Virus record (IMG/VR): IMGVR_UViG_3300021404_000007
Location: 64,001-100,917 of that record
DNA length: 36,917 nt
DNA from: a virus
Lineage: Duplodnaviria > Heunggongvirae > Uroviricota > Caudoviricetes
Strand: one strand, 5' to 3'
Position numbers and translations under genes: made by a program. Positions within the stretch are counted from its first letter, which is position 1. Every line of letters starts with the position of its first letter. The notes beneath the pieces are model-generated. The model was not told where the DNA came from and made no database searches. It was given only the letters and a program-made list of their open reading frames with translations. This document shows, in pieces, positions 1 through 36,917 of the stretch.

Positions 1-478
1 GCGGGGTGCCGCCCGGCACCACGAGGGAGTTCTGGTCGTCCGGGTCCACCAGCTCCGCGCTGGGCGTGATGATGGGGACCGGGCCCGGCGGTCCGGGGGT
101 GCCCAGCATGATGCGCTTGTAGCTGCTGCCGTACCAGATGTAGCCGCTGGACCCGATGATGTTGCCGCCGTTGTCCACGTCGTCGAAGACCCAGAACTTG
201 CCCTGGTCGGCGGTGGTGTTCTGCAGCGTCTGCGGTAGCTCGCTCGGGTCGTCCAGGTCGTCGGTCATCAGGTGCAGCACGAACATGTCGATACCGGCCG
301 GGCCGCGTGGCCCGATGATCGCGGCCATGGTCAGCGTGCCCTGGTCGCCCTGCACCTCGAAGGTGGCCACGAACTCCTGGTCGGCGCCGGGCGGCACCAC
401 CACGGCATAGACCTTGGTGTTGATCAGGTAGTTGGCGATGAAGTTGGTGTCGAGTGTCGGGTCGAGCGTGGCCGTCAT
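1..478 (-). CDS. Minor tail protein with collagen-like GPxG segments (5' part only, runs off window)
   Basis: Manual translation from ATG at 478 gives MTATLDPTLDTNFIANYLINTKVYAVVVPPGADQEFVATFEVQGDQGTLTMAAIIGPRGPAG...YIWYGSSYKRIMLGTPGPPGP. It is a clear paralog of 2158..3342. Not in the ORF track because it is truncated. Confidence 0.85.
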   Translation of the reverse strand, partial: MTATLDPTLDTNFIANYLINTKVYAVVVPPGADQEFVATFEVQGDQGTLTMAAIIGPRGPAGIDMFVLHLMTDDLDDPSELPQTLQNTTADQGKFWVFDDVDNGGNIIGSSGYIWYGSSYKRIMLGTPGPPGPVPIITPSAELVDPDDQNSLVVPGGTP

Positions 479-481
479 GTT

Positions 482-1372
482 TTACCCCGCCTGTCTCCAT
501 GTGCGCAGCTCGGTGACGCCGATCCCGCCCGAGTCGGACGGCGGCGTGGTGGGCACCCAGCCGGGGAACCAGGTGGACTGCAGCGGCGGCTGGTACGGCA
601 GCAGCACGGTGGCCGGATCGGTGAGGCAGATCGGCGTGGCGTCCACCGGCGCGGTGAAGGCGAACGGCGCCAGGTTCTGGTTGACCCCGTTGTAGGTGAC
701 CTGGGTAAAGGTCACGTCGTAGATCAGGTCGAAGGCCAGCCCGAACTCGGGGATATTGCTCACCAGCTCGACGTTGGGGCTGTCGGCCTGGTTGATCGCG
801 CACAGCTGGCCGGTGGTCCAGATGCGCCCGGCGCGCACCGGGATGCCGATGGCGGCCGGGGCCACCCGGGACGCCGAGCCCGCGTTCAGCATCTCCATCG
901 AGATGTTGGCCGCGCCGGACGACACCGTGAGGTTGCTGGCATCGGCCAGTAGCTGCGGCTGCGGGCTGTTGGCCAGTGCGCCCACCATCTCGATGGCGTA
1001 CGGACCACCGGCCGGTCCAGAGACCTGGACGTTGCCCGCGCCTATCGAGGACAGCGCGGCCAGCGCCGTCTGCACCTGCGCGGCGGTGGCGCTGGGCGCG
1101 ATGTAGGGGTTGATCCAGACGCCGCCGAAGTTCAGGCCCCAGGTGCCACCGTTGATGGCCCCGATGAGTTGCACCGTCTGCTGGTTGTTGGTGTCCTGGC
1201 TGATCTCGAAGTCGTCCACGAACGCGGTGAAGCCCCTGGGCACCCGCGGCGTGAAGGCGACCAGCGCCTGGATCGGGCCCATCCACGGCGTGCTGGCGGT
1301 GGACTGCGGCAGCGGGTCGTCGGTGCTCTGGTAGTCGCCGCTGACGTTGAAGAAGGTGAGTGCGGTGCTCAT
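482..1372 (-). CDS. Minor tail protein (296 aa) with an inserted SATAAQVQTAL...GGPY domain
   Basis: Sits in the tail module and overlaps its neighbours. It contains the actinophage structural motif ATAAxVQxALxALxxIGxGNVxVxGxxGGPYxxxxxGxLA. Confidence 0.75.
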   Translation of the reverse strand: MSTALTFFNVSGDYQSTDDPLPQSTASTPWMGPIQALVAFTPRVPRGFTAFVDDFEISQDTNNQQTVQLIGAINGGTWGLNFGGVWINPYIAPSATAAQVQTALAALSSIGAGNVQVSGPAGGPYAIEMVGALANSPQPQLLADASNLTVSSGAANISMEMLNAGSASRVAPAAIGIPVRAGRIWTTGQLCAINQADSPNVELVSNIPEFGLAFDLIYDVTFTQVTYNGVNQNLAPFAFTAPVDATPICLTDPATVLLPYQPPLQSTWFPGWVPTTPPSDSGGIGVTELRTWRQAG

Positions 1373-1659
1373 GGTTTAGCCCCCTTCGGGCTGGGCGCGG
1401 CGGTCTCCTTACGGCTGCCGCTGTGGACCTGCTGGATCACCGTGTCACCGTCGCGCGGGTCGTCGCCGAACCTGGTGGGCGGCCTGGTGGGCTTCACGTC
1501 CACCAGCGTGGGTTGCAGCGCCGCGCTGAAGTGCAGCACGTCGTCGTCGGTGGTCAGCGAGGGGTCGTAGACATCCTGGGAGAACTTCACCCGGCCACCG
1601 ACGCGCACCTCGACACGCACGGCGGGTGACTGCGGAACCTGCTTAGGCTTTGCGGGCAT
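1369..1659 (-). CDS. Hypothetical protein (96 aa), tail region
   Basis: Overlaps both neighbours in the operon; no recognisable motif. Confidence 0.65.
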   Translation of the reverse strand: MPAKPKQVPQSPAVRVEVRVGGRVKFSQDVYDPSLTTDDDVLHFSAALQPTLVDVKPTRPPTRFGDDPRDGDTVIQQVHSGSRKETAAPSPKGAKP

Positions 1660-2143
1660 TTTGGACTCCTGGGATCGGTGACTGCGGGGTCTGGTGAGTG
1701 CGCGGCTGCCGTGGGTCGCGCCGTCGTGGGCGCCCGATGGCGCTGCGGTCTATCGGCGCCCGTGCGGTCACCGCCATCTTGACGGCGTTGGCCGGCACGT
1801 CCCCCTCAGCGGACCGGATGCGCCGGGCGCCGCGCTCGGTGACGATGGGGGCGCCGGTGGCTTCCAGTTCCTCCGGCGTGGGTGGCGGCGTGGTGTTCGC
1901 CGCATTGGCCGCCACCACCTTGTTTCCCACGTCCACCGCCGCCAGCGCGGCGTTGCAGAAATCGGTGACCTCGCTGGGACGCAGGTGACGTGGCAGCATA
2001 AGCAGCCCGTCCGGCCCCACGCTGATCTGCCAGCCGTTGTAGTCCACCAGGTGCCAGGTCCCGGCAGGGGTCTCGTAGGACCGCACGGTGGCGGTCGGTT
2101 CCGGCGCGTCCGGCTCGCTGGCGCCGTTGGTTGGTTCACTCAT
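1643..2143 (-). CDS. Hypothetical protein (166 aa), tail region
   Basis: ATG preceded by a GAGG-containing RBS-like sequence (GAGGCGGTGAGTT-ATG); high-GC codon bias; function unknown. Confidence 0.7.
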   Translation of the reverse strand: MSEPTNGASEPDAPEPTATVRSYETPAGTWHLVDYNGWQISVGPDGLLMLPRHLRPSEVTDFCNAALAAVDVGNKVVAANAANTTPPPTPEELEATGAPIVTERGARRIRSAEGDVPANAVKMAVTARAPIDRSAIGRPRRRDPRQPRTHQTPQSPIPGVQNARKA

Positions 2144-2157
2144 AACTCACCGCCTCA

Positions 2158-3342
2158 CTAGAAAGGTGCTATCGCCACGTTGCGCTCCATCGGCATGATG
2201 AGCAGGAACAGCTGCGCACCAGGCGGGTTGAAGCTGTAGACGCCCAGCGCGCCGTCATTCCACAGGTTGATGTAGACGGTGCCCTGAGCCGGGTTGGTGT
2301 GGTTGGCCGGGACGACCGCCTTGTTGTTGAGCGGGGTGATGTTGTCGGCCAGATGGTTGGCGCCGCTGTAGTGCGGCATGATGTTGACCTCGCCGAGCGC
2401 ATTGCCCAGGCCACGCGAGATGAGCGTGCCGGTGACCGGATCGCCCAGCAGGATCTGGCAGCCGATCATCAGCGGGCGCGAGGACAGCTCGGCACCGCCC
2501 ATGCCCATGTGGCCCCACACGATGGGCGTCCACGGGAACGGTTGCGGCGGCACCGCGAAGCTGCCGACCGGGGCCTGCTGGCTCATCCCGCTGTAGGAGA
2601 CGAACGACTGCTCCGGCATCGAATAGAACTGGGTGGAGAACGCCGCCATGGACAGCGGCTTCCAGATCGCCCGCCCGGCGGTGTCCACGTGCCCGCTGCA
2701 CGCGAAGACATCGCCGGCCACCGGCGCCCTGGTGTGCTCGTCCACGTCCGGCATCCCGTGGATGGGACCGGGGTGGCCCGGCGGTCCGAAGGGCACCGCG
2801 AGGTTGTACTGCCAGCTCGGTTCCAGCCGGGTGCCGCTGGTGGCGATGAAGCTGGTGGTGTCCGGGTAGGTGGGGATGGGCTGCGGCTCTATCAGGATCA
2901 CGTCCGGCTGGATCAGGGGTGCCGGGCCCGGTGCGCCGGTGGTGCCCATCTGGATCGGCTTCCAGCGGTTGCCGTACCAGACGTAGGAGGTGACCGCCGT
3001 GATGACGCCATCGGTGATGGTGGATATCTGCCAGTACTTCCCGATGTCGGTGGGGGTGTTGGTCAGGTTCGTCGGCAGGTCGGCGGTGCTGTTCACGATG
3101 GGGGTGTCCTGGCGGCGCAGCTGGAAGTCCGCCTTACCGGCGAAGCCACGCGGGCCGACCAGCCCGCTCAGGTCCATGTCGCCCTGGTCGCCCTGGATTT
3201 CCAGGTTGGCCGAGTACATATTGGGCGTGTCCGGCGGCGTGACCTCGGTGCTCAGCGCCACCTTGATCACGTAGCTGGCCATGTAGAGCAGGCTGCCGAT
3301 GGGTGGCGGCTGCTGGATCACGTTGCTGACGGCAAGGGTCAT
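2158..3342 (-). CDS. Minor tail protein with collagen-like GPxG segments (394 aa)
   Basis: Motifs GPRGFAG, GAPGPAP and GPPGHPGP, a C-terminal beta-rich domain, and a position typical of mycobacteriophage minor tail genes. Confidence 0.8.
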   Translation of the reverse strand: MTLAVSNVIQQPPPIGSLLYMASYVIKVALSTEVTPPDTPNMYSANLEIQGDQGDMDLSGLVGPRGFAGKADFQLRRQDTPIVNSTADLPTNLTNTPTDIGKYWQISTITDGVITAVTSYVWYGNRWKPIQMGTTGAPGPAPLIQPDVILIEPQPIPTYPDTTSFIATSGTRLEPSWQYNLAVPFGPPGHPGPIHGMPDVDEHTRAPVAGDVFACSGHVDTAGRAIWKPLSMAAFSTQFYSMPEQSFVSYSGMSQQAPVGSFAVPPQPFPWTPIVWGHMGMGGAELSSRPLMIGCQILLGDPVTGTLISRGLGNALGEVNIMPHYSGANHLADNITPLNNKAVVPANHTNPAQGTVYINLWNDGALGVYSFNPPGAQLFLLIMPMERNVAIAPF

Positions 3343-4004
3343 GGCGTACCCATCGTGTCAGCCGTGCCTGGCGTTTTCGGGTTGCCGCGCTGCGGGCGCG
3401 GTGCGTCCTCCCACACGATCTTGGGCTTGGTGTGCCACCCGTCCGGCAGCTGCTGGCCCGGTGCGTGATCGCGGATGGCGGCCAGCCGCCGGGTGTCCGG
3501 CGGGAGGTACGGGTCGGCGGCGGTGTGCTCCGGCTGCAGCTCCTCGGCCGCGTCGTCCGGCGCGCGGGAGTCGACGTAGTAGTAGGCGTTGTCGTAGGTG
3601 AGCCCCGCCTGGTAATGCCGCTTCTTGATGTAGGCGCTGCGCGTGCGCCGGAAGCCGAGCAGCGCCAGCGTCCACGCGATGGCCACCTTGGGCTGCGTCA
3701 TGTGCACGCCGCTCAGGTCGACGATGTGCCCGTCCGGGTCGTTCGGATAGTCCAGCGCGTTGTAGATGTCGAGGTACGCCTGCTGCACCTTCATCATCTC
3801 GATCGCGCGCTTGCGCTCCTCGCCGGTAAGCCCGGCCTGCTCGATGGTCTTGCGGGTCAGCTCGCCCTGATCGCCGAACTGCAGCTTGGGTGGCCCCGCC
3901 AGCCGCGCATACGGGTTCGCCGCCGGGAAGGAGTAGCGGCTGCCCACGTTGGTGTTGCGCGGCCCCTCGCCCTGGCCCGGTACGCCCTCGACAATCTTCG
4001 TCAT
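3339..4004 (-). CDS. Minor tail protein (DUF2744/D29 gp29-like position and motif)
   Basis: True start is MTKIVEG at 4004 (ATGA overlap with the upstream stop). The core PKVAIAWTLALLGFRRTRSAYIKK resembles the small gene that follows the hub protein in mycobacteriophages. Family assignment is from memory. Confidence 0.65.
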   Translation of the reverse strand: MTKIVEGVPGQGEGPRNTNVGSRYSFPAANPYARLAGPPKLQFGDQGELTRKTIEQAGLTGEERKRAIEMMKVQQAYLDIYNALDYPNDPDGHIVDLSGVHMTQPKVAIAWTLALLGFRRTRSAYIKKRHYQAGLTYDNAYYYVDSRAPDDAAEELQPEHTAADPYLPPDTRRLAAIRDHAPGQQLPDGWHTKPKIVWEDAPRPQRGNPKTPGTADTMGTP

Positions 4005-5971
4005 CCGAACAGCGTCCCCTGTCCTGCCAGCTCGCCCACCAACGAGTACATCGCAGCCATCGTCTTGAACGCGGCATTGAACGGGTCGCTCTTGTTCTTG
4101 TCCTCGCCGATGGAGACCGACACGGTAATCGGCTTCTGCCAGTCCCACTCGCGCTTGATGCCCACCACGTTGTCCACGTAGATGATGCCGTTCTGTTCGA
4201 AGCCCACCCGGTCCCCTACGTTGAAGTCCAGGTGGGCGATCCAGGGATGACCGTCGATGGTTTTGGCCTTGAAGGCGGCGAACGCCCGCGTCTTCCAGTC
4301 GCCGGATCGCAGGGTGAGGATGGAGGCCAGCGTGTACGCGGTGCCGCTGCCCTTCTCGAAATGCTCCTGCCACGCCATGTCGCCCGCGTACACGGCACGG
4401 ATGGGATCGGTGAACCTCTCCCAGGCCAGCAAAGTGTTGTCCAGCTGGTTCTGGTAGAGATTGTCGAGTCCTGGGGTGCCCGGAGTCTGCTGTTGACCTC
4501 CTGCTCCCACGCCCAGCCACCAGTTGAGCACCATAGAAAGCTGCGCCAGCGCATACCGGATAGCAAACGTCTGCGCTTCGTTGACGATGGTGGGCGATTT
4601 CGAGCCGGTCATGATCGTCTTGACCGAGCCCTTGTGCCACGTCAGGTCGGTGGACTCCATGCCGTTGTAGTAGCTGTCCCACCAGATCACCTTGGGCGGT
4701 GCCGGTGCGGTGTCGGTCAGCTGCTCCAACAGGTAGGTGCGGTCCAGCCCGGTGGCGTCCTCCACCGGCTCGCCGTTCAGCACCTGGCCGGGGTCGAACG
4801 TCTCGCCGGTGCTGGGGTTGATGGCAATGGGCGTGATCAGGTCGTCCAAGGTGATCGCCACTGTGGAGATCAGGCCGTCCGCCGCCGTGCCGGTGGGGCC
4901 GGTGACGCCACTGATGTTCTCGAACACGCAGACCACCGCGTTGCGCTGCGGGGCGGTCAGCTTGTTGATGACGCTTTCGATGTCCTCGGTGAGCCCGCCC
5001 AGGTCGATGCCCAGCTGGGCCAGCAGGTCCGGGCCCAGGTTGAGGATGCTGGCCAGCTCGACGTTGGGGCTGTCCGGGTCGGTGGTCAGGTAGGTGTAGA
5101 AGCGCATCTGGCAGCCGGAGTCGGTGAGCAGATCGCCGAAGACGGAGTGCCAGTCGTTCCAGGTGGCGCCGATGGTGGTCCATCGGGACTGGTCGAGCAC
5201 CGGGTCCACGAAGGCCGGCTGGATCGGCCACTCGGTGGGCAGCACGTTGAGCACCGCGTCCGGCCCCAGCGGGTTGATCCACCCGGCCGGGTTGGCGATG
5301 TTGGTGATGGTGGACCACCCCGGCATGAACAGCCGGGCCAGGTTGACGAACGCGGTGATGAAGCCGATGGTGCGCATCGGGCCCGGCAGCACCCACATGC
5401 GCGGCAGCTGAATCTCCGGCGGGAAGATCGGGTTGGCGGCGACCAGCAGGCGCTTGGCGTGCTCGCGGAAGTGCAGCGCGGTGATCTCGATGCTGTGGAT
5501 GCCCTTGGCGTCCTTCTTGACGTGCAGCTCGGTGATCTTGCCGCCCCACCGGGTGCGCCAGTCCGGCTGGGTGGGGATGGGGTCGATGAGCAGGTTGAGG
5601 TCTTCGACGTCCATCGTCTGCTGGGTCATCCAGTTCACCAGCCAGTTGTCGTACAGGATTGTGAGCGTAACCTTGCCGGTGTCGGCGCTCAGGTCCTCCA
5701 TCGTGCAGGAGAGTTCGCCCATCAGCTCGGTCATGATGTTGAGGTTGCCGTCCGTCACCCGGATCAGCGGGCGCTGGTTACCGGCCTGGATGGTGACATC
5801 GCGGATGCCGTTGAGGTAGACCGCCGTGCTGGCCGGTGCGGTCAGCGGGTCCGGCACATCCGGCACGCCAATGCCGGGCACGAAGTCATACAGCCACTGG
5901 TCGAATTGCAGCTGGGACTCGGACGCCGTGCTGGCCAGGCCGGGCAGGAAGGTTTCCAGGAATTGCGTCAT
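4001..5971 (-). CDS. Minor tail protein, baseplate hub/Tal position (656 aa)
   Basis: True start is MTQFLETF at 5971 (TGATG overlap). It is the second gene after the TMP. Motifs RWGGKI, AANPIFPPEIQLPR and FNVGDRVGF...VSVSIG match the mycobacteriophage hub family. Confidence 0.85.
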   Translation of the reverse strand: MTQFLETFLPGLASTASESQLQFDQWLYDFVPGIGVPDVPDPLTAPASTAVYLNGIRDVTIQAGNQRPLIRVTDGNLNIMTELMGELSCTMEDLSADTGKVTLTILYDNWLVNWMTQQTMDVEDLNLLIDPIPTQPDWRTRWGGKITELHVKKDAKGIHSIEITALHFREHAKRLLVAANPIFPPEIQLPRMWVLPGPMRTIGFITAFVNLARLFMPGWSTITNIANPAGWINPLGPDAVLNVLPTEWPIQPAFVDPVLDQSRWTTIGATWNDWHSVFGDLLTDSGCQMRFYTYLTTDPDSPNVELASILNLGPDLLAQLGIDLGGLTEDIESVINKLTAPQRNAVVCVFENISGVTGPTGTAADGLISTVAITLDDLITPIAINPSTGETFDPGQVLNGEPVEDATGLDRTYLLEQLTDTAPAPPKVIWWDSYYNGMESTDLTWHKGSVKTIMTGSKSPTIVNEAQTFAIRYALAQLSMVLNWWLGVGAGGQQQTPGTPGLDNLYQNQLDNTLLAWERFTDPIRAVYAGDMAWQEHFEKGSGTAYTLASILTLRSGDWKTRAFAAFKAKTIDGHPWIAHLDFNVGDRVGFEQNGIIYVDNVVGIKREWDWQKPITVSVSIGEDKNKSDPFNAAFKTMAAMYSLVGELAGQGTLFG

Positions 5972-7071
5972 CAGCGGCTCCGCTTGTACCGCTGCGGCAG
6001 CAGGGCGGTGATGACGCCGTTGGGCTCGCTGTGGCCCACGGTGAGCTGGACGGCGGTGCGTGGCGGCACGCTGTAGATGAAGCGGTTGTTCCAGGTCAAC
6101 TGCAGCGGCAGCCCCTCGTTGGCGATACCTGACAAGAAGAAGTCGAGGATCTGGCTTTGCCGGATCAGGTCGAACAGCAGGTTGTCCTGCGGGTCGTTGG
6201 CCGCCGTCAGCGTGCGCTTGCCCGGCTCGGTGTCGCACATATAGGTGCCCACGCTGGGACTGGTGAGGGGCAGCGGCACCAGGCGGCTGGAATCGTTGTC
6301 CTGCACGATGGCCTGTCCGGGGCTGGTAACGAAGAACTGCGCGTAGCTGGGCAGGTCGCCGCGGTTGGCCAGCGTGAGGGTTCCCCAGTAGTACACGTCG
6401 CCGAGCAACTGGTCGATCAGACCGCCCAGCAGGGCGTCCGGCGGTGGGGTGGGTGTACCGGCGAGGACGGCTTGGAAGGTGCTGTAGAGCGCCACCTTGG
6501 TGAAGTACGGGCGGCTGGCGATCCAGGTGATGTCGTACATGCAGGCGTTGTTGCCGAACGCGGTGGCGTCCATCTTCTGTGGCGTCTTGATGGTCTCGAA
6601 CGGCCGCACCGGGATCCACCGCCAGCCGCTGAAGCGGGTGTAAAGGCCCAGCCAGCCGTCGTTGTTCTCGTCCTGCCCGTCCCACCAGTTGGCCTCGGAC
6701 ATGCGGAACTGGTACTCGGTCATCGGCGGCGCCTGGTTGCCGATCACGATGCCCGCGGTGAACATCCGCTGGCCGACGTTGGCGCGGGCGATGTCGGCGC
6801 CCATCACGTACGGCGAGTTGGTGATCACCTGCTCGACTGGCCAGGACTGATCGCCGGTGAGCTGGTTGACGAACCGGACGCCCTGGATGCCCTTGCCCGG
6901 CCCGGCCAGGTTGAAGTACTGCTGGGTCGGGCTGATGTAGACGGCGTGCGTCTGCATCCCGCGCAGCTGTGGCGGCAGCTGGTTGAAGGCGGTGGGTCCG
7001 GGCGGCGGGATGTAGTGCGCGGCGGTGGTGTTGCCGGAGAAGACGGTGCCGGGCTGGATGAAGGTCGTCAT
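5971..7071 (-). CDS. Distal tail (Dit)-position minor tail protein (366 aa)
   Basis: First gene after the TMP. Motifs GWLGLYTRFSGWRWIPVR and NRGDLPSY...SPG are typical of this family. Confidence 0.85.
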   Translation of the reverse strand: MTTFIQPGTVFSGNTTAAHYIPPPGPTAFNQLPPQLRGMQTHAVYISPTQQYFNLAGPGKGIQGVRFVNQLTGDQSWPVEQVITNSPYVMGADIARANVGQRMFTAGIVIGNQAPPMTEYQFRMSEANWWDGQDENNDGWLGLYTRFSGWRWIPVRPFETIKTPQKMDATAFGNNACMYDITWIASRPYFTKVALYSTFQAVLAGTPTPPPDALLGGLIDQLLGDVYYWGTLTLANRGDLPSYAQFFVTSPGQAIVQDNDSSRLVPLPLTSPSVGTYMCDTEPGKRTLTAANDPQDNLLFDLIRQSQILDFFLSGIANEGLPLQLTWNNRFIYSVPPRTAVQLTVGHSEPNGVITALLPQRYKRSR

Positions 7072-7072
7072 G

Positions 7073-10000
7073 TCAGCCGCCGCCCGGGACGGTGGCTAAC
7101 GGTGCGCCGCCGGAGACGGCGGTGGCGCTGGTGGAGTTGCCGATTTCCTTGATCGAGTCCGCGATGGGCGGGGTGGGCGCGAACGGGCTGTTGTTGACGG
7201 TGACGTGCAGTGTGCCGCCCACGCCGCCCGGTGTGCCGAGCGGCTGCTCTGCCGGAGCCTGAGAAGCGGACAGCCAGCTCGTGGTGGCGGCGCCATCACC
7301 GGCGCCGAACAGGGCATTACCGGCGCCCCACATTCCCCAACCACCCTGACCAGAGCCCGGTGTGACGCCGGGCGGGGGGTTGCCGGGACCAGCCGAGCGA
7401 GGCTGCGACGGCGCTTGCGGAACAGGACTGCCGGGGGCACCGGCAGATGGAGCCGGGGCACCGGCCACCGGCAGCGGGGGCGGCGTGAAGTGTTGGGTGC
7501 CACCGCCGGTCGGCGGCTGGCCTGAGACGCCGGGCGTCCCCTCACCGGGCCTGGGCTGCTTGCCGAACAGGTCCTTGCCGAGGCCGGGGGCGCCCACGCC
7601 GCCGAGCAGGCCACTGAACAGGCTTGAGGGGAGCTGCGCGCCGGGGCTGCCGGGCGGGGCGAACATGCCGGTCTGCACCTGGCCCATGTTCTGCATCAGG
7701 CCCGCGCCGACACCGAGGCCACCCATAGCCAGCTTCCAGATCCCCCACTCGGTGAACGGCTTGCCGAACACGTCCGGGAATCCCAGCTCCTGGAAGATGC
7801 CTTTGACCAGGCCGGCGCCCAGCTGCTTGGCGTCCTTGTCCTCCTTGCCCTTCTCCTCCGTGGGCGGCTTGGGGGGCGCCTCCTGCTCCTTGATAGTCTG
7901 CTCGGCGGTGGCCTGCCCATACTCCTGCCTCGCCTTGACTACCTTGGCGTTTTCCTCCCCTTCTTTCTGGTTGGCGTCGGACACGGCCTTCTTCTGCTTG
8001 TCGAGTTCCTCGGCGTGCGACCTGATCAGCTCCGGGCTGTTGTAGAGGCCCTCTAGCCGGGAGAGTTCGCGCTGCTGCGCGGCGGCGGCTTCGTGGGCTG
8101 CGGCCTGGTCTTGCAATGCCTGGTCCAGCTCGCCGTAGCGGTCGGTGACGTTCTGCCGGGCTGTCTGGATGCCCAGCTGCCACTGCTCGGTCCGGGCGGT
8201 CCAGTCCGCCTGCTGGCGCGGGTCGTAGGCCACGCCCGGCGGCGCCGGACCCCACGGGCTCGGATAGCCGGGTGACTGGGGGCCACCGGGCCCGATCACC
8301 GGACCACCGGGACTACCGGCATTGGCACCGCTGGAATCCATCGGCGTGTACGGCGTCGATCCGCCGGTGCCGGTCGTCCCCCGGCTCGGGTCACCGGCAG
8401 CCGCACCGGCCGGTGCCGACTCGCCGCCCTGGTACCCGGCTCCCAGGAGCGCGACGGCAGCGGGCGCGGGCGTCGACGAGACGCTTCCAGTGCGGGGTTG
8501 CCCAGCGCCCGCGCCCGGACCGCCGCGTGGCGGGAAGCCGCCACCCACGGTGCGGACGTGAACGTGGTTGCGGTGGCTCTGAGTCTCATCGCTCGGGTTG
8601 GCGCCGAAGCCCTCGCTGTGGCCGTTCGGGTACCACAGCGTGTTCTGCCAGATGGCGTACTCGACGCCGTACTGCCCGGCATTGGCCATCACCCAGTCCT
8701 TGACGGTGGTGCCCTCCGGGTTGTCGGTGCCCACGATGATGTCCACGGCAAGCCCGCTGGCATGTTCGTTGGGTGCGTCCGGCGCGCGGTAGAAGCCCTG
8801 GTTGGTGATGCCGAACTGCTGCTCCACCGCGTAGCCCAGCGCGATGGTGTCCACCTGCGCGCCCTGTGTCTGCAGCGGCTGCAAGCTGGCGCCTGGACCG
8901 CCTGCGTCGAAGAACTTGGGCTTCTTGCCGCTCCTGACGGCGGCGCGCATCCCGTACATCGCGCCGTGCCCACCCGCTGCGGCCACCTCGTCATCGGTCC
9001 ACACATGCTCGTTGGGCGCCAGCATGGCGAAGATGCTGTCCTGCCCCTTCCTGCTACCCGGCAGCCACGGGATGTCGCCGCCGCCGTTGAACGGTATGGC
9101 CTTGTGCCAGGCGCTGCTGGGCGGGAGGGGCATGGGGAACGGCGGGACCGGCCTGTCGAAATGGGCGCCCGGCGTGGCGAACGGCCACCAGTCGGGTGGG
9201 TAGGATCCTCCACCCCCGGTGGTGTTCCAGTCGTCGGGGTCGCGGCCACCGACATCGGCCTGCGCGATCCCGCCGCGCTGGAAACCGAACAGCCGCTTGA
9301 GCTTGGGAATCCACACCGCCGGGTCGGCTGATCCCAGGATGTTCTGGCCCGGCGCCTCGTGGGTTATCTCATGCACGTCGCGGGTTTCGCCCGGATCGAG
9401 GCTCATGGTGATCGGGTATTGGCCACCGGCCGACTCGCGCAGCTTCTTCCAGATTTGCGCGTTGGGACCGAGGTCGCCGGGCATATCGCTGTTGGGGCGG
9501 TGCCCCAACGGGTCGTTGGGGTCTATGGGTTCGCCGGAGAAGTCGATCTCGCCGCCCCCCTGGAAGCCGACCGCGCCGCCAAGCCGCCAGCCGGCGATGT
9601 CGGAGAGGATCTTCTTCGAGCGCTCGCTCGCGGCGTGCCCGAACGTCGACCAGAATCCCTTGTCCGGTGAACTTTCCGGGGGGCTGGCGCTGGGTAGCGC
9701 GGTGTAGGCAAGGGATGTCGAAGCTTTGCCGCTGCCCCACCTTGTTGGCAGTCCAGGCATCTCCCCGCCCAGCGCGATGAGCGGGTCGACCAATCCCTGG
9801 TTCTCGAAGAAGCTACCCAGCTTCCTGCCTTCGCCGCCCCTTCCCCAGCCACCGAGCGGGAACGCGCCCGAACCGCCCCAGAACTCGGAGGGCGACTTGG
9901 GTGCGGTGCTGGCGCCGCCGTGCGCAACCGTGCCCGGCTTCCCCCCCTCCGGCGCTGCGGGTGGAGGAGTGACGGCGGCGGCGGTGGTGCTGGGCATCGG

Positions 10001-13000
10001 ACCCACAATGGGGACGCCGCTGGCATCGCCGGGCACCCAATACTTCTTGCCGTCCTGCGTGTACGGCACCCAGGTCTTGGTGCCTGGTGGGCCGGAAGGG
10101 GTGGGCAGGCCGCCACGCGCCTTGTTGAACTCCTCGTCCGTCAGCGCGACCACGCCCGGCGGCAGACCCGCGACCACCGGTTTCGGTGGACCGCCCGGCG
10201 TACCGGCGGCTGGTGGGCCGGAAGCCATCTGAATGGAGGGGGGCACCTGCACGGCGCCGAATCTGCCGACACCACCCTGCTTGGTGAGTACCAGGACGGT
10301 TTGGCCCTGCTCGGTGGATTCCTGCGGCACCCACTCGTAGCCGCCGGGCGCCTCCGGCGGTCCGGCGCTGGAAACGGTGGGGCGCGCTGTCCCGGCGGGC
10401 ACCCAATAGACCTGACCATCCGGCGCGTGGTAGTAGCCCCAGCCGCCGTGGTCCGTCCAGCCACCTACGGGTGCGGCGATGGTGGATGCTCCCGGAGCAC
10501 CACCAGGAGCGGCGGGTGCTGCCGGAGCAGCCGGAGCAGCCGGAGCAGCCGGTGCAGCGGGGGTTACAGGCTGACCATGCTTGGCATCGCTCGGCCCAAA
10601 GACCTCCACCCCCTCACCGTTGTACCAATGCAACTTCCCATCCGGACCCGTCAACAATTCGGATGCCAAGCCGGGCTTGGCCTTTGGTCCGGTAGCCGCC
10701 GGTGCAGCCGGAGCGGCCGGGGCAGCCGGGGCAGTGACGCCGGGCAGCGTTGGGATACCGAGGCTGCCCGGTGTGGGGACGGGTACCGGGGCCGGACCGG
10801 GAGCGGGCGCCGGTGCTGCCGGAACGCCACCCGACTGCTGGGTGATGACCGCCGAGGGTGCGCTCGGTGGGGGCGGTCCAGCGGGAGTTGCCGGCCCAAT
10901 GACAAAGAGCGGATTGCCAGCGGTTCCCAGTGGAGCCGGGGCTGCCGGGGCGCCCGGGACAACGGGACCGCTGCCGGGAACTGTAGGAACGCCCTGCATA
11001 GCAGCGACAACTCGTTGGACGTAATCTGCTGGCTGCTGGTCACCGTGGTAATCGACTACGCCACTCTGTCCGACGAGCCTGGCGATCCACGCCGCTTTGT
11101 CCTGATCGGTGCCGCCAGCCGGGTATGGACCAGCTACGGAGGCGCGCCTCTGGAACTGGTCGGCCAGTGCGTTGACGTGGGTTTGTAGATCAGAGCCGCC
11201 GATCTCGCTATCGACGAAGCCCAGTGTTGGAACACCGGACGGGTTTCGACCTTCGACCTGGCTGAAGCCCTGGATGAGCCGGATTTGATCCGGGGTGAAG
11301 CCCTTCGCCCGCAGCGCGGCGACCAGTGCTGTGTCACCGGCAACCGGGGCGCCGGGGGCGCCGAGCGACGACGGCGCCCCGCCGACCGGTGTACGCACCG
11401 GGCCACTCGGACCAGCGGGCCCGTACTCCGGCACCGTCTGGCCGGTGCTCGGGTCCACCACCACGCCCTTGCCGGGGCCGACCTTGGGATTCAGCGTGAC
11501 ATCGACGCTGCCGGGCTCCACCAGCTCGCCGGATGTCTTGACGTCTTTGCCCTCGCGCTGCGGGTCCATCTCCACCGGCACATGCTTCGGGTTCTTGGCG
11601 GCTTCCTTGTACCACTCGTCCCACTTGTCATGGGCCTCTTTGTTGGCGAACTCGATGGCGGTGATAACGCCCTCGGTGTTCGTCTTGATGTCGATGCCCA
11701 TGTTGTGCAGCTTGTTCGTGACGTCCTGCCACTGCGCCGGGGTGCCCAACAGCTTGAGGTTGAACGGCTGCTCGGCGGTGCCGCCCATCAGCTCGCCCTG
11801 CGCGTTCTTGATCTGGTCGAATGCGGGCTTCAGCTCGCCGTTGATCTTCTCGGTGAATGCCGAGGTGACCTGCAGGTTGGCCTCCATCGCGCCGCTGGCA
11901 TCTTGTATGGCCCTTGTCACCTGCGGAATATCGTTGCGCGCGACGCCCTGCATCCGGTGACCGAGATCCTCGGCGATGTGCGTGAAGTCGAAATCGTCGA
12001 TCTTGGACAGGCTGCCCTGCACCTGGTCGATGGCGTCCTTGGCGCCCTTGAACTTGTCGCCGATGAACGGCAGGTCGTTGAGGACGCTAAGCAGCAGCTG
12101 GAACGGCGCGATGATGGCCGAGATGGTGCCGATCACCATCTCCTTGAGCGGGTTGAGGAACGCGGATACCAGCACCAGCGAGTCGCCGATGAACTGCACG
12201 ATGCTGCCCGCCGCCTGCATGATGTAGGTCGCGACCTCGGTGCCCCAGTGCAGGATCTTGTCCTGGTTCTCGGTCAGCCAGTGCGAGATGTTGTTGCTGG
12301 CGTCCACCAGTCCGTGGGCCATGTTCTCGCCCAGCGGTGCCAGCGTGGCCTTGGCCTGCTGGCTCAGCTTTTCCAGGGCGTCGTCCAGGCTCTGGGTGGC
12401 CTCGACCGCTTCCTTGGCGGGTGTCTCCAAGCCCTCCAAACTCTTCATCACGCTGGGCAGGTCGAGGATGCCCTTCTTGATGTCCTCCAACAGCAGCGGG
12501 GTGGCGCGCTGGCCGAACGACTTCTCGAACATCTTCGCGGCTTCGTTCATCTCGCCGCGATCCATCAACTGCTTAATGCCGATGATCTGGTCGTTCAGCC
12601 ACGACTTCGGGTCCTCGCCGGACTTGGTGGCCTCCTTGAACGCCTGGGTCCACATGAAGACCGCGCGGCGTGCGGGCTCGCCCTCCTGGGCCATCCGCGC
12701 GAAGAAGGTGCCCGCCTGCTCGGCGGTGTACCCGAAGGCACGCATGGCCGGGCCGACCTGCTCCATCTCGCTGATCATCTGGTCCATCGAGATGCCGGTG
12801 AGCCGGGCGGTGTTGCCCAGGATCGTGAGCATGTCGTTGGCCTTGTCGCTGCCCACGTTCCAGGCGTTGATCACCCCGGCGAACTTGGTGGCGTCGAAGT
12901 GGCCGAGAATCTCCTCCATCTCGGCGAAGTTGGTGGTCAGCTCTTTCAGCTGCTCGGGCGAGAGGTCCTTGATGTTGCTGTTGAGACGCCCGATGGCTTC

Positions 13001-14320
13001 GGACACATCGTCCAGGTGCACGATGGCGCCGGAGTCCATAATGTCGCGCACGGCGGCGGTCAGGCCCTCGATGTTCTCCGGATCCAGGGTGCTGGCCGCG
13101 ATCTTGCGGGACACCTCCAGGTAGGTGTTGCCGACTTCCAGCAGCGACGACATGTATTCGCCGGCCAAGCCCTTGAACTCGTCGAAGATGGCGAACACCG
13201 CGCCGAACGCCTGCTCGGCCTCCCCCAGCACCATCTTGACCTGGGCGCCCAGCAATGGGATGTGCCCCACGGTGTCGTCTATCAGGGTGTTGATCGCCGT
13301 CAGCGGCACCTCGAACGCGGTCTTGAAGCCCTCCTCCACCACGTTGAAGGCAGCCATGACGTTGGGCATTTTGCCTTCGAGGAGGGAGGTGAACCCATCC
13401 ATTAGGGTGTCGGCTGCCTCCTTGCCGACCTTGGCGAACGCCGCGATCTCCTTGTTGGCGTACTCGAGAATCTTGGCCTGTGCGTGTACGGCGAGTTCAC
13501 CGGCGGTGATGATGCCAGCGGAGAGGGCCCCGCTGAACAGCTTTCCGGCCAGCGCCCCACTTGCCGCCGCCTTGTCGGCCATGTTGGCGTAGACCTTGTC
13601 GTACGACGGCTTCAGGCCCGGCGCCAGCTTGTCGGCTTCCTCCTTGTACGCCGCGTTATACAGCGCCGAGGCGTCCTTGCCCATGCCGCTGAACAGGGGC
13701 GCGAAGGACGAGAGGACCGGGATGTTGGAGATGATCTTGCCCAGCTCCGGCGCCAGCCCGTTCTGGAACGACTTGGCGAAGTTGGTGGCGGCGGTCGCGC
13801 CCAGGCCCGTCGTCTTACTCAGGCTGGCCGCGATGGAGGGCACCAGGCCCTGCTCAAAGGTGTTGATGAACTCCTGGTGGAACTGCTGCCCGGTCTGGTG
13901 CGCGATGGTCCTGATGGCCGGGTTATTGAGCAACGCACGGAAGGAACCGGCACCGGAGATGCGGGCGGTCAGCGCCGATTCAAACTGCCCCCCGATCTCC
14001 TGGGCCAGCGTGGGAAACGCCGACTTCACCGTTCGCATGCCGCGCTGGAACGATGCCGGGATCTGTTTCTCGAAGGTGTCGTTGATCCCGAAGGCGACCT
14101 GCTCGGAGAAGCCGCGGGCGAACTCCGTGCCGGTCTTCGCTCCATGCTGTGCCACGCCTTGCGCCGATGCACCGGCCAGCACGCGGGTCAGGCTCTCGGT
14201 GGCCGAGCGGCCCATCGCGTCCCCGGCGATGATGCCGGCCTGGCGGAAGCGCTCCTGCAGACCTTGCAGGGTGGGCAGGACTGATACCCAGAGTTCCGCG
14301 CCTACGCTGGGATCGGTCAT
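7073..14320 (-). CDS. Tape measure protein (2415 aa) with embedded putative cell-wall hydrolase domains
   Basis: Longest ORF, directly after the TAC pair. It has the N-terminal ELWVSVLPT motif, a helical Ala/Gly-rich first ~900 aa, and the TMP motif FxxGG...DSIFAMLAPNEHV. Confidence 0.95.
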   Translation of the reverse strand: MTDPSVGAELWVSVLPTLQGLQERFRQAGIIAGDAMGRSATESLTRVLAGASAQGVAQHGAKTGTEFARGFSEQVAFGINDTFEKQIPASFQRGMRTVKSAFPTLAQEIGGQFESALTARISGAGSFRALLNNPAIRTIAHQTGQQFHQEFINTFEQGLVPSIAASLSKTTGLGATAATNFAKSFQNGLAPELGKIISNIPVLSSFAPLFSGMGKDASALYNAAYKEEADKLAPGLKPSYDKVYANMADKAAASGALAGKLFSGALSAGIITAGELAVHAQAKILEYANKEIAAFAKVGKEAADTLMDGFTSLLEGKMPNVMAAFNVVEEGFKTAFEVPLTAINTLIDDTVGHIPLLGAQVKMVLGEAEQAFGAVFAIFDEFKGLAGEYMSSLLEVGNTYLEVSRKIAASTLDPENIEGLTAAVRDIMDSGAIVHLDDVSEAIGRLNSNIKDLSPEQLKELTTNFAEMEEILGHFDATKFAGVINAWNVGSDKANDMLTILGNTARLTGISMDQMISEMEQVGPAMRAFGYTAEQAGTFFARMAQEGEPARRAVFMWTQAFKEATKSGEDPKSWLNDQIIGIKQLMDRGEMNEAAKMFEKSFGQRATPLLLEDIKKGILDLPSVMKSLEGLETPAKEAVEATQSLDDALEKLSQQAKATLAPLGENMAHGLVDASNNISHWLTENQDKILHWGTEVATYIMQAAGSIVQFIGDSLVLVSAFLNPLKEMVIGTISAIIAPFQLLLSVLNDLPFIGDKFKGAKDAIDQVQGSLSKIDDFDFTHIAEDLGHRMQGVARNDIPQVTRAIQDASGAMEANLQVTSAFTEKINGELKPAFDQIKNAQGELMGGTAEQPFNLKLLGTPAQWQDVTNKLHNMGIDIKTNTEGVITAIEFANKEAHDKWDEWYKEAAKNPKHVPVEMDPQREGKDVKTSGELVEPGSVDVTLNPKVGPGKGVVVDPSTGQTVPEYGPAGPSGPVRTPVGGAPSSLGAPGAPVAGDTALVAALRAKGFTPDQIRLIQGFSQVEGRNPSGVPTLGFVDSEIGGSDLQTHVNALADQFQRRASVAGPYPAGGTDQDKAAWIARLVGQSGVVDYHGDQQPADYVQRVVAAMQGVPTVPGSGPVVPGAPAAPAPLGTAGNPLFVIGPATPAGPPPPSAPSAVITQQSGGVPAAPAPAPGPAPVPVPTPGSLGIPTLPGVTAPAAPAAPAAPAATGPKAKPGLASELLTGPDGKLHWYNGEGVEVFGPSDAKHGQPVTPAAPAAPAAPAAPAAPAAPGGAPGASTIAAPVGGWTDHGGWGYYHAPDGQVYWVPAGTARPTVSSAGPPEAPGGYEWVPQESTEQGQTVLVLTKQGGVGRFGAVQVPPSIQMASGPPAAGTPGGPPKPVVAGLPPGVVALTDEEFNKARGGLPTPSGPPGTKTWVPYTQDGKKYWVPGDASGVPIVGPMPSTTAAAVTPPPAAPEGGKPGTVAHGGASTAPKSPSEFWGGSGAFPLGGWGRGGEGRKLGSFFENQGLVDPLIALGGEMPGLPTRWGSGKASTSLAYTALPSASPPESSPDKGFWSTFGHAASERSKKILSDIAGWRLGGAVGFQGGGEIDFSGEPIDPNDPLGHRPNSDMPGDLGPNAQIWKKLRESAGGQYPITMSLDPGETRDVHEITHEAPGQNILGSADPAVWIPKLKRLFGFQRGGIAQADVGGRDPDDWNTTGGGGSYPPDWWPFATPGAHFDRPVPPFPMPLPPSSAWHKAIPFNGGGDIPWLPGSRKGQDSIFAMLAPNEHVWTDDEVAAAGGHGAMYGMRAAVRSGKKPKFFDAGGPGASLQPLQTQGAQVDTIALGYAVEQQFGITNQGFYRAPDAPNEHASGLAVDIIVGTDNPEGTTVKDWVMANAGQYGVEYAIWQNTLWYPNGHSEGFGANPSDETQSHRNHVHVRTVGGGFPPRGGPGAGAGQPRTGSVSSTPAPAAVALLGAGYQGGESAPAGAAAGDPSRGTTGTGGSTPYTPMDSSGANAGSPGGPVIGPGGPQSPGYPSPWGPAPPGVAYDPRQQADWTARTEQWQLGIQTARQNVTDRYGELDQALQDQAAAHEAAAAQQRELSRLEGLYNSPELIRSHAEELDKQKKAVSDANQKEGEENAKVVKARQEYGQATAEQTIKEQEAPPKPPTEEKGKEDKDAKQLGAGLVKGIFQELGFPDVFGKPFTEWGIWKLAMGGLGVGAGLMQNMGQVQTGMFAPPGSPGAQLPSSLFSGLLGGVGAPGLGKDLFGKQPRPGEGTPGVSGQPPTGGGTQHFTPPPLPVAGAPAPSAGAPGSPVPQAPSQPRSAGPGNPPPGVTPGSGQGGWGMWGAGNALFGAGDGAATTSWLSASQAPAEQPLGTPGGVGGTLHVTVNNSPFAPTPPIADSIKEIGNSTSATAVSGGAPLATVPGGG

Positions 14321-14724
14321 ATCGTCCGCACCCGGTTAGCGCCCACCTTCTGGCTCTGCGCGTATCGCTTGAGCTGCTTCTCGTCGAACTCGTCCCAGGT
14401 CATCACGTCGGCCTGGAAGAAGCCGCCCGGCTTGGGTGCGTGTGTCCGCTGATCCACGCCCGGTCGCGGGTAGGGCTGGGTGATCTTGGCGATTCCGGCG
14501 TCGCGTTCCTGCATGTTGGCCAGCAGGTGCGCCTCGCGGGACCAGCCGCCGTCCAGGAAGAACCGCACCGAGGTCTGCGGGTGTGCGCCCACGACGATGG
14601 ACACCATTTCTCCGAACGTCAGGGTGGTGAACATATCGCTGACGCGGTAGCCGAGAGCGATGATGTCCCGGACCAGCGCGTGCCAGTACTTCCTGATGAC
14701 CGACGCCAGCATCAGGATTCCCCC
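14317..14724 (-). CDS. Tail assembly chaperone, frameshifted (GT-type) C-terminal portion
   Basis: The -1 frame stays open through the slippery site and gives GGILMLASVIRKYWHALVRD...; it ends overlapping the TMP start. Confidence 0.88.
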   Translation of the reverse strand, partial: GGILMLASVIRKYWHALVRDIIALGYRVSDMFTTLTFGEMVSIVVGAHPQTSVRFFLDGGWSREAHLLANMQERDAGIAKITQPYPRPGVDQRTHAPKPGGFFQADVMTWDEFDEKQLKRYAQSQKVGANRVRTI

Positions 14725-15218
14725 GGCGGTCCCACCCCCTGCGGCATGAGGACACCCATGAACCAACCGTTGAGGAAGCGCGCCAGCTCACCCTCCGGCA
14801 GCCGCACCACTCTGCGCTGGATGTCCCGGGGGATGTTGGCACGCTTCATGTACCGGAACGCCTGGTGCATCGGGTCGAGGTCGTCCAGCTCCCAGAAGAA
14901 CTCCACGTCTGCGTTCAGCGTGGTGATGTGCGGCGCGACGATGGGATCCATGCTGTCGCCCACCTGCACGGTGTTCGGTCTGAAAACGTAGACGTCGATA
15001 TCGCCGTAGGGATGCTGGATAGGCGCTGGCGCCTGGGCCACCGGGACCGGAGGTGCATCACCGGGCAGCGCGGGCGTGGTCGTGGGTTCAAACCGCTCGG
15101 GTGCTCGTAGCTCGGCCTCCGTAGCCGGGGCGATGGGCACGCCGGTGGCGTGCCCATTCGTCCTCGGTTTGGCGGCCTTACGCGGTGCTGTGGTCTTGCG
15201 TTTGGCCGAAACTGTCAC
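14712..15218 (-). CDS. Tail assembly chaperone (G-type, 168 aa)
   Basis: Lies between the MTP and the TMP and ends ...GPPGES* over a GGGGGAA heptamer. Confidence 0.9.
   Translation of the reverse strand: MTVSAKRKTTAPRKAAKPRTNGHATGVPIAPATEAELRAPERFEPTTTPALPGDAPPVPVAQAPAPIQHPYGDIDVYVFRPNTVQVGDSMDPIVAPHITTLNADVEFFWELDDLDPMHQAFRYMKRANIPRDIQRRVVRLPEGELARFLNGWFMGVLMPQGVGPPGES
14718..14724 (-). promoter_or_regulatory. Programmed -1 ribosomal frameshift slippery site GGGGGAA
   Basis: Minus strand reads CCG GGG GAA TCC TGA; the -1 frame continues GGA ATC CTG ATG. This heptamer type is known from mycobacteriophage TAC genes. Confidence 0.88.
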
Positions 15219-15817
15219 GGTGCAAGTACTCCATCGTTGAGATATTCGTACGCATGGTTATTGAACGTGTCCGGGAACGGTTTCAACGTGAAATCGTAAG
15301 CGGCCAGCGCCTTGTGCACCCAGGTCAGCGGCCCGACGAGGGTCAGACGGCCATAGGGCACCACCAGCCTCATGCTCATCTGCATGTAGTAGGCGTCGAT
15401 GACCCAGCTGCCGAAGTCGAGCAGCTGCGCGTTCAGCTTGGACGTGATGCCGGTGCCGGTGGTGCTGGTGGCCGGTGTCACCGTCACGTTGTCGGTGCCG
15501 TGTGCGGCCTTGGCCACGTCGGCGTTGACGAACTGCAGCAGCTTGAACTTGAGGGTGATGCCGTACTTGTCCTGCAGCACGGCGATCAGGTCGCCACCCC
15601 AGTCGTTGATCTCGGTGTTCGGGCGCTCCTCAGTGCGGTCCACACCGGCGTCGGAGACGCGGCCGAGGGTGATGAATCCGGGGTCCAGTGGCGTTACCGC
15701 GTCCGTGGGCAGCGCGGTGCCCAAGGGCGCGAGTAGCACGCCGCCGGTGATCTTAGGACTAGGTGCCGCGACTTCCTGAACATCGCTGATCACCGTGGGT
15801 GGCGTAACTGTGGTCAT
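15215..15817 (-). CDS. Major tail protein (200 aa)
   Basis: Strong RBS AAGGAGG before ATG at 15817. Motifs APLGTALPTDA, LGRVSDAGV and DWGGDLI match actinophage major tail subunits. Confidence 0.93.
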   Translation of the reverse strand: MTTVTPPTVISDVQEVAAPSPKITGGVLLAPLGTALPTDAVTPLDPGFITLGRVSDAGVDRTEERPNTEINDWGGDLIAVLQDKYGITLKFKLLQFVNADVAKAAHGTDNVTVTPATSTTGTGITSKLNAQLLDFGSWVIDAYYMQMSMRLVVPYGRLTLVGPLTWVHKALAAYDFTLKPFPDTFNNHAYEYLNDGVLAP

Positions 15818-15866
15818 TTGTCCTCCTTGTTCGGGTAGGGATGGCCCGCGCACAGAATCCCAGCGT

Positions 15867-15881
15867 TACGCGAATCGCGTA
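15867..15881. promoter_or_regulatory. Palindrome TACGCG-AAT-CGCGTA in the MTP/HTH intergenic region
   Basis: Perfect 6-3-6 inverted repeat read directly from the sequence; function inferred. Confidence 0.4.
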
Positions 15882-15923
15882 GTGCGACACGCGCGCTGCG
15901 GGGGTGGAAAATCAACTCGCCAC

Positions 15924-15942
15924 TACACTTACCGGCTAAGTG
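15924..15942 (+). promoter_or_regulatory. Putative -10 box (TACACT) overlapped by palindromic operator CACTTA-CCGGC-TAAGTG
   Basis: TANNNT hexamer at 15924-15929 and a 6-5-6 inverted repeat at 15926-15942, upstream of RBS GGAGG and the GTG at 15957. Confidence 0.55.
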
Positions 15943-15956
15943 ATGTTGGAGGCGCT

Positions 15957-16292
15957 GTGAGCAGGGGCCTTGGAAGCACTGAGCGCGCCATCCTGGCGGA
16001 GCAGTTTTTGCGCCCGCACACTTTCCTCACCACGCACCAGCTGGCCAAGCATCTCGGCGTCTCCCAGCAGCAGATTTACCGCGCCGCGCGCTCGCTGGCA
16101 GACAAGGAGCTGGTCGAACTCACGCTAGAGCCGGAGCTGCGCATCTGGCGCGTGGGCGCGACCGAGCGGCGCCGTGCGTACGCGCGTTCGATAGGTGCGG
16201 ACTGGTCCGAGAAGGAGGTGCGCCGACCGGGGCACTGCGGGCCGGACTGCCAGCGCAACCACGTGGGCGCCGACAAGCAGCACTTCGCCTAG
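15957..16292 (+). CDS. Winged helix-turn-helix DNA-binding protein (111 aa), antisense to the structural operon
   Basis: GGAGG RBS then GTG, giving MSRGLGSTERAIL...LTTHQLAKHLGVSQQQIYRAARSLADKELVEL (HTH plus wing). It fills a gap free of minus-strand genes, and its stop overlaps the convergent stop at 16289. Confidence 0.85.
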   Translation: MSRGLGSTERAILAEQFLRPHTFLTTHQLAKHLGVSQQQIYRAARSLADKELVELTLEPELRIWRVGATERRRAYARSIGADWSEKEVRRPGHCGPDCQRNHVGADKQHFA

Positions 16293-16741
16293 CTAAGCGC
16301 CTTGCCCATCACCCGCCACATCACCATGCCGCGGTAGCGGGTTAGGTCCACATATGGATCGCCGAGGCGGTGCGAGAGCCCGCTGGCCCGGCTGTACGTC
16401 ACGTAGTACGCATCGCCGTTGCGCAGCGTGATGGTCTGGCCCTGCGCGGCGGCGCCCCAGGCGATGGCGGTGGCCAGGTTGTTCTCGGCCAGCGTCTCCT
16501 GCGGGTTGGGCGCGTAGCTGTGCAGGATCAGCGTCATGTCCCACAGGTACCAGTTGGGCCGCTGGCTGCCGCCGCCGGACTGCAGGCGCAGGAACTCGGT
16601 CACGCTCACCTGGTTGGGCGCGGGCTGCGGGTTGCGGGTGACGACCGGGATGGACATCAGCGGGCTGAAGTAGGCCGCGCCGAGGGATTCGATGGGCGGC
16701 GGCTGGGTGACGGGGAACGGGGTGGCGGCCGGTGCGGTCAT
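16289..16741 (-). CDS. Tail terminator protein (150 aa)
   Basis: Start MTAPAATPF at 16741 (ATGA overlap). Last connector gene before the MTP, with FLRLQSGGG and DPYVDLTRYR motifs. Confidence 0.8.
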   Translation of the reverse strand: MTAPAATPFPVTQPPPIESLGAAYFSPLMSIPVVTRNPQPAPNQVSVTEFLRLQSGGGSQRPNWYLWDMTLILHSYAPNPQETLAENNLATAIAWGAAAQGQTITLRNGDAYYVTYSRASGLSHRLGDPYVDLTRYRGMVMWRVMGKALS

Positions 16742-17226
16742 ATCTCCTCCTCGCCGACTTCCTCGACGACGCGCGCGATCTCGGACGCGGTGACCTCCTC
16801 GCCGGGGGCGTCCTCGTCTTCCTCGATCTTGGGGTCGGAGCCGACCATGGCAGCCGCCACCATGAGTGTCGCGTGTGCGGCGTCGTCCACCTTGGCCTTG
16901 TAGTTGGCGGGCAGCACCAGCACCTGCGGGCGGGTGAAGCCGGGTGTGTCCATGTAAATGGAGGTGTAGACCGCGCCCTCGGTAATGGCCATGCCGTTGG
17001 CGATGTCCGCCACCTTCTGCCCGCGTGCGCGCAGCGCGTCCCGCACGTACTGCTCGCGCAGCATGGCCTCGAAGACGGCCGGGTCCAGCTTGATGTAGTG
17101 ACCGTTGCCCACGTCCATCGGGTGCGCGTCGACCTCGATCTCCTCGTCCGGGGCAATCGTGCCGTCGCCCCAGGACGCGGTATCGGAGATTGCCGGGGCA
17201 TCGCCCCACGCCGGGCCGTCGGTCAT
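16738..17226 (-). CDS. Neck/head-tail joining protein (162 aa)
   Basis: Start MTDGPAWGD at 17226 (ATGA overlap). Position between stopper and terminator; ends with an A(K)VDDAAHATL motif and an acidic tail. Confidence 0.7.
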   Translation of the reverse strand: MTDGPAWGDAPAISDTASWGDGTIAPDEEIEVDAHPMDVGNGHYIKLDPAVFEAMLREQYVRDALRARGQKVADIANGMAITEGAVYTSIYMDTPGFTRPQVLVLPANYKAKVDDAAHATLMVAAAMVGSDPKIEEDEDAPGEEVTASEIARVVEEVGEEEI

Positions 17227-17633
17227 GTCACCCGCCGCAGCTTGACGATGCCGCCGAACAGCGCGAGCAGCCACGGCCACGGGCCGGTGCGCTCGTCGCT
17301 CGGCACGCCGTCGACCCAGAACGCGATGCCGCTGTCGCTGACCCAGGTGCCGGTGTCGTCGAAGTCCGGGTAGAGGTACACCAGGTCGTCCGGGTCGTAC
17401 ACCGTGGGGTCGGCCACCGAGATATGGATGGTGGTCTCGGTGCGCAGCAGGTAGTCCGGGCTGATCACCTCGCGGCTGGAACCGCGCCGGCCAAACTGCG
17501 TGATGGACATGACCTTGCGCATCACCGGCGTGCCCACCACCAGCGGCGGGTTGTTGTGGTCGTCCAGCGGCCCGTTCGGGTCGATGGCACGCGGGACATG
17601 CACCACCGGCCACGGTGAGGCGATGATGCTCAC
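17223..17633 (-). CDS. Head-to-tail stopper (136 aa)
   Basis: Synteny plus a LDDHNNP...FWVDGVPSDERTGPW...KLRRVT pattern. Confidence 0.8.
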   Translation of the reverse strand: MSIIASPWPVVHVPRAIDPNGPLDDHNNPPLVVGTPVMRKVMSITQFGRRGSSREVISPDYLLRTETTIHISVADPTVYDPDDLVYLYPDFDDTGTWVSDSGIAFWVDGVPSDERTGPWPWLLALFGGIVKLRRVT

Positions 17634-18295
17634 TTCACACCCGGTATGCGGTACGGCGCCAGCCGGTTCTTCTGGTTGGTGGTCAGGCTGCCCACCGTCC
17701 CGGTGCCGCTCTCGCCATTGGCGCCGCCCGCGCCCAGCACCAGCCGGAAGCCGGGGGAGGCGACCTCCTTCACGTTGGTGCTGCTGGGCAGCGTGGCGCC
17801 AGCACTGCCGCCGACCGAGCCGCCGCCGCTGGCCTGCACCGTCTCGAAGGCGACCTGCTTGATGTCCTCCGGCACCGCCGGGTAGCCGTGCGTGAGGGTG
17901 ACGGTGGCGATGCCGCCGTTGCTCATCGGCAGGTAGTACGGGCCCGGCTCGTAGTAGTAACCGGCGTACCAGGCCGAGCCGAAGAAGGCTTGGCCGATGG
18001 GCTGGATGAAGCCCTGCTGGAACCAGACGTAGGACGACGGGTCCAGCAGCTGTGGGTCCTGCTGCGGGTTGGCCTGCACGTACACCGCGGCGACATCGGT
18101 GACGTAGAGCGAGGGCAGCATGATGACGCCCTGCTGGCCGATAGGAACCTTCTGCAGCGTCTCCGTCACGCTGGGCGCGATGTGCCAGCCGCAGTAGGTC
18201 CGTATCGTTGCGCCCGCGCTGCGCATCAGGTAGTCCGGATCGCCGCTGATGAAGGCGGTCCAGTCGGGGTCCTGCACGCTCAGTAGGTCCTGCAC
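17630..18295 (-). CDS. Head-to-tail adaptor (221 aa)
   Basis: Motifs ATIRTYCGWHIAP, IMLPSLYVTDV and LTHGYPAVPEDI, ending LAPYRI; typical actinophage adaptor. Confidence 0.88.
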   Translation of the reverse strand: MQDLLSVQDPDWTAFISGDPDYLMRSAGATIRTYCGWHIAPSVTETLQKVPIGQQGVIMLPSLYVTDVAAVYVQANPQQDPQLLDPSSYVWFQQGFIQPIGQAFFGSAWYAGYYYEPGPYYLPMSNGGIATVTLTHGYPAVPEDIKQVAFETVQASGGGSVGGSAGATLPSSTNVKEVASPGFRLVLGAGGANGESGTGTVGSLTTNQKNRLAPYRIPGVK

Positions 18296-18320
18296 GGGCT
18301 ACCTCTTTCGACGGCAGGAT

Positions 18321-18680
18321 CTATTGTGCGTCGTCCTGCTCCAACAAGTCGATCAAATCGGCCTTACGGGCAGCCGATGCATAGTCGATGCCGCGTGTGT
18401 CGAGCTCGGCTTTGAGTTCGGCCACGGTCATGGACTCGTACGCGGCGTCCTCGGCACCCTCCACACCCACATCCCCGTTGGGTTCATCCACATCCCCGTT
18501 GGGTTCGTCGGTGTCGTCGGGTGCGTCGGGCTCAACCTCCTCGTCGGGTTGCGCGCCCTCATCCGCAGGCGGCGCTACTGGCGGCTCCGGTGCCTCATCC
18601 TGCCAGTAGCGCCCCACCGCCGCCGCTGCCTCCTCGGGAGTCAGCGACGCGGGGGGAAACGCCTCTCGAACTTCGGCCAT
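18321..18680 (-). CDS. Acidic protein with C-terminal HeH/Rho-N/LEM-like domain (119 aa)
   Basis: Start MAEVREAF at 18680 (TAATG overlap with the MCP stop). C-terminus YESMTVAELKAELDTRGIDYASAARKADLIDLLE. Confidence 0.8.
   Translation of the reverse strand: MAEVREAFPPASLTPEEAAAAVGRYWQDEAPEPPVAPPADEGAQPDEEVEPDAPDDTDEPNGDVDEPNGDVGVEGAEDAAYESMTVAELKAELDTRGIDYASAARKADLIDLLEQDDAQ
18467..18506. repeat. 21-nt-period tandem duplication (encodes EPNGDVD twice)
   Basis: CCACATCCCCGTTGGGTTC at 18467-18485 and at 18488-18506. Confidence 0.9.
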
Positions 18681-20137
18681 TAGAACGTCGGTGCGGTCAG
18701 GCCGGTGATCTCGACGACCGACTGCGGGTACCGCGCAGCCGAGAAGGCGAGGTAGTTGTAGATCTGCAGGAGGACCGTCAGGTTGGCGGCCTTGGTCTCC
18801 GGCAGCACGCGGGCACGCACGCCCGACTCCCACAACACGATGTCCGATGCACGCAGCACGTAGATCGGGTCTTCGTTGGTGCCGGTGCCCAGGTTCGTCT
18901 CCAAGTTTGGATCGGTGACGACTGGCAACCCGTGCATCTGGCCGACCACTTGCTGGCTGGCCACGTCGGTGAGGATACCGGCGGCGTTGAACGGGTTGTT
19001 GGCGGCGGGCAGGAACAGCGGGCGCTGTTGCCCGTCCAGCAGCGAGAGGAACCAGCCCCACCGGCGCGGGTGCATCACGATCACCTCGGGCGGCAGGAAG
19101 CGGGTGGTGTGCACGGTTTGGATCGCGTTGGCAATCGCCGAGTACACGCCCGCCGTGGTCACGGCGCTGGCCGGTACCGAACCGATGTTCGGGGTCAACC
19201 GCACGCCGAGCACCTGGCCGTTGGCGCCGGTACCGGAGAGGCACTGGCGGTCGGTCTGGCTGGCGTGGTCTGCCACCAGGTCACGGAACACCACGTCATC
19301 GAACGCGATCGGGCTCTGGTCGATGAGCTGGATGGCCACACCCTGCTGGCCGCTGATCGTCCGCACGGGTGCGTTGATGAAGGTGTCCGTCAGGTCCACG
19401 TCGGCAACAGGCGCGTTGTCGGCGGTCTGGATGGCCGTGCTGGTACCGGTCAGCAACTTCGGGATGTTGATGCTGTCGGTTCCACCGGGCAACGGCTGGC
19501 GCTGCACCAGGTTGGCGAATGCCCGGCCCGGACGTGCCAGCTCAATGTACTGGTTCATCAGCCACGCGGGCGGGACGGCGTAGCCACCGCTGCCGTCCAC
19601 CCGGGACAGGTCGCGGAACTCCTTGTAGTCCGGGCTGGTGCGCACGTCCTGGGCGTGCCGCATCAGGCGTTCCCGGGACTCGCCGGTGTCGTCGATGTTC
19701 AGCGTCAGCTTGATGAGGTCCTGCATGTAGGACCGGCGCGGGTCGCCCTTCTGGTAGATCTCCTGCTCCTTGACCCGAGTAACCGTGTTCTCGGCCTCGC
19801 GGATCGCGACCAGGTTGCGGGTGATGCTGCCGGTGCGCTCGACCTCGGCGCGCGTCTCCTCGATGCGCTCGTCCAGGCCGGTGATGTCGTCGCCGAGCTC
19901 CTTCATCTGCTTGGTGTAGTTGCGCAGCTCGATGTCCTCCTGGACGTTCAGGGTGGGACGCCCGGCGCTGCGTGCCTCAAGCAGCACCGCCTCGGCCTTC
20001 TCCTGAATGCCCTCGCGCTGGCGCGCAAGCTGGCCACGGCGCTGCAGCATCCGCTTCAGGTAAGCCTCCAGGCCACCGGCGGGGTTGAGTGGATCGCGGT
20101 CCTCGGGTACGTCGAGGCGGTCCTCGATAATGGTCAT
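18680..20137 (-). CDS. HK97-fold major capsid protein with N-terminal delta/scaffold coiled coil (485 aa)
   Basis: RBS GAAGGA then ATG at 20137. Motifs GGYAVPP, SINIPK, GVAIQLIDQS, IVMHPRRW and GLPVVTDPN. Confidence 0.96.
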   Translation of the reverse strand: MTIIEDRLDVPEDRDPLNPAGGLEAYLKRMLQRRGQLARQREGIQEKAEAVLLEARSAGRPTLNVQEDIELRNYTKQMKELGDDITGLDERIEETRAEVERTGSITRNLVAIREAENTVTRVKEQEIYQKGDPRRSYMQDLIKLTLNIDDTGESRERLMRHAQDVRTSPDYKEFRDLSRVDGSGGYAVPPAWLMNQYIELARPGRAFANLVQRQPLPGGTDSINIPKLLTGTSTAIQTADNAPVADVDLTDTFINAPVRTISGQQGVAIQLIDQSPIAFDDVVFRDLVADHASQTDRQCLSGTGANGQVLGVRLTPNIGSVPASAVTTAGVYSAIANAIQTVHTTRFLPPEVIVMHPRRWGWFLSLLDGQQRPLFLPAANNPFNAAGILTDVASQQVVGQMHGLPVVTDPNLETNLGTGTNEDPIYVLRASDIVLWESGVRARVLPETKAANLTVLLQIYNYLAFSAARYPQSVVEITGLTAPTF

Positions 20138-20162
20138 TTGGGATTCCTTCGATGAGAAAAGG

Positions 20163-20251
20163 TGGCACGGCCCCATGACCGCAAGACGGCGGCCTTGACC
20201 GATGTGAACGAGACGCCCGCGGGACCGTGCCGGTTGGTGGGGGCCGTGCCA
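20163..20251. other. 12-bp inverted repeat enclosing a structured leader upstream of the MCP gene
   Basis: TGGCACGGCCCC (20163-20174) pairs with GGGGCCGTGCCA (20240-20251). A near-copy GGGACCGTGCC lies at 20221-20231. Confidence 0.6.
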
Positions 20252-20303
20252 GCCTCGCCCACCACGTCTGGAAGGAAATCTTGCGCGCGCTATGCCCCGG
20301 CAA

Positions 20304-21629
20304 TCAAGCCGACACGCCAGCGCGCCGCGCCTCAACCTTGCGCCGGATCAGGTCGCGCATCACCCACGCCCTGCCATCCGCGTGCCGGTACGGCTCATAC
20401 AGCGGCTTGTTGCGTTCGCCGTCGCGGTCCCAGCCGGGGCTGTCGGCCACCGCGTCGATGTACTTCTCGGCCTGGGTGTTGTGCTCGAAGGCGTAGACGC
20501 AGCCCTTGAGCCGCCGCGCCTTGGAGAGGGTGCGCACCACCGTGGTGAAGGCCACGTCCTCCCAGCCCCAGCCGATGAACTCGGAGGGCTGGCCGCCCAG
20601 CCGCCACCACTCCTTGGTGCTGGCGACGATGCAGCCGCCCACGCCCGCCACGCCGTCGCCGTCCCAGGTGTTGACGTAGGGCACGCTGGCCAGCTCTGCC
20701 AGCGGGTAGTCCAGGTACTGCGGCAGCAGGATGCGGTATTTGGTGAACGGCCACCAGACCCCCACCGGGTCGGCCACCGCGCGCAGGATGTTCAGCGGGT
20801 CGCACAGCGTGTCGGCGTCGGACACCACCACCACGTCCGTCTTGGCTTTGCTGACGGCGTTGTTGCGCGCCTGTGCCAGCGAGAAGATCTCGGTGTCGCT
20901 GTCGGCGGTCACCACCGGCCAGCCGAACATCTTCCAGAACCGCTGCACCCGGTCGAACGCCGCCAGCCGAGAGGGGGTGGGGCGCCACGGGATGCAGACG
21001 GTGGCCCGCAGTTGCTTGCCCAGCTCCGGCAGTACCATCGCCGGTTGCGCCAGGTCCAGCGTGCCGGTGGGGATGGGCCAGCCGCGCTTGCCGGTGGCGA
21101 AGACCAGCAGGTTCTGCCGGTACCACCACTCCACCCGCTGGTCCCACCACAGGTGCTCCCGCAGCATGTCGAACGGGTGGTAGCCGTGCTGGGCGAACAG
21201 CTTGGCCCAATAGGACGGCCACTGCTCGTTGACGTGGCCGCAGCCGCCTTGACCGGGCACCGCTGCGGAGAACACCACCACGTCGGCGTGCTTGCACAGG
21301 CTGGCCACCAGCGTCTTGGCGTGCCGCGCCCGCAGGTGCTCGCCCACTTCCAGGCACAGCGCCATGTCGAACCGGCGTCCCAGGTCCAGCGGCTTGGTCA
21401 GGTCGCGCGGCAGAAACCGGTCTGCCGGGATGCGCAGCTGGCGGCGCGGCACGTAGTCGCCGTCCACCCCGACCGACTGCGGCCACTGCGCCGCCCAGGT
21501 GCCGACGCCGCAGCCCACGTCGAGGACGGTGATGGGGTGCAGCAGCCGGTTGAGCAGGGGCGCCACCACGGCAGCGGACGCCGCCGAGCCACCGGCCTGC
21601 CAGCCGTACCAGTCGGCGTCGTAGGTCAC
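20304..21629 (-). CDS. Fusion of class I SAM-dependent methyltransferase (N-term) and GT-A glycosyltransferase of GT2/GT7-like type (C-term), 441 aa
   Basis: MTase motif I VLDVGCGVG plus CLEVGEH and SAAVPGQGGCGHVNEQ. GT half has VCIPWR, ARNNAV, DAD (DxD) and FIGWGWED. Confidence 0.88.
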   Translation of the reverse strand: MTYDADWYGWQAGGSAASAAVVAPLLNRLLHPITVLDVGCGVGTWAAQWPQSVGVDGDYVPRRQLRIPADRFLPRDLTKPLDLGRRFDMALCLEVGEHLRARHAKTLVASLCKHADVVVFSAAVPGQGGCGHVNEQWPSYWAKLFAQHGYHPFDMLREHLWWDQRVEWWYRQNLLVFATGKRGWPIPTGTLDLAQPAMVLPELGKQLRATVCIPWRPTPSRLAAFDRVQRFWKMFGWPVVTADSDTEIFSLAQARNNAVSKAKTDVVVVSDADTLCDPLNILRAVADPVGVWWPFTKYRILLPQYLDYPLAELASVPYVNTWDGDGVAGVGGCIVASTKEWWRLGGQPSEFIGWGWEDVAFTTVVRTLSKARRLKGCVYAFEHNTQAEKYIDAVADSPGWDRDGERNKPLYEPYRHADGRAWVMRDLIRRKVEARRAGVSA

Positions 21630-21805
21630 TGCACGGGCATGTCGTAGCAGACGGCGATGTTGCGGTACCGGGTGCCACCGGAGGAGGTCTCATTGGCCAT
21701 GTTCAGGCAGATCTTCTCGGCGTCCTTCTGTGACATGGGGGCGGTCACCCGCTGCATCCACACGGTGCCGGTCCACTCGTCGCAGCGGACCTGGTATTGC
21801 CTCAC
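21626..21805 (-). CDS. Small hypothetical protein (59 aa)
   Basis: Manual translation MRQYQVRCDEWTGTVWMQRV...CYDMPVQ. GTGA overlaps at both ends fill the gap exactly. Confidence 0.65.
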   Translation of the reverse strand: MRQYQVRCDEWTGTVWMQRVTAPMSQKDAEKICLNMANETSSGGTRYRNIAVCYDMPVQ

Positions 21806-23631
21806 GCCAGTTGCCGCAAGTACCCTGCCGCCTGGTCGAGCGTGGGCAGATCAGGCAGTTCGCCTTCCTTGCGCAGCTCGCGCAGCCGGTCGTCCACATT
21901 CAGGGTGATCTGCTCGTCGCCCATGCCGTCCACGTCGTCCTCGTCGTCGTGCACGTCATCCACCTGCTGCGGCGGGTTGGCCATGGCGCGCTGGTCGTCC
22001 TCGTCGTCGTCCGGCTCGTCGTCGTCCGGCTCCTCGCCCTTGGCGCGCAGGTGCGAGCCGTTCTGGAAGTTCGGCACGAAGGTGCCGGCGCCGGTATCTC
22101 CCGGTCCCGGCACCGGCACGTCTCCGGCGTGCGGGCTGGCCGCCACATGCAAGGTGTCCAGTGCGGGCATGTTGGCCGGGTTGACCTCGGTCTGTCCCGG
22201 CTGCGGTGCGTCGGTGGTGTACGGGGCGTAGTGCGGATCCGGGTTGTCGCCCAGCGGCTGCCAGTCGTATCCGGGTCCGGCCCAGCCGCGCCCGCTGCCC
22301 TGGATCGGGGCACCGGGTGTGGGTGAGCTGACGAACTGGCCCGACTGCCGGAAGGAGGGCAGCGGCACCCGGCTGCCGTCGCTCATCACCGCGACCAGGG
22401 TGGTGCCCCCGGTCATGCTGCGCACCGCCTCGACGGCGCACACGTCGGCGTTGTTGATGCCGGGATCGATCATGCGCGGCACCACGTCCACGTAGGCGGC
22501 GGCGACCGCCTTGTCCTCGCTCACGTCGTGCCCATGCTCCTTCATCGCCGCCTTGATCTTGCTCTTGATCGACGCCAGCTGCTCGGCGGTGTAACCCTTC
22601 TGGTTCTTGGGCATGTTGATGTAGCTCCACGCGGCCTGCACATGGGCCTCGTCGATGGGGTAGCGCTTCACCCCGTTGCCGTCGTGCGCCTGCTTGCCGT
22701 CCGGGCCCAGGTAGCCCGGGTCCGCGTACTTCACGTTGCCGTACTTGCCGGTGGCCCGGTCGTTGGCGCACGTCACGCACTGCCCCTCGTACAGCAGGTG
22801 GCTGCCGTCGAAGTTGACCATGGTGCCGCGCTTGCCGTCGTCGTCCTCGTTGTCGTCGTCGGCTTTGCCGCCGCCCTTCTTGAACGGTGCGGCCTTCTTA
22901 CCGGCGAAGGCCTTCTCCTCCTCGTCGTCCGGCTCGTCCTCGTCGGCGCCGGTAGCGCGCCAGGCCCGCTGCAGCGTCTGCAGGGCGTCGAGCAGTTGGG
23001 TGCGGTCCATCTTGCGCACCTCCAACAGGCCCTCGTTGGACAGGCTGGCCAGCGCGCCCACCGCGTCGGTGGACATGATGGCGTGCGTGTTCGGGTTCAT
23101 CCCGTAGTTGACCACCGAGACATCGCCCTTCTGCAGGCTCAGCTCGGTGATCATCCGGTGGCTGAAGCTGTCGTTCCACTGCTGGTCCTTGACCCGGAAG
23201 GAGAAGGACATCTCGTCCAGCAGCGGCTTGCGGGCCTCAGTGCTCTGCATCTTGGGCGCAATGCGCTGCACGTCCGGGTCGTTCGGGTCCAGCAGTGCCC
23301 GCATCTTCAGCCCGCGGCTGTCGGTGCTGAGGAACAGGTTGCCGCTCTTGGTCCGGGCCAGCGGCAGCCCCTCGTGGTTGACCAGCAGCATCAGGTCCGG
23401 GCTCTCGGCCAGCGTGCGGTCCATGGCACGCTTGTCCAGCTGCTCCACCCAGCCGCCGCGCTCCGGGCCGCCGTAGCAGTCGTACGGCTCCCAGGTGGCG
23501 GCGTACCCCTCCATCACCAGTTGGCCGCTGGCCGCGTCCTTGCGCAGTTCCAGCGGTTGGGCCAGCGCACGGCGCTCCGGAACGTCGATCAGCTTCAGGC
23601 GATTGCGGTGGTCCATGGTGTCCTCTTTCAT
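21802..23631 (-). CDS. HK97-family prohead (capsid maturation) protease fused to extra domains and an acidic scaffold-like tail (609 aa)
   Basis: Motifs MEGYAATW, LLVNHEGLPLART (His), EMSFSF (Ser) and DVSVV. Alternative start at 23616 (RBS AGAGG). Confidence 0.92.
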   Translation of the reverse strand: MKEDTMDHRNRLKLIDVPERRALAQPLELRKDAASGQLVMEGYAATWEPYDCYGGPERGGWVEQLDKRAMDRTLAESPDLMLLVNHEGLPLARTKSGNLFLSTDSRGLKMRALLDPNDPDVQRIAPKMQSTEARKPLLDEMSFSFRVKDQQWNDSFSHRMITELSLQKGDVSVVNYGMNPNTHAIMSTDAVGALASLSNEGLLEVRKMDRTQLLDALQTLQRAWRATGADEDEPDDEEEKAFAGKKAAPFKKGGGKADDDNEDDDGKRGTMVNFDGSHLLYEGQCVTCANDRATGKYGNVKYADPGYLGPDGKQAHDGNGVKRYPIDEAHVQAAWSYINMPKNQKGYTAEQLASIKSKIKAAMKEHGHDVSEDKAVAAAYVDVVPRMIDPGINNADVCAVEAVRSMTGGTTLVAVMSDGSRVPLPSFRQSGQFVSSPTPGAPIQGSGRGWAGPGYDWQPLGDNPDPHYAPYTTDAPQPGQTEVNPANMPALDTLHVAASPHAGDVPVPGPGDTGAGTFVPNFQNGSHLRAKGEEPDDDEPDDDEDDQRAMANPPQQVDDVHDDEDDVDGMGDEQITLNVDDRLRELRKEGELPDLPTLDQAAGYLRQLA

Positions 23632-24950
23632 CGTCGGGCGTAGCCGTTTCCGTTCGGCGGGTATGGGTAGTATCCGGCGGCGACCTGGGTGTCCTGCTCA
23701 CCACCGGCAATGGGCTCGCTATCCGGCCGCTCCGCTGGCGGCTTGGTGGGCAGCGGCGCACCGGGCGCGGCGGGCATGAAGCCGAGCGGCGCGTAGTTGA
23801 CCGGCTGCAGGTAGATGTCGCCGGTCTTGCCGATGGGCTCCAACTGCTCGCGGTTGCGCACCTCGTTCACGTTCAGCCAGCCGCTGTGGATGGCCTGGTC
23901 GTAGGCGGCGTAGCGGGTCTTGATGTCCCCGCGCAGCAGGTTGTTGTAGTCGAACCGGACGTACTGGCCGCTGGGCAGCAGGGAGGAGAACACGGATTCG
24001 ATGGGCGACGTCCAGCCCCGGAAGGTGTAGGTGATGGCGCCTATCGTCTGCTGCTCGATGCCGGTGCCCCAGCTGGTGGACTTCTCCACGTCGCCGATCA
24101 TGTGCGGCGGTATCCCGTACATCATCGCGATGTCGCCGCGCTGGAACCGGCGGGTTTCCAGGAACTGGCTCTCATCCGGCGAGATGGTCAGGTTCTGCCA
24201 CTTGAAGCCGCCGGTGAGGATGGCCGGCAGTCGCCGCCCGCCGTGGGTGGCGATCCACGCCTGCTGCTGGCGCGTCACCGCCGCGTCGTCCAGGTCCTGA
24301 TCGGTCATCAGCATCCCGCTGGGGTTCGCGCTCTCGCGGAAGTAGCGATAGCCGTACTCCTCGGCAGCCAGCCCCATGCCAATGGCGACCGCCGCCTGGC
24401 GCACCGGGCTCAGCCCCCACGGCTCGCCCGGCATGGTGAAGCGGCGGATGTGCACCATGTCCTCTTCCGGCACCCGCTGGCCCATCACCCGGTAGATCGG
24501 GTCGAACCACATCAGGATGTCCGGCCTGCGTTCCAGGAACACCGAGTCCGGGTGCAGCGGCAGCAGCGCGGTGGGCCGCATCAGCTTGTCCCAGCTGGTC
24601 ACCATGCCGTAGAAGTTGCCGCGCAGCGCCAGCGACGCCACCATCTGCCACTTGTACTCGAACAGGTCGAAGCCTGGGAAGGGCTGGCGCAGAATGGCCG
24701 GTTGCGGGTTGACCTCGACCGGCACCCCGTTGCCGTCCCGCCGGTACGCCTTCCACGGCAGGCTGGCGATGGTGTCGGCCAACAGCCGCACGCAGGCCAT
24801 GACGGTGAGGTTGGACATGGCGCGATGCACGCCCACGTAGTCGTCCAGCACGCCCACGGCTGGCGGCGGCACGAAGTTGGACGACGTCAGGGTGCGCTGC
24901 TCCGCAACCCCTGCCGATGGCCGTTGCACCAGGCGGCCCAGGATGCTCAT
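23628..24950 (-). CDS. HK97-family portal protein (440 aa)
   Basis: Start MSILGRL at 24950. Motifs ACVRLLADTIASLP, LALRGNFY, GLSPV, QFLETRRF, AMMYGIPPHMIG and LNVNEVR. Confidence 0.96.
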   Translation of the reverse strand: MSILGRLVQRPSAGVAEQRTLTSSNFVPPPAVGVLDDYVGVHRAMSNLTVMACVRLLADTIASLPWKAYRRDGNGVPVEVNPQPAILRQPFPGFDLFEYKWQMVASLALRGNFYGMVTSWDKLMRPTALLPLHPDSVFLERRPDILMWFDPIYRVMGQRVPEEDMVHIRRFTMPGEPWGLSPVRQAAVAIGMGLAAEEYGYRYFRESANPSGMLMTDQDLDDAAVTRQQQAWIATHGGRRLPAILTGGFKWQNLTISPDESQFLETRRFQRGDIAMMYGIPPHMIGDVEKSTSWGTGIEQQTIGAITYTFRGWTSPIESVFSSLLPSGQYVRFDYNNLLRGDIKTRYAAYDQAIHSGWLNVNEVRNREQLEPIGKTGDIYLQPVNYAPLGFMPAAPGAPLPTKPPAERPDSEPIAGGEQDTQVAAGYYPYPPNGNGYARR

Positions 24951-25069
24951 ACCGTTACAACGGTCCAGTCCTGGACGTGGCCCCGGTCGCACTGCCAGTT
25001 GTCATCGTCCACCCGCGTGTACTCAATCGGTCCGGTGCGGCCCTCGGCCTCGCATTGGGTGCACTTCAT
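24947..25069 (-). CDS. Small Zn-ribbon-like protein (40 aa)
   Basis: MKCTQCEAEG...WQCDRGH (CxxC...CxxxH). RBS GAAGGG; ATGA overlap with the portal start. Confidence 0.6.
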   Translation of the reverse strand: MKCTQCEAEGRTGPIEYTRVDDDNWQCDRGHVQDWTVVTV

Positions 25070-25104
25070 CGCTAACCCTTCGTCTACTGCGGCGGATTGT
25101 CCCA

Positions 25105-25509
25105 CTACTCTGCGTGATTGAGGCCTGTCGCCACGCCCAGAACGACGAGAGCAACGCCTCCCACGACCAGCGCCAGCCATAGGGCGATCAGACCGCATCC
25201 GACCGTAATTGCGACGATTCCGGTCAATTGCAGCGCATTTGCGACAAAATCCCGCCAATTTACCTCGGCTTTTTTCGACTCTGCCGGGACATTGGAAAGT
25301 ACCGCTTGTGGTGGGGTGGGCGCGTTTTTGGTCCGTTTACCCCTCGGGCGCCCTCGGCGGCGTACTACCGTGTCCAGCTCTGTTGGTGGCCGGATCGGCG
25401 GCAGGTTCGGATCGTACAAACGTTCGCTACCCAGCCGCTCCCCAATGGGCACGTCGGCCTTCATGTCCTCCGGCTTCACGGCCTCCGGCTGCCAGATCAC
25501 TTTCCCCAT
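25105..25509 (-). CDS. Membrane protein with two C-terminal TM helices (134 aa)
   Basis: Start MGKVIW overlaps the terL end. Hydrophobic C-terminus LTGIVAITVGCGLIALWLALVVGGVALVVLG, typical of the gene between terL and portal. Confidence 0.75.
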   Translation of the reverse strand: MGKVIWQPEAVKPEDMKADVPIGERLGSERLYDPNLPPIRPPTELDTVVRRRGRPRGKRTKNAPTPPQAVLSNVPAESKKAEVNWRDFVANALQLTGIVAITVGCGLIALWLALVVGGVALVVLGVATGLNHAE

Positions 25510-27113
25510 TTCTCCTCTGCCTCTCTCTCCCATTGCGCCAATGTCTCCTCGTCCGGCCACGCATGTATCTCCGGGTGGATGGGCTCGACGAAATTCTCCG
25601 ACAGCCATACCGCTGCCGCGCACGCGACCAGTGGCGCGGCGTCCACCGGGCTGTTGCGGCGGTCGAAGATCCAGGCGTCGTTGACCCGGCGGGAGAGGGT
25701 CGACGCCGCCGCCCGGTCCAGGACGAGGCTGGGCCTATGGAAAACCTCGCCCTGGACGATCTTGTCGTAAAACAGGCCGCAGCCGCCGGTCAACTCGGTG
25801 CCGGGGCCCCACTCGACCACCGGCACCCCGGCATCCTGTAGCTCGGTGATCATCCCGCTGGCCGGTGCGCCGGTCTTCTGCACGGCCACACCCTTCCACT
25901 TCGTCTTCCGCTCGGCCAGGTACGGCACCACCCAGTCCGTGCCGCGTGCCGCCTGCGCGATCTCGATGTGCAGGTAGCCGTCCGGGCGCTTGGCGGCCAC
26001 GGCGATGTAGGAGTGGGTGCGGTCGTAGTTCACGTCGAGTGCGGCATACACGGGTGCTCCCTCCGCACGGCGGCTGGCACCGTCCATGCCGTTCTGCCAG
26101 TACTCGGCCGGGATGATGCCCGGCTCCATGGCATCCACCCACTGGCACAGGTACTCGGTCTGGAAGCCCGGCATGTTCTTGTACTGCATCGCCTCGAAGT
26201 AGCCCTTCACCGTTTCGATGGTGAAGTCGGCCAGCCGGCCCATCGCGGGCAGGCTCAGGTACCAGTACCGGGGATCGCGCGGGTCCACGTCCATCGGGAC
26301 GCTCCACTCCCACATGCCCACCTTGGCGTCCTCGGTGGTGTCGGTGGTGATCCGGCGCAGCGCGCCTTCCCGCAGCGAGCGCAGCACCTCGCTGCGTGCG
26401 TCCCCCGCGTTGCTGGTGCAGATGACCTGGCCGTACATCGCCACCGTGGTGGTGGGCGCGATGGCGTTGTAGGCGTCCCAGGTGGTGTGCTCTCTTACCT
26501 CGTCCAGCATGGCCAGGTGCACGGTGAGGGAGCGCGCGCCCTTGCGGCTGGCGGTGGCCGCGCGCCAGAGGCGGCGGTTGGTCAGCACAGCGCGGTGCCG
26601 CCCGTTGGTGACGCGGTGGTTGATCAGCTCCCGGCACAGCACCGGGTGCTCGCGGATTTCGTCGACGACCTCGCTCAGCATGCCCTCGGCGTAGTCCAGG
26701 TTCTGTGCCGCGATGACGGCGACGCGCGCCGCCGGGCACGTCTTGCTGGCGTGGCCGTACTCGTTCATGAACAGCCGCCACAGTCCGATGCCCTTGATCC
26801 ACCGCGTCTTGCCCTGCTGCCGCCCGACCATGACCACCAGGGTTTGGAACCGGAAGCCGGTGTGGTCCAGCCGTTTCTCGAGTGCGTGCCAATACAGCCA
26901 GATCTGCCAGGGCAGCAGCGTCCAGCCCCATATCCGTTCCAGGAAGAAGATGCAGCTGGCACCCCAGCTGGTGACGTTGTTGAGGCCGCAGCCGCACGGG
27001 CAGAACTCCTCGGAACCTGCGAACGACTGGCAGTTGGCGGGCAGCGGTTTCGTCATCAGCCGCGGCAGCGTGCTGCCGAGGGTCCGTACGTCTTCTGTTG
27101 CCAGGGTGGTCAT
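25497..27113 (-). CDS. terL: Terminase large subunit (538 aa)
   Basis: Walker A GRQQGKT, Walker B AMLDEVRE, coupling motif TSNAG, nuclease YAALDV, and C-terminal VDAAPLVA. Confidence 0.96.
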   Translation of the reverse strand: MTTLATEDVRTLGSTLPRLMTKPLPANCQSFAGSEEFCPCGCGLNNVTSWGASCIFFLERIWGWTLLPWQIWLYWHALEKRLDHTGFRFQTLVVMVGRQQGKTRWIKGIGLWRLFMNEYGHASKTCPAARVAVIAAQNLDYAEGMLSEVVDEIREHPVLCRELINHRVTNGRHRAVLTNRRLWRAATASRKGARSLTVHLAMLDEVREHTTWDAYNAIAPTTTVAMYGQVICTSNAGDARSEVLRSLREGALRRITTDTTEDAKVGMWEWSVPMDVDPRDPRYWYLSLPAMGRLADFTIETVKGYFEAMQYKNMPGFQTEYLCQWVDAMEPGIIPAEYWQNGMDGASRRAEGAPVYAALDVNYDRTHSYIAVAAKRPDGYLHIEIAQAARGTDWVVPYLAERKTKWKGVAVQKTGAPASGMITELQDAGVPVVEWGPGTELTGGCGLFYDKIVQGEVFHRPSLVLDRAAASTLSRRVNDAWIFDRRNSPVDAAPLVACAAAVWLSENFVEPIHPEIHAWPDEETLAQWEREAEEKWGK

Positions 27114-27117
27114 TTAA

Positions 27118-27567
27118 CTACATGGCGTCGGGCGGCTTGCGGTGTCGCTCCCGGTACTTCTGCAGCTCCACCACGTCGTCGGCCAGGTCGTTGTCGCCAA
27201 TGGGCGCCAGCGGCATCCCCATCCGGTCGTCGGTGATCTGGTAGAGCTTGGCCTGCTGGTCCAGTAACCGCCGCGCCACCTCGATGGCCTTGGGGTCCTT
27301 GTCCCCGAAGGCGCGTGGCCAGATGGCCTTGATGAGCATTTCCAGCCGCTCGCTGTAGACGATGAGCGCCTTCTCGCTGATCAGCCCGAACCGCTCGGCC
27401 GCGATCTCCAACTGCTTGACGATGATGCGGTGCACCTGGCTGCCGTGCAGGTTGATCCGGGGCTGCTTGCCGATCTCCCGCTCAGTCCAGCCGGTCAGGA
27501 ACAGGTGCAGGATCAGCGCGTCCCGCTGCTCCTTCTGCTCGCGCGGCAGCTGTGGCCTACCCGCCAT
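27118..27567 (-). CDS. terS: Terminase small subunit (N-terminal HTH plus helical domain, 149 aa)
   Basis: Immediately upstream of terL. HTH RDALILHLFLTGWTEREIG, then LEMLIKAIWPRA...AIEVARRLLDQQAKL. Confidence 0.8.
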   Translation of the reverse strand: MAGRPQLPREQKEQRDALILHLFLTGWTEREIGKQPRINLHGSQVHRIIVKQLEIAAERFGLISEKALIVYSERLEMLIKAIWPRAFGDKDPKAIEVARRLLDQQAKLYQITDDRMGMPLAPIGDNDLADDVVELQKYRERHRKPPDAM

Positions 27568-27868
27568 CAACCCATCTCACTTCCGTGCTGCCCCCGTGGC
27601 CGTGGATGCTGACCAGGTCCTCGATGCTGGCGTACAGCGCGGTGGACGAGATGTCGGTGAGCCACCGCAGCGCCGCGCTGCCGTCCGAGAACACCACGCC
27701 CTCGGCCACGATCCCGGTGCCGCTGGTGCCGCTCACGTCCGTGTGCCGGTACAGCACGAAACGCTGCATGGGCCTATTCTTGCTGGTCGTCACCGTTCCG
27801 TCTTCATGCAGCACGCGCACGCTGGCGCCGTACCCGACTTGTGTGACTTCTGGTCTTCCTAGCGCCAT
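27557..27868 (-). CDS. Conserved actinophage hypothetical protein (103 aa)
   Basis: TAATG overlap start. The motif DVSGTSGTGIVAEGVVFSDG...HGHGGSTEVRW is recurrent in actinobacterial phages. Confidence 0.75.
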   Translation of the reverse strand: MALGRPEVTQVGYGASVRVLHEDGTVTTSKNRPMQRFVLYRHTDVSGTSGTGIVAEGVVFSDGSAALRWLTDISSTALYASIEDLVSIHGHGGSTEVRWVDGG

Positions 27869-28131
27869 TAACTGCTCCGCTCCTGATAGGACGGTACGTG
27901 GCCGCAGTGTACGCAGCCAGCTTGGATTCCCGCGTACTCATGCGGGCAGCCACCCGGACCGAGTTCCACTGGTGCGCCCAGGTAGCCCGGACAGAGGCAC
28001 GGGCAGGTGCGGTTGAAGGTCTTGCGCCGCTCGTCCCAGTCGTAGGCGATGCGCGTGCGGCACCTGTGTTCCGCACCCAGGATGTGCGCCTCGCGCGGGT
28101 GGCCGCATCGCCTGCACATCACCCGGATCAT
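27868..28131 (-). CDS. Small Cys/His-rich putative Zn-binding protein (87 aa)
   Basis: Motifs CRRCGHPREAH, CPCLC and CPH...CVHC; overlaps both neighbours. Confidence 0.7.
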   Translation of the reverse strand: MIRVMCRRCGHPREAHILGAEHRCRTRIAYDWDERRKTFNRTCPCLCPGYLGAPVELGPGGCPHEYAGIQAGCVHCGHVPSYQERSS

Positions 28132-28181
28132 TGTGGGCGCGGCGGCCAGGGTTCCGGGTTTAGCCGCCGCGCGTGTCTCAT
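28128..28181 (-). CDS. 17-aa micro-ORF (MRHARRLNPEPWPPRPQ), possible translational-coupling peptide
   Basis: ATGA overlaps at both ends bridge the MTase stop and the next start exactly. Confidence 0.45.
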   Translation of the reverse strand: MRHARRLNPEPWPPRPQ

Positions 28182-28840
28182 ACTTTCAGGTCGAACAGCC
28201 CCAGCTCGTGCTCGTTGGCCAGCACGCCGCCCGGTGGTGACTGCTCGGGTATCCGGTCGATCTGGTGCAGGTTGAAGGGCTCGGTGGTCAGGTCGTGCTG
28301 GTGCTCCATATAGCCCAGCCACGGGTAGTCCATCGGCTTGTACTCGAAGTCGTTGCTGGCGCCGGGATAGTTGGAGGCCAGCAGGTACTTGCTGCCGCTG
28401 GCCCGGAACTTGTCCAGCATGTGGTTGATGTACTCGTTGGGCAGGTGCGCCAGGAAGTCCCGGCACAGGATCAGGTCGCGGCGCGGGAACAGCCGTTGCT
28501 TGAGCAGGTTGGTGCGCACGAAGGAGACGTTTTTCCAGCTCCGGTACTTGGTCTTGTTGCGCTGGATCAGGTGCTCGTCCACGTCCATGCCGATGTAGCT
28601 GTAGACGTTGCTGATGTCCACCGTCTGCATCCACGTGAAGTCGCCGCACGGCGCGTCCAGCATCGTCTGCACCCGGTACTCCAACAGCAGGTACGGCAGC
28701 CGCTCCCGTAACCCCTTGGTGAACTCGATGCTGCTGCCGGGCCCGTTGAGGCTGCCGTTGATGAGCGCGAACTTGGGGTTGCACCGCATCTCCGAGACGA
28801 TCTGGGCCCAGGCGTGCGCCTGCATGTCGGCGAACTCCAT
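28178..28840 (-). CDS. Class I SAM-dependent methyltransferase, small-molecule/sugar type (220 aa)
   Basis: Motifs GPGSS, MLDAPCGD (motif I), YIGMDV (motif II) and DLILCRDFLAHL. No DNA-MTase catalytic DPPY/NPPY motif. Confidence 0.88.
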   Translation of the reverse strand: MEFADMQAHAWAQIVSEMRCNPKFALINGSLNGPGSSIEFTKGLRERLPYLLLEYRVQTMLDAPCGDFTWMQTVDISNVYSYIGMDVDEHLIQRNKTKYRSWKNVSFVRTNLLKQRLFPRRDLILCRDFLAHLPNEYINHMLDKFRASGSKYLLASNYPGASNDFEYKPMDYPWLGYMEHQHDLTTEPFNLHQIDRIPEQSPPGGVLANEHELGLFDLKV

Positions 28841-28841
28841 G

Positions 28842-29201
28842 TCAGAACGGTGGCGTGACGACCGGCGGCGCCAGCGGGTTGGGGGAGTCGACCGCCAGCA
28901 CGTTGCCGGTCAGCGGATCGAAGGCCACCGGCACCTGCCCGCTCAGTGTCACCTCCGACACCGGACTGCCGGCGCCGGTCTCGATCTGCACGATGTCCGG
29001 GTCGTCCACGGCGGGCAGCGCCGCCGCCAGGTCGGCCAGGTGCTGTGGCACCGGCTCACCCAGCGCCCCGTACAGCGCCACCTGCGCCTTGATGGAGACA
29101 GAGCGCACCGCGTCCGGATCCCGGACGTACAGGGTTCCCGGTGGCGCGGCGGGCACCCGGCCAAATCTGCCGAGGTCCATGGGGTCGACTATCTCCGTCA
29201 T
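28842..29201 (-). CDS. Hypothetical protein (119 aa)
   Basis: Start MTEIVDP with RBS GGAG; good codon bias; no motif recognised. Confidence 0.65.
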   Translation of the reverse strand: MTEIVDPMDLGRFGRVPAAPPGTLYVRDPDAVRSVSIKAQVALYGALGEPVPQHLADLAAALPAVDDPDIVQIETGAGSPVSEVTLSGQVPVAFDPLTGNVLAVDSPNPLAPPVVTPPF

Positions 29202-29203
29202 GG

Positions 29204-29476
29204 CTATCTCCGTCCGTAGTCGAACTGTATCCACGACACGTCGTGGCCGTTGACGCGCATCGTCCCCTGCCCCTTGCTCGGCGGATCGCCGTACACCCCG
29301 CGTGGGTCGCCCTCCAAGAACCACTGGTCCTGCTGTTGCGCCCGCGCCAGCAGGGCAGCCTGCTCACGCTTGGCGCGAGCGAGCCGCCGCGCACGGCGCC
29401 GGAGGAGGAACACCGCCATTCCCAGCCACGCCAGGACGACCAGCATGGCCAACAGCAGCGCCAGCGCCCGGATCAT
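29204..29476 (-). CDS. Single-pass membrane protein (90 aa)
   Basis: N-terminal TM helix, a basic stretch, and QQQDQWFLEGDPRGVYG, a motif seen in mycobacteriophage small membrane proteins. Confidence 0.75.
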   Translation of the reverse strand: MIRALALLLAMLVVLAWLGMAVFLLRRRARRLARAKREQAALLARAQQQDQWFLEGDPRGVYGDPPSKGQGTMRVNGHDVSWIQFDYGRR

Positions 29477-29610
29477 GACTTCAAGTATGGATTCGGCGTC
29501 ATCAGCACGTAGGCCAGCAGGCACCACGGGCACACGTTGTCCTGGTTGAGCACGCGCACATGGCGGGCCTGCCCGCAGTCCCGGCAGTTCGCCATCTCCT
29601 GCGCCTTCAT
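29473..29610 (-). CDS. Small Zn-finger-like protein (45 aa)
   Basis: MKAQEMANCRDC...VCPWC with ATGA overlaps at both ends. Confidence 0.6.
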   Translation of the reverse strand: MKAQEMANCRDCGQARHVRVLNQDNVCPWCLLAYVLMTPNPYLKS

Positions 29611-30302
29611 GCGTGCGCCAGCGGGAAGAGGCCCAGCTCCCGCTGCTCCGTCAGCACCCCGCCGGGTCCGGGGTCCTCCTGCACCGCCTGCACCTTGCGC
29701 AGCGAGAAGGGCGGCTCCTCCAAATTCACCGGCCGCTCCATGTAGCCCGCCCAGGCGTAGGCGTTCGGGTCGTAGACGAACTGGTTGGTCGAGTCCGGGT
29801 AGGTGGTGGCCAGCAGCCACTGCGTGCCGCTGGCCATGAACTTGTCGAGCACCGCGCAGATGTAGTCGTTGGTGAGATGGCCGAGGAAATCGCGGCACAG
29901 GATCAGGTCGAACCGTGGCACCTGCTCGACGGTGAGGAGGTTGACCTGCTCGAACACCACCGCGGGCCGCTCCTCCCCCATGTAGTCGCCCATCGCCACC
30001 CGCTGCCTGCACCGCTCCACCCGGCCGGGGTCCACGTCCCAGCCGGTGTACTTGATGCCGCTCAGGTTCACCATCCGCATCCAGTTCCAGTCGCCGCACG
30101 CCGCATCCAGCATGGTGATGACGCCCAGGTAGTTGAGCAGCTGCGGCAGCTGATCCCGCAGCGTCTTGGTGCAGCCCACGCTGGCGCCCGGTCCGTCCCA
30201 GCTGCCGCCGGGCTGGGTCGGAATCAGCGGGTGCGCCTCAGCCTGCTCGGCCCACTCCCGTATCTCACTCCACGCCCTTGCCTGGTCCTCGACAAAGCTC
30301 AC
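29607..30302 (-). CDS. Class I SAM-dependent methyltransferase, paralog of 28178..28840 (231 aa)
   Basis: Motifs GPGAS, MLDAACGD, YTGWDV and DLILCRDFLGHL; collinear with the paralog to the last residues (ELGLF). Confidence 0.88.
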   Translation of the reverse strand: MSFVEDQARAWSEIREWAEQAEAHPLIPTQPGGSWDGPGASVGCTKTLRDQLPQLLNYLGVITMLDAACGDWNWMRMVNLSGIKYTGWDVDPGRVERCRQRVAMGDYMGEERPAVVFEQVNLLTVEQVPRFDLILCRDFLGHLTNDYICAVLDKFMASGTQWLLATTYPDSTNQFVYDPNAYAWAGYMERPVNLEEPPFSLRKVQAVQEDPGPGGVLTEQRELGLFPLAHA

Positions 30303-30472
30303 GTCGACTCCTGTAGGTGCACGGTGAGCCGGTGATGGCCGTCCGGGTGGTCGATGACGCTGACCTGCGCGTCACCTTCGGCCATCACCCGGTTCACCTC
30401 CTCCCACCACGCGCTCGCCTCGGCGATCTTGCACGGCAGTTCCAGCTGCAGGGTGGTGTAGTTAGTGGCCAT
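30299..30472 (-). CDS. Small hypothetical protein (57 aa)
   Basis: MATNYTTLQLELPC...LQEST with a TAATG overlap at the start and a GTGA overlap at the end. Confidence 0.65.
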   Translation of the reverse strand: MATNYTTLQLELPCKIAEASAWWEEVNRVMAEGDAQVSVIDHPDGHHRLTVHLQEST

Positions 30473-30840
30473 TAACCGGGCTGCTCCTGGTAGACGGGGG
30501 TGACGATGGCGGTGCCGGGACCGGACGAGCTGATGGTGATGGGCGGCGACAGCGGTGCGCCGTACTGATAGTTGCCCCCGTCCCACACGCCGTAGTGCGT
30601 GGCCACCGTGGAGGGCGGGAGGATGAAGGTGACGTCCGAACCCAGCGACTCGGCGTTGCCCCCGATCATCGTGGGCGTGCCCCACGTCGTCGGCTGGCGG
30701 CTGTACGCGGCGTCCGCAATCTCCGCACCACCCCCCTCGCCGGGGTCCGCCGTATGCAGCGAGATGTCGGCTCCCAGGCTGGTGGCGTAGCTGGCCATTG
30801 CCACCAGGAAGCTGGGGGAGGCGGCGCGCGGGGTAGTCAT
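30472..30840 (-). CDS. Tail-fibre-associated small structural protein, SLHTADPG family (122 aa)
   Basis: Motif ISLHTADPG...EI...YSRQPTTW...THYGVWD. Confidence 0.75.
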   Translation of the reverse strand: MTTPRAASPSFLVAMASYATSLGADISLHTADPGEGGGAEIADAAYSRQPTTWGTPTMIGGNAESLGSDVTFILPPSTVATHYGVWDGGNYQYGAPLSPPITISSSGPGTAIVTPVYQEQPG

Positions 30841-31499
30841 TCCTCGTCTCCTTCCAACGCTTCAGCGATGGTGTCCTTGGCCGCCCTGGCGTGTTCCACC
30901 AGCTCGGGGTCTATCGGCTTGCAGATGCCGCACGTCTTGTAGTTGCTGATGGCGACCAGACCGGCCAGCTGCTTCTCGGTCAGCCCGCGCGCCAGGTACC
31001 ACGGCTCGAAGTTGTTGCCGGTGCGGGTGCAGGTGGCGCGATGGATGACCGAGCCGTTGCGGGTACGCACCAGCTCCGTTTCCCCACCGGCACGCAGCAG
31101 GGCGGTGAGCCCGGACACGCCGAGGGGGGCGACACCCGAGCCGTTGCGCTCGGTGTAGCTCAGCGCCAGGGTCATCAGCCCGGTGTCGTCGATGGTGACC
31201 GGCGACATCACCGGGATGCCGAAGATTGGCATGGGTGCGCCGCCGGTGTTGTACCAGGCAATGACGTGCGTGACCACGGTGCCGGGCGGGCCCCGGAAGG
31301 TCATCAGGTCGGTGTCCGCGCTGGCCTGCGGCCCGTTCACGATCGTGGCCCGCCACAGGATCAGGCTGCGCATATAACCGCCGCCGCTCACCTCATTGGT
31401 GCCGAGTGGCCACGGGTCGTCGGTGTGCAGGCTGGCGTCGTTCATGATGGCCTTGCCGTTGTCCACCAGCTTCATCAGCAGGAAGGGGCTGGCGCTCAT
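30837..31499 (-). CDS. SLHTxDP-family domain fused to a C-terminal Zn-finger resembling the Ada metal-binding domain (220 aa)
   Basis: N-terminal ASLHTDDP...NEVSGGGYMR; C-terminal IHRATC...KTCGICKP. Confidence 0.65.
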   Translation of the reverse strand: MSASPFLLMKLVDNGKAIMNDASLHTDDPWPLGTNEVSGGGYMRSLILWRATIVNGPQASADTDLMTFRGPPGTVVTHVIAWYNTGGAPMPIFGIPVMSPVTIDDTGLMTLALSYTERNGSGVAPLGVSGLTALLRAGGETELVRTRNGSVIHRATCTRTGNNFEPWYLARGLTEKQLAGLVAISNYKTCGICKPIDPELVEHARAAKDTIAEALEGDEE

Positions 31500-31801
31500 G
31501 CTTCGCGATGTACGTAGACGGGAGTGATGACGGCCAGCCCGGCGGGCGCCGGCCGGTCCAGTGGGCCACCGAACGAGTAGTCACCGCTCACATTCCAGCA
31601 GCCGAAGTGGGTGGCCACCATGCCGTCCGGGATGGTGAACCGGACGCCGCCGCCGGTGCACCGGCACGAGCCGTCGCCGGGGTCCACCCCCGGCAGGTCC
31701 AGCCACACCGTCTCCACCCGCCGGTAGTTGATGTCTCCCGATATCTCGTTGGCGCCGAACTCCCCCGGGTCGGCGGTATGCAGCGAGATGGTGCGGGCCA
31801 T
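31496..31801 (-). CDS. Tail-fibre-associated small structural protein, SLHTADPG family (about 101 aa)
   Basis: MARTISLHTADPGEFGANEISG...YRR...THFGCWN. Start chosen by GGGGAA RBS and alignment to the paralog; 31879 is an alternative start. Confidence 0.7.
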   Translation of the reverse strand: MARTISLHTADPGEFGANEISGDINYRRVETVWLDLPGVDPGDGSCRCTGGGVRFTIPDGMVATHFGCWNVSGDYSFGGPLDRPAPAGLAVITPVYVHREA

Positions 31802-31889
31802 CCCACAGGTGTTCCCCGCTTGGGCTGCCAAGAAATCCCACCTCACCGGCACAGTGGTTGATGGTAGGCGGTGTGCCATTGTGACACCG

Positions 31890-33560
31890 TTAGGACGCGC
31901 TAGCATCGCCGCTTAATTCCGCTTCGCCCACCGTGACGCCCACGTACTGCGGCACCGTAGTCAGCGCCATCTCGCCGGTCGAGACACCGAAGTACTGCGT
32001 GACAGCCGTGCCGGTGGCCGCCGCCAGCGTCTCGGTCGTACTGGTGCCCACGGCGCGGAAGGGTACGCGGGCGAGGGCCGCCGCCAGTGTCTCGGTAATG
32101 GAGAGCCCGCTATAGCGCTGGAACCCGGTGGCGCGTGGGCGGGACGCGCCGCAGTAGACCGCCCGGTGCCCGCCGCGGGCTTCCCCGATCCCGTGGGGGG
32201 CAGCCCTGCCGACGTACAAGCCGCGTGAGAACCGGACCGCCGAAGAGGTTGCGGTGGCCGAGGGGAAGCTGGTGCCGGTGTAGGCGCCGCGCACCACCGG
32301 AGTGAACTGCGCGGTGGCGAACGGTGTGGAGTGACCGGTGTAGCGGGCGCGAGCGGTGGGCTGGCCCCAGGCGACCGGGGCGCTGATCCCGATGTAGCGG
32401 GCCACCGCCACCGCGTCCACCTGGTACGCGGTCATGATCACGATTCCATCGGCACCGCTGCCGCCTGGGTCGCCGGGATCCCCACCAGCCCCGGCACCGG
32501 CCGGTGGCAGTCCGTCGCCGCCCGGTGTGTCCTGGTTGCCGCTGCCGTTGTAGATGCGGCCACCGAAGACGAAGGCCGGAGCACCGAGCCCACGGTGCGG
32601 TCCGGCGCCGCCCGGTGGTGACTGCGCACCGGATGCGCCGTCGACCACCAGCTGCCCGCGCACGCGGGAGGGACCGCCGTTGTGCCCGGTGGCGCCGCGA
32701 CGACCGCCGAGCCCGCCGTCACCCACCACGATGTGCAGCAGGGACTGCTGCCACGAGATGTCCCGCCCCCGCAGGATGGTGAGGCCGCGCCAGTTACCTG
32801 GCTCCGCGCCCCGGCCGTTCAGCCCCGTCCGGTGCGTGTCACTCCCCCCGGCCTCACCTCCCCCGGCGCCGGAGCAGGCCACGGCGTCGATGGCGGTACA
32901 CCACCACGGGATCCGGTAGTCATACCGGCCCGGCTGCCGGTAAACCTCTTGCTCCTCGTCGAAGGGCGGGAAGTGCCAGCTGGCACGGGGAGCGCTGCGG
33001 CTGCCCGCGCTGCCGGTGCTGCGCGGGGTGCGCTGGATGGCGTAGACGTAGACGCAGCCCGGCGCACCGTCACCGGCCTTGGTGTACTCGTTCTCGCTCC
33101 CGGCACCGCCGCCGCCCGGCGCCCATCCCGGCTCGCTGGGTGCGCGCTGCGGTGGACCGCCCTGGTACGTGCGGTCGTGGTAGCTGAGATGGCCGGGAGA
33201 CTGGCCCGGCAGCTCCGGGTGCGTGGGCGCCGGGATGGCGAGGCTGTGCAGTTGCCCGGCGTTGACCAGCGACCGCTGGCCCGTGGTGGCCGCAGTGGTG
33301 GACGAGCCGCCCCGGCCACCGCTGCCCACCACCCCGCTCACCGTGTCGGTGAAGTCGACGCCGCGTACCAGGGTGGTGACCGACCAGCGACCGGCGCGGC
33401 CACCGGCACCGGGGAACTTGGCGCTGCCCGGCTGCCCACCGTCGCCGCCGTCCAGGAGGATGACGTCCAGCTCGTCGCACCACCACGGCGGGGTGAAGCT
33501 GAAGGGCCCCGGCAGGTCGAACACGCCGAGGCGCACGTCGAACTCCAGCGCCGTGGTCAC
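31890..33560 (-). CDS. Glycine-rich minor tail/fibre-like protein (556 aa): two Gly-rich domains plus C-terminal YxGxS repeats
   Basis: Start GTG at 33560 (GTGA overlap). Two PWWC...GGxGG...VVGxGGxGG...PGGGGAG units resemble the mycobacteriophage glycine-rich tail domain. Confidence 0.78.
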   Translation of the reverse strand: MTTALEFDVRLGVFDLPGPFSFTPPWWCDELDVILLDGGDGGQPGSAKFPGAGGRAGRWSVTTLVRGVDFTDTVSGVVGSGGRGGSSTTAATTGQRSLVNAGQLHSLAIPAPTHPELPGQSPGHLSYHDRTYQGGPPQRAPSEPGWAPGGGGAGSENEYTKAGDGAPGCVYVYAIQRTPRSTGSAGSRSAPRASWHFPPFDEEQEVYRQPGRYDYRIPWWCTAIDAVACSGAGGGEAGGSDTHRTGLNGRGAEPGNWRGLTILRGRDISWQQSLLHIVVGDGGLGGRRGATGHNGGPSRVRGQLVVDGASGAQSPPGGAGPHRGLGAPAFVFGGRIYNGSGNQDTPGGDGLPPAGAGAGGDPGDPGGSGADGIVIMTAYQVDAVAVARYIGISAPVAWGQPTARARYTGHSTPFATAQFTPVVRGAYTGTSFPSATATSSAVRFSRGLYVGRAAPHGIGEARGGHRAVYCGASRPRATGFQRYSGLSITETLAAALARVPFRAVGTSTTETLAAATGTAVTQYFGVSTGEMALTTVPQYVGVTVGEAELSGDASAS

Positions 33561-33709
33561 TCGAGTGTCATCTCCACGCGGCCGGTGTCCTCGTCGTAGT
33601 CCAGGGTCTTGACCACCCCGGTGTAGATCACGCCAGCGATCTCCACCCCGACCCGCACGCCCTTGCGCACGTTGTAGTCCCTGAAGTCGACGAACGGGTT
33701 GTCGCTCAC
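33557..33709 (-). CDS. Small SH3/Sm-like beta protein (50 aa)
   Basis: Manual translation MSDNPFVDFRDYNVRKGVRVGVEIAGVIYTGVVKTLDYDEDTGRVEMTLE; GTGA overlaps at both ends. Confidence 0.65.
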   Translation of the reverse strand: MSDNPFVDFRDYNVRKGVRVGVEIAGVIYTGVVKTLDYDEDTGRVEMTLE

Positions 33710-33882
33710 CGCCGCTCCCCGAAGTTGCGGTGCGGCCGGGTTTCCGCATCCGGGCGCGGCCCGACCCCGAACATCATCGTCATGCCGTGGGCCTTGCGTT
33801 CCTCCTCACAGCGGTCACACGGGCAACTCGGGGTATAGACCCAGCTCTCTTTATGGAGATGCACATGGTCCTGCTCGCTCAT
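33706..33882 (-). CDS. Small His/Cys-containing hypothetical protein (58 aa)
   Basis: MSEQDHVHLH...SCPCDRC...; ATGA and GTGA overlaps. Confidence 0.6.
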   Translation of the reverse strand: MSEQDHVHLHKESWVYTPSCPCDRCEEERKAHGMTMMFGVGPRPDAETRPHRNFGERR

Positions 33883-34058
33883 ACCCGCCTGTCCCTTCCC
33901 GGCCGGTTCTCGGCCATCCGGCGCAGGCTGTGCATCACGCCGTTCGCGCTCATGCCCACCTGCTTGCCGATGTCCCGGTAGGACATGCCGCGGCGGCGCA
34001 GCTCGGCGATCTTCTTGTCGCGCTCGTCCGCGCCCATCCGGTAGTACCGGCCGGCCAT
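33879..34058 (-). CDS. Small helix-turn-helix DNA-binding protein (59 aa)
   Basis: Manual translation MAGRYYRMGADERDKKIAELRRRGMSYRDIGKQVGMSANGVMHSLRRM..., a classic HTH; TAATG overlap start. Confidence 0.82.
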   Translation of the reverse strand: MAGRYYRMGADERDKKIAELRRRGMSYRDIGKQVGMSANGVMHSLRRMAENRPGRDRRV

Positions 34059-34258
34059 TATTTGTCTCGGAAGAAGACGGGCTTGTCCTCGGCCGTCATC
34101 TCGGCCACCGGACCCTGCGGGCCGAAGGTGGCCAGCTCGATGCGGCAGGCCATCTCGCTCATCATGTTGCGGAAGGTCTGGCGGTTGTCGGCGTCCACCG
34201 CCAGCTGCTCAACCACCTGCCGGTTGCCGATCTCCAACGCCACGGTCGCCTTCATCAT
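34058..34258 (-). CDS. Hypothetical protein (66 aa), probably from a leaderless transcript
   Basis: MMKATVALEIGNRQVVEQL...; the ATG lies 7 nt after a TAATGT -10 box. Confidence 0.7.
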   Translation of the reverse strand: MMKATVALEIGNRQVVEQLAVDADNRQTFRNMMSEMACRIELATFGPQGPVAEMTAEDKPVFFRDK

Positions 34259-34294
34259 GGGTGTCACATTAGGCGTGTCACACAGCGGTGTCAC
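34259..34294 (-). promoter_or_regulatory. SigA-like promoter GTGACA-N17-TAATGT-N7-ATG (leaderless)
   Basis: -35 at 34294-34289, -10 at 34271-34266, 17-nt spacer, and the start codon at the expected +1. Confidence 0.65.
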
Positions 34295-34315
34295 ATACCG
34301 TCACACGGTGTGTCA
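34261..34315. repeat. Array of GTGTCACA direct repeats with about 13-nt period
   Basis: Exact copies at 34261, 34275 and 34288; degenerate copies at about 34299 (CGTCACAC) and 34308 (GTGTGTCA). Confidence 0.85.
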
Positions 34316-34399
34316 GCGGCGTATCACCGGCACCAGCCCCAGCAGCAGAATGATGATCTGCAGCACCAGGACGATGATCAGGATGGTGTGGTCGTCCAT
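34313..34399 (-). CDS. 28-aa single-TM micropeptide
   Basis: MDDHTILIIVLVLQIIILLLGLVPVIRR, with a TGATG overlap with the upstream stop. Confidence 0.65.
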   Translation of the reverse strand: MDDHTILIIVLVLQIIILLLGLVPVIRR

Positions 34400-34566
34400 C
34401 AGACCAGGGTGATCGCGCTGGCCGAGGTGTTCACGTTCACGTGGCTCTCAAAGCCGGGCGTCTGCACGTCCGCGTTCTTCAGCCACGCGCGCAACTGTCC
34501 CAGCGTGCACGGCGTGGTCAGCGGGCTGGCCGGGCTCGGTATGGCCTGCGGGTCGGGGTTTGTCAT
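34399..34566 (-). CDS. Small hypothetical protein (55 aa)
   Basis: MTNPDPQAIPSPASPLTTPCTLGQLRAWLKNAD...; GAGG RBS before the ATG. Confidence 0.6.
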   Translation of the reverse strand: MTNPDPQAIPSPASPLTTPCTLGQLRAWLKNADVQTPGFESHVNVNTSASAITLV

Positions 34567-34584
34567 GCCTCACATGATGCGGGA

Positions 34585-34608
34585 CGCTGCCGCCGATTGG
34601 CGGCAGCG
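34585..34608 (-). terminator. GC-rich hairpin (10-bp stem, 4-nt loop), possible U-less intrinsic terminator or processing stem
   Basis: CGCTGCCGCC-GATT-GGCGGCAGCG lies 15 nt downstream of the Ig-like gene stop; no U-tract. Confidence 0.55.
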
Positions 34609-34623
34609 CCACGCACCCTTACG

Positions 34624-35295
34624 TCAGCGACCGCGCCGTGACTGTGGTGTGACCTCCACGTCGCCGCCATCGCCGCCGTTCGGCAACTGCACCGGCTCGT
34701 CCGGCGGGGTCGGGGTGTCGGCGGTGGTGAAGGTGATGCTGCCGGCCACGGTGTCGCCCGCGATAACGGTGACGGCGCCGGTCAGCAGGATGTCCGTGGG
34801 GTCGCCCACGCCGTCATGCGTCTCTTGTGTCTCCACCGACACGGCGGCCACGCCGGTGCCGCCGACCACGTTGAAGGTGGCGGACAGGCCGTCGTCGGCC
34901 GGGGTAACGGTCAGGATCGACTCGTCGCTCACGGTCCAGGTGGGTGTCACGTCGGGTGGCGTTACGTTGCCCTTGGCGTCGGTGAATTGAACCGTCGCGC
35001 TTAGCGCGGTCTCTTCAGCTTTTACGGTGATCTCGCCCATTTGAGAGCCTTCCTGTGTTGTGAATGTGATGGCGCCACCGGTTATGTCGTCATCGGGCCC
35101 AGGCGGGTAAATCAATATCTCGCCCTTGTATGTGATCCTCCACGGCTTCATCTTCATCTCGGCCTCCGGCGGGCAGTTGTGGCGGCGGCACTCCCTACGA
35201 TCTTCGCGGCGATCCTTGCGGCGGTCCTCGCGGCGATCCTCGCGTCGTTCGTGCCGTTGGGGTCTGCGCCACCAGCGGAGAAACACACGCCTCAC
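34624..35295 (-). CDS. Ig-like (Big_2-type) domain protein with charged REDR-repeat N-terminus and nested in-frame starts
   Basis: Ig-like core VQFTDAKGN...TWTVSDESILTV...SATFNVVG.GVAAVSV. Strong RBSs precede ATG 35157 (GGAGG) and ATG 35040 (AGGAAGG). The true start is uncertain. Confidence 0.7.
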   Translation of the reverse strand: MRRVFLRWWRRPQRHERREDRREDRRKDRREDRRECRRHNCPPEAEMKMKPWRITYKGEILIYPPGPDDDITGGAITFTTQEGSQMGEITVKAEETALSATVQFTDAKGNVTPPDVTPTWTVSDESILTVTPADDGLSATFNVVGGTGVAAVSVETQETHDGVGDPTDILLTGAVTVIAGDTVAGSITFTTADTPTPPDEPVQLPNGGDGGDVEVTPQSRRGR

Positions 35296-35344
35296 CGTAA
35301 ACGGGCGGGCGGTAATCTACGGCAGCGACACGCTTAACGCGAGG

Positions 35345-35581
35345 CTAATAACGCCGGTCGGCCGCGTTCTGCTGCTGCTCGGTGGTGGGCTCCACCCGCC
35401 TGCTGGTGGCGTCGAAGTCGCGCAGCCGGGTGTCCAGGTCCACCAGCATGTCCCGGCCCTCCTCGATCAGCGCCGCCATCTTGTCGATGTAGGACTTCAG
35501 CTGGCCCCGCGCCGCGTTCACCAGCCCGGCCTCGTCGCCCTGCAACTGCTCCGGCTCTTGCCGCTTGTTTCGGTGTTTCAT
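35345..35581 (-). CDS. Small coiled-coil hypothetical protein (78 aa)
   Basis: Helical heptad pattern LVNAARGQLKSYIDKMAALIEEGRDMLVDLDTRL; high-GC codon bias. Confidence 0.65.
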   Translation of the reverse strand: MKHRNKRQEPEQLQGDEAGLVNAARGQLKSYIDKMAALIEEGRDMLVDLDTRLRDFDATSRRVEPTTEQQQNAADRRY

Positions 35582-35611
35582 GCTGCGTGGGGTAGCCGTT
35601 CCAGGGTTTGC

Positions 35612-36676
35612 TCAACCGAGTAGCGCAAGCTGGTCGCCAGTGCCGGTATGGCTCTTGGTGCTGTTGCAGATGAAATGCGCGCACTGCGTGTTCAGGTACG
35701 TGTAGCCGCCTCCAAGGGCCATCGGGACCTTGCAGTCGATGCTGGCGCTTCTCGGGTGTGGGTGCTTCAGGCGCCTATTCACCTTCTTGCCGCAGATGCC
35801 ACAGCGCCAGCCATCTCGCGCGAACACCTTCATGACGTTCACCGGCTCGTACTCGACGCCGTAGCGTCTGGCCCTATGGCGGTGGCTGTCGGCGGTGCGG
35901 TTTTTCTTGCGCACCACCCTCGCGGCAGCCTTGCGGCACGCTTCACAGTGCCGGGCCCATCGCTTCGTACCCAGCGGGGCCCCACACTTCTTGCAGTGGG
36001 TGTTCACTTGGGACCATTGCGAGGCGATCTGCCGCCGTCGATTCCATACATGGCCACACCTACGGGAGCAGTATGTTCTCCCTGGTCGGCATATCCATCG
36101 CTCGCATTCACGGCATGGGTGCCAGTCCAGCGCCGTCGTCGTGCGCTTGCGCCGCGCCCAGCTATGGCAGTCCTGGGAGCAAAACCGGTTCGCGCGGCTG
36201 TTCTGCCACCAAAACTCGGTGCCGCAGTATTCACAGGTGAGCTTGGGGGTGGCGTAGTACTCACGCGCGGCGCGTCTCCGGTCCGCGCGCTGGCAGTTGT
36301 CCGAGCAGTATTTCTGGCTTCTCGACCGGCGCTCGAATGGCTGGCCGCAGCGCGGGCATTCGCTCTGGCGTGCCAGTCGTCGGCAGTTCAGGCAGACGTG
36401 CGGCTTTTCCGGGTGTTTTTTGTTGCTTCGCCAGCACACCTCGTTGCACTGGCTGCATCGCGTGGCCTGGCTATGGTCAGTGGCCTTTTTTCGGTCCCGG
36501 CGCCGGTCTATCTCGCGGCGGCGCTCTCGGTTCACGGCGTTGTATGCGCGTGTTGTGTTGGTATCCAACCGCTCGGCTATTTCGACGTAGCTCAGGCCTT
36601 CGGCGCGCAGTTGCTGTGCTAATTCATCAAAGGATGATATGCAGCGCGCTGCGTGAACTGCTGCGTCTGGCGGCAC
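35612..36676 (-). CDS. HNH-family endonuclease-like protein with N-terminal HTH and multiple Zn-finger repeats (354 aa); catalytic His appears replaced by Cys
   Basis: C-terminal VFARDGWRCGIC...SIDCKVPMALGG...NTQCAHFICNSTK; three CxxC...CSxxC repeats; HTH LRAEGLSYVEIAERL. The start is placed at GTG 36676 from the promoter geometry. Confidence 0.8.
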   Translation of the reverse strand: MPPDAAVHAARCISSFDELAQQLRAEGLSYVEIAERLDTNTTRAYNAVNRERRREIDRRRDRKKATDHSQATRCSQCNEVCWRSNKKHPEKPHVCLNCRRLARQSECPRCGQPFERRSRSQKYCSDNCQRADRRRAAREYYATPKLTCEYCGTEFWWQNSRANRFCSQDCHSWARRKRTTTALDWHPCRECERWICRPGRTYCSRRCGHVWNRRRQIASQWSQVNTHCKKCGAPLGTKRWARHCEACRKAAARVVRKKNRTADSHRHRARRYGVEYEPVNVMKVFARDGWRCGICGKKVNRRLKHPHPRSASIDCKVPMALGGGYTYLNTQCAHFICNSTKSHTGTGDQLALLG

Positions 36677-36683
36677 GCCGGCA

Positions 36684-36692
36684 ATTTTACCA
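36684..36692 (-). promoter_or_regulatory. Extended -10 promoter TGGTAAAAT, 7 nt before the GTG start (leaderless)
   Basis: TGn-TAAAAT read on the minus strand, followed by TGCCGGC and an in-frame GTG. Confidence 0.6.
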
Positions 36693-36876
36693 AAACACCT
36701 CCTGACCTGCGGTGATGCTTCAGCACGGCGTGGCGCGTCACGGGGGGAAGGGGTGTCACATCCGGGTACCTGCTGTGTCCCGGGGGTAGCGGACAAGGCT
36801 TCCACCGGAGCGCGCCTTCAGGAGCGCCCAAGTTTTGGACCCCCTACCACCTGGGGCAACACGCGGGAAGCAACGC

Positions 36877-36916
36877 CAAACCCGTTGTGCCGCAAGGCAT
36901 TTGGGCAAACCCGTTG
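36877..36916. repeat. 11-bp direct repeat CAAACCCGTTG x2
   Basis: Copies at 36877-36887 and 36906-36916 in the non-coding right edge. Confidence 0.75.
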
Positions 36917-36917
36917 C

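Follow-up and report, generated by a model that had tools for sequence, protein, structure and literature searches.

Organization of the locus

In the 36,917-nucleotide window that we analyzed, i.e., the whole stretch of DNA under study, which derives from an uncultured, mycobacteriophage-like source phage, a single gene encodes a predicted methyltransferase (MTase) domain joined to a predicted glycosyltransferase (GT) domain, and this gene lies among the head genes (Table 1). The reading frame is real and intact, has a GC3 of 0.94 that is similar to that of the neighbouring genes, and its product has 18 full-length homologues at 59-70% identity. An AlphaFold model of the protein (pLDDT 77, pTM 0.76) contains an MTase fold followed by a GT-A fold. 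These findings are in agreement with an earlier note on this DNA, made from the sequence alone, which had proposed a single MTase-GT polypeptide. The motifs quoted there are also present, with SAAVPGQGG..HVNEQ..YW located at residues 121-141 in addition to DAD and GWGWED in the GT domain, and the core residues of these motifs are invariant in an alignment of the 18 full-length homologues. A megablast search using 6 kb of this region gave zero matches in 50,697 phage records, and a full-length match to the fusion protein was likewise absent from these 50,697 records. Searching the PDB by sequence gave matches at chance level only, and NCBIfam assigned the fusion protein to no family.

Table 1. 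Features of the window at and around the MTase-GT fusion gene
Feature	Position	Strand	Basis and remarks
Two paralogous stand-alone MTase genes, upstream of terminase	28178-28840, 29607-30302 (28178..30302)	-	phrog_3382 E 2e-41, 6e-41
Portal	23628-24992		Gene order, profile searches
Prohead protease, Peptidase_S78 + DUF6582, 609 aa	21802..23631	-	Pfam E 3e-21, phrog_7053 E 1e-57
59-aa ORF, function not assigned	21626..21805	-	Sequence read, GC3 0.92; bridges protease and fusion gene
MTase-GT fusion gene, 441 aa, GTG start, TGA stop	20304..21629	-	ORF list, profiles, homologues, structure model
MTase domain, class I SAM (predicted), ~residues 1-195	21045..21629	-	PF13489, motifs, Foldseek
GT-A glycosyltransferase domain (predicted), ~residues 205-441	20304..21017	-	DAD 271-273, GWGWED 353-358, FEHN 381-384; phrog_1721
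Untranslated spacer, 166 nt	20138..20303	-	Between fusion-gene stop and MCP start
Major capsid protein (MCP), HK97 fold + N-terminal delta domain, 485 aa	18680..20137	-	PF05065, phrog_2263 E 3e-78; candidate substrate
Major tail (tube) protein, 200 aa	15215..15817	-	PF25681 weak match, orthologues in related loci; candidate substrate

Our analysis confirmed the order portal, protease, fusion gene and MCP, as expected from the proposed placement of the gene between the prohead protease and the MCP; the protease, however, does not abut the fusion gene, as a 59-aa ORF intervenes. This small ORF shares a GTGA overlap at each end, with the protease stop codon on one side and with the GTG start codon of the fusion gene on the other, so that translational coupling from upstream is plausible, though it would run through the 59-aa ORF. 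No Pfam match was found for the 59-aa ORF, and tblastn found no match to it in any related locus. In the related loci, the protease stop codon directly abuts the start of the fusion gene.

On the MCP side the proposed coupling does not stand, with the 166-nt gap separating the two genes and the MCP ATG at position 20137 preceded by its own GAAGGA ribosome-binding site. One block of this spacer is conserved in four relatives, and the spacer also includes a long-range inverted repeat of 11-12 bp. Examination of the spacer identified no sigma-70-like promoter, intrinsic terminator or Rfam family, and its predicted fold was not significant, being no better than that of shuffled sequences (z -0.61). 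The MCP itself shares 47-57% identity with its counterparts in Cluster J and Cluster Y phages and in Mycobacterium abscessus prophages. The two stand-alone MTase genes upstream of the terminase have weak Pfam methyltransferase matches and are retained in many of the related loci; they may act in the same decoration pathway as the fusion gene.

The methyltransferase and glycosyltransferase domains

The N-terminal domain matches PF13489 (Methyltransf_23) over residues 22-148 with an E value of 2.3e-8 and 34.4 bits, against a gathering cut-off of 27, and the protein scored 36.1 bits with this model in a scan of its own genome. SAM motif I reads VLDVGCGVGTW, with D37, G39, C40, G41 and G43 invariant in the 18 homologues, and LEVxEH and PGQGGxGHxNEQWPSYW blocks are also present. 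Foldseek matched the domain to O-methyltransferases and to the dTDP-sugar N-methyltransferases TylM1 and DesVI, with a probability of 1.0 to many MTase structures. On its profile, motifs and modelled fold we class this domain as a class I SAM methyltransferase, for which the acceptor could be a sugar, a protein or a nucleotide-sugar.

Relatives of this domain at 45-57% identity number in the thousands, and many of these are fused to glycosyltransferases. The nearest cellular homologue that we examined (P0059 of Mycobacterium kubicae, 55% identical) is located in a chromosomal polysaccharide locus, supporting the proposal that this MTase is of a type found in such loci. Genes around P0059 encode GT2 enzymes, RgpF, an O-acyltransferase, UDP-glucose dehydrogenase and other sugar-nucleotide enzymes, and a 489-aa MTase-GT2 fusion. 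The likeness of the phage gene to bacterial surface-polysaccharide loci of the M. kubicae type therefore consists of the 55%-identical MTase and of an MTase-GT2 fusion that is the locus's own; these loci differ in being cellular and chromosomal, in having no linkage to virion genes, and in that the glycosyltransferase part of their fusion is a canonical GT2 (PF00535). A Trichodesmium protein (P0121/P0269) that aligned in two stretches was considered as a full-length fused homologue and was rejected, as it is a tandem MTase-MTase protein. In several lineages of relatives, the MTase half is absent or does not contain SAM-binding motifs, implying that methylation is dispensable in those lineages.

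The C-terminal domain is matched by phrog_1721, annotated as "galactosyl transferase", over residues 208-430 (E 9.2e-30, profile positions 3-231 of 232). Pfam glycosyltransferase models gave short, partial matches below their cut-offs, i.e., PF00535 (GT2) with 21.2 bits against 23.3, PF10111 (GT2_2) with 22.0 bits against 27.3, and PF02709 (GT7C) with 19.7 bits against 23. Alignment of the family of this domain with that of Che8 gp109, Corndog gp37 and Courthouse gp17 by hhalign extended from end to end (98%, E 1.5e-13, 212 columns), and direct matches were found to Courthouse gp17 (E 6.6e-8) and Che8 gp109 (E 1.3e-4). We therefore regard the domain, on sequence comparison, as homologous to these three proteins and as a member of the phrog_1721 family. 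Foldseek matched it to the chondroitin polymerase K4CP, human beta-1,4-galactosyltransferase 1 and WbbD, consistent with a GT-A fold, and the DAD sequence, a DxD metal-binding motif, is invariant in the 18 homologues. Based on the beta-4-galactosyltransferase-like GWGWED loop and the DAD site, the domain probably inverts configuration. The only other glycosyltransferase in the genome is an unfused paralogue of this domain that is 41% identical to it.

Comparison with described mycobacteriophage systems

The earlier note considered a fused MTase-GT enzyme sited inside the head genes to be an arrangement not previously described; this does not hold, since such an arrangement had been reported in LittleE (PMC3706429), with comparable cases in Corndog and other Cluster O phages (PMC4351075) and in Che8 gp108. 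In Cluster J, an insertion of 8-10 genes separates the capsid genes from those of the head-tail connector, and these include LittleE gp17, an N-terminal SAM MTase fused to a glycosyltransferase (PMC3706429, 2013). Our Pfam analysis of LittleE gp17 located PF13489 at residues 18-135 and GT2 at residues 229-369. The two phages thus share the same architecture, with an N-terminal PF13489-type MTase and a C-terminal GT-A glycosyltransferase in a protein of about 410-440 aa, and the same placement of the fusion inside the head gene block, LittleE being a ~110-kb siphovirus with an MCP about 49% identical to that of the window. The proteins nevertheless show no detectable orthology, as the best BLASTP segment (E 0.007) spans 71 residues and covers motif I only, and the GT half of LittleE gp17 comes from a different GT2 subfamily. 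The slots differ as well, with the LittleE fusion located after the MCP and the window fusion before it.

In Cluster O phages, the portal and protease genes flank genes for an O-methyltransferase and for glycosyltransferases (PMC4351075, 2015), and in Corndog we count one O-methyltransferase and three glycosyltransferases at this location. The Corndog cluster is thus inside the head block, whereas the Che8 cluster lies just before the terminase, across the genome ends. By Pfam, Che8 gp108 is a fusion of a GT2 and a TylF methyltransferase, and Corndog gp35 is a TylF O-methyltransferase. Two reports (PMC11600133, PMC12363180), citing Freeman et al. 2023, describe these Che8 and Corndog clusters as glycosylating capsid and tail tube. 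The window resembles Che8 gp108-gp110 and Corndog gp35-gp38 in having a homologous GT domain (gp109, gp37) and an MTase that accompanies glycosyltransferases, but its MTase is of the Methyltransf_23 type where theirs is TylF, and its domain order is reversed relative to Che8 gp108. Corndog gp35 was considered as a relative of the window MTase domain and rejected as unrelated.

In Courthouse (Cluster J), a TylF O-methyltransferase, a glycosyltransferase and a "galactosyl transferase" (gp15-gp17, gp21) adjoin the MCP gene, with gp17 being 64% identical to Che8 gp109. These Courthouse genes differ from the gene under study in that they are separate, are downstream of the MCP, and include an unrelated MTase. 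No homologue of the fusion protein was found in Myrna (Cluster C2), a phage reported as glycosylated. The locus under study therefore extends a published arrangement, as a third, non-orthologous case of an MTase and a glycosyltransferase paired among the head genes.

A GT25-type enzyme (Che8 gp110/Corndog gp38) is called essential for capsid glycosylation in one of these reports (PMC12363180). Neither a search with PF01755 at E<=0.1 nor tblastn detected such an enzyme in the 100.9-kb record that contains the window, a record that is estimated to be 84% complete. The Che8 MCP (gp6), the Che8 tail tube (gp11) and the Corndog MCP (gp41) all end in -GS, which could be an acceptor motif in these substrates. 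The MCP of the window ends in -LTAPTF and the tail tube in -GVLAP, i.e., neither has a -GS terminus, and the absence of a GT25-type match and of -GS termini both count against virion proteins as the substrate here. We also considered the MCP C-terminus ITGLT(A/P)PTF, which is conserved in all GT-carrying relatives, as an acceptor signal; this was rejected, as Typha, a phage that lacks a GT2-like gene, has the identical ITGLTAPTF end. The C-termini of the tail tube proteins vary among relatives, and some are Ser/Thr-rich; that of the window (-VLAP) is not.

Linkage to head genes and variation at the slot

The neighbourhoods of homologues, a survey of which had been suggested in the earlier note, support linkage to head genes among close relatives and not beyond them. 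Our analysis was of 25 distinct close-relative loci that also contained head genes, and in all 25 the gene is located ~1-6 kb from the head module. Three positions occur in these close relatives: in some the gene is at the protease-MCP junction, in others it immediately precedes the terminase genes and shares their strand, and in still others it is oriented divergently to the terminase. More distant homologues, in Cluster C1, in Gordonia phages and in the contig L032, are outside head operons; in L032, no head genes were found within 10 kb of the gene.

At the protease-MCP junction, sibling phages with capsid proteins 75-82% identical contain different genes. For example, the sister phage L017, with an MCP 79% identical, has several glycan-tailoring genes in this same slot, which encode an unfused orthologue of the MTase domain, a GT2, the orthologous glycosyltransferase and a TylF-bearing protein, the C-terminal TylF methyltransferase of which is 54% identical to that of Che8 gp108 and 50% identical to Corndog gp35. 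In the phage L033, the slot contains a fusion of a sulfotransferase to a GT2 together with the glycosyltransferase. The slot is therefore seen with three gene sets, i.e., the MTase-GT fusion, a separate MTase with a TylF MTase and two glycosyltransferases, and a sulfotransferase-GT2 fusion with a glycosyltransferase. Tentatively, and with considerable doubt, we suggest that the junction is a hypervariable glycan-tailoring island, through which siblings would display chemically different virion glycans, either methylated or sulfated. If all of these enzymes act on virions, the result would be a serotype-like diversification of the surface among closely related phages. A sulfated phage glycan, if real in phages of the L033 type, would to our knowledge be the first.

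Proposed function and alternatives

Late-expressed glycosylation of virion proteins, with methylation of the sugar, is in our view the best reading of the fusion gene, and one that we hold with moderate confidence. The virion glyco-methyl decoration proposed in the earlier note is thus the best supported of the possible functions, through the homology of the GT domain to Che8 gp109, the polysaccharide-locus affinities of the MTase and the linkage to head genes, while a virion protein as the acceptor, the sugar as the site of the methyl group, and a benefit in surface shielding or adsorption are what we infer. The gene would share its transcript with the late head genes, and ribosomes would re-initiate at the GTGA overlaps that follow the protease and the 59-aa ORF, so that the enzyme would be available during the synthesis of capsid and tail proteins. 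The GT-A domain, with its DAD metal/nucleotide-sugar site, would use a nucleotide-sugar as the donor for sugar transfer, and the MTase domain would add a methyl group to this same glycan, either to cap it or to tailor it. The likeliest targets would be virion proteins, namely those of the capsid, of the tail tube and/or of the minor tail class, which would carry O-linked glycans with partial methylation, similar to the systems of Che8, Corndog and Cluster J, and the unfused paralogous glycosyltransferase might supply another step.

It is unlikely, in our estimation, that the enzyme instead remodels the host envelope, leaving virion proteins untouched, through a late change to a cell-wall glycan or glycolipid that would either mask receptors and so limit losses to debris, or exclude competitors. 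Such a role would fit an MTase family that is typical of cell-surface polysaccharide loci, one of which has an MTase-GT2 fusion of its own, and the structural matches of the GT domain, WbbD and the capsule polymerase K4CP, use lipid-linked or polymer acceptors; phage glycosyltransferases that convert surface antigens are also well known. Seroconversion genes, however, are usually morons that are expressed in lysogeny and have membrane partners (GtrA/GtrB), whereas GTGA overlaps link the fusion gene to the late head operon, no membrane-protein partner was noted in the slot, and the recurrent linkage to head genes across three positions would be hard to account for.

Similarly, we give little credence to a role in modification of the minor tail (receptor-binding) protein in which the MTase would act on amino-acid side chains, in addition to glycosylation, and the outcome would be adsorption and not shielding. 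A precedent is reported for a mycobacteriophage minor tail protein, the methylation- and glycosylation-type modifications of which require a host methyltransferase and are themselves necessary for progeny to be infectious (PMC13445384), and two further MTases and a glycine-rich, minor-tail-like protein are encoded upstream of the terminase in the window. The relatives of the MTase domain, however, accompany glycosyltransferases in polysaccharide loci, and the fusion of the MTase to the glycosyltransferase argues for a common glycan substrate.

DNA hypermodification, in which the glycosyltransferase, with or without the MTase, would decorate a modified base such as a 7-deazaguanine derivative near packaging and so protect against restriction, is also unlikely: it is favoured by the presence of the paralogous glycosyltransferase in a 7-deazaguanine DNA-modification operon, between DpdA-like and ParB-like genes, and by relatives such as Typha, in which a Dpd operon immediately precedes the terminase, close to where many orthologues are located, but none of the orthologues at the two terminase-side positions (B and C) adjoins a DpdA gene, the slot partners in sister phages (a TylF O-methyltransferase, a sulfotransferase-GT2 fusion and an extra GT2) are of glycan-tailoring types, the cellular relatives of the MTase are in polysaccharide loci, and the GT family is homologous to the enzymes of the Che8 and Corndog clusters. 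The position of the paralogue inside this Dpd operon does count against the virion as target, as it indicates that members of this GT family might act on DNA.

Glycosylation of mycobacteriophage virions is reported to blunt antibody recognition, a matter of relevance to phage therapy against Mycobacterium infections. The pairing of an MTase with a glycosyltransferase recurs, and the gene keeps close to the head module even as its position changes; its MTase half decays in some lineages, and sister phages have other tailoring enzymes in exchange, among them a sulfotransferase fusion. This pattern suggests selection on the chemistry of the virion glycan and not on its presence only.

A methyltransferase-glycosyltransferase fusion among the head genes

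Our analysis bears out the proposal of an earlier note that a methyltransferase fused to a GT-A glycosyltransferase is encoded between the prohead protease and the major capsid protein (MCP), with its junctions corrected. Residues 22-148 match PF13489 (Methyltransf_23) above the curated cut-off, and phrog_1721 ("galactosyl transferase") aligns over its whole length with residues 208-430 (E 9e-30); Pfam glycosyltransferase models give short matches, all below cut-off. Across 18 full-length homologues (59-70% identity), the methyltransferase motifs (SAM motif I VLDVGCGxGxW, LEVxEH and PGQ.G..H.N..WPSYW) and the glycosyltransferase motifs (DAD, the GWGWED loop and FEHN) are kept. An AlphaFold model made from this alignment (pLDDT 77, pTM 0.76) contains two domains, the first superposing on small-molecule O-methyltransferases and on dTDP-sugar N-methyltransferases (e.g., TylM1, DesVI, KedS8 and CalS10) and the second on the GT-A enzymes K4CP chondroitin polymerase, human beta-1,4-galactosyltransferase 1 and WbbD. 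These domain matches, motifs and folds establish a genuine fusion, each half of which appears fit for catalysis. The GC3 of the ORF (0.94) is similar to that of neighboring genes.

Features of the window (the final 36.9 kb of a 100.9-kb IMG/VR record, estimated completeness 84%) and of related loci; coordinates without a prefix are those of the window
Feature	Coordinates	Strand	Remarks
Two paralogous stand-alone methyltransferases	28178-28840 and 29607-30302	-	phrog_3382, E about 1e-41; upstream of terminase
Large terminase (TerL)	25497-27113	-	Late genes
Portal	23628-24992	-	Late genes
Prohead protease	21802-23631	-	Peptidase_S78 + DUF6582
59-aa ORF	21626-21805	-	GC3 0.92; between protease and fusion gene
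Fusion gene	20304-21629	-	441 aa
166-nt spacer	20138-20303	-	Between fusion gene and MCP
MCP	18680-20137	-	
Small HeH/SAP-domain protein	18321-18680	-	Next after MCP, then connector genes
Tail tube protein	15215-15817	-	After connector genes
Tape measure		-	2415 aa; after tail tube protein
Paralogous glycosyltransferase, this virus	G000:C1:46760-47440 (L002:1414-2100)	-	Between DpdA-like 349-aa ORF and ParB-like 189-aa ORF
Cassette of sister phage L017	L017:7241-10780		Protease-MCP slot
L017 unfused methyltransferase			Orthologue of window's methyltransferase domain, 61% identical
L017 533-aa protein			C-terminal TylF methyltransferase, 54% identical to that of Che8 gp108, 50% to Corndog gp35
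L017 GT2			
L017 glycosyltransferase			Orthologous to window's domain
Sulfotransferase-GT2 fusion of L033 (= L038)	L033:8474-9826		450 aa; protease-MCP slot; PF13469 31.3 bits, above cut-off

The earlier note also held that the gene is translationally coupled at this junction. Read from the sequence, the 59-aa ORF overlaps the stop of the protease gene by one GTGA (21805-21802), and the GTG start of the fusion gene overlaps the stop of this ORF by another (21629-21626). Since the small ORF has these overlaps at both its ends and keeps the fusion gene and the protease out of contact, coupling from upstream is plausible, but by way of this ORF. The 59-aa ORF gave no match in Pfam, and none of the related loci has an equivalent of it; there, the protease stop directly abuts the fusion gene. 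On the MCP side the claim falls, as the fusion gene is not coupled to the MCP gene, whose ATG (20137) has its own GAAGGA ribosome-binding site and lies beyond the spacer. A block of approximately 50 nt in this spacer is conserved in three relatives (L007, L009 and L017; elsewhere counted as four). The spacer also has a small hairpin enclosed by a long-range inverted repeat of 11-12 bp, GGCACGGCCCC...GGGGCCGTGCC. Searches of the spacer for promoter-like and terminator-like sequences and against Rfam were without match, its fold energy was unremarkable, and its fold z-score was not significant.

The small protein encoded immediately 3' of the MCP gene is acidic, with a C-terminal HeH/SAP DNA-binding motif, and the related contig L007 is arranged likewise. 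Homologues of the phrog_3382-type methyltransferases occur in many related loci, no more than a few kb from the glycosyltransferase gene.

Distribution of the gene in related phages

The closest cultured MCPs are all from mycobacteriophages (57% identity to M. abscessus prophages, 52% to Cluster Y and 46-50% to Cluster J), and a Mycolicibacterium sphagni assembly includes one annotated fused homologue; the host is therefore most likely a mycobacterium or near kin. We fetched 67 IMG/VR loci by fused-protein alignment and mapped onto them the TerL, portal, protease, MCP, tail tube and both fusion domains of the window. Close relatives (TerL 51-80%, MCP 66-82% identical) carry the glycosyltransferase, with or without the methyltransferase, in three positions. 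Position A, the protease-MCP slot, is occupied in the window and in six other distinct contigs (L007, L009, L013, L017, L033 (= L038) and L039), and probably arose once, since TerL identity is at least 70% wherever readable. In position B (approximately 12 distinct contigs, with fused forms including L003, L005 and L006), the gene is on the same strand and 5' of a small RNaseE-like gene preceding TerL, directly upstream in most contigs and with TerL approximately 6 kb off in L028-L031. Position C is the same site with divergent transcription (approximately six contigs, the fused L011 among them). The more distant L032 (48% identity) is the sole contig without head genes within 10 kb. The presence of fused forms in all three positions indicates that the fusion is older than its move into the protease-MCP slot.

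In several lineages, forms of 345-386 aa (P0019-P0029, e.g., L016:10001-11002) retain the methyltransferase's C-terminal helices along with the glycosyltransferase domain but have lost the PGQGG block, LEVxEH and SAM motif I, so that the methyltransferase half appears to be decaying to a non-catalytic remnant; further lineages encode the glycosyltransferase alone. The constant part is thus the glycosyltransferase, with methylation optional.

Known systems and the variable protease-MCP slot

The view that such an arrangement was undescribed is wrong. Cluster J mycobacteriophages carry 8-10 genes, mostly glycosyl transferases, inserted between capsid and connector genes, and LittleE gp17 of this cluster was described in 2013 as an N-terminal methyltransferase fused to a glycosyltransferase (PMC3706429); profile matches confirm PF13489 and GT2 in this 408-aa protein, which is like the window protein in architecture but not orthologous to it. 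Cluster O phages have an O-methyltransferase and three glycosyltransferases in the portal-protease interval, and methyl and glycan modification of their capsid was proposed in 2015 (PMC4351075). Che8 gp108 (L077:2172-3347), annotated only as "glycosyltransferase", matches Pfam GT2 at 31-132 and TylF/Methyltransf_24 at 224-366. Virion-decoration cassettes with both activities are therefore already known in phages, and the version in the window is non-orthologous and new. Passages of PMC11600133 and PMC12363180 attribute capsid and tail tube glycosylation in Che8, Corndog and Myrna to Freeman et al. 2023.

Profile-profile comparison places the glycosyltransferase domain of the window in one family with Che8 gp109, Corndog gp37 and Courthouse gp17 (98% probability, E 1.5e-13, 212 columns, catalytic blocks aligned), and direct matches were found to Courthouse gp17 (E 6.6e-8) and Che8 gp109 (E 1.3e-4). 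The cassette of L017 (MCP 79% identical) tightens the link to the Che8 and Corndog systems, because a TylF methyltransferase relative and the orthologous glycosyltransferase occupy its protease-MCP slot. In L033 (= L038), the sulfotransferase-GT2 fusion hints at sulfated glycans; the gene that follows it is orthologous to the glycosyltransferase domain (41% identity). This variable slot among sibling phages, sulfotransferase fusion included, is the more interesting lead. As for the methyltransferase domain, its family is very large, with thousands of proteins at 45-57% identity, many of them fused to glycosyltransferases. One from M. kubicae is encoded in a polysaccharide locus, where its neighbors are GT2 genes, RgpF, an O-acyltransferase, a UDP-glucose dehydrogenase and a methyltransferase-GT2 fusion.

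Proposed function

The most economical reading, which we hold to be reasonably probable, is that the fusion enzyme is produced together with the head proteins, that its GT-A domain would add a sugar onto a growing O-glycan of virion proteins, and that its methyltransferase domain would methylate that glycan. Virion decoration, as the earlier note proposed, is plausible and now better grounded, but it has real weak points. No GT25-like enzyme of the Che8 gp110/Corndog gp38 type was found in the 100.9-kb record (an estimated 84% complete), and the counterparts in the window lack the -GS ending that the MCP and tail tube of Che8 have in common with the MCP of Corndog. Typha, a phage without any glycosyltransferase, has an MCP whose C-terminus is identical to the conserved one seen here. 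The more remote homologues carried by Gordonia and Cluster C1 phages lie outside head operons.

A further weak point of virion glycosylation is that the genome encodes just one more glycosyltransferase, a 41%-identical unfused paralogue (31% identity to Corndog gp37, E 1e-15), and that this one is inside a deazaguanine DNA-modification operon. We nevertheless give little credence to DNA hypermodification, and no DpdA gene adjoins the position B or C genes. Remodelling of the host envelope by the fusion enzyme is unlikely in our view. Direct protein methylation with glycosylation of a minor tail protein, like the host MepM-dependent case (PMC13445384), seems as improbable as DNA hypermodification.

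Possible inteins in the lineage

The glycosyltransferase gene at L036:9860-11890 has an in-frame insert of approximately 346 aa exactly before the C of CGWGWED, in the catalytic loop, and those of L034 and L037 are likewise interrupted. The L036 insert has an intein layout (Cys first, ..TGN last, then Cys), and neither an intein nor an endonuclease domain was detected when it was searched against Pfam. Inteins appear common in head genes of this lineage, because terminase and portal genes are split by inserts of approximately 1 kb in several relatives (L006, L018-L022, L034 and L037), with LAGLIDADG and intein-splicing Pfam matches in L006.
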